A stretch of DNA of 64,000 bases. Origin: an uncultured Chloroflexia bacterium (GTDB lineage: Bacteria > Chloroflexota > Anaerolineae > B4-G1 > SLSP01). Where the stretch lies: assembly GCA_963751345.1 (NCBI GenBank), contig CAVVUS010000043.1, forward strand, positions 64,001 to 128,000, given 5' to 3'. Below are positions 1 to 64,000 of the stretch, one piece after another. The number at the start of each line of letters is the position of its first letter. The stretch's first letter is position 1. The notes beneath the pieces were generated by a model. The model saw only the letters and a program-made list of their open reading frames with translations, did no database searches and had not been told where the DNA came from. A program made the translations under genes and the position numbers.

Positions 1-360
1 ACATTCTCCTCGCGCCAACCCTCGGACGAGCGGCTGGATCGCATAAAGGCGCCCACGCTGGTGATTATGGGCGGCAAAGATTCGGATTTCCCCGATCCTA
101 TCGCTGAAGGCAAGATCCTTGCGAAACGAACCCATGGCAGACTGGAAGTCATCGAAGGGGCCGGACACTATCCTCAGACAGAAATGCCCGAGAAGACGGC
201 ACCCATTCTCCTTACCTTTCTGAACCGATCTACTTCGCAGAAGATGGACGAAGTTGTGCAGCCACAGGGGATGAAAAAGCAAGGATCTGCGCGAGAGGGG
301 GCGGAGCAGCGGTCACGGGATTTGCCCAGTCTCGTGCCCAAGAGTGCACCCGGAGATTGA
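1..360 (+). CDS. alpha/beta hydrolase, C-terminal part (5'-truncated by window edge)
   Basis: Frame open from base 1; 'IKAPTLVIMGGKD' and 'IEGAGHYPQTE' (catalytic Asp/His region of the a/b hydrolase fold). Confidence 0.8.
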   Translation, partial: TFSSRQPSDERLDRIKAPTLVIMGGKDSDFPDPIAEGKILAKRTHGRLEVIEGAGHYPQTEMPEKTAPILLTFLNRSTSQKMDEVVQPQGMKKQGSAREGAEQRSRDLPSLVPKSAPGD

Positions 361-422
361 CGCCGTTGCGCCCATCACGCGGCACCATCGCCGCAGGCGC
401 TGAGGTGCCACTCTGTGCGGGA

Positions 423-1043
423 TCAAGTCAGGCCTTTCCACCTGGCGGCAAATGCCAATACGGCCGTGATCGTCCATGAAGCCTCGGCCAAACAGGGATT
501 CAGGAAGGCAATACCTATCGACACCAGAAAGGCTCCGGCGGTCACCAAGCCGACCCATGTCTCGGCGCGAATTAGGCTGTCCGGCAGATCTTTGTCGACC
601 AGTCGATGGTGGTGAGTCGCGTAGGCCCATAGGCCGGCCCGTACCAGGCCAATCGCAGCTACCATCGAAGCGTATAGGGCAACGCCCTGGAAGGTACCGT
701 TGAAATCTGCCAGGACCGAAGTGGGGAATGGCATGGAGGTCACCAGGAAGAGGAAGAGCAAGTTGATCCAGATTAGGAGGCGGTCATAGTGCTTGATATA
801 GAGGAAGACGCGGTGATGTGCTCCCCAAAACATGCCAACAACAAAGAAGCTGATGGCGAACGCCAGGAATTGAGGGCCAAGGTCGGCCAACAGCCGGGGT
901 AGCTGCTCGCCTGCCGGAACCTGGACGTCCGGCAGGCGCAGATCGAGCGCCAGAAGTGTGATAGCAATTGCCATCACCGCATCGCTGAAGAAGACGAGCC
1001 TCTCCAGCCCGATATCTCTGTCAGACCCTGAAACAGGCTCCAT
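423..1043 (-). CDS. TMEM175/DUF1211 family membrane protein (putative K+ channel)
   Basis: 'ERLVFFSDAVMAIAITLLAL' matches the RxxxFSD signature; ~6 TM segments; ATG at 1043 with GAGGAG RBS. Confidence 0.88.
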   Translation of the reverse strand: MEPVSGSDRDIGLERLVFFSDAVMAIAITLLALDLRLPDVQVPAGEQLPRLLADLGPQFLAFAISFFVVGMFWGAHHRVFLYIKHYDRLLIWINLLFLFLVTSMPFPTSVLADFNGTFQGVALYASMVAAIGLVRAGLWAYATHHHRLVDKDLPDSLIRAETWVGLVTAGAFLVSIGIAFLNPCLAEASWTITAVLAFAARWKGLT

Positions 1044-1146
1044 TCTCCTCGCCTCCCGAAATGTACCCGGACGCAAGATGCTCTATGGCCGTACGACGAG
1101 GCAAAGAGCGTCTCAGGATGAGGCCGCCGATGTCAAGGTATCGCGC

Positions 1147-2016
1147 CTACGGCACCTCGGCGAACGCCGACAGTGGCGCATAGGCGACGCCGACCATGGT
1201 CGGCCCGGTGTGGGCGCCCAGCACCAGCGACATCGGGCCCATCGGCAGCCAGGTGCAGGCGAAGAACTGGTCGATGCGCTCGCGCAGCATCGCGGCCCCT
1301 TCCGGGTTGTTGGCGTAGAGCACCTGCACCCTCAGGGCACTGCCCTCCGGATGCTGGCGCTTGATCAGCCCTACGATCTTCTCAACCGCACCCTTGAAGG
1401 CGCGCGCCTGACCGAGCTGCACGTAGGTGCCGTTGACCTTTTCCACGCCGATCACGGGCTTGATGTTGAGCACCGCCGCGATCAAGCCTTTCATGTGGCT
1501 GATCCGCCCTCCGTGAATCAGGTACTTGAGTTCGTTGAGAGTATAGAGGCTCTCCGTGGCGGCCCCGACCTTGGCGACCAGGCCCAGGATCTGCTCGATC
1601 GGCCAGCCGGCTTTGTTGGCCAGGGCCGCGGCGATCACCTGCCAGCCCGCCCCGGCGGAGAGGGTCTTGGTGTCGATATGCGTGACGTTCGCCTCCGGCA
1701 CCAGAGCTGCCCCGGCCAAAGCCGAGTTCAACGTGCCGCTCAGACCTGAGGACATATGGATCGAGAGGATGTCGGGATCGGTAGCAGCGAGCTGCCTGTA
1801 GAGCTCTGCGAAGTCGCCTGCGGATGGCTGGGACGTGGTGGGGAGGCTGTCCGTCGCCGACAGAAGGTCGTAGAGCGCATCCGATTCGATATCCACGTGC
1901 TCGCGATAGGACTTGCCGTCCAGGGTCACGACCAGAGGAACCTCGTGTATTCCCAACTCAGACGCCCGCTCGGGCGACAGACCCACATCCGTTCCGCTAT
2001 CCGTCACGATTTGCAT
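1147..2016 (-). CDS. DegV family fatty-acid-binding protein
   Basis: 'IVTDSG', 'TSQPS', 'SSGLSGT', 'GGRI', 'HTGP' motifs. Confidence 0.95.
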   Translation of the reverse strand: MQIVTDSGTDVGLSPERASELGIHEVPLVVTLDGKSYREHVDIESDALYDLLSATDSLPTTSQPSAGDFAELYRQLAATDPDILSIHMSSGLSGTLNSALAGAALVPEANVTHIDTKTLSAGAGWQVIAAALANKAGWPIEQILGLVAKVGAATESLYTLNELKYLIHGGRISHMKGLIAAVLNIKPVIGVEKVNGTYVQLGQARAFKGAVEKIVGLIKRQHPEGSALRVQVLYANNPEGAAMLRERIDQFFACTWLPMGPMSLVLGAHTGPTMVGVAYAPLSAFAEVP

Positions 2017-2054
2017 AGCACCTCACTCCTTTGTGGGCTACACCATCATCGGCA

Positions 2055-3182
2055 TCACCAGTTGGTGATGGACCCATCCGGACGATGGTACATAGGGATC
2101 GGCGCGGAGCGCTCCGTGATCTCGGCAATCAGCTCGGCGCCGGTGGGATCGAACTCAACACCCAGGCCGGGTCGGGCCTCGGGCCACAGTTTGCCGTCGC
2201 GGAACGTGCATCCCTGGGTCAGATACGAGGGCTGTCTTGGCGCGGGGCCGCCGATCTCCATCAGCACGGGCACCGGCAGCGCGCCCAGGACGTGCACCAG
2301 GGCCGCCACTGAGATCGGCCCCGTAAAGTGGGGGATCATGCCGACGTAGTGGGTCTCACAAAGCGCGGCGATCTTCATCATCTCCGTGATCCCACCGACG
2401 TTGGGCAGCGTCACCCGCGTGTAGTCAATCAGGTGGTCTTCGATCAGCTCGTTGACGTCCCAGCGGTCGCCGAACTGCTCGCCCACCGCGATAGGAACCC
2501 GGACCAGGGGGCGGAGCGTGGCAAGCGCACCGGGGTTCTCCGAACGCAGCGGATCCTCCACGAAGAGCGGGGCCAGCGGCTCGATCAGCCCACACAGGCG
2601 CACCGTGTCCGCCAGGTCCAGCCGCGTGTGGACGTCGATCGACCACTCGCCGCGCGTGCCGATGGCCTCGCGGATCTCGCGGCACGCTGCCGCCGTCACC
2701 TCAACCTCGCGATGGGCGTCAAAGACGCCCTCGCGGGCCTGCCCCACGGAGGTGCGGAAGGCGCGGAAGCCTGCCTCGATGCACGCAACCGCCGTCTCGG
2801 CCAGTGTGCCCTGCCAGGGAAATCCCGTCGAGTAACAATCAATATAGTCACGGGTCAACCCTCCGAGGAGCTCGTAGACAGGCGCGTCAAGCTGCTTGCC
2901 CTTGAGATCCCAGAGCGCCAGGTCGAGCGCGCCCAGCGCGTGCAGCTTCTCCCGACCTGCGGGGTAGAACCAGCCACGGTACATCATCTGCCATAGATGC
3001 TGGATGCGACTCGGATCCTCCCCAATCAACATCGCGCCACACTGCGTCAAGGTGTCAGGGGTACCCCCCTCACCTATACCCAGGAGGCCGGCGTCGGTCT
3101 CGATGGTCACGACGTAGTTACTCTGGTTGAAGGTCGGGTTGAGCCGTTGCGGCCGATAGATGCGGATGCGCGTGATCTTCAT
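2055..3182 (-). CDS. mandelate racemase/muconate-lactonizing enzyme family protein (galactonate dehydratase-like sugar-acid dehydratase)
   Basis: Own ATG (3182) with GGAGG RBS; 'DLALWDLKGK', metal ligands 'DVH', 'VEDP', 'VGE', 'PH'; C-terminal 'RPDGSITNW'. Confidence 0.85.
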   Translation of the reverse strand: MKITRIRIYRPQRLNPTFNQSNYVVTIETDAGLLGIGEGGTPDTLTQCGAMLIGEDPSRIQHLWQMMYRGWFYPAGREKLHALGALDLALWDLKGKQLDAPVYELLGGLTRDYIDCYSTGFPWQGTLAETAVACIEAGFRAFRTSVGQAREGVFDAHREVEVTAAACREIREAIGTRGEWSIDVHTRLDLADTVRLCGLIEPLAPLFVEDPLRSENPGALATLRPLVRVPIAVGEQFGDRWDVNELIEDHLIDYTRVTLPNVGGITEMMKIAALCETHYVGMIPHFTGPISVAALVHVLGALPVPVLMEIGGPAPRQPSYLTQGCTFRDGKLWPEARPGLGVEFDPTGAELIAEITERSAPIPMYHRPDGSITNW

Positions 3183-3199
3183 CGAAGTACCTCCATAGG

Positions 3200-3809
3200 T
3201 TACAGGATCCTGAACCCCATCAATGCCCCCATGACGACGAAGGCCACCTGCGGAGATCCTCAGCAGCAGCCGCTCGGGAATCCACTCACACAATTTGGCC
3301 CCACCCAGCACGCCAATGGCGGTCACCGCAGTCAGGGCCACCGACCCGCCGGTGAAGGCGATCCACGGCGTGGGCTGCTTACTGGCCAATCCAAGCACGG
3401 CCAATTGGGTCTTGTCGCCAAGCTCGGCCAGGAAAAGCAGGCTGAACGTCGCACCGAAGGCGCGCCAGTCCCAGAGCCCCGCTTGGGTCTCGCATTCCGC
3501 CGCATCGATCGTCTCACAGGCTTCCTCGCGTCCAGCCTTCATCGCTTCCCGCCAGATGAGGATGCCCATGACGACAAAGGCCACCGCAGCCACGACACGG
3601 ATCACATCCTGGGGGATAAAGGCCCCCAACAACCGGCCACCCACCGCGCCAAGCGCCGTCACGGCCACCAACGCGAGGCTGCCCCCGAGAAAAACAGGCC
3701 AGGGCCGGCGGTACTTGCACGTCTGCGAGACCACGGCGAGCTGCGTCTTGTCCCCCAGCTCGGCGACGAAGATCAGCCCAAACGCCGACAGCCACGAACC
3801 CCAATCCAT
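3200..3809 (-). CDS. TMEM165/GDT1 (UPF0016) Mn2+/Ca2+ transporter; one extra base near 3248 makes it appear fused to the downstream gene
   Basis: Two 'AELGDKTQL' motifs; removing one G restores a hydrophobic end 'ISAVAFVVMGALMGFRIL*' with TAA at 3200-3202. Confidence 0.88.
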
Positions 3810-3939
3810 TCACGCCTCCTGCGGGGAAGAGTTCAGAGAGTGAAGAATCGCCCAAACGGAGAGAAAACAGCGAATCTCGCTTCTGGGGCGCGAACAGACG
3901 CAAGATTTGCACACAAGGGAGGTGAACACGAGCGGAGGC

Positions 3940-4362
3940 TTACTCCTCATCCTCGTCAACAGCACCGGGCATCTCGAGCTCCACCACCTCACCGTGGACA
4001 TCGATGACCACGCGAAAGCCCATCAGCCCCAGCCACTGCCGAGCTTCTTCCGGCAGTCCCACGTTTAGCAGCTGCGTCATCTGCTCACCCATCTGTCCTA
4101 TCGAGCTCTCAACCGCGGCTTTCGTGAACAGGTCGTCTTTGCCAAGATAGTCCAACATACCCTGAACCACCGCTTCGCGGTTGGTGAGGACGCTTTCCTG
4201 AAGGGCCGCCAGGACGCGACGATCGACAATCTCGGAAGGAACGTGGCGCAGAAATCCCGCATCGTCCACGATGTAGGTCGCTTCCTGCCCAACGTGACCA
4301 ACGGCGACGGGTCGGTCATTCTCATCGACGACAAGCCCGGCGAAGACGGCTGTGCGGGCCAT
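3940..4362 (-). CDS. conserved hypothetical protein (acidic C-terminus)
   Basis: ATG at 4362 with GGAGG RBS; plausible composition; no family recognised. Confidence 0.7.
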   Translation of the reverse strand: MARTAVFAGLVVDENDRPVAVGHVGQEATYIVDDAGFLRHVPSEIVDRRVLAALQESVLTNREAVVQGMLDYLGKDDLFTKAAVESSIGQMGEQMTQLLNVGLPEEARQWLGLMGFRVVIDVHGEVVELEMPGAVDEDEE

Positions 4363-4392
4363 AAACCACCCTCCTTTGAAACCAAGCGCAGG

Positions 4393-4568
4393 GTCAAGCC
4401 TGACGTCACACGCGACCATCCCACCTGGTCGCAAGCACCTCACAAACGGCCCGGATCAAGGCGGGCCAGCCGCGGGATCGCTTGTAAGCTAAGCCGAAAC
4501 AGGTAAACTTTAGCTGCCGGACGCACCCTCGCAACTGAATGAGAGCACGCGCCGGCACCGAAACAGTG
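4393..4568 (-). ncRNA. putative structured leader RNA or ncRNA of unknown family
   Basis: Four abutting hairpins (4515-4557, 4487-4515, 4432-4484, 4412-4432) with several G-U pairs only in the minus orientation, directly downstream of a sigma70-type promoter. Confidence 0.5.
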
Positions 4569-4574
4569 AGCAAT

Positions 4575-4603
4575 ATCGTACCAGAAGTCAGGGCAAATAT
4601 CAA
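4575..4603 (-). promoter_or_regulatory. sigma70-type promoter
   Basis: TTGATA-17 bp-TACGAT with extended -10 (TGg TACGAT). Confidence 0.6.
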
Positions 4604-4654
4604 CACGCTTATCGCTCGGCCTTTGGCCAAACCACGCCACGTCCTGGAGGGGTT

Positions 4655-5503
4655 TTGCAGCCAACCGTCGCTGTTGTCACCGATTCCGCCGCGGGCATTC
4701 CCACAGAGTTGGTCCGGCGCTACAACATCAGCGTGATCCCGTATTGGGTGCATCTCGGCAACGAATCATTCGTCTCAGGGGAGACGCTCGAACCCCCGGA
4801 GTTCTTCAGGCGATTGAGAGCAGCCCCCGAGATGGAGGTCCATACGGGTGTCCCCGCGGTGACCAGGTTCACCGAGACCTACCAAAGTCTGGCGACCTGG
4901 GCAAGGGGCATCGTCTCCATCCACGTGGCCGGTAAGCAAAGTGGCACGTGTAGCGCTGCAGAGGTTAGTGCGCAGGACAGCCCTGTTCCTGTGGTCGTTC
5001 TGGACACCGAGACCACGGCCATGGCCGAGGGCTTTGTGGTGCTGGAGGCTGCCCGCGAGGCTGCGAAGGGAAGCACACTGCACCAGGTCGTGGAGAAGGC
5101 CAGATCCGTCATCCCCAATGTGAGCCTGCTTGCGCTGTTGGAGAGCGTCACCTATGCCCTGAAGGGAGGCCGTCTATCCACTGCCGTGGGGAAGATAGGA
5201 ACGCTGCTCAAGATCCAGCCGCTGGTGCGCGTGAGCGTCAACAAGGTCAGCTTGATGGGGCAAGCGCGCCGGCGAGACAAGGGCATCGAGACGCTGATCG
5301 AGCGAACAGTGGGTGAGGTGCATCAGCACCCGACGCACCTCACCGTACACTATGCTGAGGATGAGGAAGAGGGTCAGGGGTTGTTGGACGCATTGAAAAG
5401 CCGCATCAACTGCGTGGAGAGCTATCTCACGCGCGTCCCGGTTGAATTGGGGGTGCACGCTGGACCCGGCTCGATCGGTGTGGCATACTACGTTGAGCGC
5501 TAG
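4655..5503 (+). CDS. DegV family protein (second paralog)
   Basis: 'VVTDSAA', 'QSGT', 'KGGRL', 'HAGPG'. Confidence 0.92.
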   Translation: MQPTVAVVTDSAAGIPTELVRRYNISVIPYWVHLGNESFVSGETLEPPEFFRRLRAAPEMEVHTGVPAVTRFTETYQSLATWARGIVSIHVAGKQSGTCSAAEVSAQDSPVPVVVLDTETTAMAEGFVVLEAAREAAKGSTLHQVVEKARSVIPNVSLLALLESVTYALKGGRLSTAVGKIGTLLKIQPLVRVSVNKVSLMGQARRRDKGIETLIERTVGEVHQHPTHLTVHYAEDEEEGQGLLDALKSRINCVESYLTRVPVELGVHAGPGSIGVAYYVER

Positions 5504-5523
5504 ACCATCAGAGGATTTCAATC

Positions 5524-5955
5524 GTGGCAATCAAAGAACGAAACCAGCAGCTCCGCGTCGTCGCTGAACTGCTGACGGCACATATCCCGGAGTTGATCGA
5601 CAAGGAACCGGAGCTGGTCCGAGACCTGCTCTCGGTGGCGGGCACCGCCCTTCTCACAATCTATGAGGATGCCGAGAAATCGGCCAAGGCCTGGGACAAA
5701 CGGGCCTATGACGTCCGCGCCGATGAGCTGCGACGCGAGTGGGATTGGGCGCTGGGGGCATCCAACTACGCGCTGGGACTGGCGCTGCGCCCCCAGCCCG
5801 TGAAACAGATAGACATCGACAAGTTGCGGCGCCTGATTCGCCCCGAGCTCCAGAAGCCGGCGCGCCGGCAGATCAGCGATCCGGCGCGTTTCCGCGGCGC
5901 AGCCAAGGCCATCAAGCAACAGCAGGCCGAGCGGCGCAAGCCCGTTCGCTGGTAA
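5524..5955 (+). CDS. hypothetical protein
   Basis: GTG with GAGGA RBS; helical, 'AWDKRAY..ADELRREW' segment; co-oriented within the operon. Confidence 0.7.
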   Translation: MAIKERNQQLRVVAELLTAHIPELIDKEPELVRDLLSVAGTALLTIYEDAEKSAKAWDKRAYDVRADELRREWDWALGASNYALGLALRPQPVKQIDIDKLRRLIRPELQKPARRQISDPARFRGAAKAIKQQQAERRKPVRW

Positions 5956-6028
5956 AAGGCGCCTCATAGATCTCCAATACCGGCGGGTGTCTGAGCGTCG
6001 TGCGGAGCTATGAATGGAGGGTGCCGGC

Positions 6029-6988
6029 ATGAGCGAAAAACTCTGGCTGATCGGGATCGATCTTGGCGCGACCAAGACGGCGCTGGGGCTGATTGACCCG
6101 GACTTTCGAATCATCGCGCGCCATCGCATCGTGACGCACGCCGAGCTAGGGCCCCACGTGCTGGTCCGACGAATCGGCGAAGCCATCGGCGAGCTGCAGA
6201 GCCAACTACCCTATGGCCAAGCAATCGACGCCGTCGGGATCTGTTGTCCGGGACCCGTAGATCATGCCGCCGGCCTCCTCATCGATCCTCCCAACCTTCA
6301 GGGCCTCCACAACGCCCCGCTAAGGGAGATGCTGTCCCAGGCAACGGGTCTGCCGGTCGTCCTCGAACACGATGCCAAAGCCGCCGCGCTCGGGGAATTC
6401 CACTACGGCGCCGGTCGCGACGGGGACGATAGGGACATGGTCTACATCGTCGTGGGCACCGGGGTCGGTGCGGCCATCATTCTCGATGGAGAACTCTACC
6501 GCGGCCGGCGCAACGGCGCAGGGGAGATCGGCCACACGATGCTGAATCCCGACGGAGAGCTCTGCTCGTGCGGATCGCACGGCTGCGTGGAGACCTACCT
6601 TTCGGGGCCCTGGTTGGCCCACTGCTACCGGGGCCTTCTGGAGGACAAGGGTCAGAGAATGCCCGATCTCCCTATCACCGGCGAGATGGTCGCGGCAAGG
6701 GCCACTCACGGAGACGCGCTGGCACTGGAGGTCTTCAACCGGGCGGGCAAGGCGCTTGGGATCGCGATAGGGACGATGGCTATGACCCTGGACGTAGCAC
6801 TCTTTGTGGTCGGCGGAAGTGTGGCCAACGCGGGCGATCTCTTACTCGAGCCGGCACGCGAAATGGTCCCCAGATGTTCCTACGCATCGGTGAGCTGTCA
6901 CGTCCGCATCGTCTCGACCACCCTTGGGGAGGATGGTCCGATCCTCGGCTGCGGCTGGCTTGCCCGCAAGGCATGGGTCGCACAATGA
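6029..6988 (+). CDS. ROK family sugar kinase
   Basis: 'IGIDLGATK', 'EHDAKAAALGE', 'GTGVGAA', 'GEIGH', Zn motif 'CSCGSHGCVE'; no N-terminal HTH. Confidence 0.92.
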   Translation: MSEKLWLIGIDLGATKTALGLIDPDFRIIARHRIVTHAELGPHVLVRRIGEAIGELQSQLPYGQAIDAVGICCPGPVDHAAGLLIDPPNLQGLHNAPLREMLSQATGLPVVLEHDAKAAALGEFHYGAGRDGDDRDMVYIVVGTGVGAAIILDGELYRGRRNGAGEIGHTMLNPDGELCSCGSHGCVETYLSGPWLAHCYRGLLEDKGQRMPDLPITGEMVAARATHGDALALEVFNRAGKALGIAIGTMAMTLDVALFVVGGSVANAGDLLLEPAREMVPRCSYASVSCHVRIVSTTLGEDGPILGCGWLARKAWVAQ

Positions 6989-9445
6989 GGCCGTCGCCGG
7001 GATTCGAGCAACTGGAGGAAGACCCATCGTCGGCTTACCCACGCGAGGTCTGGGCGGAATCCCGCCCGACGGAGCGCGCCGTCGCCATCAGGCAACGCCT
7101 GCTGGAGACGACGCGCGAGATCGATCTCGATCGTGCACGGTATACCACCGAGAGCTACCAACGTTCAGATGGGCAGCCGATGCCGATTCGGCGGGCGATG
7201 ATGCTTCGAGACGTCGTCCGCCATATGAGCATCACCATCCAGCCCGATGAATTGATCGTCGGTAATCGCTCGTACCTGCCGCGGATGGGCGTGATTGCTC
7301 CCGAGGGCGCGGTCGACTGGGTCGATCGCGAGCTCGAGGACCTTCCGACACGGCCTCAAGACCGCTTCAGCATCAGGCCCGAGCAGATACGTGAGCTGCG
7401 GGAGGAGATCTTCCCGTATTGGCGCGGCAAGACGCTGGAGGATGCCATAGCGTCACGCCTGCCCCCCGACGTGAGAGCAGCCGTTCGCGGCAGGGCCTTC
7501 GGCCTCAACCAGACCGACCATGCTCAGGGTCACATCCTGCCGGACGTCGAGAGCTGGCTGCACTTGGGCCTCGGCGGGCTTCGGGAGCGCGTCATCGCGG
7601 CCTCGAACAGGCCCGAGGCGCAGACCGATCAGCACCGGATCTTCTACCGTGCGGGGCTCATCGCGATCGAGGCAGCTCGGGACCTCATCGAGCGCTATGC
7701 AGCGTTAGCCCGGACGAACGCTGCGGCGACAGAGAACCCGATCCGCCGGCAGGAGCTCTTGCGTATCGCCGGCGTCTGTGGTTGGATAGCAGAACACCCC
7801 CCGCGCGATACGTGGGAGGCCCTTCAGTCGCTCTGGTTCCTCTTTGTGCTCCTGCAGATCGAGTCGAACGCCAGCAGTTTCTCCCCAGGGCGCTTCGACC
7901 AATACATGCTGCGTTACTTCGAGCGCGATCTTGCCAGCCGGGTCCCTGTCCCTCCCGGAGGCGCAGGCGCTGCTGGAGCTGATGTGGCTCAAGTTCAACG
8001 AGATCGTGCTGCTGCGGAGTGGCGCCAGCGCCCGCTATTTCGCCGGCTTCCCCATCGGCTTCAACATTGTGCTCGGCGGACAGGTCTCCGATGGTATCTG
8101 CGCCCAGGGCCGCGGGAAGGATGCGACGAACTTTCTGAGCTATATGTGTCTGCGCGCACAGGCCGATCTGGGACTTCCGCAACCCAATCTATCTATCCGC
8201 ATCCACAAGGATAGCCCGCAGCCATTTCTGACGACCGCCGCCTACGTGATCAGCCTCGGCAGTGGCATGCCGCAGGTCTTCAACGATGAGGTGATCATCC
8301 CCGGTCAGCTCAACCGGGGCATCACGCCGGCGGATGCGGTCGATTACGCCGTCGTAGGCTGCGTGGAGCTCTCGACACCCGGCAAGGCCCTGGGGTGGAG
8401 CGATGCTGCGATGCTCAACATGACGCGGATCCTGGAGCTTACCCTCTATGGCGGCAGGGACCCCGATACCGGCGAAGTAGTCGGACTGGAAACCCCAAGA
8501 CTGGATCAGATGGGGGGCTTCGACGAGCTGGAAGCTGCGTACGATCAGCAGTTGGCGTACTTTGTACGGCTCATGGTCCGGGGATGCGATAGTGTCGATG
8601 CGACCCACGCACAGTTGCTTCCCTCCCCGTTCCTGTCCCTGGTGGTCGAGGACTGCGTTGCCAAGGGTGTCGATGTGACCGCGGGCGGCGCGCACTACAA
8701 CTTCTCCGGTGTGCAGGGTGTCCAGATCGCCAATGTCGCCGATAGCCTGGCTGCGCTGAGATCGGCCCTCTTCGATGAGCGGTGGATAGAGGCCGGCGAC
8801 CTGCTATTGGCCCTGCGCTCCGATTTCTCCGAGAAGGAGGACCTCCGTCAGCGGCTCCTGAACCGCGCGCCGAAGTACGGCAACGACGACGACCGCGTCG
8901 ACGAGGTCGCGGCCCATTGGGCGGACCGGTACAGCGACCTTGTCGCGCAGTACGCCAACATCCGAGGGGGACGGTATCAGCCGGGCTTCTACACAGTCTC
9001 GGCGCACGTGCCGATGGGCGCCCACGTCGGGGCCACGCCTGACGGGCGCCGTGCGGGGCAACCGCTGGCGGATGGCGGGCTCTCTCCCTCGGCAGGACGT
9101 GATCGTCAAGGGCCAACCGCTGTGCTGCGATCGGTTAGCAAGCTGGACCTTGCGTTGGCCTCCAATGGCACGCTGCTCAATATGAAGTTCCTTCCGTCGC
9201 TCCTCAAGGGTGACGAGGCACTTCGAAGCTTCGTTTCACTGCTGAAAGCCTTCTGCAGGCTCAAGATCCCGCACGTGCAGTTCAACGTCGTCTCTCGGGA
9301 GACGCTGCTTGAGGCCCAAAGTCGTCCCGAGAAGTACCGGCACCTCGTCGTGCGGGTAGCCGGCTACAGCGCCTACTTCACGGAACTGGATCGTGACCTG
9401 CAGGAGGAGATCATCCGGCGCACAGAATTCGTGCGCCTCGCCTGA
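6985..9445 (+). CDS. pflD: glycyl radical enzyme, PflD-like (frameshift near 7940)
   Basis: Cys loop 'VVGCVE', Gly loop 'RVAGYSAYF'; PflD-type segments 'PTRPQDRF', 'NQTD..QGH', 'ESNASS..GRFDQY', 'LLRS..SARYFAGFP', 'YTVSAHVP' (comparison with E. coli PflD from memory); ATG overlaps the ROK stop. Confidence 0.82.
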
Positions 9446-9531
9446 GTTCCGTACGTGCTTGTCAGGCGACGAGTCTCCGGTAAACTGGCGTCTGTCATTT
9501 AGGTCGAGGGAAGAGAGGCAGGCCCGCAGCA

Positions 9532-9987
9532 ATGTCGTGTGAGGACTATTTTATCCAGCAGTTGCACGATCGCGGCTTCCGGCTCACCCCGCAGCGCGAA
9601 ATGGTGCTCTCCGTCCTGCACGAGATGGAGGGACTGGTCACGGCTGAGGAGATCTACGAGCACGTTCGCGCACGCTCTGCGAGCACGGATGTCTCGACTG
9701 TCTATCGCACCCTGGACCTGCTGGAGGAATTGGAGTTGGTGGCAGTCCTGAGCACCGGGGACGATCAGCGCCGGTATGAGCTCCTGGGGATCCACGGCCT
9801 GCATCACCATCTCCGTTGTACGAATTGCGGGAAGATCGTGCCTGTGGACCCTGAGGAGCTGGCGCCATTGTTGGCTCATTTGCAGGAAGCCTACGGCTTC
9901 GCGGCCCACCTGGGATCGCTGACCCTGCCGGGTCTCTGCGCGACCTGCCGGGCGGCAGAAGCCCAGGGGACAGCCGAGGCCGGCTGA
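9532..9987 (+). CDS. Fur family metalloregulator (Zur/Nur/PerR-type)
   Basis: 'GFRLTPQR', 'STVYRTLDLL', 'HHHLRCTNCG', C-terminal 'CATC'. Confidence 0.93.
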   Translation: MSCEDYFIQQLHDRGFRLTPQREMVLSVLHEMEGLVTAEEIYEHVRARSASTDVSTVYRTLDLLEELELVAVLSTGDDQRRYELLGIHGLHHHLRCTNCGKIVPVDPEELAPLLAHLQEAYGFAAHLGSLTLPGLCATCRAAEAQGTAEAG

Positions 9988-10047
9988 GAGCCCCTCGAAG
10001 GCCTCGTGCTTGGCCCAAACATCGAAAGATCATTGGTCTGAGATCGC

Positions 10048-10079
10048 AAGGGGCAGCCCCAGGGTTGCCCTTTTATTTT
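10048..10079 (+). terminator. intrinsic terminator between fur and larE
   Basis: GGGCAGCCC-CA-GGGTTGCCC stem followed by TTTTATTTT. Confidence 0.7.
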
Positions 10080-10083
10080 CCTG

Positions 10084-10899
10084 ATGGGAGCAAGTGTGAC
10101 AAATATAACGTGGGACAAGCTGACGACGTTGAAGTCTCTCCTGACAGACATGGAGAGCGTGCTGGTCGCCTACTCAGGCGGCGTGGACAGCTCCTTCCTG
10201 CTCAAAGTCGCCCGGGATGTCCTGGGAAGTCGAGCCCAAGGGGTGATAGCCGTATCGCCGCTGATGCCGGACTATGAGCTAAGCGAAGCCGAAGAGGTCG
10301 CCTGTGAGATCGATGTTCAGGTAGCCATCGTCGAAAAGGGAGAGCTCGAGGATCCCGAGTTCCTTGCCAACACTCCGGATCGATGCTACTTCTGCAAGGG
10401 CGCCATCTGCGAACGACTCAAGGGCTTCGCGCAGGAGCACGGCTATCGAGTCGTGGTCGATGGCACCAACGCGGATGACACCGGTGATTACCGGCCCGGA
10501 CAACGTGCGGCGCGCGAGTGTGGCATGCGAAGCCCATTGCAGGAGGCCGGCTTCACCAAGGTCGAGATTCGGACGCTGGCTCGCGAGATGGGCCTCCCCA
10601 ACTGGGACAAACCCTCCTCGGCCTGCTTGGCCTCACGTATCCCCTATGGTACCCCCATCACGCGGGCCGATCTGGCGAGGATCGGAGAGGCGGAGTTGGT
10701 ACTGAGAGGCCTTGGCCTGCGCCAGCTCCGGGTCCGTCATCACGGGAACGTCGCGCGCATCGAAGTGCCGGTCGAGGCGTTTGACACGATTCTGGCCAAC
10801 CGCCAAGAGATTGTGGACGCCCTAAAGGCGTTGGGCTATGCCTACGTCACCCTGGATCTCAAGGGGTTCCGCTCCGGCAGTATGAACGAGGTCATCTGA
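10084..10899 (+). CDS. larE: ATP-dependent sacrificial sulfur transferase LarE
   Basis: PP-loop 'AYSGGVDS', 'DRCYFCK', 'ACLASRIPYG', C-terminal 'GFRSGSMN'. Confidence 0.95.
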   Translation: MGASVTNITWDKLTTLKSLLTDMESVLVAYSGGVDSSFLLKVARDVLGSRAQGVIAVSPLMPDYELSEAEEVACEIDVQVAIVEKGELEDPEFLANTPDRCYFCKGAICERLKGFAQEHGYRVVVDGTNADDTGDYRPGQRAARECGMRSPLQEAGFTKVEIRTLAREMGLPNWDKPSSACLASRIPYGTPITRADLARIGEAELVLRGLGLRQLRVRHHGNVARIEVPVEAFDTILANRQEIVDALKALGYAYVTLDLKGFRSGSMNEVI

Positions 10900-10903
10900 T
10901 CTG

Positions 10904-11671
10904 ATGGATACCGAGAAACTACGCGAGCTTCTTCTTGACGTCCAACAGGGGGGCCTGGATGTCGACGCAGCGTTGTCACGGCTTCGCACGCTGCCCTATG
11001 ACGACGTGGGGAACTACGCTCGATTGGACATCCACCGGGCGTTGCGGAACGGCATGCCCGAGGTTGTCTTCTGTGAGAGCAAGACGCCGGCACAGGCCGT
11101 CGCGATCCTGGACCGGCTGTGGGCCCACCACGACCGCGTGCTGGGGACGCGAGTCTCGCCGGAGATGGCTCAGGTCATCCAGAGCCAGTTGCCCGACGTG
11201 CGATATGATCCGATCTCACGGCTCGTGACCCTGACGCGAACGGAGTTGCCGGCACCCGCGGCGGATGCCCCGTATGCGATGGTGATCTGCGGCGGCACGT
11301 CGGACCTCCCCGTCGCGGAAGAGGCCACCCAGGTCCTGAAGTTCCTCGGGCATCGCGTGGAGCACGCCTATGACGTCGGCGTCGCGGGGCTGCATCGCCT
11401 CCTGGGTGAGCTCGACCGCTTGATGGATGCCGCAGTCGTCATTGCCATCGCAGGCATGGAGGGCGCCCTCACCAGCGTGGTTGCCGGCCTGGTCTCGGCT
11501 CCCGTGATCGGCGTGCCCACGAGCGTCGGGTACGGCGCAAACTTCGGCGGCGTTGCTCCCCTACTGACGATGCTCAATTCCTGCGCCTCGGGCGTCTCCG
11601 TCGTCAACATCGACAACGGATATGGGGCCGCCGTCTTCGCCCACTTGATGCTGCGCCAGATCGAGGAGTAG
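10904..11671 (+). CDS. larB: nickel-pincer cofactor biosynthesis carboxylase/hydrolase LarB
   Basis: 'GTSDLPVAEE', 'DVGVAGLHRL', 'AGMEGAL', 'VPTSVGYG', 'NIDNGYG'. Confidence 0.95.
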   Translation: MDTEKLRELLLDVQQGGLDVDAALSRLRTLPYDDVGNYARLDIHRALRNGMPEVVFCESKTPAQAVAILDRLWAHHDRVLGTRVSPEMAQVIQSQLPDVRYDPISRLVTLTRTELPAPAADAPYAMVICGGTSDLPVAEEATQVLKFLGHRVEHAYDVGVAGLHRLLGELDRLMDAAVVIAIAGMEGALTSVVAGLVSAPVIGVPTSVGYGANFGGVAPLLTMLNSCASGVSVVNIDNGYGAAVFAHLMLRQIEE

Positions 11672-11677
11672 GCGTCA

Positions 11678-11718
11678 CATTCGTTCGCTCGCTGATTCAC
11701 TGACTCGCTCATCCGCTC
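11678..11718. repeat. degenerate short intergenic repeats (CATTCG/CTCGCT-like)
   Basis: cattcgttcgctcgctgattcactgactcgctcatccgctc between larB and larC. Confidence 0.35.
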
Positions 11719-11740
11719 TTTGCATAGGAGACACTGACCC

Positions 11741-13219
11741 ATGAGAATTGCCTACTTCGACTGCATCGCCGGTGCCAGTGGCGACATGATCCTTGGTGCA
11801 CTGGTGGATGCCGGTCTATCATTGGCGGAATTGCAGGCACGCCTCGGCGCTCTGCACCTCCGCGATTTCGAGCTGCGCGAGCGCCGCGTCACCAAGAACG
11901 CGTTCACCGCGACGAAAGTCGACGTCATCGTTGCGGATGACGTGCCTGAGCGCCACATCAAGGACATCATCGCTGTCGTCGAGCAAAGCGACCTCTCGGC
12001 TGAGATCAAGGAGAAGGCGGTCGAGATCTTCCGCAAGATCGGGGCGGCGGAGGCCGGCATCCACGGGACCTCCCTGGACGAGGTTCACCTTCATGAACTC
12101 GGCGGTGTCGATACGATCGTGGACGTCGTCGGCGCGTTGGTCGGGCTGGAAGCGTTGGGCATAGAGCGCGTCGTCGTCTCACCCGTGCCGCTCGGACGGG
12201 GCTTTATCCAGGGCGCCCATGGGCGCATTCCCCTCCCGGCACCGGCGACGGTCGCATTGCTCAAGGGCGTCCCCATCGTCGGCAGTCCCCTTGAGGTGGA
12301 GACCGTCACCCCCACAGGAGCTGCACTGCTGTCGTCGCTTGGAGACGCATTTGGTCCCGTCCCACCGATGACGTTGGAGGTCGTGGGATATGGCGCGGGC
12401 AACCGTGACATGGTCATCCCAAACATCCTGCGCCTCCTGATCGGCACGTCTGACGACAAGCCTGCAGCGCATCACGATCACGGACATGCCCACAGCCATG
12501 AGCATCCGCACACCCACGGTGGCGAACATCATCACGAACACCCGCCCGCCGACGCAGACGAGCCGGGTCATAGTCATCAACACGAGGCCGATCACGAGCA
12601 TCGTCACGATCACGCCGATGATCATGCATTGCCTCACGGCCATCACCACGATGACGAGATGTCACACAGACATCCGCACCCCCTCGCCGAACATACCCAC
12701 GCAGAGCCCACTCATACGCACTCCTGTCTCGACGTCGACCGGCTGAAGGTCCTCGAGACGAACATTGACGACCTGAACCCCGAGACCTATGAGTACGTGA
12801 TGGATGCTCTCTTTGCCGCGGGGGCGCTGGACGTTTTTCTTGCGCCCATTCAGATGAAGAAAAACCGGCCCGCCACGCTTCTGCGCGTCCTGTGCAAGCC
12901 CGGAGACGTCGAAGCGATGACATCCATCCTCTTTGCCGAGACGAGCACCCTCGGCATCCGGGAACAGACGGTGGAACGGCACGCGCTACCGCGCACGATC
13001 CGCCACGTCGACACGCCCTACGGGCCGGTCCACGTCAAGGTTGCCGACCTCGGTGGGGGTAAGGTAAAGAGCGCGCCGGAATACGAGGACTGCCGCAGGC
13101 TGGCTGCCTCACACGGCGTGCCGCTTCGCGAGGTCTATCAAGCCGCACAGGAAGCGGCGCATCGAGCGGAGGAGCCAGCGAGCGCAGGCGCCGAGGAGAG
13201 GGAAAGCGAAGCTTGTTAG
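11741..13219 (+). CDS. larC: nickel insertase LarC (single chain) with a long His-rich linker
   Basis: 'YFDCIAGASGDM', 'HLHELGGVDTIVD', 'TPTGAA', 'ETNIDD', 'MKKNRP', 'PEYEDC'. Confidence 0.95.
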   Translation: MRIAYFDCIAGASGDMILGALVDAGLSLAELQARLGALHLRDFELRERRVTKNAFTATKVDVIVADDVPERHIKDIIAVVEQSDLSAEIKEKAVEIFRKIGAAEAGIHGTSLDEVHLHELGGVDTIVDVVGALVGLEALGIERVVVSPVPLGRGFIQGAHGRIPLPAPATVALLKGVPIVGSPLEVETVTPTGAALLSSLGDAFGPVPPMTLEVVGYGAGNRDMVIPNILRLLIGTSDDKPAAHHDHGHAHSHEHPHTHGGEHHHEHPPADADEPGHSHQHEADHEHRHDHADDHALPHGHHHDDEMSHRHPHPLAEHTHAEPTHTHSCLDVDRLKVLETNIDDLNPETYEYVMDALFAAGALDVFLAPIQMKKNRPATLLRVLCKPGDVEAMTSILFAETSTLGIREQTVERHALPRTIRHVDTPYGPVHVKVADLGGGKVKSAPEYEDCRRLAASHGVPLREVYQAAQEAAHRAEEPASAGAEERESEAC

Positions 13220-14895
13220 GCCCCGGCCTTCCCCTCCGCACCCAGGCCCCGCAGCGCATCGTCGACCGTCAGCCAGCCGGCGCCCGGGAAGAGCTCGGCG
13301 ACCTGGGGGGCAAATAGGTCCGACCCACCCAGCACCTCTTGTGGCGCTCCCCGGGCCACGATTCGCCCCGCCGCCATCAAGAGCACGCGATCGGCGACAA
13401 GGGCCGCCAATTCCACGTCGTGGGTCACCAGCAGGATCGCCAGACGATCGGCGCGCCAGCCGCGGATAAGATCGGCCAGACGCGCCTTGGCCTCATAATC
13501 CAGTCCTCTTGTCGGTTCGTCCAGCAAAATCGCGCCGGGGTGAGTGACGGTGATTGCGGCGAGTGCGACCCGCTGGCGTTCGCCCACGCTGAGATCTCGC
13601 GGATAGGCTGCGGCCTTGTCCCCGAGGCCGAGCTTGGCCAACAGACGATCGGGGGCCAGGGCCAGGTCGGATGCGGTGAGACCGTGGTTGCGCAACGTCA
13701 CGTAGAGTTCTTCAAGCACAGTATCCGCGAAGAGTAAAGCGTTGGGGTCCTGGGGAAGATAGGCAACGTCCCGGCACACGTCGGCCACCGGCATGCCGGA
13801 GGTTTCACGCCCGGACACCCGTACCCGGCCCGACGTTGGGCGCACGAGACCGATCAGGCTCTTGAGCAGAGTGCTCTTCCCGCTGCCGTTCCGCCCCATC
13901 AGCACGGTGACAACGCCGGGACGCAGGGACAGGTCGACGTCAAACAACACCTGCTTCCCGTTGTAGCCCACCTGCAGCGACTCGGCTTCCACATATGCCT
14001 GCGCAGCGCCGGGCTCTGCCGTCTCCCTGCTCACCTGCCCTCCCGATCCGCCGCTCGCCATCACTGCCGGCTTCGTAGGCACGACCATCTCGCGGCTGAA
14101 GCGCCGCCCGGCCTCGACCGTCACCGGCAACGGAGACCATCCCAGGGCTTTGCCCAGCGCAGCAACCGGTGGCACCAGGTCGATCCGGTCGAGCACGGCC
14201 GCCGGCGTTCCCGCGATCACGGATTCCGCGCCTCCGGGCACGTAAACCATCCGGTCGGCGAACGCGAGCACCCGCTCCAGCCGGTGCTCTGCCAGCACGA
14301 TGGTCAGCCCCCTGGCGGCGTTAAGGCGTGCGAGCGCCTGCAGCACATCTTCCGCCGATTGGGGGTCGAGTTGCGAGGTGGGCTCATCCAGGACGAGGAT
14401 TTGCGGCTGCAGCGCCAATGCTGCAGCAATGGCCACACGCTGTTTCTCCCCTCCGGAGAGCGTCGCCAGAGGGCGCTCACGCAGAGGGAGCAGCCCCAGC
14501 AGGTTGAGAGCGTCGGAGACCCGCTCCCGCATCTCCTGCCGGTCCATCGCGGCGTTTTCGAGTGCAAAGGCGATCTCGTCCTCGACCCGGTCCATCACGA
14601 ACTGTGCCTCGGGGTCCTGGAAGACAAACCCGACGTGGCGACACATAATCTGCGGCCCGTCCGTCACAGGATTCCGACCGGCCACCGAGAGATGTCCTGA
14701 GAAGGTTCCCCCCGTGAAGTGTGGGACCAGTCCGTTCAAGCAGCGCAGCAAGGTGGATTTCCCGGCACCTGAAGGGCCGGCCACGACCGTGACGTCGCCC
14801 TCCCCAAAGGACAGTGTCACGTCGCTGAGCGCCGGGATCCCGGCCTCAGGGTATCGGAACGAGACACGTTCAAACGAGATGATCGGCGGCGCCAT
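13216..14895 (-). CDS. ECF transporter ATPase with two fused ABC domains
   Basis: Two Walker A motifs (GPSGAGKST, GRNGSGKST), 'LSGGEKQR'/'LSVGERQR', two 'LDEPT'. Confidence 0.93.
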   Translation of the reverse strand: MAPPIISFERVSFRYPEAGIPALSDVTLSFGEGDVTVVAGPSGAGKSTLLRCLNGLVPHFTGGTFSGHLSVAGRNPVTDGPQIMCRHVGFVFQDPEAQFVMDRVEDEIAFALENAAMDRQEMRERVSDALNLLGLLPLRERPLATLSGGEKQRVAIAAALALQPQILVLDEPTSQLDPQSAEDVLQALARLNAARGLTIVLAEHRLERVLAFADRMVYVPGGAESVIAGTPAAVLDRIDLVPPVAALGKALGWSPLPVTVEAGRRFSREMVVPTKPAVMASGGSGGQVSRETAEPGAAQAYVEAESLQVGYNGKQVLFDVDLSLRPGVVTVLMGRNGSGKSTLLKSLIGLVRPTSGRVRVSGRETSGMPVADVCRDVAYLPQDPNALLFADTVLEELYVTLRNHGLTASDLALAPDRLLAKLGLGDKAAAYPRDLSVGERQRVALAAITVTHPGAILLDEPTRGLDYEAKARLADLIRGWRADRLAILLVTHDVELAALVADRVLLMAAGRIVARGAPQEVLGGSDLFAPQVAELFPGAGWLTVDDALRGLGAEGKAGA

Positions 14896-16004
14896 TGGCT
14901 TGTGGTTGCACGAGCAGAGCAGGGACGAGTAGCCCGAGGAGGGCTATCCCCACGCGGATGTCAAACGCGGGCCAGGTGAGCAGGGGATAGGGTGTGTATT
15001 CGCGGGCATCCGGCCATAGCAGAAAGGAGCTTGCCGCCAACAGGCTCCCGGCTGCGACCAAGCTGTCGCGCCACGTCCAGGAGCGCTGGCGATAGCGAGT
15101 GTAGTGCACACCATGTCCGGATCGCCAGATGGCCAGAATCACCACGCCAACACCTGCCACGAGCATCAGAGATGACCATACAGCGCCGCCGGGCACAAGC
15201 CGGAGAACGCTGGCGGCGAGCACGCAGCTAAGGCCGACGGCCAACGCAATCTGGGCCTCATGATTCCGAAGAGCGACGAACACGGCCCGACCCCTGGAGC
15301 TCGTGGGCGATAGCGCTTCTTCCCCGGAACCTGCGGAAGGTTCAGGTCGAGGATAACGACGATCCCACCACCGCCGGCGAGGTCGTCGCAAAGCCTCGTG
15401 CCGTCATCGCCTCGGCCAACTGTAGCGCTCGTTCGAGGCCACCGATCAGGACCGGCATAAAGAGAGGCAGCCAGTCTCGCAATCCGCGCATCCGGTGTCC
15501 GCGAACCGCCTGCGCCTCGCGAACCTGTTGGAACTGCCGCAACGTATTGGGCACAAAGGTCACCGCGATGGCGGAGACCACGGCGGCAGGGTAAAACGCG
15601 CGGGGAAGATAACCGATGAGATCGCGCACCGGAACTGCGACACTCAGCACCGCAAAGGTAGCGTAGAGGGTGGCGAGCACCAGGCCATTGATCGCGCCAT
15701 AGGCCAGCGCCTCGACCGTGATCGCCCCTCCCAGCAGCGGAATGGCTCCCGGCAGACGCAGCAACACGGTCTCGCCGAAGTGACTGGTGAGCCCATTGAG
15801 AAGCGCCCCGGCGGCTACGGCAAAGACCGCAAAACGTACAGGCGAGATCGGCAGGAATCCCACGCTCTGCAGTTCGGGAGATCGAGCCCCCTCCGCGACG
15901 ACGTAAGCGATGACAAAGACCACCACGAGATAGAGAGGGTCACGCGTCAGTAGTGAGGCTACCGCCGAGGCCGCCAGCCATACAAACCAAGCGACGGGAT
16001 GCAT
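14870..16004 (-). CDS. ECF transporter transmembrane component EcfT (frameshift near 15385)
   Basis: 'EAQAVRG' and 'AEAMTARGF' X-R-X motifs; 3' part continues in ORF 14870-15391. Confidence 0.88.
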
Positions 16005-16025
16005 CAGGCCGTGACCTCTTGGGGC

Positions 16026-16919
16026 TCACATGCCTGCAGCGACGTCGCGACTCGACTCCTCGACACATCCGGCATCTCCCGAGTCGCTCCCCCTCACGTC
16101 GAAGGAGAATCGGTGGGCAAAGCGGTAGAGCGTTCTCAGCGTAGGCCTACCAAAGAGCAGGAGCATGCCTACGGTGCCAATGACCCGCGCCAGATCCCAC
16201 AGCAGCGACGTGGCGACGTAGAACGCCAGAAAGCGCCTCACACCATCAGCTATGCTGATGCCCACCTGCCAGTGCTGGTCGACCGGCCCCGAGGCAAAGG
16301 GCCAGAACCAGAGATTCATCAACGCGCCGAAGCCCAGACTCCAGACCCCGCCGTAGAACGCGAGAGACAGGATCTCCCACCGTGTGCCCTGTGCATGGAA
16401 GGCTCGGTTGAGATACCGGACCATAGGCGCCCCGAGGCCGATCCACCCGGCGACCAGCATCCGGTAGGGCAGCCACGGCCCAACCCCACCCGTGACCAGA
16501 GCGGAGACGAAGAGCGTGAGCGCGCCGAGGAGGTATCCGAAGCGAGCGCCATAGACGTACCCACCGAGGATGATCAAAAAGAAGATGGGGCTGAATCCGC
16601 CGGGGCCCGGCACCGCCGTCTCGATAAAACTCAGGACGGCGTTCAGCCCGACCAACACGCCCAGGAGCGCGATCCGCTTGGCATCGCTCCCGGATCCGCC
16701 TGTGGAAGACGCATCGCCCTGCGCTTCCAGCGTGAGAGCCACCAACGCCATGCCCCCGAGCAGCGCCAGAAATAGAGGGGAGTCGGCGGCGTGAGCGAGG
16801 CCCCCCGCACTGTCGAGTCGCTGCGCCTGAGGGAAAAAGGGGTACAGAAACGCCGCAATCCCGATGAGGGAAGCGAGGCCGTAGATCAGCCACCGCAGCA
16901 TGCGCCGCAGATCGGGCAT
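16026..16919 (-). CDS. ECF S-component, probably cobalamin-specific (CbrT-like)
   Basis: Hydrophobic; 'RIALLGVLVGL', 'GGYVYGARFG', 'GVGPWLP'; lies in a B12-riboswitch operon. Confidence 0.82.
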   Translation of the reverse strand: MPDLRRMLRWLIYGLASLIGIAAFLYPFFPQAQRLDSAGGLAHAADSPLFLALLGGMALVALTLEAQGDASSTGGSGSDAKRIALLGVLVGLNAVLSFIETAVPGPGGFSPIFFLIILGGYVYGARFGYLLGALTLFVSALVTGGVGPWLPYRMLVAGWIGLGAPMVRYLNRAFHAQGTRWEILSLAFYGGVWSLGFGALMNLWFWPFASGPVDQHWQVGISIADGVRRFLAFYVATSLLWDLARVIGTVGMLLLFGRPTLRTLYRFAHRFSFDVRGSDSGDAGCVEESSRDVAAGM

Positions 16920-16922
16920 CCT

Positions 16923-17831
16923 CTACTGCTCCTGGCGGCCTCCACGCCTCTGACGGCGCTGGAGGAGAAACGCCCCGCCGATCAGGGCGAGAATCGCCGC
17001 AAAGGCCGCGTAGGTTGAAGGACGTGTGCCTGTCGACGGTGATGCTCCTGCTGGCGTCGGGGTATTCGAGGCGGCAGGGGTCGGCGTAGCCGGGGGCTGT
17101 CCGGTAGCCGTTGGCCGGGGCGTAGCCGTGGCTGCCGGCGTAGAGGTAGCCGTCGGCGTTGACGATGGCTGGGCAGTCGCCTCCGCCACCTGCGGTGTGG
17201 TCGTCGCGGTCGCTGCCGGCTGTGTCGCCGTAGGCAGTGGCGTAGGCGTCGAAACCACGACCTCAGGCGTGATCGTAGCTGTCGGAGGTGGTGCAGGCTG
17301 CACTGTCGATGCCGGGGCGGCACTACAAATCGCCTCAAAGCTCATCACCGGCGGCAAAATAGAGCCGTCTCCCCACACCCACCCGTCGACGTCACCGTTA
17401 CCGAGCTGCCTTATGGCAGCCCCTATACCGGCGTAGGCCCAGGATCCATCCGCATTGCGGGCATAGTAGTTCCAATAGGCACAGGGCAAGCCCTTACACT
17501 GACACCAACAGTCGGAGGTTGGGCAGCCATCCCCATTGATGGAGCAGATCCTCGCTCCTACCGGCCCGGCGTCCGATGAAAACGAAAGGCCCGAGCGCTC
17601 TAGTAGCGCCAACCCCGATATCTGGGGGTCGCTAAAGCTTACACATCGTGTGACGACACGACCGTCACTCTGAACAATGACCAACCCGGCCTGATTCTCC
17701 CCTCCCTGGGCCAGGACCGGGGACCCCGTCAACAGGACGAACAGGAGAAGGGGCAGGGCGAACCGTACCCCTCTCCATAGCTGTCGAGGCCAAGCTTTCC
17801 GCTCTATGGCCGCAAGCTCGCGACTCACCAA
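16923..17831 (-). CDS. secreted surface protein: DUF4430/transcobalamin-beta-like domain, Pro/Thr linker, SPSTG-TM-basic tail
   Basis: Signal peptide; 'ICSING', 'YWNYY', 'YAGIGA', 'GDVDGWVW'; C-terminal anchor. Confidence 0.65.
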   Translation of the reverse strand: MVSRELAAIERKAWPRQLWRGVRFALPLLLFVLLTGSPVLAQGGENQAGLVIVQSDGRVVTRCVSFSDPQISGLALLERSGLSFSSDAGPVGARICSINGDGCPTSDCWCQCKGLPCAYWNYYARNADGSWAYAGIGAAIRQLGNGDVDGWVWGDGSILPPVMSFEAICSAAPASTVQPAPPPTATITPEVVVSTPTPLPTATQPAATATTTPQVAEATAQPSSTPTATSTPAATATPRPTATGQPPATPTPAASNTPTPAGASPSTGTRPSTYAAFAAILALIGGAFLLQRRQRRGGRQEQ

Positions 17832-17847
17832 TCGCCTGAACCTTCCT

Positions 17848-18978
17848 TCACTTGCGGCGGAGCAGCGCGCTTACGCCCACCATCACGAGGATCGCAGCCA
17901 TTAACACCCCGGTGCCGAAACTCACGTGCGCTCCGGAAGAGGGTAGAAGGGGGGAGACGCTTGAGGCCGGCTGAGCGGCGGTGGCCTGAACAGAACCTGA
18001 AGCTCCGACAACCGGCAGATTGGCAAGGGTCATCCCTTCGGCGGCCTCAACGGCCTGCGCTGTCGCCAGCATGTTGGGAAAGGGCACCGAAGCCTGCCAG
18101 AAATAGCCCCCGCTGTTCTGATCCCAGAGGGCCAACAACGCGCCCAGGGGATCAGTACCGCCGGACAGCCAGTTGCCTAGCGGCTCATTCAGAGCCAGAA
18201 GCGCCTGGAGCACGACTGCCGTCGAATTAGCGTCGCTATCCGTGCCGTAAGGAGATGGGTTCTGGTACGGGAACCCACCATCGTCATTCTGCATCCGGTG
18301 AAGGTATGGCAGAGCACCTGCCGCGGCGTCGGCTCGTCCCACCGCGACGAGCGCCTGCATGACCAGCGCGGTCGTGTTGGTATCTGCCGTGCCGGGTGCG
18401 GTACCACCAAAGAGCGCCCACGCGCCGTCATCCGTAAACTGAGACGTCATAGCCGTGATGGCGTTCTGCGGCACGGTCGCTCCGGCATTGTGCAAACTGA
18501 GTACCGCGTACGCATGCTTGAAGAGCGTGTCGCCGAACCACCCCGTGGTGGCATCCTGCGAGGACAACACGAGATTGACCAGATCCCGTCCACCGAAGGC
18601 ACGCGGATCTTGGCCGGTCGCAACGGCGACCAACAGGGTCTTGCTGAGATTCCCGACATCGGTGACCTGCCCCGTAGCGATCTGGGAAGCCAAGTAGTCC
18701 AGGGGGGATTGTCCCGTGCCGGTCACCCATGTCCCGACATCCTCACCACCCGCAACAGCAGCAAGCACGATCTCGGTGGTGGTACCAAAATCCGAACCGG
18801 CGGCAAAGCCCGACGAGAAACCCCCATCGGGCTCCTGGGCCTGCCGCAGCCAGGCCAGCGCGGCCTCGTTCTGCGCATACAGGGCAGCTCCAGGGGATAC
18901 ATTATCCGCTGCCATCACGGGGAACGTCAGGGACATCGCGAGCAGCGCCAAGAACGACAGAGTGAAAAGCTTCTTCAT
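17848..18978 (-). CDS. secreted prenyltransferase/squalene-oxidase-repeat (alpha/alpha barrel) protein with LPSSG sorting-like signal
   Basis: Signal peptide MKKLFTL...; QW-like repeats 'QEPDGGF', 'QNDDGGF', 'DTNTTA', 'DANSTA'; LPSSG-TM-RRK. Confidence 0.75.
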   Translation of the reverse strand: MKKLFTLSFLALLAMSLTFPVMAADNVSPGAALYAQNEAALAWLRQAQEPDGGFSSGFAAGSDFGTTTEIVLAAVAGGEDVGTWVTGTGQSPLDYLASQIATGQVTDVGNLSKTLLVAVATGQDPRAFGGRDLVNLVLSSQDATTGWFGDTLFKHAYAVLSLHNAGATVPQNAITAMTSQFTDDGAWALFGGTAPGTADTNTTALVMQALVAVGRADAAAGALPYLHRMQNDDGGFPYQNPSPYGTDSDANSTAVVLQALLALNEPLGNWLSGGTDPLGALLALWDQNSGGYFWQASVPFPNMLATAQAVEAAEGMTLANLPVVGASGSVQATAAQPASSVSPLLPSSGAHVSFGTGVLMAAILVMVGVSALLRRK

Positions 18979-19024
18979 GTGTGAAGTCCTCCGAACTGAG
19001 ATAGAACCCAGCCTACGCCAAGAC

Positions 19025-19058
19025 AACAAAAAACCTTCCCCCCAGGAAGAGGGAAGGT
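19025..19058 (-). terminator. riboswitch expression-platform terminator
   Basis: ACCTTCCC...GGGAAGGT stem followed by TTTTTTGTTG between aptamer and first ATG. Confidence 0.7.
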
Positions 19059-19079
19059 CCACCGACAAAACCTCTGTCG

Positions 19080-19240
19080 TGTGCCACCTCCTTTCCGCGA
19101 AGGGCAGCCAGCACAGGTCGAGGCGGAGTATCGGGCTTCTCTTTTGTAAAGAGATCACCGTTGCGGGACAGCGCCGGATTCTCACCGGACTTCCTCACTT
19201 CAAGCATCTGCCCTGGACACGGAATCCGTGATCCCTGGGC
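19080..19240 (-). promoter_or_regulatory. cobalamin riboswitch
   Basis: GAGGAAGTCCGGTGAGAATCCGGCGCTGTCCCGCAACGGT...AAGCCCGATACTCCGCC core and B12-box, upstream of ECF genes. Confidence 0.92.
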
Positions 19241-19288
19241 AGACACACCCCAACCGTTACGCTATTTGCTTGTCAACTTGACGTTGTC

Positions 19289-19316
19289 AGTATAACACGT
19301 GAGCAATGGAAATCAA
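19289..19316 (-). promoter_or_regulatory. sigma70-type promoter for the B12 operon
   Basis: TTGATT-16 bp-TATACT with extended -10 (TGt TATACT). Confidence 0.55.
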
Positions 19317-19392
19317 GCACGGGTGCATCGACACTGGACCCCACGCACGACACCATTAAGATGATGGGACAAATCCGAACACAGGAGGCTGC

Positions 19393-20454
19393 ATGCGTGC
19401 GAAAGTAACGATGATTACCGGCGCGGCCGGTGAAGTGGGGCAGGCGCTGATCCAACGCCTGTCAGACCGGTATGCCGACGAGGAACGCCGGAATGGCCGG
19501 AGCGGTATCCAGAGCGACCAACGGCGAATCCTCTCCATGGATCTGAATCCGCTGCCGTCCGATCTGGCTTCAAAGGTCTACCACGTCCAGGGCAGCATTC
19601 TTGATACCGGCTTGCTGGACCGGCTCGTCAGTGAATACGAGATCGAGGAGATCTATCACCTGGCAGCTCTGTTGTCCACACGGGCCGAGTTCTCACCGGA
19701 TGCGGCCCATCGCGTGAACGTAGGTGGCACATTAGGGCTGCTGCACCTTGCCGCACAGCAGTCTGAGTGGCGGGGAGAGCCGGTGCGGTTCCTCTTCCCG
19801 AGCTCCATTGCCGTCTTCGGATTGCCCGATCGCCAGACAAAGCAGACCTATGCTCGTGTTCGCGAGTGGGAATGGAATTACCCAACCACAATGTATGGGT
19901 GTAACAAGCTCTACTGTGAGATGTTGGGCATCTACTTCAGCCGCTACTACCGTCAGCTTGCAGCGGACCGGCCGACCAGTCTTGACTTCCGCTGCGTTCG
20001 ATTCCCCGGACTGATCAGTGCTTTTACCATACCCAGTGGCGGCACCAGCGATTATGGCCCCGAGATGCTGCACGCTGCGGCGCAGCACAAACCTTATGCC
20101 TGTTTCGTACGTGAGGACGTGCGCATTCCGTTTATGGCAATGCCCGACGCCGTCAAGGCTCTGGTCGATCTCGCAAAAGCACCCCGGGAGGCGTTGAGCC
20201 GTCCGGTCTACAACGTCACCAGTTTCAGCCTCTCAGCGGGAGAGTTCCGTGACCGGGTCCTGGGCACCATGCCCGACGCGGATATCACGTACGAGCCCGA
20301 CTTCAAACGGGAGCGGATCGTGGATAGCTGGCCTGCCGATCTGGATGACAGCGCGGCGCGACGTGATTGGGGCTGGCAGCCTGACTATGACGCGGACAGG
20401 GCCTTCTCTGAGTATCTTGTCCCCAATATCCGGCAGCAGTATCGCCGGGAATAG
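19393..20454 (+). CDS. NAD-dependent epimerase/dehydratase family, SDR-type L-threonine 3-dehydrogenase-like
   Basis: 'ITGAAGEVG', 'HLAALLS', 'PSSIAVFG', 'PTTMYGCNK', 'GGTSDY', 'IVDSWP'. Confidence 0.85.
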   Translation: MRAKVTMITGAAGEVGQALIQRLSDRYADEERRNGRSGIQSDQRRILSMDLNPLPSDLASKVYHVQGSILDTGLLDRLVSEYEIEEIYHLAALLSTRAEFSPDAAHRVNVGGTLGLLHLAAQQSEWRGEPVRFLFPSSIAVFGLPDRQTKQTYARVREWEWNYPTTMYGCNKLYCEMLGIYFSRYYRQLAADRPTSLDFRCVRFPGLISAFTIPSGGTSDYGPEMLHAAAQHKPYACFVREDVRIPFMAMPDAVKALVDLAKAPREALSRPVYNVTSFSLSAGEFRDRVLGTMPDADITYEPDFKRERIVDSWPADLDDSAARRDWGWQPDYDADRAFSEYLVPNIRQQYRRE

Positions 20455-20475
20455 GCGCAAAACGGAAAGCCGAAG

Positions 20476-21105
20476 CTAGAAGAGGGAGAGTTGCTCGACA
20501 TCCGGAGGCGGCGTGTACGTCTCCGGTTCGAGCTTCCCATCAAGCAGATCCCGCAACAGGGAGAAATCCGCCTCTACGACGCTGCGCAGGCTGGGCTGGT
20601 GGAGTGCCGCTGCCGGGTGATACATCGGGAAGTAGACTTGGTTCGTCGCACTCTCCGAGCCCGCCACAATGCGTGCCTGCCCATGCACCTGGGAGATTTT
20701 CTCATCGGGGAATGCGCGCGCCATAGAATGCCGCCCCAGCGTCACGATTACCTTTGGGCTGATGATCTCGATCTGCCGATCCAGATAGTGCTTGCAGGCC
20801 TCGACTTCCTCAACCTGAGGATCACGATTGCCCGGAGGCCGGCACTTGATCACGTTGGTGATGAATACCCGCTTCCGATCGATCTCGGACTTTTCCAGCA
20901 AATCGTTAAGGAATCGGCCGGCAGCACCTACGAACGGAATCCCCTGCTGGTCTTCGTGAAAGCCCGGGGCCTCCCCAATGAACATGATCAGCGCATCCAC
21001 CGGGCCATCACCGGGTACGGCATGCGTCCGGCCAATATGCAGCGGGCACTGCGTGCAAGAACGTATCTGTGTATGAAGTGCCTGCAACTCTTTCTCTCGA
21101 TCCAT
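20476..21105 (-). CDS. family 4 uracil-DNA glycosylase (4Fe-4S)
   Basis: 'CTQCPL', 'GEAPGFHED', 'NVIKCRPPGNR', 'YHPAAAL'. Confidence 0.93.
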   Translation of the reverse strand: MDREKELQALHTQIRSCTQCPLHIGRTHAVPGDGPVDALIMFIGEAPGFHEDQQGIPFVGAAGRFLNDLLEKSEIDRKRVFITNVIKCRPPGNRDPQVEEVEACKHYLDRQIEIISPKVIVTLGRHSMARAFPDEKISQVHGQARIVAGSESATNQVYFPMYHPAAALHQPSLRSVVEADFSLLRDLLDGKLEPETYTPPPDVEQLSLF

Positions 21106-21110
21106 CCTAC

Positions 21111-21740
21111 CTACTCCTTCCCACCCCGACCATCGCGATCTATCCACTGAATCCCCAGCTCGCTCAACAACAATGAGAGTTGCTCCTGCACGCGGCTCCT
21201 ATAGCCGGCATCACCTGCGACTTCGACCTGCATGAGATACGCATCCTCACCATTGGCGTAATATCGTCGTAGATGGGAGTGCTGCAGAAACTGCCACTTT
21301 GTATAGAGTCTTTGCGCCACTTCGTTGGAGACGCGAACTTCCAGCCCGATGATATGAGCACCGTCACGAATTGCTTGATCCACGGCAACCAGCAGAAGGA
21401 GTTCCCCCAGTCTCTGGCCCCGCCATCCGGCATGCACCGCCAGCGTGCTAATGTGGCCCCGAGTTCCCTCGACCCTCATCCCCACAAACCCCACCAAGCG
21501 TGCGACGTGCCTTCGGCGATGCGTGGTCCACGTCTTGGCTTGCAGCGGGTCGGGCTGCTCCAAGACGAAATAATGAGCCGAGGGATTGAAGTAGATCTCC
21601 TGGACGTAAGCGGACTCAGGCCAAGAATCTTGAAAGACCTGGCGATCCAGCGACACGACTGAGGGGATGTCTCGCCCCTCCATAGACCGAATGCGGAGAC
21701 CCTCCACTCGGGGCCGGCAAGTGTCTTCCACTTCGCTCAT
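21111..21740 (-). CDS. rimI: ribosomal protein S18-alanine N-acetyltransferase
   Basis: GNAT 'HISTLAV...RGQRLG', 'LEVRVSN..A..LY', 'YYANGEDA'; follows tsaB. Confidence 0.88.
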   Translation of the reverse strand: MSEVEDTCRPRVEGLRIRSMEGRDIPSVVSLDRQVFQDSWPESAYVQEIYFNPSAHYFVLEQPDPLQAKTWTTHRRRHVARLVGFVGMRVEGTRGHISTLAVHAGWRGQRLGELLLLVAVDQAIRDGAHIIGLEVRVSNEVAQRLYTKWQFLQHSHLRRYYANGEDAYLMQVEVAGDAGYRSRVQEQLSLLLSELGIQWIDRDGRGGKE

Positions 21741-22387
21741 CGAGCATAAAGTGGCAGCAGCGCAGAGGGGGCATCGACCTGATTTGCTCGAAGGCGCCGC
21801 CAGGCGATATCGGCAAGGTAGCCCGCCCGGCGCAGATGAAGAGCCGGCGGAGGTATCTCAACCCGACCATACAGGGGGCGCAGCGCTTCGCGGCCCGTAG
21901 CCCCAATCTCGCCGACCACGGTGCACGGGAGTTCTAACCTGGCAGCGAATTGCTGCCAGGTGCCTACCTGCACACCGGTCTCGGGGCGCCAGGATTCATC
22001 CTGCCACCGGTAACGTGCGTAACCGACGCGTTTTCGACCCGCGGCAAACGTCGGGTAGAGTGGACGCTCGTCACCGGGCTGCGCGAGCGCCAGGATATCC
22101 AGCGTCGTGACACCCACAAGCGGCAACTTCCGCGCCGAGGCCAGCCCCTTTGCGACGGACACACCGATCCGGACACCGGTGAAAGATCCCGGCCCGATGC
22201 AGACACCCACCGCCGTAATGTCCGCCGGTGTGATGCCGGAGGACGCCAGAAGCTGGACGACGCGTGGAAGGAGCGTGACCGTATGGCGATTCGCTGATTC
22301 CCACGTGCATTCCGCGCGAAGGGCTGTACCATCGTGCAGCGCAATGCTCGCACGCTGGGTTGCAGTGTCAATAGCAAGTAGCATCAC
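21737..22387 (-). CDS. tsaB: tRNA t6A biosynthesis protein TsaB
   Basis: 'LAIDTAT', 'GPGSFTGVRIG', C-terminal 'PLY.R'. Confidence 0.95.
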   Translation of the reverse strand: MMLLAIDTATQRASIALHDGTALRAECTWESANRHTVTLLPRVVQLLASSGITPADITAVGVCIGPGSFTGVRIGVSVAKGLASARKLPLVGVTTLDILALAQPGDERPLYPTFAAGRKRVGYARYRWQDESWRPETGVQVGTWQQFAARLELPCTVVGEIGATGREALRPLYGRVEIPPPALHLRRAGYLADIAWRRLRANQVDAPSALLPLYAR

Positions 22388-22887
22388 AGACCTAAGATCT
22401 CCTGTCGAAACTCTTCTAAGATCGCTTGATGATGCTCTCCCTGTGCCTGAAAGACCAAGGATCGGCGGTACTCATCAAGCATGCGAAGATGGATCCATAG
22501 CCGCTCGCCAGGAAAAAGCCCCGCATGGCGTTCGGGCCACTCGACGAGACAGACCGTATCTATGTTGCCGATGATCTCGTCGAGCCCCAGCATGTCGATC
22601 TCGGCCATTGAGTTCAGCCGGTAGAGGTCAATATGATAGAGGACAAGCGGATCCTGATGGCGGCGATGGCGGCGTATCAAGACGTAGGTTGGGCTCACCA
22701 GCCGGCTTGTGGACCCCCAGCCCATCCCCACCCCTTGGGCAAGGACCGTTTTCCCTGCCCCTAGGTCTCCCTCCAACGCCACGATATCACCGCCGTTAAG
22801 GTGCCGTCCAAGGCGAGCGCCAAGGCGCAGGGTCTGTTCGGGGCTGCGACTGATGAACTCAAGTGTATCTTTGGTCAGGATTGGCAT
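22384..22887 (-). CDS. tsaE: tRNA t6A ATPase TsaE
   Basis: 'GDLGAGKT', 'SPTY', 'HIDLYRL', 'VEW'. Confidence 0.95.
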   Translation of the reverse strand: MPILTKDTLEFISRSPEQTLRLGARLGRHLNGGDIVALEGDLGAGKTVLAQGVGMGWGSTSRLVSPTYVLIRRHRRHQDPLVLYHIDLYRLNSMAEIDMLGLDEIIGNIDTVCLVEWPERHAGLFPGERLWIHLRMLDEYRRSLVFQAQGEHHQAILEEFRQEILGL

Positions 22888-22974
22888 GGGTTATCCGCGA
22901 GCGCTCTCGATGGCACACGTTGTCGCCATTATACACCAAGCAAGCAGACTTCCCACGCTACCCGCTCTCCACCG

Positions 22975-25516
22975 CTACTTAGTCACGTAACGAAGCAACC
23001 GGATCGCCGCATGCTTGGCGCCGGGCTCACTCTCCCCGGTCGGTCCCACGCACGAAGGACAGCCATCCGCACACGAACAGCCCTCGGCCCTTTCCAGCGC
23101 CACGTGGGCCAACTCAGGCCAAAGATCCACCAGCCGGGGCGCAAGCCCGACGCCACCCGGCACAGCATCGTAGACGATGATCGCCGGTTGGCCGCTCTCG
23201 GCGTCCCGAGCCTCGACCGAGGTACCCAGGTCGCCGGGATCACACATCAGGAAGACCGGGGCCAGATGGCGCAGGAGATGGGCCATCCCGCTCAAAGCAG
23301 TTCTGGCTCCCCGGGCTCTCTCCACGATCCGGTGGCAGACGGGACAGAGCGTGATTAGGTTCTCCGGGGCGTGGGCCAAACGCAACGCCATCGCCCGTGC
23401 ATACTGCGACATAAACGTCCGCAACGGTGTCAGGTGATGGACCTCCAGGGGGCGTTCCGGCAGACCGGGCTGCCCACAGAGTCGGCAGCGATGGCCGTCC
23501 CGGGTCAGCATCCGGTTACGTATCTCCGGCCACTCCGGGCCATAGTCCAGGGGCGCGACCATCACTCCCTCGTCGGCCAGGGCCTCCACCACAGCAGCGT
23601 CCAGTGTCAATCGGAAAGCCTCGGTCTCCATCTGCTGCTCGGGCAGATGGATTTCCCCCCAACCAAGGGTTTCGTGCGATCCGAGGTGGACGCGGCGATA
23701 GGCAGTCGGTCGGGTATAGACCATCACCTCCTCGTCGGTCCGGGCGACACCTTCTTCGTAGCCATCACCTGCCGGGAGCCTGCGCCGCAGGAGGCGTCGC
23801 TCCACCTTGGTCGTCGCTGAAGCTACGGTGTAGTAATCCAGATCAACGGCCCGGCCATAGGCCACCCCTTGCTCCCAGTCCAGCGACTCAATTAGGTAGG
23901 GCGCCGCACCGTGGAAGTACACGGCGCCCTCGTGGACCAAACGTGGTGCGCTGGGACGATCCACAATGCCGATCACACCCTCATCGGTCACGCGGACCAC
24001 AATGTTGTCGGGTGTCGCACTGCGCAGCGAGACCATCTGCGCCGGATACGTTTCGCCGACCCAAGTAAACTGATCCTGACTGCGGTGCAGCATGCCTTCT
24101 GCGGATAAGGCATCCAGGAGATTCTCGACGCTCATCTGACCGCCGAAGCGCTCGTCATGCTGGAAGGGCAGTTCGAATGCTGCGCACGTCACGTGGGAGG
24201 CCAGGAGGCTCAGCGTGTTGGGGTTCACCCGCGCCTCCTCCGGCGAGCGACCGAAGAAATACTCCGGATGCGCGACCACGTACTGATCCAACGGCGCCGG
24301 GGTAGCGACCATCACCGAGAGCGAGGCCCCGGCCCTTCGACCCGCTCGCCCCATCTGCTGCCGCGTGCCGGCAATAGTCCCCGGGTAGCCCACGAGCACA
24401 GAAGCGTCAAGGTCTCCAATGTCGATGCCAAGTTCTAGCGCATTCGTCGCAATCACCACACGCACCTGCCCCGTCCGCAGCCCGAGCTCGATGTCGCGAC
24501 GCTCGTGAGGAAGATAACCACCACGATATCCCCGGACGACCTCGGGGTCGTATCCCAGATGTTCGGCCCGCGCCCGCATCTCTCTCAGGAGGAGTTCCAC
24601 CGACAGCCGCGAACGCGCGAAGACGATCGTCTGTACGTCGGCCTGGAGCAAGCGCGTGGTAAGGTGACAGCGCCTCGTCGGTCGCGCTGGCGCGTAGCCC
24701 TAACGTGGGATTCAGAAGGGGCGGATTGTAGAAAATGACGTGACGTGTGCCATAGGGCGCCCCATCCTCCTCCACCGCGGCCACCGGGCTCTCCCATAGA
24801 GCTTCAGCCAACTCCCGGGCGTTGGAGATCGTAGCCGAGGCTGCCAGACACTGCGGGCCGGCACCGTAGAATCCGGCCACGCGTCGCAGTCGCCGCATCA
24901 CGTTCGCTACGTGGCTGCCGAAGACGCCTCGATAGACGTGGAGTTCGTCAAGGACCACATAACGCAACCCCTGGAAGAAACGCATCCATTGGGTGTGGTG
25001 GGGCAGGATCCCCAGATGCACCATGTCGGGGTTCGAGATCAGGATCCGCGCTTCTTTCCGGATCGCCGAGCGCAGACGTTGGGGGGTATCCCCATCGTAG
25101 GGGCGCAGTGCAATTGGAGCGTTCAGCGCGCCAATCCATCGCTCGATCGCCGTCATCTGGTCGTGCGCCAGCGCCTTGGTGGGATAGAGCAAAAGGGCAG
25201 TTGCCTTGGGATCGCGAAGCAGCGCGTGCAAGACAGGCAGGACATATCCGAGCGTCTTGCCCGAAGCCGTTCCCGTGGCCAGGACCACATTCTCTCCGCG
25301 CAGTACCGCGTCAATCGCGGCCGCCTGATGCGTGTAGAGCGACCTTATACCCAGTGAGGAGGCCGCTGTCCGCAGCCGTGGATCTAGGGTTGCAGGCCAC
25401 TGACTGGTAAGCGCGGGGCGCTTCGGGAGCGTCTGCCAGGCGGTCACATTGCGAATGAAACGCGGATCGGCTTGCTGGCGGGCCAGCAGGGATTCCAGGC
25501 GGTCTCGGGCCTCCAT
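22975..25516 (-). CDS. DEAH-box helicase of the MrfA/YprA/SftH (DUF1998) family with an inserted HNH domain (frameshift near 24660)
   Basis: 'GTASGKT', 'DELH', 'SAT', 'ATNALELGIDIG', 'QQMGRAGR'; C-terminal Zn site 'LMCD...CSCADGCPSC'; HNH at ~23318-23550. Confidence 0.9.
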
Positions 25517-25526
25517 AGGATGCGGG

Positions 25527-26777
25527 CTACTCCCCTCCTGCAGGCGTCGCTGCGAATCTCCGCAACGCAAGCGGAATCCCGATAAGCGAGGAGAGCGAGA
25601 CCAGGATCAGCGTCGACTCGAAGAGTACTCCAAAGCCGGCAGCCAATCCCCCGGCCGTCGCGTTCGTAGTCGACCACGCAAGTCCCCCTACACTCAAGAT
25701 CACGTTGAGGTTCCACAGACCATGGAAGGTGACGGCGCCCAGGTAGGCAAGCGGCAGCACCCACCGGCGTCCCCGCCAGAAAGCACCCCACCCTAGCCCG
25801 AGCAAGCCACTGGCCGCACAGTGCATGCCGGTGGCGAAAAACCGAACCCCGGCGGCCCCCAACCACCCGGTGGTCCCACCGATACCAATCGCGCCATTGG
25901 AGACGCCCTCAAGCCACGCGAATCCGAGACCGCACGCAACACCCCAGACAAACGACGCGATGACCGATGGCCTGACCCAAATCCCGATGACGCCCATCAC
26001 CAGCGTCTTCCCAAACTCCTCGATCAGCGGCGCAATCACGGAAAGAGACAGCACCAAGGTGATGATGACCATCGGCGAGGCAATAACCCCCACAAGCTCC
26101 GCGGGATCGGTGGGGGGATGGACGGACCATTGCTGGGCCAGAGCCCTCAGCCGGTCGAATCTGTGCAGAGCCGCCGGGAAGCAGCAACGTCACGACCGCT
26201 CCGATAGCGCCGCTGGCCACCAGACCGGCAATCTCCACAGGCACGGCTAGAAGAACCGTCGACGCACCACCGGCGAGCAACACAACCAGCCGGCGGAGGG
26301 ATGGCGCACCCTTTGGGCCTGCAGCCAGCGTCACAAGCGAGAAAAGAAACAGCCCCGGAAAGAGGATCAAAGCGTAATGGAACGGCGCAAAGAGCGGCCG
26401 GCTTTGGAGATCCTGCGGCAGCAACGCACCGATCACGCCGGCGACGATGCTCAACAGAAGGAAGACGAACCACGCTCGCTTCGCAGAGAATCGCCGAGAA
26501 GGGCGGGCACGCCATCCTCTACGACCCGCGATGGAGAGACCTATGCCTAACGTCATCGAGATCAGGCCGTAACCTGCGATGACGACGGCAAAGGACTGCA
26601 GACTGGCGGTGAACACAACCGGCAGCACTGCCAACACGAGGCCCAACCCCGACAGGCCCACCCCAACCAGAAAAACCGCGATCCAAAGCCGAGCGGGGCG
26701 CAGTACCTGCAGGGGTCGGCACGAGATCCGATGGCAGCGGAGATATCGACGACCCGAGCCGGGGGATAGGATGTCAA
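25527..26777 (-). CDS. PrsW family glutamic-type intramembrane protease (frameshifted; start uncertain)
   Basis: 'PLIEEFGK', 'GLGFAWLE', 'MH', 'FHGLWN' motifs; TM segments spread over ORFs 25909-26661 and 25527-26093. Confidence 0.8.
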
Positions 26778-26956
26778 GCGCGAGCTCCCTCTAAGAAGAG
26801 AGGGGGAACAGAGCTATGCCTTCCGGAATTGCGTCCTTCGACGCACAGAACCCGGACGCTCACCTCTGCTCCCCCTCACATTCGGTCCGACGCAATGACG
26901 CGAGAGTCAGCTTCCGGAGTGAGGTTGTTCAACTCACTCCGGTTCCAAGAACAAGA

Positions 26957-28252
26957 CTACTGAACGGTAACTTCGATCGATTGCACAACGTCAGCCTGTG
27001 GGGCCGACGGGTCACCAACTGCTACTCGCACCAACTGGTCGAGAACGTCCAACCCATCCACAACCTGCCCGACCAAAGCAAACTGACCGTTCAGTTGCGC
27101 TGCATCCGAACCTAGCGTGAAGAAGAACTGCCCGTTCGGAAGCATCCCTAACAGACCAGGGCGATCGAAGGTGCCCTGAGTCTCGCCCTCGCAGTAGTAG
27201 CCGGGATAACCAACCGTCGAATTCGTGGGATCCCCTGTAACGGCGACGAAATTATCGCGCACGTAGAAGAACTCCGAGCCGTCGTACCAGCCCTGTTGGG
27301 CCAGGAAGACAAAGCTATTAACGTTGGCGGGAGCGGACTCTGGCAGAAGGTTGACGGTGAGATCGCCCTTGCTCGTCTTCACCACGGCCTCAATCGTGTT
27401 GTCACTCGTGATGGTCATAGCAGGAGCATCGGGGAAGAAGATCTGATCCTGACTCTGCACGATGGTCAAGAAGGACTCGAGCCCGCCCAGAGATAGGCCG
27501 ATGTCAGACGGGAAGAGAATATTGTCAAAGATGAAACTGGGCGTGCCGGGCAGATTCAAGGCGATGGCCTCATCATACTGGCTCTTTACCTTGTCAGCGT
27601 AGGTGCCATCGTCCAGAGCGGCATTGAAAGCATCCACATCCAGACTCAGATCCTTGGCATAGGAGGTCAGTTCAGCACGAACCTCGTCCATGCTGGCAAG
27701 AGCACTCCATTGCGTGCTATACTCAAAGAGCATATCGTGCATCTGCCAGAACTTGCCCTGCGCACCGGCAGCCTCGGCGGCCTGAGCGGTGATATCCGCA
27801 TACTGATGGAAATCCAGGGGGAAGCTACGATAGACCAGTGCGATGTCAGGATGTTGCTGAATGAACTGGGTCACGATCGGATACATCCCGGCACATCCGG
27901 GGCACTGGAAATCGGCGTATTCATAGAGTACGATCTTGGCATCCTGGAGGCTGGCACCCGTCACCCAATCCGTATCATCCACGGGGCGCACGGGTAACTC
28001 TGGCAGCGGCTGCACCGTACACGTCCCCGGTGCGTCCGGCGCGACGACCGACACCGGCTCGTTCGGGTCTCCGGTCGGCTGCGGCTGCGGCGTACTAAGG
28101 TCCGCAGTAGGATCGGCCGGGGCGGCCGTAGAGGCTGAGGTCGGCGGCGGAGCAGTCGTCGGCGACGGAGTTGTCGTTCCTGGGTTGCAGGCCGCTAGCA
28201 ACAATATAAAGGCCAACCCAAGGGTCGGCAACTTTCGGGTAAGTGATCTCAT
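26957..28252 (-). CDS. lipoprotein: DsbA-type thioredoxin domain fused to a cyclophilin-like domain
   Basis: Lipobox 'LAAC'; 'DFQCPGC' and 'GTP'; 'TSKG..L....AP..V.SFVFLA..GWYDG' cyclophilin N-terminus. Confidence 0.85.
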   Translation of the reverse strand: MRSLTRKLPTLGLAFILLLAACNPGTTTPSPTTAPPPTSASTAAPADPTADLSTPQPQPTGDPNEPVSVVAPDAPGTCTVQPLPELPVRPVDDTDWVTGASLQDAKIVLYEYADFQCPGCAGMYPIVTQFIQQHPDIALVYRSFPLDFHQYADITAQAAEAAGAQGKFWQMHDMLFEYSTQWSALASMDEVRAELTSYAKDLSLDVDAFNAALDDGTYADKVKSQYDEAIALNLPGTPSFIFDNILFPSDIGLSLGGLESFLTIVQSQDQIFFPDAPAMTITSDNTIEAVVKTSKGDLTVNLLPESAPANVNSFVFLAQQGWYDGSEFFYVRDNFVAVTGDPTNSTVGYPGYYCEGETQGTFDRPGLLGMLPNGQFFFTLGSDAAQLNGQFALVGQVVDGLDVLDQLVRVAVGDPSAPQADVVQSIEVTVQ

Positions 28253-28326
28253 CGTGTAGGCTCCTGTTCACCTAATGTGATGCGGATTGTACCAGGTAAT
28301 ATCGCGGGATCAACAATCTGATGCTA

Positions 28327-29408
28327 TCACTCTCTGGCGAGAGGTGTTTCGTCACGCTTGTGTTTGCGTGCAGGGCTGGCTTGCGGAGCGTCCAGCACCG
28401 ACCAGAAGGGAGCACGTTCTAGGCGCCACAGGGCGACAAGCCCGACTGCAGCAACAAATCCCCCTACAAGATAACCCTCGACGATGGATGCTTGTGTCAC
28501 GAAGATCGCCAGTAACCCTGAACATGAAAGCGACGATGTAGAGGAGAAATACCGCCTCACGTCGTGTGAATCCGGCATACGTGAGCCGGTGGGAGGTGTG
28601 ATCGGTCCCCGGGGTGGAAAGTGGGTTCAGCCCACGTCGCAATCGAGAGATGGTGACCAGGGTAGTGTCAAAGATCGGCACGCCCAGAACCAGTAGCGGG
28701 ATCATCCAGGTCACAAAGGGAACGTTGTCCGGGAACCGTAGCTTGATACCAAGGGAGGCCAACGTGAAGCCAAGGAAAAGGCTGCCGGAATCGCCCATGA
28801 AAATGGTCGCTGGATTCCAATTGTAGATAAGAAACCCGATGCACGCTGCCATGACGGCGACGGCGAGCGCGCCTACCAAGTACTGACCGCTGAGCGCACA
28901 CAAGATAGAGAAGTGCGCTGCGGCGATCGCTGCAATGCCTGCGGACAGCCCATCCATATTGTCCAACAGGTTCATAGCGTTGGTGATGCCAACCACCCAC
29001 AGCACGGTAACTGCCAGGTTCAGGAGATGATAGGGGAACACCTGGACGGTAACACCCGTTAGTAGCGAGCAGGCCCGCCGCGAGCAGCTGTCCTGCAAGT
29101 TTGATACCTGCTCCCAGGTGATATCGATCGTCCCAAAAGCCCAGGAAGGAGACGAGGGTTGCCCCGACCAGGATGCCACTCAGTTCGTTGAAGATCCCCC
29201 GGAGAAGGATGGCTGCCGCCAGCGTGCTCAAGAATATGGCGATGCCCCCCATCCGGGGCGTGGGCACGGTATGAACCTTTCGCGTCGCATCCGGCTGATC
29301 CATGATCTGCCATCGTAAGCCGAGTTTCCGCGCCAGCGGGGTGCCAAGCACTGCCAGACACAGCACCCCGACAAAGACGACCAGGTAGGTCTCGATGTCC
29401 GGAATCAT
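28327..29408 (-). CDS. undecaprenyl-phosphate GlcNAc-1-phosphate transferase (WecA/TagO, Glycos_transf_4), two frameshifts
   Basis: 'RKVH..PTPRMGG', 'GFWDD', '[12 protein letters not shown]', 'FMGDSGS', 'DHTSHRL'. Confidence 0.9.
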
Positions 29409-32400
29409 GGGGTCGTCCCGGGCGACGCATCCCCGGGAAGCAGGCTGGCGCCTGATAGCTGGTCGATCAGTTGCTGAATAGTGGCTTGCTGGCTCTCGGG
29501 TGCGATATTGAGGGCGGTCTGGGCAGCTTGGAGCGCCTCGGCGACCTGATCCAGATTCGCATAGCTGATGGCCAGCACCCGATACATCTCCCACAGCTCA
29601 CCGGACGTGGGGCAAGCTTGGATGGCGTCTTGCAGCGCCAAGGACGCCTCCTCCCACTGAGCCTCTTGCGCGAGCAACGTGCCCACGACGCGGCGAACGG
29701 TACAGTTGTCAACGATCTCCAGCGATCGCTGGTAAGCTTCGATGGCACCGGCGATATCGCCCTGCGAACTGCGAAGGTCCCCTAACAGCATCCACGTCTG
29801 ATCGAATTCGGGATCGATCTGCAGCGAGTGCGAGATAGTCTGCTGGAAGCCGACCAGATCTCCCAAATCGGCAGCATAGAGCTGGGCCAATTCATTCCAC
29901 AAAATCGGGTTGTGCGGGCTGAGCGTCAGCGCAATCTCATAGTTCTGCAGCGACTTCTGCAACAGGTTCGCACGTTTGGTCTGCAAGCTCAACTGCTGCG
30001 TTGCGTCGAGACCCTCGGCCTGCAGATCGATGGAGACTCTTGCGGCCCACGATTTGTAGAAGCGTGCGAGGTTCGCGCTGTGGTCCGTATTTAGCGGGTT
30101 GATCTGGCGCGCCTCGTTGAGCACCTGCTCGGTGTTTTCGAAGGCCATCTCCCGCTGATCCGCGGGCGTCCCATCCGGGAGGCCCTGAGCCAGCTCGAGA
30201 TAGGCCTTACCAAGGAAGAGATAATAGTAATCCTCTCTTGGCGCATACTTTATCGCACGTTCGAAGTGCTGGATACCCAGTTGCTTCTCATTGAGCACCT
30301 GGCTGTTGGCAAACACGGAGCCTTGTTTGTAGATGATGTCTGCACGAATCAGGTTGTAGCTACCATCACGTATCACGAAAAAGCCGGGCAGTAACAATAC
30401 CAGTACTGAAAGTCCTGCGATTCCTCCGGAGGCACGTGGAAGACGCTCTTCCCGCATCAGTACCCAGCCGGCCATACCCAGCAGGACGAAGATCAGCCCA
30501 TAATACCGGCCCAAGAGTCCGCTCAGGGTATCGGCAACGTCCACGACCTGGTCCATGGACGTGATCTGGATGCGCGTCAGCGCCGCTTGGTGACCGGCGA
30601 CGATACTCCCAAAGATCAGCACGCCGACCAATGAGATCCCGGCATAGGCGGCGACAGCCACCGGCCATCGGGATGCCCGATCCTGTTCGAAGAGCCCCTC
30701 ACGATCGAACTCGCTCAACCCTACCACGCCGAAGAGCACCCACGTAAAAACGAGGATCATCAAGGCGCCGTATGCCGTTGTGGGTTGAGGATAGTACTTC
30801 ATCGTCAAAGACTTGATGAAGATCTGACCGGCACTCGTGAGACGATCGGGGTTGTTGATGAAATCGAAGGCCAGCGTCCCCAACAAGAACGTGGCAGCAA
30901 GAGCCAACGCCACGACAGCCGCCATCCACGGCGAAAAAAGAGCGTCACGTCGCAAATTCGATGCGGCCCTTCCTCGTGCCGGACGTCGGGACTTCGATGC
31001 GTTGGTAGCCGCGCCGGCCACCGCCGCTTCTGCCACAGGCTGGCTCTCGGGAACCCACATGAGACCCAGAACCACCAGCAGGCCGGCATAAGCCCAGAAC
31101 GTTGTGCGCGTGGCGGCGATAGCGATTCCGAAGTTGATCTCCACAAAGTGAGCGATGACACCCGCAAGCAGCCCCATCAAGAGCAAACTGTGCGGATGCG
31201 CGCGCAAGGCATCGAGAGGATTGACCTCCGTTGATGCCGTCTCCCCGAGCGTGGGCCCTGACAGATGATGGAACCCTTGCCACGTGAGATAAGCCATCGT
31301 CCCCACCAGGATGCCCAGGGGAATAGCCACGGCAAAAAGATAGGCCCCTTCCAGACGCCACGCGATCAGGAAGAACAACACCGCAAAGAAGACATCCAAA
31401 TCGATATACAGCAGCAGTTGCTTACGAGACGAGAGAAGACCCAACCAGTGGAATCCCCAAGCGAAGAAACTCCCGAAGGTGAAGAGATAGGCTGCGAGCC
31501 CCAGGATCCCGGTGATCACCAACGAGTCCAGGGTCTCATTGTGCGAGCGATCGGGCGAGGCAGTCCGCGACTCGTAATGGCCCAACTCGGGCGGGTAGAA
31601 TGAGTTGTAGGCCACGTACATCGACTCGGGACCGTAGCCGATGAGCGGTCGAAGGGGGTTGAGATGGTCCGTTGATCCGTCCGGAAAGGTGATGGGCTTA
31701 TGCACCGAGATAAGGTCGACCGCTCCTTGCCAAATCAGGCTTCGCACTTTGCCCGTACCCGACTCCAGCTCGGTGATCTCCGTCAACCGCTTGAGGGGGG
31801 ACACCTGCCTGACCTTGTTCTGGAGGGGGCCGGGGACATTGACCAGCAGGAGGCCGAGCGCAATCGTCATGCCCACGCTACCCCAGCCAATCCAAAGCCA
31901 CTGCCAGCCTTTTCGCTCGACGATGAAATACAGCCACAGACCGCCGAAGACCAGAAGCGCGAGCCCTCCCCCAACGTAGATCTCCAACGTCCCTTCAAGC
32001 GCCCACGCGGCGAGACCCGCCAGCGCGCCTGCCAGAGCAAGACTCCCCACCCCAAACCCGAATCCCTTTAGAATCGCCAGGAGTTGGCCATCTGCGGGTC
32101 CCCCTTCGGACCGCGACTGACGTTCCAGCACAATGAGCCCGAGATACGGAAAGACGAAGGCGGAGGCAACGATACCCAACCAAGGTCCGCGGCTCTGGGA
32201 ATACCAGATGGCCAGGAGCTGCACGGCGAGGATGAAAATGTAGCCCGAAGCCCTCAATACATCGCTGACCCGCGACTCTTGCCTGCCCAGGATGTCGCCA
32301 AAGCTCTGAACGATCCGGGCAGCGGTCAGCGGGACGAGCATAATCAAGTAGGCGGCGACGAAGATCGCATTTCCCATATTCGCCGCGACCCGGCTCGTGA

Positions 32401-32911
32401 CGTCGCCGGCCCAAGGCAGTGGGTCCAAGCCATTGTGTTGGATAATGCCATAGAGGGAGACGGGGAGACTGTTGAGAATCAGGACCGTGATCAGCCGGCT
32501 GAGTTGCGCCCGCGTGCGGAGACTGGTGAGAATAGCAAAGAAGATGACGAGATAGCTGAATAGTGTATAGGTGCCCTGTAGACGTTGGTACGAGCCGACC
32601 AGGCTCGTATAGGGAACCAGGGAAGTCGCGGTGCTCACCAAATAGACCAGCATCGTCAGCAGGGCGGGTAACACCAGCGGCGTCTGCACCGAGAAGCGGA
32701 GGGCACGCTCGCCATGAATCCGTTCTTCCACGAGGCGAACCAACCAAAGTATTGCCATGATGAGGGCAAGTGACCTCAGCGTGGTCAATTTGTCGGGCTC
32801 GAAGACACGGCTGGAATAGACATTGAAAAATATGGGGGTGATCGTAACCGCCAGCAGCCAGCCGACTTCCAGCGCGCTGTCACAAAACTGACTAAGCCGA
32901 GATGACTTCAT
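29405..32911 (-). CDS. large O-antigen ligase/O-oligosaccharyltransferase-like (Wzy_C) membrane protein with C-terminal TPRs
   Basis: Many TM helices; 'SQSRGPW', 'R..IW', 'GYGPE', 'DRSHN'; TPR-like repeats in the last ~300 aa. Confidence 0.8.
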   Translation of the reverse strand: MKSSRLSQFCDSALEVGWLLAVTITPIFFNVYSSRVFEPDKLTTLRSLALIMAILWLVRLVEERIHGERALRFSVQTPLVLPALLTMLVYLVSTATSLVPYTSLVGSYQRLQGTYTLFSYLVIFFAILTSLRTRAQLSRLITVLILNSLPVSLYGIIQHNGLDPLPWAGDVTSRVAANMGNAIFVAAYLIMLVPLTAARIVQSFGDILGRQESRVSDVLRASGYIFILAVQLLAIWYSQSRGPWLGIVASAFVFPYLGLIVLERQSRSEGGPADGQLLAILKGFGFGVGSLALAGALAGLAAWALEGTLEIYVGGGLALLVFGGLWLYFIVERKGWQWLWIGWGSVGMTIALGLLLVNVPGPLQNKVRQVSPLKRLTEITELESGTGKVRSLIWQGAVDLISVHKPITFPDGSTDHLNPLRPLIGYGPESMYVAYNSFYPPELGHYESRTASPDRSHNETLDSLVITGILGLAAYLFTFGSFFAWGFHWLGLLSSRKQLLLYIDLDVFFAVLFFLIAWRLEGAYLFAVAIPLGILVGTMAYLTWQGFHHLSGPTLGETASTEVNPLDALRAHPHSLLLMGLLAGVIAHFVEINFGIAIAATRTTFWAYAGLLVVLGLMWVPESQPVAEAAVAGAATNASKSRRPARGRAASNLRRDALFSPWMAAVVALALAATFLLGTLAFDFINNPDRLTSAGQIFIKSLTMKYYPQPTTAYGALMILVFTWVLFGVVGLSEFDREGLFEQDRASRWPVAVAAYAGISLVGVLIFGSIVAGHQAALTRIQITSMDQVVDVADTLSGLLGRYYGLIFVLLGMAGWVLMREERLPRASGGIAGLSVLVLLLPGFFVIRDGSYNLIRADIIYKQGSVFANSQVLNEKQLGIQHFERAIKYAPREDYYYLFLGKAYLELAQGLPDGTPADQREMAFENTEQVLNEARQINPLNTDHSANLARFYKSWAARVSIDLQAEGLDATQQLSLQTKRANLLQKSLQNYEIALTLSPHNPILWNELAQLYAADLGDLVGFQQTISHSLQIDPEFDQTWMLLGDLRSSQGDIAGAIEAYQRSLEIVDNCTVRRVVGTLLAQEAQWEEASLALQDAIQACPTSGELWEMYRVLAISYANLDQVAEALQAAQTALNIAPESQQATIQQLIDQLSGASLLPGDASPGTTP

Positions 32912-33119
32912 TGCAATACTCCTTGAACCACCGAACCATCATCCGCGATCCCAATTCAGTTGGAAAGGTGGTCCGAACCCATAAAATCCGGCACCATGGC
33001 CCGACAGGATTATATGCTCTAATGATCAAACGGGGCAATTTTATCGTCAGGCGGCGCTGTAACCTTCATATTACCCAAGCAGCACAAGAATGCAATACTT
33101 GCCTGCGAAGGATCCGACC

Positions 33120-34493
33120 CTAGGCCACCAACAACACCATGAGATCGTTCACGTTCGTCCCTGTGGGCCCGATCCGCAGCAAATCCCCAATATCGTCAAG
33201 CAAAGGATAGGCATCGTTATTCCGCAGCGCCACGAGCGGGTCGAGGCCCCGAGCGCGAGCGCGCCTGGCTGTATCACCATCTATGATCGCTCCGGCGGCA
33301 TCCGTAGGCCCATCCGTCCCATCGGTGGCCAGTGCCAGGAGTGCGACCCCTTCCACACCCTCCAGATGGATCGCAGCCGAGAGGGCTAGCTCTTGATTCC
33401 GGCCTCCTTTGCCCGTTCCGCGCACGGTGACAGTGGTCTCGCCACCCCAAACGATGCAGGCGGGCAACGATACAGGCTGAGATCGTGACCGGAGCTCCTT
33501 CGCGAGAGCGACGGCGACTTTGGCCACCTCGCGTGCTTCGCCCTCGACAAAGGTTGTAAGCATCAGGCTGTGATAGCCGAGGTTCCGTGCGTAGCCGGCC
33601 GCCGCCTCTGCAGCCAGCGCGTTGGAGCCCACGATGACATTGGTGACCCGATCAAAGATCACGTCGCCGGGTTTAGGCGTCTCAGGGAAAGCACCGCGCG
33701 TCCCCGCTGCGAGATAGGCAGCGACGGACGGAGGCACCTGATCTTCCAGACCATAGCGAGTGAGGACCGCCAGCGCACCATCATACGTCGTAGGATCCGG
33801 ACACGTAGGTCCGGACGCGATGACGTCCAGAGGGTCACCGACGACGTCGGAGAGAATCAGCGCGATCACCGAAGCAGGAGAGGCGAGCCGCGCTAACTGC
33901 CCACCCTTGAGCAGCGATAGGTGCTTGCGCACAGTGTTGACCTCGACAATCGTGGCGCCGGCGCGGAGCAGGAGATTGGTCGTCTCCTGCAGGTCCTGCA
34001 GATCCAGACCCGGCACAGGCGAGGGGGAAAGCGCGGAGCCACCACCCGACAGCAGGAGCAGTACGAGATCCTCCGAGGTCGTCTGCTGCAGGAGATCGAT
34101 CATCCTGCGGCTTGCGCGTAGGCCGGACTCATCCGGAATCGGGTGGCCCGCCTCGATCACCTCCAGCGTCGCAGGCAGAGATCGCCCCGTCACGTGCCCG
34201 TACTTGGTAACCACGATACCGCCGGAAAGGCGGTTGCCCAGCACGGCAGCCGCAGCCGCAGCCATGGGTTCAGCAGCCTTGCCCACAGCCACAATCCATA
34301 CGTGGCCGTCAGGTGCGTCGATCTGTAGCTCCCGCTCATCGTCGACACACAGGACATTTCCATCACGACGAAAATGCCGCTCGACGGCATCGTAGGGATC
34401 GACGGCACCAAGCGCGGCGCGCTGGATAGCAGCCAGATCCGCGCGAAGATTCCTGGTCTGCGAATCTTGATGGGGAGACATGTCGGGGGTCAC
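33120..34493 (-). CDS. glycerate 2-kinase (MOFRL family)
   Basis: 'GKAA', 'AGHPIPD', 'SGGGSAL', 'GGETTV', 'GGRNQE', 'TDGTDG', 'TGTNVND'. Confidence 0.93.
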   Translation of the reverse strand: MTPDMSPHQDSQTRNLRADLAAIQRAALGAVDPYDAVERHFRRDGNVLCVDDERELQIDAPDGHVWIVAVGKAAEPMAAAAAAVLGNRLSGGIVVTKYGHVTGRSLPATLEVIEAGHPIPDESGLRASRRMIDLLQQTTSEDLVLLLLSGGGSALSPSPVPGLDLQDLQETTNLLLRAGATIVEVNTVRKHLSLLKGGQLARLASPASVIALILSDVVGDPLDVIASGPTCPDPTTYDGALAVLTRYGLEDQVPPSVAAYLAAGTRGAFPETPKPGDVIFDRVTNVIVGSNALAAEAAAGYARNLGYHSLMLTTFVEGEAREVAKVAVALAKELRSRSQPVSLPACIVWGGETTVTVRGTGKGGRNQELALSAAIHLEGVEGVALLALATDGTDGPTDAAGAIIDGDTARRARARGLDPLVALRNNDAYPLLDDIGDLLRIGPTGTNVNDLMVLLVA

Positions 34494-35845
34494 CGCCTTA
34501 GGTTGGTCAGGGCCTGACTTGCAGCCGCCTCGGGTGACACCACGTCTTGCAGAAGCAAGGCTGTGAGCCCTGCCTGCAGAGCGCGCCTCACCGTCTGATC
34601 CACGGCGGGAGAGAGCACCTGAACACTGTTAGCAAGCAGCTCGTTGAGAAAGTCAGTTGCCTCCGGGGAGAGAGAGTAGGCCTCGATGGCCTGGCGCCTT
34701 GTGGGCACCATCTCAGCCGCACGCGTGAGATCGGCCATATGCTGTGCGGAGACGAGCCAGCGTATCAGACCCAGGGCCACCTCGCGGCGAGCCGGATCGT
34801 CTGTCACAATCGCCAACCCCCACGTGTGCAAGATTGTCATAGGGGATCCTTGCGCAGTGGGCACCCAGGTGGGCGAAGACGGCCTGACGTCAGCATTCGC
34901 GCTGCCAGACGCGAGCCAATACGTCCCTGCCGGGACAGGTGTCAGTTGCCCTGCACCTTCCTGGAATCGAGCCCAGCAGGCGGCGGCATCTGGGAGTCCC
35001 AGGACCGTCTCAGTGTCCAACCACCCCGCGTCACGCATCTCCCAGAAAAAGCCGTAGACGTATTCGAGGCTGGTTCGATCCAACGTAGCCTGCCCGCCTT
35101 GATCCACGACACGACCTCCCGATCCGAGGTACATGGCGAGCAGGGCGTCGTCGGCTATGCCATCCGGAGGGGCACCGGGAAAGAGCATCTGGTAGCTCCC
35201 ACTCAAGACGGCCGTCCAGGAAATAGGTGCCGTCTCGGAGAGAATGGGTGAATACGCCATTTGCTCAGCCTCTGCAACGTACGGAAAGGCCCATAGCCCT
35301 TGAGCCGTCGTGACGGCGCCCAACGCCGTTGCGAAGTAGCCCGAATCCGAGGGCAGGGCATCATCCATGGGTAGAATCAGACCCGCGTCGGCGGCGGCAA
35401 CCAAATCATACTGGTTCAAAAGAATCACATCAGGGAGCACGGTAGGAGCGACTTCGGCGGCCGTGGTGATGAGATTGAGAATTCCGCCGGCACCCGTGTC
35501 CTTCTTTGCACTTATCTGCACGTCGACATTCGGCGAGGTATCGGCGAAATTCCGGACCTGGGCATTGAGAACCTCGGCAACAGCCGTGTCCGCGTCGGGA
35601 TTCAGGAACTCGGGCACCCAGAACTGCAGTGTCAAGATCTGTGACGCAGGGGTAGCCGTCATCTCAGGCGTCGCAGTCGGCGCTGGAGTAGGCGTGGAAG
35701 CTGGTGTTGCCGTGGGCTGCCCGGTAGGTTGGCCAAGAAAGGGCAAAGGGAGGTTCGGCACCCACGAGCATCCGGTCAGCAGACTGAGACAGACCAGCAG
35801 ACATCCGCTTATGCGCACGACTGACCACCTGTTAGAGCCCCTCAT
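34490..35845 (-). CDS. extracellular solute-binding lipoprotein (sugar-type), no adjacent permease
   Basis: Lipobox 'LTGC', P/T linker, 'LPDVI', 'WGLAI', SBP_bac_1-like layout. Confidence 0.75.
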   Translation of the reverse strand: MRGSNRWSVVRISGCLLVCLSLLTGCSWVPNLPLPFLGQPTGQPTATPASTPTPAPTATPEMTATPASQILTLQFWVPEFLNPDADTAVAEVLNAQVRNFADTSPNVDVQISAKKDTGAGGILNLITTAAEVAPTVLPDVILLNQYDLVAAADAGLILPMDDALPSDSGYFATALGAVTTAQGLWAFPYVAEAEQMAYSPILSETAPISWTAVLSGSYQMLFPGAPPDGIADDALLAMYLGSGGRVVDQGGQATLDRTSLEYVYGFFWEMRDAGWLDTETVLGLPDAAACWARFQEGAGQLTPVPAGTYWLASGSANADVRPSSPTWVPTAQGSPMTILHTWGLAIVTDDPARREVALGLIRWLVSAQHMADLTRAAEMVPTRRQAIEAYSLSPEATDFLNELLANSVQVLSPAVDQTVRRALQAGLTALLLQDVVSPEAAASQALTNLRR

Positions 35846-35901
35846 TACCTTACCTCGCTCAAGACCTCGCCTCAAGATCCGAACGCCTCAAGAAAGCCCA
35901 A

Positions 35902-37062
35902 CTATGGCATGGGCGTGTTGCCCGTGTAGTTCTGGACCATAGTGTAAATCGGACGGACCTGAAATTCCGGCGTGACGAACGCATAGTAGTCTCGATAACT
36001 GTGCAGTGTCTGGGGGGTACGGAACATCCACATAGCTACCACCGGACACCAAGGCCACCGTTCGGCGGCCCATTCATACGCATCGAGCGTATACTGCACG
36101 CGTTGGGCGGGACGAACCGCCCAGGACCACCGCGGATGGTCATTCCAACCGGCCTCGGTCACGTAGATCGCTTTTTGGTCATCACCATTGAGATCCATGA
36201 TCTCCCGCAGGAGCTCAACACGACGGAAGTTGAGTAAGTCTTCCGCAGGCGGCACCTCCGGTGCAAACGCCAGTCCATAGGCATGCGCCGCCAACGCATC
36301 GAAATAGGGAGCGGCCCCGGCATCATACATCCGGCGAAGATAATCGAGATCGTCGAGTCCTGCGGGGCTGCCCTCCGGTTCGAGCGTGGGGGCCAGAGCC
36401 CCTCCGAGGACGATCATTTCCGGATCGGCCCGGTGCACCTCCGGGGTGACGGCCCGTAGCAGGTCCGTGTACGCCACAGGATCCACCGGCTGGTATCCCC
36501 ATTCAAAGCTCAGATTCGGCTCGTTCCAGATGATAATGTGATGGACGGTCGCGTGATACCGGTCGACGAAGGCGACCACGAAGCGTGCAAAGTCGTCGTA
36601 GTGTTCACGATCGAGGTAAGTCGAGGTCGTCTCCATCTCATCGGCGTCGGGTCGAGCCCAATCCGGCACCATTCCCAGGCGGGCAATGACCTGCAGGCCC
36701 TGGTTCGCAGCATTCTCGATGACCGTATCGCTGTGCTCCCAGTTGAACTCGCCGGGGCTTGACTCGATATAGGCCCACGGGAAGTACTCGACAATCCAGG
36801 GCGATCCCATCTCGCGGACCATGGCCAGGGAGCGCTGGATCTTCCACGTCTCGACCTCATCCGTGAGCCGCGTATGGACCGCCACCTTGGAATTCGTCGT
36901 ATGAACTGCCTGGGGCGCCGGAAGAGGAACCACGACGTCCGCCGGCCTCAGGACCCAAGCCGTGAGCCCAAGTGCGACAATGGCAGGCCAGCGGTACAGA
37001 AGCCACGCAAAGATCTGCGCCGGGAAGGCTGAAAGAAGATCCCTTGTCCCCACATACCCCAT
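35902..37062 (-). CDS. clan GH-A glycoside hydrolase (GH5/GH39-like), membrane-anchored; start uncertain
   Basis: Acid/base 'WNEPN', 'AAHAY', nucleophile 'VTEAGW'. Confidence 0.8.
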   Translation of the reverse strand: MGYVGTRDLLSAFPAQIFAWLLYRWPAIVALGLTAWVLRPADVVVPLPAPQAVHTTNSKVAVHTRLTDEVETWKIQRSLAMVREMGSPWIVEYFPWAYIESSPGEFNWEHSDTVIENAANQGLQVIARLGMVPDWARPDADEMETTSTYLDREHYDDFARFVVAFVDRYHATVHHIIIWNEPNLSFEWGYQPVDPVAYTDLLRAVTPEVHRADPEMIVLGGALAPTLEPEGSPAGLDDLDYLRRMYDAGAAPYFDALAAHAYGLAFAPEVPPAEDLLNFRRVELLREIMDLNGDDQKAIYVTEAGWNDHPRWSWAVRPAQRVQYTLDAYEWAAERWPWCPVVAMWMFRTPQTLHSYRDYYAFVTPEFQVRPIYTMVQNYTGNTPMP

Positions 37063-37077
37063 GATTATAATCAAAGT

Positions 37078-37815
37078 GTGGAAAGTCCAGTCTCGCTACT
37101 CGACACGCCTGATGTCTTCATCCGTCATCTGAAACAGGCTCTGCAACAGCCTCTGCCCGGAGTGGATGCCCAGAATGAAATGGCCCCGGCCCTGCGGCAG
37201 TCGCAGCCTCGCCCTACAGATCATCCTCGACAGTCTGCCGTGCTGGAATTGCTCCACCTGACACCTGAAGGCATAAGCCTGATCTTCACAGCGCGCCCTG
37301 TCTACCTGAAGCATCACGGGGGACAAATCTCCTTCCCGGGCGGCGGGCTTGAGGAGATCGATGCTACCTATTCGGACACGGCGCTTCGTGAGACAGAGGA
37401 GGAACTCGGAATTGGGACTCGTGATGTAGAGATACTGGGCAAGCTAACGCCCTTGTTCATCGCCCCCAGCCAGAACCTCGTTCATCCTTACGTCGGCTGG
37501 CTTCCGCATCTTCCCCCTCTCCATCCTGACCCGGCGGAGGTGGCTTCCGTGGTCACGGTCTCACTCGTCCGGCTGCTGGATCCAAGCACACTGGGCGTCT
37601 ATCATTGGCGGCGAGACGGACAGGAACTCGTCGCTCCCAGCTATCGCATCGGACAGTCCTCAATATGGGGTGCCACGGCTATGATGCTGAGTGAACTGCT
37701 GGCAGTGATTCGGCACCTGATCTCACGACACCGCCAACAGCGAAAGCCCCGAACACCCATCCTGAGAGGGGCTAGACGAGGCGCCCCACGAGATCGTACG
37801 GGAGCCCTTCGGTAA
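37078..37815 (+). CDS. Nudix hydrolase, CoA pyrophosphatase type
   Basis: 'HGGQISFPGG', Nudix box 'TALRETEEELG', 'IWGATA'. Confidence 0.92.
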   Translation: MESPVSLLDTPDVFIRHLKQALQQPLPGVDAQNEMAPALRQSQPRPTDHPRQSAVLELLHLTPEGISLIFTARPVYLKHHGGQISFPGGGLEEIDATYSDTALRETEEELGIGTRDVEILGKLTPLFIAPSQNLVHPYVGWLPHLPPLHPDPAEVASVVTVSLVRLLDPSTLGVYHWRRDGQELVAPSYRIGQSSIWGATAMMLSELLAVIRHLISRHRQQRKPRTPILRGARRGAPRDRTGALR

Positions 37816-39133
37816 TCTCCACCGTCACGATCCGGTGCGGCGCGACGACTTCAGGGACCAACACGAGCCCGTCAATCTCGGGAGCATCCCGATACGACCG
37901 GCCGACCGTCATATCATCCCCAGTACCCTCCAGTAACACGGAGAGCCGTCGCCCAACAAATGCCTGGTTCTTTGCGTACGAGATCTCCTGCTGCATTGTC
38001 ATGACCCGATCGTAACGGGCCTCTTTCACTTCGGGAGGCACATCGTCCGCCATGTCCGCCGCTGCCGTTCCGGACTCGTGTGAATAGGCAAATACACCCA
38101 AGCGATCGAACTGCATCTCCTCCACGAAACCCAATAGGGCCTCAAACTCAGCATCGGTCTCCCCGGGGAAACCCACAATCATCGTCGTCCGGAGCGCAAT
38201 ATCCGGCATCGCTGTGCGCAACGCATCCAGCGTCCTTCGTACTTGACCGACGTCGGCAGGGCGACGCATACGCCGAAGCACATCCGGATGCGCGTGCTGA
38301 AGAGGAATATCTACGTAGGGTAGAACTTGGGGCGTGTCTCGGACGACGGCAATCAGCCGCGGCGTGATGAAGCCCGGAAATGTATAGAGCACACGGATCC
38401 ACGGCACATCCGGCACGGCGCTCGCAAGTTCCTCGAGCAGGTGCGCCAGCCCATCCCGCATCCCCAGATCCGTTCCGTAGTAGGTGGAGTCCTGGGCGAT
38501 GAGGTTGATCTCCAGGACGCCGTGATCCCGAAGCTGCCGGGCATCCGCCACGATAGCATTGAGATCGCGGCTGACGGCGCGCCCCTTGATCGCCGGAATA
38601 GCACAGAACGCACATTGCCGGCTGCAGCCCTCGGCGATCTTGAGAAACGCGCTCGGCCCCGATATCACATAGCCTGGCGCCCCGGCGTCCTCGGGCATGG
38701 CGGCGAGGCGCTCCTCGATCAGCTTCAGCGTGGAACCACGGGGCGACGATAGTAGCTCGGACGCCAGGGGCACGATCTCGGTCCACGAGCGAGTTCCCAG
38801 CAGTGCATCCACGCGAGGGACCGCCGTCCGGATGGTCTCAGGATCTCGCTGCGCCCAACATCCGGCCGCAATCAATCGCTGATGGGGTGTCAGGGCACCG
38901 GCTAGGTCCTCCAGAGTCTCCAACGATTCCGAACGCGCCAATTCAATGAAGCCACAGGTATTGACGATGACCAGATCAGCCTCGTCCGCGGTCAAGGTCG
39001 CCTCATATCCGGATCGCTGCAGGAGAACCGCCATCGCATTGGAGTCCACCGTATTCTTTGGGCACCCTAGCGATGCGATATAAAAACGAAGGGGGCGCTG
39101 AGCGCCCCCGGATCTGTTCGAAGGTCGATTCAA
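37772..39133 (-). CDS. rimO: ribosomal protein S12 methylthiotransferase RimO
   Basis: 'SLGCPKNTVDS', 'NTCGFI', radical SAM 'CSRQCAFC', TRAM 'DAPEIDG'; TTG start at 39133 with GGAGG. Confidence 0.93.
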   Translation of the reverse strand: MNRPSNRSGGAQRPLRFYIASLGCPKNTVDSNAMAVLLQRSGYEATLTADEADLVIVNTCGFIELARSESLETLEDLAGALTPHQRLIAAGCWAQRDPETIRTAVPRVDALLGTRSWTEIVPLASELLSSPRGSTLKLIEERLAAMPEDAGAPGYVISGPSAFLKIAEGCSRQCAFCAIPAIKGRAVSRDLNAIVADARQLRDHGVLEINLIAQDSTYYGTDLGMRDGLAHLLEELASAVPDVPWIRVLYTFPGFITPRLIAVVRDTPQVLPYVDIPLQHAHPDVLRRMRRPADVGQVRRTLDALRTAMPDIALRTTMIVGFPGETDAEFEALLGFVEEMQFDRLGVFAYSHESGTAAADMADDVPPEVKEARYDRVMTMQQEISYAKNQAFVGRRLSVLLEGTGDDMTVGRSYRDAPEIDGLVLVPEVVAPHRIVTVEITEGLPYDLVGRLV

Positions 39134-39952
39134 GAGCCCTCCAATGACGTTTCCCCTTGCGGTGTCCAGGCTCGGCGCACGATCTCTCCCTGTCCGCCCA
39201 ACGTTCCCCAATCTGTTCCATTCACGTACAACTGAAACGCTCCCCCATTACCTGTGGAGACGATCACAATCTCACTTGCCGTCGCCTGGATGACCTGCTC
39301 AGGATCGGCCATCCCCTGAAAAACGACACTCTCGTCGGCAGAAACACTGACCCACGCGTGGCTTAAGGGCACCAACCTGATAGCTTACGGTTCCGTCTGC
39401 AGAGATCGGGAAACTGGGCGTGGACTGCGGGGTGGCAAGAGATGTGATTTGTGCGGTAGCTGTCGGCGTCAGCCGTGGTGTCGGAACCGGCGCCCCTGCC
39501 GCGAGGCCCTGACCAAACTGCAGCCAGGCCAAACTGGCCAAAGCTACCAGTCCGAAAAAGACGATAACCACCACCAAGAGTTTGATGAGTCCGTTCGAGG
39601 AATTTGCCAGCACAGCAGCCCGCTCTTCCTCGACGGAGGGGGCCGGAGGCGCCCAGGTGCGCGGGCCGGCCCGATTCGGCACCTCGATCTCCGGAATCCG
39701 CGGCTGCACTGGGAGGCCGCGAACCTCGGCGTCATAGCGAGCCAGAGCCTCCTCCGTCGGCAGTCCCAGGTAGCGGGCATAGTTTCGAAGAAAGCCGCGC
39801 GCCTGAATCGGTCCGGGGAGTGCCTCATAGTCACCCAGCTCGAGCGCCTGAAGGTAACGGCGTCGGATCCGTAAAGCGCGGACGACATCCTCCAGATCCA
39901 CCTTCCGCGTCTCGCGCGAGCGACGGAGCCAGACACCCAAACTATCGGTCAT
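39130..39952 (-). CDS. rodZ: RodZ-like HTH/DUF4115 protein (frameshift near 39378)
   Basis: N-terminal HTH 'RGFLRNYARYLGL', one TM, C-terminal 'AWVSV..D', 'GNGG...VNG'. Confidence 0.85.
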
Positions 39953-40404
39953 TAAACCTCGATTGCTTCGACAGCCACTTTGATGTGGCCGCGCACGCCC
40001 CCCTCGAGCTTTAGCTCAACAGCATGATCACCCACATCACGAATCGGACGATCTAGCAATACCCATCGCTTGTCGAAATCCGCACCCAGTACGTGTGCGA
40101 CTCTCTCTGCAATGTCGGCCGACGTAATCGAACCGTAGAGGCGTCCCGTCTCGCCGGCCTTCACCTTGAAAGCAAGCACCTGGTCCTCGAGCTGGGCGGC
40201 GATCGCTTGAGCGCGTTCGCGGGCGCGATCTTCTTGCCGGCTCTCACTTTGGGCGTGCTGCTTTGCCGCATTGATCCGCCCCTCTGTCGCACGAACGGCT
40301 AGCCCGCGTGGCAATAGGTAGTTGCGCGCATAGCCATCACTAACCGCTACGACTTGCTGCGCCTTGCCTACGCCCGGAACATCCTTTTTCAAGAACACTT
40401 TCAT
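39952..40404 (-). CDS. rplI: 50S ribosomal protein L9
   Basis: 'MKVFLKKDV', 'GYARNYLLP', 'LYGSIT'. Confidence 0.97.
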   Translation of the reverse strand: MKVFLKKDVPGVGKAQQVVAVSDGYARNYLLPRGLAVRATEGRINAAKQHAQSESRQEDRARERAQAIAAQLEDQVLAFKVKAGETGRLYGSITSADIAERVAHVLGADFDKRWVLLDRPIRDVGDHAVELKLEGGVRGHIKVAVEAIEV

Positions 40405-40430
40405 TGAGTCCCTCCGGTCCGGAAAGTAGG

Positions 40431-40446
40431 TGTTTCACGTGAAACA
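40431..40446. promoter_or_regulatory. parS: parS centromere-like site
   Basis: Perfect 16-bp palindrome TGTTTCACGTGAAACA, the canonical chromosomal parS consensus. Confidence 0.92.
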
Positions 40447-40594
40447 CCCCTATCATATCGTATCAGGCCTCAAAGGCCAGAGGTCAGTCGGTCAACGTTC
40501 GAGCTCTGCAGATTATATCGTGTCTCACGTTGCGGCAAGAAGCAGCGCGGTTCCATGCATTGCTTCTGAGGTTGTTGCTCGGCTTGGCTGCTTA

Positions 40595-41131
40595 TCAGCC
40601 GAAGATGCGGGTCTGTATGACCAGGAGGATTCGATAGATTCTCTGCAACAGTGTAGGGTGTTCAACCATGCCAATGCCGGCCTGATACGTCGCCAGCCCT
40701 TCTTGTCGCCGCCCGGACCTGAACATAGAAAGGCCAAGAGCTAGCAGCGTGTCCCCCTGCTTCTGACGATCACCTAATTCCTGGAAGATCGATGCGGCCA
40801 CGCCCCACGAACGCTCGGCATCCTCACGTCGCTTCATCGAGGCATACACACTGGCGAGATTCCCCAAGGCCTGCGCTTGCCGCGCTTGATCGTCAATGCG
40901 CACAAACAATCGCTGGGCCTCCTCCAACGAATCAAGCGCTTCCTCCCAACGGCCTTGTTTCCGCCGAATGATGCCGATGTTATTCAGCATCTCCCCAACT
41001 TCCGCCTCTTGATCCTCTTCCGCGAAGGACTCCATCGCCTCACTGAATCGGCGCACCGCTTCATCGTAGAGACCTTCCTGGAAGAGACGCAGGCCCTCCT
41101 GTTGGAGCTCACTTGCCTTAGATTCGACCAT
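40595..41131 (-). CDS. TPR-repeat protein
   Basis: 'LNNIGII', 'LGNLASVY', 'LLALG' TPR repeats; ATG 41131 with AGGAG RBS. Confidence 0.85.
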   Translation of the reverse strand: MVESKASELQQEGLRLFQEGLYDEAVRRFSEAMESFAEEDQEAEVGEMLNNIGIIRRKQGRWEEALDSLEEAQRLFVRIDDQARQAQALGNLASVYASMKRREDAERSWGVAASIFQELGDRQKQGDTLLALGLSMFRSGRRQEGLATYQAGIGMVEHPTLLQRIYRILLVIQTRIFG

Positions 41132-41157
41132 ATGACTCCTTATCGCGGTCACGCCTA

Positions 41158-41835
41158 TCAGTACGTGATCTCGAGGATGCCCTCGGCAATCGCACGTAAC
41201 TCGCCTGCCGGCATCTGCGACAATTTCATAGCCAGCTCAAGGTAGCTCTGGTTGATCGGCTTGAGGACGAACTCGCGAACTTCCGCCGGCAGTTGGCTGA
41301 ACTGAGTGAACTGAGCGTGCTGCGTGTGCCACATCCCGACCTCGCTGTCGCGATCCATAAAGTAGTCCAGCGTCACCCCCATCCCGCGCCCGATGATTTC
41401 CAGATCAGCGACGGCGATCCCTCGTCGTCCGTATTCGTAGTCAGATATCGTCGATGCCGAACACCCCAGTAGTTCCGCGACATCCGCCTGGGTCCGCTCG
41501 GTCTCCTGGCGCAATTGGCGAAGTCGTGCTCCGACGATGCGATGACGCAGAGGCAAGAAGATCTCGGGATTGGGTAGCTGAGACTCCTTCGTGTCCTCAT
41601 TGAGCGAATCTGTGCCCCGGAAGGTCGCCAACGGAGCTTCGAGATATCGAGCCAAGAGCTCAAGTTCGGGAAGTGAGACGGCCCGAGTTCCATCCTCGTA
41701 GCTCGCCAAGCGACTCACCGAGATCCCCAGCGCGGCCGCACATTCACGCCGCGAGGCATGCGCCTGATCACGAACGCTACGAATCATGATTCCTAGAATG
41801 CGGTTGCGTAACTCGCTGATCTCTTGATCCGCCAT
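41158..41835 (-). CDS. XRE-family regulator with two tandem HTH domains
   Basis: 'SRRECAAALGIS...YEDG' and 'TQADVAELLGCS...YEYG'. Confidence 0.88.
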   Translation of the reverse strand: MADQEISELRNRILGIMIRSVRDQAHASRRECAAALGISVSRLASYEDGTRAVSLPELELLARYLEAPLATFRGTDSLNEDTKESQLPNPEIFLPLRHRIVGARLRQLRQETERTQADVAELLGCSASTISDYEYGRRGIAVADLEIIGRGMGVTLDYFMDRDSEVGMWHTQHAQFTQFSQLPAEVREFVLKPINQSYLELAMKLSQMPAGELRAIAEGILEITY

Positions 41836-42000
41836 AGCTACTCCTTCTGCGCAGATTCAATAAGCACAAATACAAGATTACTGCAAGAATCAGTGCTACG
41901 GGGTGCGGCATAACAATCGCCCCAGACAGATTTCATTATAGCATAGTCCAACTGGGCCAACAAACCGGAGGCGTCGGGAACGCAATGGGGGACTTCTCAC

Positions 42001-42420
42001 TTATCTGCAGACTTATCCACAGAGGGGCATGCCCCAAGGAATAGGGATGTTACCACCTCTCTCCCCCAGGACTGGGACCATGGCCTTTGAAAGGCGCCTC
42101 ATGCGACGGTCTCGGTTGAGCAAAGCTGTGGAGAAACCCCCTGTTTTCCGTGGAAAACTGTTCAGAATCGGGGAGAACTAGGGTCATTCCCAACAGCTGA
42201 CGTCACCCTCAAGGCGTCTCCGCTCACTCCTTCTGAGACCTCAATCTCAGTGGTTCGGCTGCTTCCACGCACACACTCTCCACATGAAATCGCGGGCAGC
42301 TTTCCGTGGATCTGGGCCATGGGGACTGGGGGTGTCCCCACATCTTGGGAAAATCACGAGTTTTCCACACAATCCCATGCCCTACTACGAAGACTATCTC
42401 TTATGTTTACCTTACTCCAA
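42001..42420. other. oriC: putative replication origin oriC (DnaA boxes plus DnaA-trios)
   Basis: TTATCCACA (42013), TGTGGAGAA (42127), CGTGGAAAA (42149), CTCTCCACA (42276), TTTTCCACA (42361) followed by GCCC-TACTACGAAGACTAT; nearby parS; gene-orientation switch. Confidence 0.78.
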
Positions 42421-42520
42421 AATCCATGAATAGGGTCAAATCAGAAGAAACCTGCAGGCCAAAGACCGGTGGTTGGCGAGCGTACATTGCTGATGATCGG
42501 CTTCAATGTGAAGGGCGGGC

Positions 42521-42557
42521 AATAAAGAGAGCCTTTCTCCGATTAGAGAAAGGCTCT
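42521..42557 (-). terminator. intrinsic terminator after tRNA-Glu
   Basis: Perfect 12-bp stem AGAGCCTTTCTC/GAGAAAGGCTCT followed by CTTTATT. Confidence 0.8.
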
Positions 42558-42558
42558 A

Positions 42559-42631
42559 TGGCCCCAGGGGAAGTCGAATCCCCGTTTCCGGCTTGAGAGG
42601 CCAGCGTCCTAGACCACTAGACGATGGGGCC
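42559..42631 (-). tRNA. tRNA-Glu (CTC), CCA not encoded
   Basis: GGCCCCA...TGGGGCCA acceptor stem; anticodon arm CTGGC-CTCTCAA-GCCGG; T-loop TTCGACT. Confidence 0.95.
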
Positions 42632-42643
42632 CCAACGGCAGTC

Positions 42644-42671
42644 ATTGTAACCGATACGACTTTGCTGTCAA
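42644..42671 (-). promoter_or_regulatory. sigma70 promoter of tRNA-Glu
   Basis: TTGACA-16 bp-TACAAT, ending 12 nt upstream of the tRNA. Confidence 0.75.
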
Positions 42672-42703
42672 GTTGCTGCAGCGTGAGCCTCGCTGGATCA
42701 GTT

Positions 42704-42732
42704 TTGACATGTCATCTGCTCCTTCGTATAAT
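42704..42732 (+). promoter_or_regulatory. consensus sigma70 promoter for the ECF sigma gene
   Basis: TTGACA-17 bp-TATAAT, exact consensus. Confidence 0.85.
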
Positions 42733-42779
42733 CTCTTGCGTGAGTTATTACATCAAGTGTATGTCCGACGCGTGGTGCT

Positions 42780-43427
42780 ATGGCCTCCGATACGGAACGC
42801 AGTAATGAGGAGTGGCTGCAAGCGTTGCAGGGATCTCCGCGCCCCCAGGCGTTGGACGATCTCCGGGATCGGTTGTTGCGTGGGTTGCGCTACGCCCTCA
42901 AACAGCGGTATCACATAACCGAGTCGGATCTGGAGGATTTCGTCCAGGAAGCGTTGGTCAAGATCCTCGACAATCTGGATACTTTTCGAGGCGAAAGCAA
43001 GTTCACGACGTGGGCTCAGAAGATTGCTGTGCGGGTGGCGTTCTCTGAATTACGTCGAAAGCGCTGGGAGAATATCGCGCTGCAGGATCTCGTCCCGGAT
43101 GACACCTCGGATAGTGCGTCTTCGGAGTCGTCCCCCCTAAGTTGGATTCCCTCTTCGGAGCCTACACCCGAACGCCAGGTGACGCAGCAGGACCTCAGGG
43201 TCCTCTTGGCCGACCTGATCGAACACGAACTGACGGATCTCCAACGTCGTGCCGTCGTGGCCGTGATCTTGAACGAAATGCCGATAGAGGAGGTTGCGAG
43301 GCGAATGGGCAGCAATCGCAACGCTTTGTACAAGTTGCTCCACGATGCCCGGCAACGACTCAAGGTGCGTCTTGAGGCGCAAGGCATATCCGTTGAAGAG
43401 GTCTTTGCATCCTTCGCGTCAGAATAG
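42780..43427 (+). CDS. ECF sigma-70 factor
   Basis: Region 2 'EDFVQEA...FRGESKFTTW'; region 4 'EEVARRMGSNRNALYKLLHDAR'. Confidence 0.92.
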   Translation: MASDTERSNEEWLQALQGSPRPQALDDLRDRLLRGLRYALKQRYHITESDLEDFVQEALVKILDNLDTFRGESKFTTWAQKIAVRVAFSELRRKRWENIALQDLVPDDTSDSASSESSPLSWIPSSEPTPERQVTQQDLRVLLADLIEHELTDLQRRAVVAVILNEMPIEEVARRMGSNRNALYKLLHDARQRLKVRLEAQGISVEEVFASFASE

Positions 43428-43532
43428 CGCATCTGGGCGAAGAGTGTCGCCGATTCTCCCCGGTCTGGTACAGTCTTGGTAAGATCCGGTCTTTGGTTGG
43501 CGTCATAACTATGGACAAGGCATTGATAGTCA

Positions 43533-43778
43533 ATGATGAGTTTAGAGTCTAAGAAGCTCCAGCACCTGGTGCGCGACATCCTCACCACACAGACCGACGA
43601 AATCGGGTGTGACACGTGTTTCGCCCAGTTGGATCTCTTTGTTGAGATGATCCTCACAGGTCAGGACGCAGCCTCTGCGATGCCGTTGGTGCAAGCACAT
43701 CTGGATCGCTGCATTGCGTGTCGCGAGGAGTTTGAGGCATTGCTCTTCGCATTGAAATACCTCTCCCAACAGTCTTAG
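43533..43778 (+). CDS. small soluble zinc-finger (ZAS/zf-HC2-like) putative anti-sigma factor
   Basis: HxxxCxxC 'HLDRCIAC' plus N-terminal 'CDTC'; directly after the ECF gene. Confidence 0.8.
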   Translation: MMSLESKKLQHLVRDILTTQTDEIGCDTCFAQLDLFVEMILTGQDAASAMPLVQAHLDRCIACREEFEALLFALKYLSQQS

Positions 43779-44114
43779 CCTCTGATTCCGTTCCTCTGAT
43801 TCTGGCTTAGCGCTCTGGCTCCTATTGAGTGGATATCGCTATACCCGCGCTGCCTGGTGCAACTTAGGCCCAACCTTGTGCACCAAATGCAACGAGTACC
43901 AACGCAAGCCACACCTCTGACGCGTAAGTTCCATGATACGCTGGATGCGTTGTCAATACTCAGTGACCACCCAGACAGAGCGGTCCGCTCAAGACTGAAC
44001 AAACCCAATACCGATGCCCCGGCGTTACCAATAGCGTGCCGCAGTCGGGGTGCCAGCCCGGCTATGGGGTGCATGAGCTCTAGTGTTGCTCAGTTTCTGT
44101 CGTCATGATGTCGA

Positions 44115-44164
44115 TTCTGGGCGCGTCCACCCAGTCTTCTGGGCGCGCTGCACTTCTGGGCGCG
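44115..44164 (+). repeat. three direct 11-bp repeats TTCTGGGCGCG
   Basis: Exact copies at 44115, 44137 and 44154. Confidence 0.75.
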
Positions 44165-44221
44165 TGCATTCGAGCCGAACGTCAGAGGGGCCGCCGTTCC
44201 CATCTCTACAAAAGCAGGCGC

Positions 44222-44250
44222 TGGACAGGGTTCAATCCCGAGTATATGAT
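44222..44250 (+). promoter_or_regulatory. putative sigma70 promoter for the act-nuo cluster
   Basis: TGGACA-17 bp-TATGAT upstream of actA. Confidence 0.5.
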
Positions 44251-44388
44251 GGCAGTCACCAGATGGTAGTCTGCTTCATATCTACGTGGGAAGCCGCCGT
44301 GCGGGGCCCTGCTGCTTCTCTACAATGACGGGCGCGTCGGTGGGAGAATTGCCCAGTGCTTACGACGGTGGGCGCGACAGGAGGAGGC

Positions 44389-44925
44389 ATGTCACTCACG
44401 CATCTCATATCGGGGCTGTTGCGCAAATCGAACGTGGGCTGGATGGGCGGGCTTCATCGTCCTGATCGGCGTATGTCTCGGTGTGACCTCGTGTACCCCT
44501 AGTGCACCACAACAGCCTATCCCATTCAATCACGAAGCCATGGTTCAGAAGGGAATGGCGTGTCTATTCTGCCACGTCGATGCTACGAGATCACCCGCTG
44601 CGGGGATGCCGAGTATGGAACGGTGTATGGGATGCCACGGCACTATCTATGCGGACCATCCGGCTATACAAGCCCTGGCTAGCTATTGGGAGCGAGGCGA
44701 ACCGGTGCCCTGGACACGCGTTAATCAACTTCCACGCTTTGTGTATTTCAGCCATCAGGGTGCACGTGAATGCGGCGCTTTAACTGTGAGCGATGCCACG
44801 GGGATGTCGGACACATGCAGGAGGCGCGCCCGGTGGTGCGGATGAACATGGGCTGGTGCCTGAGCTGCCACGAAACGCAACCCAACGCGGCGCAGTTGAG
44901 AGACTGTGTCGTCTGCCATCAGTAG
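44389..44925 (+). CDS. actA: pentaheme cytochrome c, ActA/QrcA-like (frameshifts)
   Basis: GGAGGAGG RBS; 'QPIPFNH', CLFCH, CMGCH, 'VYFSH..H', CERCH, 'MNMGWCLSCH', CVVCH across frames. Confidence 0.85.
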
Positions 44926-44934
44926 GGGGACTCG

Positions 44935-47161
44935 ATGCCACACAGTGTGACACGTCGCGACTTTCTCAAGATCGGTGCGCTCGGGTTGGCCTCTGCGGTC
45001 CTGACAGGATGTCAGAAGTCCCGTCGGTGGGTCAGCCTGGAACCCTACGTGCGTCCACCGGAAGAGCAATTGGCAGGCGTGGCGACGTGGTATGCGAGCA
45101 CGTGTCGGCAGTGTCCCGCCGGCTGTGGCATTATCGTGCGCACGATGAATGGACGCGCGCTGAAGATCGAGGGGAACCCTGAGCACCCTTTGAACGAGGG
45201 CCGGCTCTGTCCGCGGGGGCAAGCAGGGCTGCAGGTCCTCTATAATCCGGATCGGCTGTCCGGGCCGGTGCAGCAGGCCGAGCGCGGAGGACGGCAATTC
45301 AAGCCGATTTCGTGGGATGCGGCGCTCAACACGCTCTATTCGCAGGTCTCGCAGGCGGGCAGCAAGGTGGCGATTCTGGGCCGGACGACGATGTCAGGGC
45401 ATCTGTACGATCTCTTCCAGCGGTTTGCGACCGCCGTGGGCGCGCCCTCTCCGGTACTCTTCGACCTCTACGGCGTGTTGAGTGGTCGGCGGCTGTCGGA
45501 GGATACGGACCAATCTCTCTTTGGGACGGCATCTATGCCGGTCTACGATCTGGCCCGCGCGGAGATGATCCTGTCGTTCGGTGCGGATCTCTTCGGTGCG
45601 GGTCTTTCTGCCGTCTACTACGGGAAGGGATACGGGGCTTTCCGCAGTCGAGCCGCTGGGCGAGCGAGGCTATCTCGTACAGCTTGAGCCGCGACTGTCG
45701 ACGACGGGCGCGGTGGCCGATCTCTGGCATCCGATCCGACCTGCCTCCGAGGGGTTGGTGGCGCAGGCGCTGGTGCAGATCATTGCGGATCAGGCGCTTG
45801 GTCCTGCCGATTGGGTGGCGAGGGCACGCGCCTGGGCTGCGGGCGTTGATGTGGGCAGCGTGGCAGATGCGAGCGGCCTGTCTTCCGCTGCACTGGAGGC
45901 GCTTGCCCGCCGGTTTGTTAGTGTGTCGCAGCCGCTCGCGATCCCTGGCCCGGGGCTGTCGGGGCAGGATAGCGCAGTAGCTGCGGCAGAGGCTGTACAG
46001 GTTCTGAATATCGTGAGTGGCGTCGCTGGGAGTAATAGCGGCGGGGAACTCCTTGCCCTTTCGAACGATTCCCCGGTCTCCAGCCTGGTGAAGTCCCCCG
46101 AAGCCTCCTACGTGGAGATGCAGGCGCTCACAGATCGAATGCGCAGTGGCGATGTCCAGATGCTGTTGATCCACGAGGCCAATCCCGTTCAAAGTCTGCA
46201 GGGAATGGTCGGGTTTGTGGAAGCACTCGGCCACGTGCCCTACGTGGTCTCATTCAGCCCGATGGTGGATGAGACGAGCGTCTGGGCCGATATGATCCTT
46301 CCTGACCACACCTATCTGGAATCGTGGGGATACGAGGTGGTGTCGCCGGACGGCGGGTCGCCGATCGTCGGGAGCCAGCAGCCTGTGGTTACGCCGCTGT
46401 ACGACACGCGGGCGACGGGTGACGTGCTCTTGACGGTCGCACAGGGAATTGCGGCGGCCAAGAGCGCGCTCTCGTGGAACGACGAGGTGACCTTCCTGCA
46501 GGAGATGGTCGGCGCGCTGCCGAGAGGGTGCCGCGGGTGGCCAGGATAAGGATGTGCGTTGGGCCCGCTTCCTACAGCATGGCGGGTGGTGGCCGGCTAC
46601 ACAGAGTGGCGCGTCGGCCTCTATCTCCCGGGGCGCCGAAGGCGATCAGTGTGTCGCTGCCATCGTTCCAGGGAGATGCTCAGGAGTTCCCTTACTATCT
46701 GCATCTCTATATGTCCAGCCTGCTCAGCGATGGACGCGGTGCCAGCCAAACCTGGCTGCAGGGGGTCCCCGATCCGATGACGACGATCGCGTGGCAGACG
46801 TGGGTGGAGCTCAATCCGAGCACGGCTGCGGACCTGGGGGTGCAGGATGGGGATCTTGTCGTGGTACGTCCCCTACGGGGAGATTGAGATACCTGTGTAT
46901 GTCTATCCGGCGATTCGTCCCGGACACGGTCGTCGATCCCCGTGGGACAGGGGCACGCGGACTATGGAAGGTATGCGCGGGGTCGGGGGGCCGACGCGAT
47001 GCGGCTGGTCGGATCCTCTCCCGGGGGGGAGAGGAAACCTGAGATGGGCCACGCTTCGCGTGAAGATCGAGCCGACGGGCAAAAATGTGAAGGTGGCGAT
47101 GTTTGAAAACAAGATCGGGGTGACCGAAGGGTTTGTCAACGAGTCGTTCCCTGGAGAGTGA
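44935..47161 (+). CDS. molybdopterin-oxidoreductase-like subunit ActB1/QrcB (Tat lipoprotein; several frameshifts)
   Basis: 'VTRRDFLK' Tat plus 'LTGC' lipobox; 'STCRQCPAGCG...KIEGNPEHP...LCPRGQ'; 'DETS..AD.ILPDHTYLESWG'; 'WLQGVPDPMT..W'. Confidence 0.85.
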
Positions 47162-47162
47162 G

Positions 47163-47872
47163 ATGGCGTTTCCCAACCGCAAATGGACGATGGTGATCGA
47201 TCTCGACAAGTGCACGGGGTGCGGTGCGTGTGTGGTGGCCTGCCACGCCGAGAACAACGTACCTATCGTGTCCGAGAGGGAGGTCAATCGGGGCCGCGCG
47301 ATGCATTGGATTCACATCGAGCGGTATTGGGAGGGGGAGTACCCCGATATCAGGGCGCGGTTTCTGCCGGTATTGTGTCAACAGTGTGGGAGAGCGCCCT
47401 GTGAGCCGGTCTGCCCGGTCTACGCTACGCAGCATAGCGAGCGGGAAAACATGAACCTGCAGGTCTACAATCGGTGCGTGGGGACCCGCTATTGTCAGAA
47501 CAACGATCCGTACAAGGTGAGGTTCTTCAACTTCTTCGATCCGGTCTTCGATGCGCCATTGGAGCAACAACTCAACCCTGACGTGACGGTGCGGAGCGCC
47601 GGAGTGATGGAGAAGTGCACGTTCTGTGTGCAGCGTATCCGCCGGGCAGAGGAGCGGGCGCTCGTGGAGGATCGCAGTTTGAGGGATGGGGAGGCTGTGC
47701 CCGCTTGCGTACAGACGTGCCCGCCTGGCGCCCTGGTCTTTGGGGATCTCGATCGTCACCAGAAACAGCGCGGTCTCGATATTTCGCTTGATCATAACTC
47801 TATGAATTCAAGCTTCTAATCACCTGGGGTACACAGCCGTCGGTGGTGTACCTGAAGGGAGGGGACTCCTAA
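47163..47872 (+). CDS. four-cluster Fe-S subunit ActB2/QrcC (3' end corrupted)
   Basis: 'CTGCGACVVACHAENN', 'CQQC..APCEPVCP', 'YNRCVGTRYC', 'GVMEKCTFC', 'CVQTCP'; ends 'LGTQPSVVYLKG'. Confidence 0.88.
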
Positions 47873-49518
47873 TGGCAGAGTCTGACGTGCCTCGGAAGGA
47901 GTCCGGCGCCTGGGACGGCGTCTCTGCGCCGTGGGCGACGGGGTCTAGTTTTTTCCGCCCTTCCTCTGCGCAGGAGGCGGTGGCGCTAGACAGAGCCGCA
48001 CCTCACGATGGATATAAGAGGAAGAGAGAGTCTTCGCCACGTGCATCTGCTTGCGGACCGTGTGCGGACGATGATCCTGATACGGGACTTGCTGGAAGCT
48101 CGATGTAACGGACCGGGCTCCGTCGTCCCGGGGACCCGGTGGTGATCCTCGGGGGCCGGGTGCTCACATGGGGATTTGTTGGTGTTTATCATATGTGGCG
48201 GGGTATTGTAGTATTACTGCCTGACGCTCGGTCGGTGACGCGGGCGCTGTGAAGATCGCGTCTTTTGCGTACTTCATCGGTATTGGCTCATCCAGGGACG
48301 TTCATCTCCTCGTGAGCTTTCCGGGCGCTGAATTGAAGCGGCGACGTTCGATTCAGCCGGGCTGCGGAGAGAATGCTGACGGTCTTTGTGCTGCGATTAC
48401 AGCGGCGATGTTCCCCCGGTTCACCTCGGGCGCATGTGGAAGCGACTGGCTGTTCCCTCACCCGAACGTGCGACAGCTTTGGGCTGGGTTCCACTCTCCT
48501 CCTGATGTGGGACTTGTCAACAGCGCATCATGACTGATCGCCTTGAGCTGGATCATGGCTTTTCGTTTGGACCTGGCTGTCGCCCGATTCCGCCACAAAT
48601 GCCCGCGGGATAAGCTGCTGCGCTACCAGATTAAAGGACAGCCGACAGATCGATGACAAAGCCAAGCGTGGGACCCTCGGCTGGTTGAGCAGTTCTGGCG
48701 ACACACGTTGCAACGGCTGCTTGCGTCGGGGGCGGGCGCGACGGCGCAATGGTCTACACAGGGAACGGTGCTGTACACCTTCAGCTACGCTCGCATCCGC
48801 CTCAATGTTCTCGGTCAACACCATCGTCTCGCTGTGGGACTTTGCAACTGCCTCAGAGACCGGGAGCGGATACATAACGGTCTTTGGCCTCGATTCCGTG
48901 GTCGGGGCGCTTTTCTCCGGCGCGGGTGCCGTGATCATCGTTCTAGCGATCTTGCGGAAGATGATGCACCTGGAGTACTATCTGCGGCCGGAGCACTTCA
49001 ATGGCATGGGCATATTCCTGCTGTTGCTTTCCTTGACTTGGGCCTATTTCTACTTCAATGATTACCTGGCCCCGTGGTATGGGCAGGGCCCGGTTGAAAA
49101 AGTGATACAGACCTTGCTGTCCAGTGGTTGGGCGGCACCGTTGTGGTTCTTGATGATCTTCTCCAACGTCGTGTTGCCGTGGGCGACACTCTGGTCGAAG
49201 AAGATTCGGCGCTCGATCGGCGCATTGTTTTTCGTTTCGGTGTTTGTCCAGGTTGGGATGTACCTGGAGCGCTACATCATCATCCCGGTGTCGCTAGGGC
49301 GTAACGAACTGCCCTTTAGCTGGGGCAAATACACCCCGTTCTTGCCTGAGATCCTGATCACACTGGGAGCGTTCTCACTGGTAGGTTTTCTCTACGTATT
49401 GTTTTCCAGAATCATCCCTATCATTCCCATTTGGGAAGTCCGGGAGGGGCAGTTGCTACACGGCTGGCGCCAGATTGGTGGTGAGCTGATACAGACGAGC
49501 GCCGAACCGGAGGATTAG
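47872..49518 (+). CDS. actC: NrfD/PsrC-family quinol-binding membrane subunit ActC (5' half heavily corrupted)
   Basis: Remnants 'IASFAYFIGIG', 'FPHPN.RQLW..FHSP'; intact 3' half 'IVS.WDFA', 'GALFSG', 'AYFYFND', 'GMYLER', 'P.IPIWEV'. Confidence 0.75.
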
Positions 49519-49519
49519 G

Positions 49520-50586
49520 ATGTCTCAAAGGGCTCTATTTGCGCTGTTTCGCGATGTCTCGACCGTCGCAGGCGTGGTGGGACGGTTGCATGACCTGGGC
49601 ATTTCCGATGATGACATCGTCATAATGTCCAACATTCCCTACACACCCAAGATGCTGGGGCTATCATCCAAGCCCGGGAAAATAGGGGGTTTCGCGCTGA
49701 TCGGCGCTGTCTTGGGGGTGGCAACGGCGATCTTCCTGACTGCGGGGATTTTCCTGCTGTATCCCCTCATCCAGGGCGGGCAGCCGCTGATCCCGATTCC
49801 GCCATCGATCATCGTGACCTTTGAGGTGACAATGCTGGGCACGATGTGGGCCACCTTTCTAGGGCTACTGGTTATCAATCGGTTCCCGGTCTTCGGTCGT
49901 CCTGCTTACGATGTGCGAGTCTCGGAAGGGGAAATCGGGGTTGTGGTTCAAGGAGAGTTCCATTCCGAGCGTGCTTCCGAGGTGGATCAGTCGAGAAAGT
50001 AGCGAATGTTTGCGGCCCACGGGGCTAACGAGTTTCGCGACCTGACGGACTACAGCGGCGTGAGCAGCGGCAGTTGGCGCAGGCTCATGGCCTTCTTGAC
50101 GGTGGTGCTGATCGGCGGGGGGGGATTTCCCTGTTGTTCTTCTACGACGTGCGTGAGGATCCCATTCCCGACACAGATGGCGGATCAGGACTCCATCGCG
50201 TTACGTGCGAGGGCCCAGACTTGCGGCGCCGGCGGATGCGGTGCCCATCCAGGGGCCTGTACTTATTTCGGGGGCGCCCGCCAGTGAGCCTATCTCGCCG
50301 ACCGTGGCGTCGTTTCAGCGCGGGCAGGTGCTGTTCAACGTGAACTGCGCTCTCTGTCATGGAGAGACGGGGGTCGGTGACGGGCCGCTCAGCCAGTACT
50401 TCGCGCCTCGCCCTGCCGACCTGACGGGCAGCGTGGTGCGGAGCGTGCCTGACTCGACGATCTTCCTGGTGATCACGCAAGGCTTCGGGAGCATGCCAAG
50501 CCTGGCCGAGAACTTGCTGCCCGTCGAACGCTGGGACGTCGTTGAACTACGTGAGGAGCCTGGAAACGAATGGGGGACAACCATGA
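49520..50586 (+). CDS. ActD (DUF3341) apparently fused to monoheme cytochrome c ActE (frameshifts)
   Basis: 'YPL..GGQP...PP.IIVTFE.TML' (ActD); then TM, 'QMADQDS', 'RG..LFNVNCALCHG', 'MP', 'ERWDVVNYVR'; stop overlaps next ATG. Confidence 0.72.
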
Positions 50587-51493
50587 CAATACGAGCCCGG
50601 ACGGAAAGCCCGAATGTGGGCGCTAGTCCTGGCGCTTGTCCTGCTGCTGGGGGCGTGTGGCAGCCCCAATCCACAGCTTGCGGGCCGACACCGATCCCGA
50701 CGTTGGCCCCGGCGGAGCAGGTGACGCTTGTGCCGGCGCTGCAGACTTTCGCGGGAGCATCCGGCCCCAATGCAGCCGCGGGCGCAGGCTCTCTTTGAGA
50801 TGCATTGCACGCTCTGTCACGGGGCGGAAGGGCAGGGCATCATTGGCCCTGCGCTCAGGAATAGCGCCATACATACAGCCGCGCTCAGAGCCAATCGATC
50901 TACTCCACGATCGCTTGAGGCGGTCCGGCGAGAAGGGATGCCTGCCTGGTTCGTAGCGAACGGTGGGCCCCTGACCCTGATACGGAGATTACGAGCATTA
51001 TCGATTATCTCAGCACATTGCAGGGGGTATCGGCCGTGCCTACGTCGACCCCCATGCCTGTAGAACCCACGCCCACGCCGCTTCCAACCGGGGCCCCGAC
51101 GCCTCAGCCCGCTCAGCCGTCTGAACCTGGAGCGGCCAGGGCCGGCGGCTTCGATGACCGGCGACATTGGCAGGGGGATGGTGCAGTTTGGCCGGAATTG
51201 TGCGGCTTGTCATGGTCCGGAGGGCGTCCTGGGGATCCCGAATCCGGGTTCCGACGATGGTAGTGTGCCGGTGTCTGAATCCGATTGATCCCACCTTGGT
51301 TAGCTCCAATCCCGGTATCTTCGCGGTCAACGTCGACCTGTTTATCGAGCATGGATCGGTGCCGGAGGGAGCCTCACCGAGAATGATGGTCATGCCGTCT
51401 TTCGGTGATGGAGGGATGCTCACTCATCAGACGATTGCCGATCTGATCGCCTATGTGATGCACCTGAATGGTGTTCAGGAGACGTCACAGTGA
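50583..51493 (+). CDS. diheme cytochrome c lipoprotein with Pro/Thr linker (frameshifts)
   Basis: 'LVLLLGAC' lipobox; CTLCH...'GMPAW'; CAACH...'VMPSF...IADLIAYV'. Confidence 0.75.
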
Positions 51494-52037
51494 AGAAGCG
51501 ACGAATCCGACGAGCCACGATCGTCGGGCTGACGCTCGTGGCCGCACAGGCCTGGCTGGGTGCACCCAGATCACCGTCCCCGTTCTGCTTCCCGAGACGT
51601 CGCCCACCTGGCCCCTGGTGCTCTATTTCGGACTTGTGTTGTTCGTGGTGGGTGGGATGTTGGGGCTCTCTTACGTCCTCGGGGAGCGGCATAGGGGCCG
51701 GGCGATGGAGCAGCCCTATGAGGCGGGGATGCTTCCCACGGGACCGGCACGCCTGCGTTTTGATGTAAGGTTCTATCTGATCGCGATCTTCTTCGTTATC
51801 TTCGATCTTGAGGTGGCGTTCCTCTTCGCCTGGGCCGTGGCTGCCCGTGAACTGGGATGGTCCGGCTACGTAGAGGTCGTTATCTTTACCATGATTCTCG
51901 TGGTAGGGCTGGTCTATCTGTGGCGAACGGGGTCGCTCGAGATGGGTGCATTTCGACAGCATAGCTCGGTGGCGGCATCCACGCATCGGACAGCGCACAA
52001 AGTGGGGAAAAGAAGTGACAATGAAGAAGCGAAGTAA
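51490..52037 (+). CDS. nuoA: NADH-quinone oxidoreductase subunit A (N-terminal extension; probable frameshift near 51546)
   Basis: 'PYEAG', 'FYLIAIFFVIFDLEVAFLFAWA'; GTG at 51490 overlaps upstream stop, with AGGAG RBS. Confidence 0.92.
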
Positions 52038-52049
52038 GCAAGGCCCGAG

Positions 52050-52700
52050 ATGCAACGCCCTCAGATGGACAACCCCGCGTGGGGGGAGCGATTTCCGCCC
52101 GGTGCGTTAGGTAAGGCTGTTGAGCGCTTTGCTGAACAGCAGGTGATCTTGACCAAGGTGTCGTCGATTCTGGCCTGGGGACGTAAGAATTCGCTATGGC
52201 CCTTTGGCTTTGGCCTTTCCTGTTGTTTTGTGGAGATGGCGACGAGCCTCACCAGTCGCTATGACATCGCGCGCTTCGGGTCGGAGATCATCCGGGGCTC
52301 ACCTCGAGAAGCGGACATGATGATCATCGCTGGGACGGTGTTTATGAAGATGGCCCCCTTTATCCAGCGGCTCTACGACCAGATGATGGAGCCGAAATGG
52401 GTCATCTCGATGGGCTCCTGCGCGAACTCGGGCGGCATGTTTGACATCTACAGTGTCGTCCAGGGGGTGGACAAGTTCTTGCCGGTGGACGTCTACGTAC
52501 CGGGGTGCCCACCCAGCCCGATGGCGCTGATGGAGGGGATCAACCTGCTTCAGGATGCGGTCGGACAGGAGCTCCGCCCTTTGAGTTGGGTCGTCGGGCC
52601 CCAGGGCGTGACCCGGAAAGAGCCGCTGCCGGACGTGCGGGCGTGGAAGCGGAAAGAGCGGCAGGCAGCGACCGAGTTGCGTTCGCCGGATGAGGTGTAG
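52050..52700 (+). CDS. nuoB: NADH-quinone oxidoreductase subunit B
   Basis: '[10 protein letters not shown]', '[10 protein letters not shown]', 'PGCPP'. Confidence 0.97.
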
Positions 52701-52703
52701 TAG

Positions 52704-54514
52704 GTGAGCGAGGATCGAGGGCCGACCGGAATCGGCCAAACGCCTATGAATGAACATGCTGACGTCGGCCCTCAGACGGGCATTTTGCACGAGCTGCAGG
52801 AGCGATTTGGTGAGGACGTCATCACGCCCCAGGCCGTGTCCGATGATACGCCCACCGCGTGGGTACCACCGGAGCACATTCACGAGGTCGTGGCCTATCT
52901 GAAGACGGGGGCGACGCGTCCCTACCAAACGCTCTTCGATCTCTTTGGGGTCGACGAGCGTGAGCACGCGCATCGTGCGGGCCAGCCGGAGAGTGACTTC
53001 ACCGTCATCTACCGGCTCCTGTCCTTCGATCGCAATGCGGATATCTGTCTCAAAGTCCCGCTTCAGGGCGAGTATCCGCGCCTGGGCACGGTTACGGATG
53101 TCTGGCCATCGGCGAACTGGTATGAACGTGAGGCATGGGATATGTTCGGCATCACGTTCGAGGGACATCCTCATCTGACTCGCATCCTTATGCCTCCCAC
53201 GTGGGAAGGTCATCCCCTGCGCAAGGAGCACCCGGCTCGCGCCACCGAGATGGGACCTTACGAGTTGACGGAGGAGAAACAGATCCGCGAGGAGCAGGCG
53301 GCACAGTTCCGTCCGGAGGAATGGGGGCTTGCAGGAAAGCGCGGAGGATACAGATGTCATGTTCCTTAATCTGGGCCCTCAACACATGGGGACTCACGGC
53401 GTCCTGCGCCTCATCTTGAAGTTGGATGGCGAGGAGATCGTCGATGTGGTCCCGGACATCGGCTATCACCATCGTGGCGCCGAGAAGATGGCTGAGCGTC
53501 AGACCTGGCACACGTACATTCCATATACGGATCGGGTGAACTACCTGGGTGGCGTGCTGAACAACCTGGCCTACCTGCTGCCCGTCGAGCGTCTCGCGGG
53601 GATCGAAGTTCCGGACCGTGTGAAGGTCATCCGCGTGATGATGAGCGAGTTCTTCCGGATCTCCAGTCACCTGGTCTGGTATGGCACCTTCGCCCAGGAC
53701 GTTGGGATGATGTCGCCGGTCTTCTACACGTTCGCCGACCGCGAACGCGTCTTCGATATCGTGGAGGCGATCTGCGGTGCCCGGATGCATCCGAGCTGGT
53801 TTCGCATTGGCGGAGTAGCCCAGGACCTACCCCACGGATGGGAGAAGCTCGTGCGCGGCTTCCTGGCCTATTTTCCCAAGCGGTTGAGGGAGTTCGACAA
53901 GATCATCATGGGCAACCGCATCCTGAAAGGGCGCACCCAGGGCATCGGAGCTTACGACACGGCCAAGGCGATGGAGTGGGGGGTCACCGGGCCGGGGTTG
54001 CGAGCGACCGGATACGAATGGGACTTCCGCAAGCAACGCCCCTACTCGGGTTACGATCAGTTCGAATTCGATATCCCCACCGGCCAACACGGGGACTCCT
54101 ACGATCGAGCGCTCGTACGCATAGAAGAGATGCGCCAGAGCCTGCGCATCATCCAGCAGTGTGTCGACAATATGCCGGCGGGTCCTTACAAGGCCCTGCA
54201 TCCGCTGACAACCCCTCCGCTCAAAGAGCGAACGATGCACGATATCGAGACCCTGATCACGCACTTTCTGGGCGTGTCGTGGGGGCCCGTGATCCCGGCT
54301 GGGGAGTCCACAGCGCTCGTCGAAGGGCGCGCAGGGCGTCAACAGCTACTACCTGATAAGCGACGAGGATATCCACGCATATCGGGCGCGCATCCGCACG
54401 CCGACATTTGCTCACATCCAGATGTTGCCCGAGATCAGTCGAGGGCTGATGGTGCCCGACATTATCGCCGTGTTGGGCAGTATCGATTTCGTTCTGTCCG
54501 ATGTAGACCGCTGA
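52704..54514 (+). CDS. nuoCD: fused NADH-quinone oxidoreductase subunit C/D (frameshifts near 53325 and 54330)
   Basis: '[14 protein letters not shown]', 'GHPLRK'; junction 'FRPEEWG..MFLNLGP.H..HG' as in E. coli NuoCD; ends '[11 protein letters not shown]'. Confidence 0.93.
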
Positions 54515-54529
54515 CCCGGAGAGCCAGTT

Positions 54530-54994
54530 ATGTTGAGTGACAAGGAACGCCGCGAGATCGAAGCCGAAGCGGATCAATACCTGGAGAAGCGTGGGGCGTG
54601 CGTGAAGGCCCTCCAGATCGTGCAGCAGGCGCACGGTTGGGTCTCGGATGAGCACCTACGGGAGGTAGCACAGCTTCTTGGTATGACCCCTGACGAGCTC
54701 GAAGGCGTCGCTACGTTCTACAGCCTTATTTATCGCGAGCCGGTGGGACATCACGTGATCCTGATCTGCGATAGTGTGACGTGTTGGATCATGGGCTATG
54801 ACGCACTGCTGGAAGGCCTCAAGTCCCGGCTGGGCATCGATCTGGGTGGGACGTCCGCCGACCATCGCTTCACGCTACTTCCCGTGGCGTGTTTGGGGGC
54901 GTGTGATCACGCGCCGGCCATGATGATTGATGAAGAGTTGTACACGGATGTCACGGTGGAGAAACTGGACCAAATCCTGGCTCAGTACGAGTGA
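54530..54994 (+). CDS. nuoE: NADH-quinone oxidoreductase subunit E
   Basis: 'VATFYS', 'CDSVTC', 'CLGAC..AP'. Confidence 0.96.
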
Positions 54995-55005
54995 CCGGAT
55001 GAGAC

Positions 55006-56300
55006 ATGAGTGAGCGACCGCTAACCGAACACATCAAGCCTGGAGCCGGGCCGCTGAGCCTCACGGACTACGAAAACGTGGGGGGATATCAGGCGCTGCG
55101 CAAGGCGCTCGGCGAGATGACGCCTGCCGACGTTCATGGGGGAGGTCAAGCAGTCCAACTTACGCGGGAGAGGCGGGGCTGGCTTCCCGACCGGTCTTAA
55201 GTGGAGCTTTGTGCCTGCTGATGACGGGACGACGCCCAAGTATCTCGTCGTCAACGCGGACGAGATGGAACCGGGTACCTTCAAGGATCGGCTGCTCCTG
55301 GAGGGCAATCCTCATCAGTTGGTGGAGGGGGCCATCCTTGCGGCGTATGCCATTGGGGCCGGAGAGGCCTACGTGCTATTGCGCTGGGCCTATCGAAAGG
55401 CGGCGCAGGCCATCGAGCAGGCCATCGCGGAGGCCCTTGATAGAGGCTATTTGGGCCGCGGGATCCTGGGATCGGACTACAACCTGAATATGCGCCTACA
55501 CGTCAGCGCCGGGCGCTACATGTGCGGCGAGGAGACCGGTTTGTTGAATGCGCTGGAGGGACGGCGTGCCGTCCCCCGCTCAAAGCCCCCCTACCCGCAG
55601 GTATCCGGCCTGTGGGGCAAGGACACCATCGTCAACAACGTGGAGACGCTCAGCAACATACCGCACATCGTGTCGAAGGGTGGCGCGTGGTTCAAGAGCC
55701 TGAGCCTCGGTGAGGATAGCGGAACAAAGTTGTACGGGGTCAGCGGCAAGGTGCGGCGCCCCGGTCTCTGGGAACTGCCGATGGGCACGCCGATGCGCGA
55801 GATCTTGGAGGAGCATGCGGGGGGTATGGCGTCTAGCCTGGCGATTCATGGGAGTGCTTCCTGGAGGTGCGTCGACGGACTTCGTGACGAGGAGCACCTC
55901 GACGTCAAGCATGGATTTTGATCCGTGGCCCAAGGTCGGAAGCCGTCTCGGAACGGGGACGATGATCGTCCTCGATGACCAAACCTGTCCGGTAGGGATG
56001 GTGCTCAACCTGGAGCGGTTCTTTGCCCGGGAGTCGTGCGGTTGGTGTACGCCATGCAGGGACGGGCTGCCATGGGTGGTCAAGATGCTCGACGCGATCG
56101 AGCGAGGCAAGGGGCGGATGGACGATCTGGATCGGCTGGAAGCCCACACCAGGTTGTTGGGGCCGGGGCGGACTTTCTGCGCGTTGGCGCCCGGTGCTAT
56201 GGAGCCCTTGCAGAGCGCACTCAAGTACTTCCGAGAGGATTTTGAGCGACACATCCGTGAGCATCAGTGCCCCTGGCAAGCCAAGGGGGAGGCGACGTAG
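55006..56300 (+). CDS. nuoF: NADH-quinone oxidoreductase subunit F, copy 1 (canonical CGEET; frameshifts)
   Basis: 'GRGGAGFPTG', 'NADEMEPG', 'YMCGEETGL', 'KPPYP', N3 'CGWCTPC...TFC'. Confidence 0.93.
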
Positions 56301-57575
56301 TGGAGCGCCCGCTTACCGAGCACATCAAGCCCGATCGCGAGCCCCTCAGCCTGCAAGAGTATGAGCAGGTGGGGGGGTACGGTGCGCTGCGGCAAGCCCT
56401 GAAGGCTATGACTCCTTCGGACGTGACACAGGTCGTAAGCGACTCCGGGTTGCGGGGGCGGGGAGGGGCTGGATTCCCGACGGGACGTAAGTGGGAGTTC
56501 ATCCCAATTGGCGATGATGCGCCCCGTCCCAAATACATGATCGTCAATGCCGACGAGATGGAACCCGGAACGTTCAAGGATCGCCTACTTCTGGAGGGCA
56601 ATCCGCATCAGTTACTCGAGGGGACGATCCTCGCTGCGTATGCGATTCGCGCCGATGTGGCGTATATCTTCTTGCGGTGGGCTTACCATCGAGCCGCACA
56701 GGGGCTGAAGCGCGCCATTGATGAGGCGTACCATGCCGGCTACCTGGGTACGAACATCCTCGGCTCCGGGTTCGATCTGCGGTTGGTGCTCCACATCAGC
56801 GCCGGGCGTTACATCTGTGGCGAAGCCACAGCGCTGCTCAATGCCCTGGAGGGGGAGCGCGGGATCCCCCGCTCCAAGCCGCCCCACGCAGCGACCGCCG
56901 GCCTATGGACGAAGCCCACCGTAGTAAACAACGTCGAGACTCTGTGCAACGTGCCTCACATCGTCAATAAGGGCGCAGATTGGTTCAAGGGGTTGGCATT
57001 GGGTGAGGATAGCGGAACCAAGCTCTTTCAGGTGAGCGGCAGGGTCAAGCACCCCGGTGTCTGGGAACTCCCGATGGGCACGACCCTCCGCGAGATTATG
57101 GAGGAATACGCCGGTGGGATGCAGGAAGGGGTAGCTCTGCGCGGGCTCCTACCCGGCGGTGCCTCTACCGAGTTCCTGTTGCCCGAACAACAGGATGTAT
57201 CGATGGAGTTTCGCCGCGGTTGAGCAGGCCGGGAGCCGGTTTGGCACGGCTACGATCATCGTGCTCGATGACCATACCTGCCCTGTTGGCATGATCCGCA
57301 GTCTCATGCGCTTTTTCGCTCGCGAATCCTGTGGTTGGTGTACGCCCTGCCGGGATGGTTTGCCCTGGGTCCTCAAAGATCTTGACGCGATCGAGTCCGG
57401 TCAGGGGCGAACCGAGCACATCGATACGCTTGCGAGGCAGACGCGAGTGATCACGGACAAGAATACCTTCTGCGAGCTGGCGACCGGGGCGATGGAGCCG
57501 TTACGAAGCGCACTCGAGTTTTACGAAGCTGACTTCCGACAGCATGTCCGCGAAAAGCACTGTCCTTGGAGATGA
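56300..57575 (+). CDS. nuoF: NADH-quinone oxidoreductase subunit F, copy 2 (CGEAT variant; frameshift near 57212)
   Basis: 'GRGGAGFPTG', 'NADEMEPG', 'YICGEATAL', 'KPPHA', N3 'CGWCTPC...TFC'; GTG overlaps the stop of copy 1. Confidence 0.92.
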
Positions 57576-57578
57576 TGC

Positions 57579-60308
57579 ATGGCGACGATTTATATAGACG
57601 GTGATCCCTATGAGGTCGAGGAAGGCTGGAATCTTCTCCACACCTGCCTTTCGCTGGGCTTCGACATACCCTATTTCTGTTGGCATCCGGCGATGGGATC
57701 CGTCGGAGCGTGCCGGCAGTGCGCGGTCCGTCTGTTCAAAGATGAGAAGGATACGAAGGGCACGATCGTGATGTCGTGCATGACGCCGATTCGTGACGGT
57801 ATGCGCATCTCCATTGACGACCCCGAAGTCAAGGAGTTCCGGGCCAGCGTGATCGAGTGGTTGATGGTTAACCATCCCCATGACTGTCCTGTCTGCGATG
57901 AAGGGGGCGAGTGCCATCTGCAGGATATGACTGTCTTGACGGGGCATGCCTATCGTGAGTTCGATTTCCGGAAGCGTACCCACCGGAACCAGTACCTTGG
58001 TCCGTTCGTCACGCACGAGATGAACCGCTGCATCGCCTGTTACCGCTGCCTCCGGTTCTACCGCGAGCACGCCGGCGGGCGTGATTTCGATGTCTTTGGT
58101 GCGCATGACAGGGTCTACTTCGGGCGCTTTGAGGAAGGGGTTCTGGAGAGCGAGTTCAGCGGGAACTTGGTCGAGATTTGCCCCACGGGAGTCTTTACTG
58201 ACAAGAGCCTGCACCGGCATTACACCCGGAAGTGGGATCTTCAGACTGCGCCATCCATCTGTGTTCACTGTGGGTTGGGATGCAATACCATTCCCGGGGA
58301 GCGTTACGGAGAGCTCCGTCGGATCCGCAACCGCTATCACCACGACGTCAACGGTTACTTCCTGTGCGACCGCGGGCGCTACGGCTATGAGTTTGTCAAC
58401 AGTGACCAGCGTATCCGCACAGCGTTGCTTCGCGACGAAGAAGGCGAAACTGGCCTCGGTGCCAAAGACCGAAGCGGTGACACGCGCAGCTAGCATGCTG
58501 GGCTCCGACAAGCACGTCATCGGCATCGGCTCACCGCGGGCTTCGTTGGAGGCCAACTTCGCGCTGCGCGACCTGGTCGGGCCGAGCAACTTTTACCAGG
58601 GCGTCACCGACAACAACAACCTTCTCGTCGCGGCTGCCATCGAGATCATGCAGAAGGGACCTTCCAAGATCCCGTCACTGCACAGCGTCGAGCACAACGA
58701 TGCGGTGCTGATCCTGGGCGAGGATGCGACCAGCGTTGCGCCGATGTTGGCCCTGGCTCTGCGACAGTCGGTTCGCCAGATCCCTCTGCGGATCGAAGAG
58801 CAGCTCCTCCATATTCCCAGTTGGCAGGATGCGGCGGTGGAGGAGGCGATCCAGAGCCAAGAGGGCCCTCTTATCATCGCTACCCCGGGAAGCACACGGC
58901 TGGACGACGTGGCGACGCGCATCATACACCTTCCGCCCGAGGATCTGGCCCGCTTCGGTTTTGCCGTCGCCCACGCTATCGACGAGAATGCCCCGGCCGT
59001 AGAAGGCCTGTCGGAAGAGGTTGCGGCCCTGGCGACGGAGACCGCCGAGCAATTGACCAAGGGCCAGAGACCGTTGGTGATATCCGGCATCAATGTGGGC
59101 ACCGATGCAGTGATGCATGCTGCAGCCAACGTGGCGTCGGCGCTCCATAAGGTGGTAGGCACGTCTGAACTGCTCTTCACCGTTCCGGAATGCAACAGCA
59201 TGGGGTTGGGCCTTATGGGGGGCAAGTGGACTTGCTGCGGCGCGGGAGGCGGTGGAAAGCGGGGACGTTGATACCATCGTCATCCTCGAGAACGATCTCT
59301 ACCGCCGCGCCGGCGCTGCCGAGATCGACACGCTCCTGGACGCGGTTCCTCACGTGATCGCCATCGATCACCTGATGAACCGGACGACGGAGAGGGCCGA
59401 ACTCGTGCTGCCTGCAGCCACCTTCGCCGAAACAGACGGCACGCTGGTCAATAACGAGGGGCGCGCTCAACGCTATCTATCAGGTCTTCGTCCCGGAGGG
59501 TGACGTTCAAGTCGAGTTGGCGGTGGATCAACGAGATCAGGACCGCCGCGCGTCACGCCGACGTGGCGAAAGTGGCAGATCGTGGACGACGTCATCGCCG
59601 ACATGGCGGAGGCGTATGCCGGTCTTTGCTGAGGTGCCGGACATCGCCCCCCCGGCAGGGTTCCGGCTGTTGGGCCAGCGAATCCCTCGCGAGTCTCACC
59701 GCTACTCTGGTCGCACTGCCATAAACGCGGATGTTGCCGTCAGTGAGCCGAAGCCACCTCAAGATCCGGATACGCCGTTCTCTTTCACGATGGAGGGGTA
59801 TCCAGGGCAGCCGCCGGCTGCGTTGATCCCACGCTATTGGGCGCCCCATTGGAACTCGGTGCAGGCGTTGAACAAGTTCCAGGAGGAGGTCAATGGCCCC
59901 CTGCGTGGGGGTGATCCGGGGCGCTTGCTGATCGCCCCCAAAGAGGACGCCCAGGTGTCCTACTTTGACCAGATCCCCAACGCATGCGAGCTGCGGTCCG
60001 ATCAATGGCGTGTGATTCCCCAATATCACATCTTTGGCTCCGAACCCTTGAGCATGCTGTCGCCGGGGGTGGCCGAACTTGCCCCGGAGCCCTACGTCGC
60101 GGTGAGTGCAGCCGATGCGGAGAAGCTGGGCGTGGAGTCCGGTGATGACGTGACGGTCATGATTGGCGATCAGCCGTTGGTCGTCTGCGCGCGTATCGAT
60201 GGGTCGATCCAGGATGGCATCGCGAGGTTACCGATGGGTCTGAAGAACGTTCCCACGGTAAAGCTACCGATGTGGACCGAGATACGGAAGGAGACCGAGA
60301 ATGAGTGA
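57579..60308 (+). CDS. nuoG: NADH-quinone oxidoreductase subunit G, E. coli-type with N7 motif (frameshifts)
   Basis: 'PYFCWH...GACRQC', '[15 protein letters not shown]', 'RCIACYRC', N7 'CVHCGLGC...LCDRG', 'HRYSGRTA', 'WNS.QA.NKFQ'. Confidence 0.93.
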
Positions 60309-61257
60309 AGTCGTGCGGCACCTGATTCTCGTCTTCGGCGTGCTGTTCGGCGCGCTGACCATCGCCGCCGGACTCATCTGGTTGGAACGCAGATTGCTTG
60401 CGGCCTGGCAAGATCGGTACGGTCCCAACCGCGTCGGTCCATTTGGCCTGATCCAGGTGTTGGCCGATATGGTCAAGATCTTCACCAAGGAAGATTGGGT
60501 ACCGCCCTTTGCGGACAGGCCGGTGTTCATATTGGCACCTGCTATCATCATTGTCACGGTCCTGATGTCATTCGCCGTGATCCCGCTGGGGCCGGGAGCC
60601 AGCGTGGCAAATCTCAACATCGGGCTGCTCTTTTTCCTGGGGATGTCCTCCATGGGCGTCTATGCCGTGACGCTCGCCGGGTGGTCGTCGAACAGTAAGT
60701 ACTCCCTGATCGGCGGCCTGCGGGCGGCAGCGCAGATGCTCAGTTACGAGGTGTTTATGGGCCTCTCTTTGATGGGCGTCGTGCTGATTGCCGGCTCGTT
60801 CAACCTCTCGGATATCGTTGAGGCTCAACGCAAGGTGTGGTTCTGCATACCCCAGTTTCTGGGGTTCGCGGTCTTCTTCATCGCCGGCGTGGCGGAGACG
60901 CGACGGATTCCTTTCGACATTCCGGAGGCGGACAACGAGCTGAACGCGGGATATCACACCGAGTACTCGGGGATGAAGTTTGGTATGTTCTACGTGGGAG
61001 AGTATATGGGCATCACATTGATCTCCGCGATGATCGTCACGCTGTTCTTCGGTGGCTGGCTGGGACCGTTTTTCCCGCCCTTGGTGTGGTTTCTGCTGAA
61101 AACCTTCGTCTTTGTCTGCAGTTTCATCCTGCTTCGGGCTGCGATGCCCCGCCCGCGTTACGACCAGTTGATGGCCCTCGGGTGGAAGCTGTTGCTTCCT
61201 CTGTCTTTGCTCAACGTGATGGTTACCGGCGGCGTCGTGTTGGCGCTGGGGATGTGA
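60301..61257 (+). CDS. nuoH: NADH-quinone oxidoreductase subunit H
   Basis: 'ERR...QDRYGPNRVG', 'SYEV', 'R.PFD.PEA', 'PRPRYDQ'. Confidence 0.97.
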   Translation: MSEVVRHLILVFGVLFGALTIAAGLIWLERRLLAAWQDRYGPNRVGPFGLIQVLADMVKIFTKEDWVPPFADRPVFILAPAIIIVTVLMSFAVIPLGPGASVANLNIGLLFFLGMSSMGVYAVTLAGWSSNSKYSLIGGLRAAAQMLSYEVFMGLSLMGVVLIAGSFNLSDIVEAQRKVWFCIPQFLGFAVFFIAGVAETRRIPFDIPEADNELNAGYHTEYSGMKFGMFYVGEYMGITLISAMIVTLFFGGWLGPFFPPLVWFLLKTFVFVCSFILLRAAMPRPRYDQLMALGWKLLLPLSLLNVMVTGGVVLALGM

Positions 61258-61266
61258 GGTCGACCT

Positions 61267-61800
61267 ATGCTTGTACCCTTAAGGGCACTTGGTCTATTGA
61301 GAGGTGTCTGGCGCGTCTTTCTACATCTGTTCCATCCGCCGGAGACCGTACAGTACCCTGACGAGATGCCGTATCGGCCGCCGAGATTCCGGGGACGCAT
61401 CATTCTCTCCCGTGACCCCGACGGTCAAGAGCGCTGCGTGGCCTGCTATCTATGTTCGGTCGCCTGTCCCGTGGATTGCATAGCACTGCAAGCCACGGAA
61501 GATGAACACGGACGTCGGTATCCTGCGTTCTTCCGTATCAACTTCTCCCGCTGTATCTTCTGTGGGTTCTGTGAGGAGGCCTGTCCGACCTACGCGATTC
61601 AGCTCACGCCCGACTTTGAGATGGGCGAATATGACCGGCAGCATCTGGTGTACGAGAAAGAGGATCTCCTCATCAGCGGCACCGGCAAGTATCCCGGCTA
61701 CAATTTCTACCGGGTCGCTGGACTCGCGATTGGCGGCAAGGACAAGGGCGAGGCCGAGAGCGAGTCGCCACCTGTTGACGTGCGAGAGCTGATGCCGTAA
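61267..61800 (+). CDS. nuoI: NADH-quinone oxidoreductase subunit I
   Basis: 'CVACYLC...CP', '[12 protein letters not shown]'. Confidence 0.96.
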
Positions 61801-61852
61801 GGGCGTTAGCACGTTGACACCTGGGGCATACCAGGGCAGGCGTCAGTACGTC

Positions 61853-61891
61853 TCAACGTTCAAACGTTTGAACGTGCCAACGTTCCAACGC
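61853..61891. repeat. short degenerate AACGTT-containing repeats between nuoI and nuoJ
   Basis: ctcaacgttcaaacgtttgaacgtgccaacgttccaacg, ~8-9 bp period with internal palindrome ACGTTCAAACGTTTGAACGT. Confidence 0.55.
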
Positions 61892-61905
61892 AGAAAGGAG
61901 CCTGA

Positions 61906-62445
61906 ATGAACGTAGCGTTCTATGTCGCGGCAGGGATCGCCATCCTGTCGACGGTCCTGACGATCACGCGGGACAACGCAGTTCACGCGTTGCTTTACCT
62001 GATCGTCTCGTTGCTCGCCGTGGCCGTGATCTTCTTCACTCTCGGTGCCCCGTTTGTCGCGGCATTGGAGGTGATCATTTATGCCGGCGCCATCATGGTG
62101 CTGTTCCTCTTTGCTGTCATGATGCTGAACCTTGGCTCCCAGTCTGTGGTCCAGGAGAGACGGTGGCTTGCGGCGGTGACGTGGTTTGGAGCAGCATTTC
62201 TCGCAACTGTTTTGCTCGCCGAGCTTGCCTTACTGATGATTGGCACCCAAGGTCACGCCATTATGACCCAGAGCGTGACCCCAAAGGACGTCGGGCTGGC
62301 GCTCTATGGACCCTATCTGTTAGGTGTGGAATTGGCATCAACACTGCTGTTAGCGGGGCTCATCGGGGCCAACATAATTGGACGGCGCCAGCGGACTGGT
62401 GAGCGACGTCCCGCCTCCACCGAGAGCGATCGTGTGCAGTTGTAG
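61906..62445 (+). CDS. nuoJ: NADH-quinone oxidoreductase subunit J
   Basis: 'NAVHALLYLIVS', 'IIYAGAIMVLF', 'VELAS'. Confidence 0.96.
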   Translation: MNVAFYVAAGIAILSTVLTITRDNAVHALLYLIVSLLAVAVIFFTLGAPFVAALEVIIYAGAIMVLFLFAVMMLNLGSQSVVQERRWLAAVTWFGAAFLATVLLAELALLMIGTQGHAIMTQSVTPKDVGLALYGPYLLGVELASTLLLAGLIGANIIGRRQRTGERRPASTESDRVQL

Positions 62446-62462
62446 AGACGTGCCGGCTGGCA

Positions 62463-62528
62463 CGTCTTCCGAGACGCTTCGTCTTCCGAGACGCTTCGTC
62501 TTCCGAGACGCTTCGTCTTCCGAGACGC
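62463..62528. repeat. tandem 17-bp repeat (about 4 copies), each forming a CGTCT-TCCG-AGACG hairpin
   Basis: GTCTTCCGAGACGCTTC at 62464, 62481 and 62498, partial copy at 62515. Confidence 0.9.
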
Positions 62529-62558
62529 AGGGCAGCAATATCTGAAGGATGGTGAGGG

Positions 62559-62867
62559 ATGACGTCGATTCCAATGGAGTATGGACTGATATTGGCAGCG
62601 GTGCTCTTTGTTCTAGGCCTAACTGGCGTGCTTGTGCGTCGGAGCGTCTTCTTTCAGTTGATGTCTATCGAGGTGATGCTCAATGCCGCAGGACTGGCAT
62701 TCGTCGTTGCGGGTGCTCATTGGGGGGCGGCGGATGGGCAGGTAATGTTCATCTTTATTCTCAGTATGGCTGCGGCTGAGGTCGCTGTTGGATTGGCCCT
62801 GGCTCGCCAGCTCTTCCACCATCTCAAGACATTGGATAGTGACGCTGCAAGCCACATGCGAGGGTGA
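62559..62867 (+). CDS. nuoK: NADH-quinone oxidoreductase subunit K
   Basis: 'SIEVMLNA', 'GQV', 'AAAEVAVGL'. Confidence 0.96.
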
Positions 62868-62872
62868 CGGAT

Positions 62873-64000
62873 ATGTTCAGTCTACTTTGGTTAGTGCCGG
62901 CGCTGCCGATCGCGGGTTTCCTTGGGCTTACGCTGCTTGGACAGTACTTCCCACGTAGAGTCACTGCCCTGGTGGGCGTAGGATCGGTGGCTCTATCGGC
63001 GATTGTAGCATGTCTGATCACCGTTGCCTTTGTGTTCGCGCCGCCACCGGACCACACCTACGTGGAGGCATTCTGGACGTGGATCCAGGTCGGCGGATTT
63101 GCCCCTAACGTGGCTTTCCATCTCGATCCCTTGTCGCTGGTGATGATGCTGGTCATCACCTTTGTCGGCTCGCTTATCCATCTGTATTCCTCGGAGTTCA
63201 TGATCGAAGAAGAGGGATACGCGCGTTTCTTTGCTATCATGAATCTCTTCGTCGGCGCTATGCTCATTCTGGTGCTGGCCGACAACTTGCTGCTCCTCTA
63301 CCTGGGGTGGGAAGGTGTTGGGCTGTGCAGCTATCTCCTGATTGGCTTTTGGTACAAGGATCCGGCAAACGGCAGGGCCGCCCGCAAGGCGTTTATCGTC
63401 ACACGCATCGGCGATACGGCGATGATTATCGGCATCTTCCTGCTCTTTGACAACCTGGGCACCTTGCAGATCCAGTTGCTGATGCAGCGCGCAACACAGC
63501 AATGGGCCGTGGGATCGGGGTTGGCCATCGCGGCGGCGTTACTCCTACTCGGAGGGGCGGTAGGCAAATCGGCTCAACTACCGCTGCAAATCTGGTTGCC
63601 CGACGCGATGGCCGGCCCGACACCGGTGAGTGCCCTGATCCACGCGGCGACGATGGTGACGGCGGGCGTGTACCTGATTGCGCGCACCCATACCTTGTTC
63701 GCCCTTGCCCCTGCCGTACAATTGGCGGTCGCCATCATTGGGGCGCTGACCCTGCTATTGGCGGGCTTCAGCGCCCTCAACCAGCGCGACATCAAGCGGG
63801 TGTTGGCTTACTCGACGATGAGCCAGATCGGGTACATGTTTCTGGCTCTGGGCGTCGGTGCGTGGTCCGCTGCGATCTTCCACTTTATGACCCATGCGTT
63901 CTTCAAGGCGCTGCTCTTCCTGTCTGCAGGAGTGATAGTGCTACGGTTGCATCACGAGCACGATATCTTCAAGATGGGAGGGCTGCGTAAGCAGCTTCCC
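62873..64000 (+). CDS. nuoL: NADH-quinone oxidoreductase subunit L (3'-truncated by window edge)
   Basis: Read directly from ATG 62873: 'LDPLS', 'GWEGVGLCSYLLIGFW', 'GKSAQLPLQIWLPDAMAGPTPVSALIHAATMV', 'THAFFKALLF'. Confidence 0.95.
   Translation, partial: MFSLLWLVPALPIAGFLGLTLLGQYFPRRVTALVGVGSVALSAIVACLITVAFVFAPPPDHTYVEAFWTWIQVGGFAPNVAFHLDPLSLVMMLVITFVGSLIHLYSSEFMIEEEGYARFFAIMNLFVGAMLILVLADNLLLLYLGWEGVGLCSYLLIGFWYKDPANGRAARKAFIVTRIGDTAMIIGIFLLFDNLGTLQIQLLMQRATQQWAVGSGLAIAAALLLLGGAVGKSAQLPLQIWLPDAMAGPTPVSALIHAATMVTAGVYLIARTHTLFALAPAVQLAVAIIGALTLLLAGFSALNQRDIKRVLAYSTMSQIGYMFLALGVGAWSAAIFHFMTHAFFKALLFLSAGVIVLRLHHEHDIFKMGGLRKQLP

Follow-up and report, generated by a model that had tools for sequence, protein, structure and literature searches.

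Two diverged nuoF genes in tandem in the complex I operon of an Anaerolineae genome: a conserved variant copy that may favour NADPH

Analysis of 64,000 nucleotides of an Anaerolineae genome (hereafter the window, meaning the whole stretch of DNA that was analysed) revealed a complex I operon in which two different nuoF genes lie side by side between a single nuoE and a single nuoG. The first copy (F1) is of the canonical NADH type, and the second (F2) belongs to a conserved subfamily with several residue changes at the adenosine site. Judging from these residues, F2 is probably, if by a modest measure, an NADPH-preferring alternative flavoprotein for complex I. Complex I is regarded as strictly NADH-linked and, as far as could be established, NADPH-driven proton pumping has so far been obtained only through mutation of NuoF in E. 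coli.

The operon encodes a clade-E-type complex I, with nuoC and nuoD fused and a long nuoG; features of this clade are described in PMC4453560. It is organised as follows:

51468-52037, + strand: nuoA (Pfam match)
52050-52700, + strand: nuoB (Pfam match)
52704-54540, + strand: nuoC-nuoD (Pfam match), with frameshifts in the window near 53323 and 54323-54328
54530-54994, + strand: nuoE, single copy, thioredoxin-like 2Fe-2S subunit (PF01257, E = 1.5e-49)
55006-56300, + strand: nuoF copy 1 (F1), canonical NADH type, CGEET/KPPYP (sequence read directly)
56288-56292, + strand: GGAGG, Shine-Dalgarno-like, within the 3' end of F1 and preceding the GTG of F2 by 7 nt
56300-57575, + strand: nuoF copy 2 (F2), variant type, CGEAT/KPPHA (sequence read directly)
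57579-60308, + strand: nuoG, single copy (Pfam), with several frameshifts in the window
60301-64000, + strand: nuoH, nuoI, nuoJ, nuoK and the start of nuoL (Pfam matches, tblastn)

The stop codon of F1 (TAG, 56298-56300) shares one base with the start codon of F2 (GTG, 56300-56302); this overlap at 56300, already pointed out in the initial annotation, is seen directly in the sequence, and the GGAGG is the putative Shine-Dalgarno of F2. Since the two genes are translationally coupled, they are probably co-expressed. The initial annotation had also proposed a search for the order nuoE-nuoF-nuoF-nuoG in other genomes, and this order was found intact in a second genome of the same genus (G002), including the one-base stop/start overlap between the nuoF genes, so that F2 lies between nuoE and nuoG of a nuoA-N operon both in the window and in G002. 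There, NuoCD is a single fused frame of 588 aa and NuoG has 908 aa, a fused NuoCD and a long NuoG being likewise found in the E. coli operon; unlike E. coli NuoF, F2 shares its operon with a canonical copy. The presence of one nuoE for two coupled nuoF genes raises a question of stoichiometry, and counts against F2 as an alternative flavoprotein of the complex.

In NuoF, the Glu equivalent to E. coli E183 hydrogen-bonds the ribose hydroxyls of the adenosine. Three Phe residues are described as stacking on the adenine (PMC4893023). The codons of interest at this pocket are:

55532-55534, + strand: GAG (Glu) in F1, equivalent to E. coli NuoF E183 (read directly)
56486-56488, + strand: CGT (Arg) in FPTGRKW of F2, an F2-specific position
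56825-56827, + strand: GCC (Ala) in F2, at the E. coli E183 position (read directly; HMMER alignment)
56885-56890, + strand: CAC GCA (His-Ala) in F2, at E. coli F203-P204 (read directly; HMMER alignment)

The GAG and GCC codons are thus as originally claimed, within the motifs YMCGEET...KPPYP in F1 and YICGEAT...KPPHA in F2. The best match of F2 among solved structures is E. coli NuoF (7awt_F), which has the same Pfam architecture and aligns with it end to end (HMMER, residues 3-418, E = 4.8e-149). Equivalences counted by hand on the printed alignment, a comparison that the initial annotation had proposed, place Ala on E183 and His-Ala on F203-P204. Where E. coli NuoF has a Leu just before the pocket Lys, F2-type sequences carry Arg or His. 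The conserved pair of Glu at E183 and Phe at F203 is replaced in F2 by Ala and His, and F1 carries Glu and Tyr.

These differences hold throughout the subfamily when 58 F2-type sequences are set against 171 canonical ones. Position 176 (equivalent to E183) is Ala in 58/58 F2-type sequences versus Glu in 100% of the canonical set, position 197 (P204) is Ala in 100% versus Pro in 100%, and position 196 (F203) is His in 98% versus Phe or Tyr. At position 63, 95% of F2-type sequences have Arg, G002 has His, and the canonical relatives have Q, L, V or T. The His of G002 at this position, in place of Arg, counts against the NADPH-type reading. The catalytic parts of the protein are kept: the FMN loop (G53, R54, G55, G56, A57, F59) and the ligands of cluster N3 (C344, C347, C350, C391) are invariant in 20 F2-type sequences, and the loop is present in F2 of the window, as had been noted from the sequence at the outset. 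The other adenine-stacking positions are also retained, Phe59 being invariant and Phe67 having been read in G002 and the window only. PF01512, PF10531, PF10589 and PF22461 were found in the F2 protein of G002 (P0001) and in all listed F2-type matches, which gives F2 the Complex1_51K, SLBB and NADH_4Fe-4S architecture of the NuoF family.

A survey of this family, in which 125 of 150 representatives (50% identity) carry the motif, places the F2 changes in a wider pattern. Glu at the E183 site is accompanied by an aromatic residue at +20 in 108/114 Glu-bearing representatives, and nine of the 11 representatives with another residue at this site have Arg or His at +20; the pairing of Glu with an aromatic residue thus accounts for 108 of the 125 motif-bearing representatives, and across the NuoF family loss of the Glu coincides with a basic side chain in place of the Phe. 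The HydB subunit of T. kivui (8a6t_B) reads CGEST...RPPRT, and that of A. woodii, which uses NAD+, reads CGEET...RPPFP. The T. kivui HydABC enzyme is described as using NADP+, with Arg340 stabilising the bound nucleotides (PMC10021017). Counted by hand, Arg340 is the F203 equivalent, and Ser320 occupies the E183 site. F2 bears both sequence marks of this type, a non-acidic E183 site and a basic F203 site, but with Ala and His196 for Ser and Arg the analogy is positional, not identical; moreover, T. kivui HydB is no complex I subunit but part of a bifurcating hydrogenase, 630 aa long and equipped with additional Fe-S domains.

Variants of E. coli complex I engineered at NuoF Glu183 were reportedly obtained by Morina et al. 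in 2011, whose abstract is said to describe NADPH:ubiquinone oxidoreductase as an activity not found in nature. F2 resembles these variants in having lost the acidic side chain at the same position, and differs in being natural, conserved and endowed with additional pocket changes. Substitution of the homologous Glu of FdsB (E259R/G/H/Q) is described as conferring NADP+ activity, and Gln or His at the Glu of E. coli complex I raised NADPH affinity, as cited in the same source (PMC10671435).

The F2 type is monophyletic in two trees (20/20 rows, SH-like 100; 14/14, SH-aLRT 99). Free trees placed F2 outside all canonical sequences with a support of 85-90, and grouping F1 and F2 as one clade was not rejected by an AU test (p = 0.52). 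A recent duplicate or a misassembled repeat was ruled out, because the copies are only 64-65% identical and both types are old clades. Both nuoF copies are under purifying selection, with dN/dS values between the window genome (G000) and G002 of 0.10 for F1, 0.065 for F2 and 0.06 for nuoE. It had been predicted that copy 2 would belong to a clade keeping a small residue under purifying selection, and the Ala found in 58/58 sequences together with the dN/dS of 0.065 bears this out; second copies that keep the Glu or decay are not what was observed, given the universal Ala, the His in 98% and the intact gene of G002.

The DNA was seen directly in G000 and G002, and in both F2 adjoins a distinct F1-type copy. 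In addition, 11 exact matches in the length of the longest contig link F1-clade with F2-clade proteins (0/9 in a control cluster), which suggests that the same pairing exists in 11 metagenome contigs; direct adjacency being confined to G000 and G002, these other 11 cases rest on matched contig sizes. Over 12 inferred pairs, F1 and F2 distances co-vary (r = 0.958), with none of 5000 Mantel permutations as high. The pair occurs in 2/22 genomes of the genus and 2/145 of the order, namely G000 and G002, and this rarity is an observation that counts against our preferred explanation. Any close match was found in 3/401 genomes of a class sample and 6/401 of a phylum sample; the second nuoF copy was absent from the other two and five matching genomes, respectively, and the matches outside G000 and G002 are single copies with 61-67% identity. 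None of 80 loci listed from a scan of genome contigs had two motifs (79 had a single CGEE[TS], and L101 gave no regex match), and each of 80 loci listed from a scan of metagenome contigs with generic patterns had a single CGEET nuoF.

Under the reading that we prefer, nuoF was duplicated in tandem and both copies were retained, with F1 as the ordinary NADH-binding flavoprotein. F2 keeps what is needed for FMN and cluster N3 and, by prediction, for NuoE docking, and its adenosine pocket has been rebuilt by replacement of Glu by Ala and of Phe-Pro by His-Ala and by an Arg or His beside the pocket Lys. NuoE and NuoG offer one docking site, on which F2 would take the place of F1 and so give rise to a second N-module isoform accepting NADPH, or NADPH plus NADH. 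Through this isoform the same membrane machine would link quinone and the proton-motive force to the NADP(H) pool, whichever way the reaction runs. The initial annotation had envisaged two complex I isoforms with swappable NADH and NADPH flavin modules, an idea that the conservation of the pocket, the family-wide pattern and the T. kivui HydB sequence all support; the computational checks proposed there each turned out in its favour. That some Anaerolineae possess in this way, by a swap of F2 for F1, a natural proton-pumping NADPH:quinone oxidoreductase, possibly reversed to make NADPH where searches gave no PntAB, we consider to fall somewhat short of an even chance.

If this proves true, one machine would join both pyridine-nucleotide pools to quinones and the proton-motive force. 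Respiration would gain a new connection with the reducing power of anabolism in a bacterial class that is widespread and poorly cultured, and there would be a natural template for engineered NADPH-coupled respiratory chains. A natural, conserved paralogue with compensating basic residues would also put nucleotide specificity in the unusual Rossmann fold of NuoF to the test. Furthermore, the covariation between Glu/aromatic and non-Glu/basic pairs may serve in practice to predict whether the NuoF-like subunits found in hydrogenases and formate dehydrogenases use NAD or NADP.

The foremost alternative, which we think unlikely though worth serious consideration, is that F2 is still an NADH subunit whose pocket changes retune affinity, NAD+ release or the production of reactive oxygen species (ROS), making it a kinetic isoform in which NADPH plays no physiological part. 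The retention of all catalytic motifs in F2 would fit such a role, as would the altered ROS production that reportedly also accompanied the E. coli Glu183 variants. Single substitutions at the Glu homologue of FdsB are likewise described as having lowered NAD+ affinity besides adding NADP+ activity (PMC10671435). However, three to four coordinated and invariant changes, including gains of His and Arg, are clustered at the adenosine site, and they match the family-wide combination of non-Glu and basic residues as well as a solved enzyme that depends on NADP+.

In another arrangement, F1 and F2 would work in one assembly, as a NuoE-F1/F2 module, soluble or attached to the membrane, with NADH/NADPH transhydrogenase or confurcating activity, or F2 would form a separate soluble diaphorase with NuoE. 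Translational coupling with probable co-expression and the strict co-inheritance of F1 and F2 speak for a joint function, and so does a search for PntB (PF02233), which gave no match in either G000 or G002, genomes that are 93% and 96% complete. This result is also a point in favour of our preferred explanation, although such an absence counts as weak evidence in metagenome-assembled genomes; PntAB transhydrogenase belongs to an unrelated family and would be a functional analogue in linking the NADP(H) pool to the proton-motive force. A structural model of NuoE with F2, which likewise belongs with the points in favour of the preferred explanation, reached an ipSAE of 0.92 (best control 0.00), a score to be read as likeness only, since NuoE-NuoF complexes have already been solved; the ipSAE mark was attained by 58 of 80 solved complexes and by two of 110 mismatched pairs. 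At least 97% of contacts agreed between runs, with a partner pLDDT of at least 92. The F2-specific Gln244 falls within the predicted NuoE interface (residues 244-248), a further point for a joint assembly or a diaphorase. On the other hand, in complex I as it is known there is a single site for NuoF, the operon has one nuoE and one nuoG, homology predicts F1 and F2 on the same NuoE surface, and literature searches gave no precedent; we therefore regard a joint assembly or a diaphorase as improbable.

Less probable still is that F2 has another ligand, be it a different dinucleotide or a redox partner protein, or that it serves as a regulatory paralogue without catalytic activity. Any adenine dinucleotide might be bound less tightly once an adenine-stacking Phe is gone, but the two remaining stacking positions are kept. 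The unrelated NuoF2 of Nitrospina, for which a ferredoxin-linked role has been proposed (PMC3578206), offers a possible parallel. Like F2, the NuoF2 of 'NUO-2' in Nitrospina gracilis and Kuenenia represents an additional nuoF where the genome already encodes a canonical complex I; however, it is devoid of the FMN site, has extra Fe-S clusters and is not adjacent to nuoF1 (PMC3578206), whereas in F2 the FMN loop is retained and additional Fe-S domains are absent. A separate nuoF of Nitrospira in the literature is also different from F2. The initial annotation knew of no described native system of this form, and literature searches likewise found neither a native NADPH-type complex I nor a tandem nuoF.

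Both nuoF copies had been taken as full-length; the tandem pair, flanked by one nuoE and one nuoG, stands, but neither copy is a single open frame in the window, five frameshifts having been overlooked, four in F1 and one in F2. F1 is spread over three frames in the window, with indels at about 55133, 55842, 55887 and 55910, and F2 is interrupted once, by an indel at about 57208; nuoD, nuoG and an upstream ActB-like gene are also broken. Near-identical contigs from public metagenome runs lack the breaks at 55136, 55888, 55907, 57208/57209, 54323/54328 and 53323. Three of the four F1 indels are thus absent from run contigs, the one at about 55842 lying outside the coverage of the contigs listed, and the F2 indel is missing from contigs of two runs belonging to two studies. 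In G002 both orthologues are open, F1 as P0002 (430 aa) and F2 as P0001 (424 aa). Contigs from independent runs without the breaks, together with the open genes of G002, point to assembly errors in the window. Although F2 is frameshifted in the window and the assembly is rich in indels, it is barely conceivable that the second copy is a pseudogene in decay or a product of faulty assembly, and this was rejected on account of the frameshift-free contigs of two independent runs, the intact G002 gene, the 58 full-length relatives and the dN/dS of 0.065. The Ala codon is confirmed as well: contigs assembled from independent runs also read GCC, with no sign of a chimera, the codon lying inside two of them with zero differences from the window (X1, 56798-57043; X4, 56789-56939).

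The nuo operon of the window carries two copies of nuoF in tandem, a canonical NADH-type copy (F1) and a variant copy (F2), arranged as follows:

51468-64000, + strand, nuo operon (Pfam: nuoA, B, C, D, E, G, H, I, J, K)
54530-54994, + strand, nuoE
55006-56300, + strand, F1 (nuoF copy 1), between nuoE and nuoG
56300-57575, + strand, F2 (nuoF copy 2), between nuoE and nuoG
from 57579, + strand, nuoG

Base 56300 closes the TAG stop codon of F1 and opens the GTG start codon of F2; GGAGG is found 7 nt upstream of this GTG. The codons reported in the initial annotation are exact when read in the window sequence: GAG (55532-55534) inside the F1 motif YMCGEET and GCC (56825-56827) inside the F2 motif YICGEAT, followed 13 residues later by KPPYP and KPPHA, respectively. 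Directly upstream of the operon (44935-50798), an alternative complex III cluster contains molybdopterin/Fe4S4 ActB-like pieces, a 4Fe-4S protein, ActD (PF11821) and a c-type cytochrome.

An ORF listing combined with a three-frame translation revealed that F1 occupies three reading frames and F2 two. The gene pair and its codons are real, but the description of both genes as full-length had overlooked frameshifts. Alignment to G002, a genome of the same genus with the same gene pair, placed four single-base indels in F1 (about 55133, 55842, 55887 and 55910) and one in F2 (about 57208). Breaks also affect nuoD, nuoG and the ActB-like gene upstream of the operon, which lies in several frames as the nuo genes do. 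Region 53300-59300 was compared with contigs of public metagenome runs (four runs, three studies), each run containing 9-14% of the words sampled from the region. The contig pieces used had 0-3 differences from the window per 151-272 nt; most of the contigs had a depth below 5, which makes each weak when taken alone. Pieces without the extra or missing bases were found at 55136, 55888, 55907, 54323/54328 and 53323, and the F2 indel at 57208/57209 was absent from pieces of two runs and two studies; the site near 55842 was covered by none of the listed metagenome contigs. Since these near-identical contigs lack the breaks, at sites coinciding with indels independently inferred from G002, we conclude that the breaks in the nuo genes of the window are assembly indel errors. 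The Ala codon GCC lies within two metagenome contigs with zero differences from the window there (X1, 56798-57043; X4, 56789-56939). Single-base indels are abundant in this assembly over 53300-59300 (nuoC/D, nuoF1, nuoF2, nuoG) and likewise hit a second nuoH (contig C38, 120274-121187); its gene calls are expected to be fragmented and need frameshift-aware handling.

The nuoE-nuoF-nuoF-nuoG order proposed for a synteny search is intact in G002, which encodes nuoCD (588-aa frame), nuoE, F1 (430 aa, P0002), F2 (424 aa, P0001) and nuoG (908 aa), with the same one-base overlap between F1 stop and F2 start. Passages of Spero et al. (PMC4453560) give a fused NuoCD with a long NuoG as the mark of "clade E" complex I, a horizontally mobile type. 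Among solved structures, F2 matches E. coli NuoF best, and RpoB of G002 is nearest to proteins labelled "Anaerolineae bacterium" (up to 87% identity). Among species representatives the tandem pair is rare (2/22 genomes of the genus, 2/145 of the order); evenly drawn samples of 401 genomes each yielded close matches in two other genomes of the class and five of the phylum, all single-copy with 61-67% identity. G002 has at least one indel too, an error or a real frameshift, as its nuoH (locus L025, 15171-16164) falls into two frames that overlap (317 and 225 aa). Upstream of its nuoB (L025, 6874-6990), an 18-nt tandem repeat would encode six GQRPSD units in a frame running into nuoB.

F2 belongs to a conserved subfamily. 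CGEAT occurs in 20 of the best 120 90%-clusters matching P0001 (itself included), 19 of which have KPPHA at the expected distance. With cluster members added, comparison of 58 F2-type and 171 canonical sequences revealed ten F2-specific positions (P0001 numbering). Four lie in nucleotide-pocket motifs: A176 (canonical Glu, 100%), H196 (Phe/Tyr), A197 (Pro, 100%) and R63 (Gln/Leu/Val); A198 adjoins them. Neither the FMN loop nor the four cysteines of N3 vary among 20 F2-type sequences. In the clade test proposed by the initial annotation, F2 sequences form one clade (SH-like 100, 211-row FastTree; SH-aLRT 99, 59-row IQ-TREE). F1-type sequences of 430-431 aa form a separate clade with a support of 99 in both trees, the 431-aa cluster P0185 falling outside it. 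The trees separate the F2 branch from the whole canonical set, at moderate support (85-90), and an AU test did not reject F1 and F2 as a single clade (p = 0.52), so that both may go back to one ancestral tandem duplication. Other NuoF-like lineages, P0250 (438 aa, complex-I-subunit length, 54% identical to F2) and P0342 (584 aa), have CGEAT or CGEAS and a remodelled KPPFP loop (LKGVHMA, DKESHMT), suggesting that Glu may have been lost more than once in NuoF-sized proteins.

Direct synteny evidence for the pair comes from two genomes, and scans of genomes and metagenome contigs gave only canonical single-copy nuoF loci among the matches listed. Indirect evidence for further cases comes from matching contig sizes: the lengths of the longest contigs recorded for F1-clade and F2-clade proteins are identical in 11 cases (3278, 5691, 6744, 9946, 12953, 15241, 40101, 48822, 64364, 65352 and 120919 bp), as against 0/9 members of a neighbouring canonical cluster. 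A contig of 3278 bp that carries genes of 430 and 424 aa implies that the two are adjacent. In the set of 12 inferred pairs, distances among the F1 copies correlate with those among the F2 copies (r = 0.958; as high in 0/5000 Mantel permutations), and F2 is not faster-evolving (mean distance 0.142, vs 0.158 for F1). The dN/dS values between G000 (the genome of the window) and G002 (F1 0.10, F2 0.065, nuoE 0.06) indicate purifying selection on both copies.

Position 176 corresponds to Glu183 of E. coli NuoF, which we take to be a ribose contact. According to passages of PMC10671435, replacing the homologous Glu of R. capsulatus FdsB by Arg, Gly, His or Gln brought NADP+ activity, and Gln or His at the equivalent Glu of E. 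coli complex I raised NADPH affinity (citing Morina et al. 2011); a passage of PMC4893023 describes the adenine of nucleotide bound in complex I as stacked by three phenylalanines. Among the best 150 50%-identity representatives of the family, 125 have a CG[E/D]xx motif. In 108/114 with Glu at the E183 position, the residue at +20 is aromatic; in 9/11 with another residue there, it is Arg or His, and the remaining two have His one position earlier. This family-wide pattern in aligned residues is a new observation. HydB of A. woodii (7q4v_B) and A. mobile (7t2r_B) reads CGEET...RPPFP, that of T. kivui (8a6t_B) CGEST...RPPRT; passages of PMC10021017 name NAD+ as the nucleotide used by the A. woodii enzyme and NADP+ as that of its T. 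kivui counterpart, with Phe205 and Arg340 stabilising the nucleotides when bound. By residue count, Ser320 and Arg340 of T. kivui HydB are equivalent to E183 and F203. F2 shares this two-position switch, with His instead of Arg at the second position and an additional basic residue at position 63. F2 is therefore predicted to be an NADPH-type complex I flavoprotein, an initial inference that withstood every available computational test (clade, synteny, Ala codon, dN/dS). Literature searches found no native counterpart.

A NuoE + F2 model passed with a score of 0.92 (best control 0.00; at least 97% of contacts agreeing between runs, partner pLDDT at least 92), a mark reached by 58/80 solved complexes and 2/110 mismatched pairs; because NuoE-NuoF complexes are already solved, this indicates likeness to them only. 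The model places F2 segment 244-248 against NuoE residues 83-88 and 125-126. The F2-specific Q244 (KLFQVSG in the window; Gly in 99% of canonical relatives) lies in this predicted interface and could adjust the contact with NuoE/N1a. A single NuoE would have to serve both flavoproteins.

PntB was not found in G000, the genome of the window, or in G002. The only complex-I-type N-module of G000 is in the window's operon. Nuo-like clusters without nuoE/F/G lie at C10:197117-200015, C38:120307-127091 and C11:291468-298380, of which one may be an 11-subunit-type complex in split form and another Mbh/Mrp-like. A second tandem cluster (C34:71704-77965; L003, L004), nuoE-like/nuoF-like/nuoE-like/nuoF-like/nuoG-like, encodes longer HydB/HoxF-like proteins (538-605 aa), possibly an enzyme of the bifurcating hydrogenase type or the Bfu type; homologous nuoF-like genes occur in most searched genomes of the genus, often as two copies close together.
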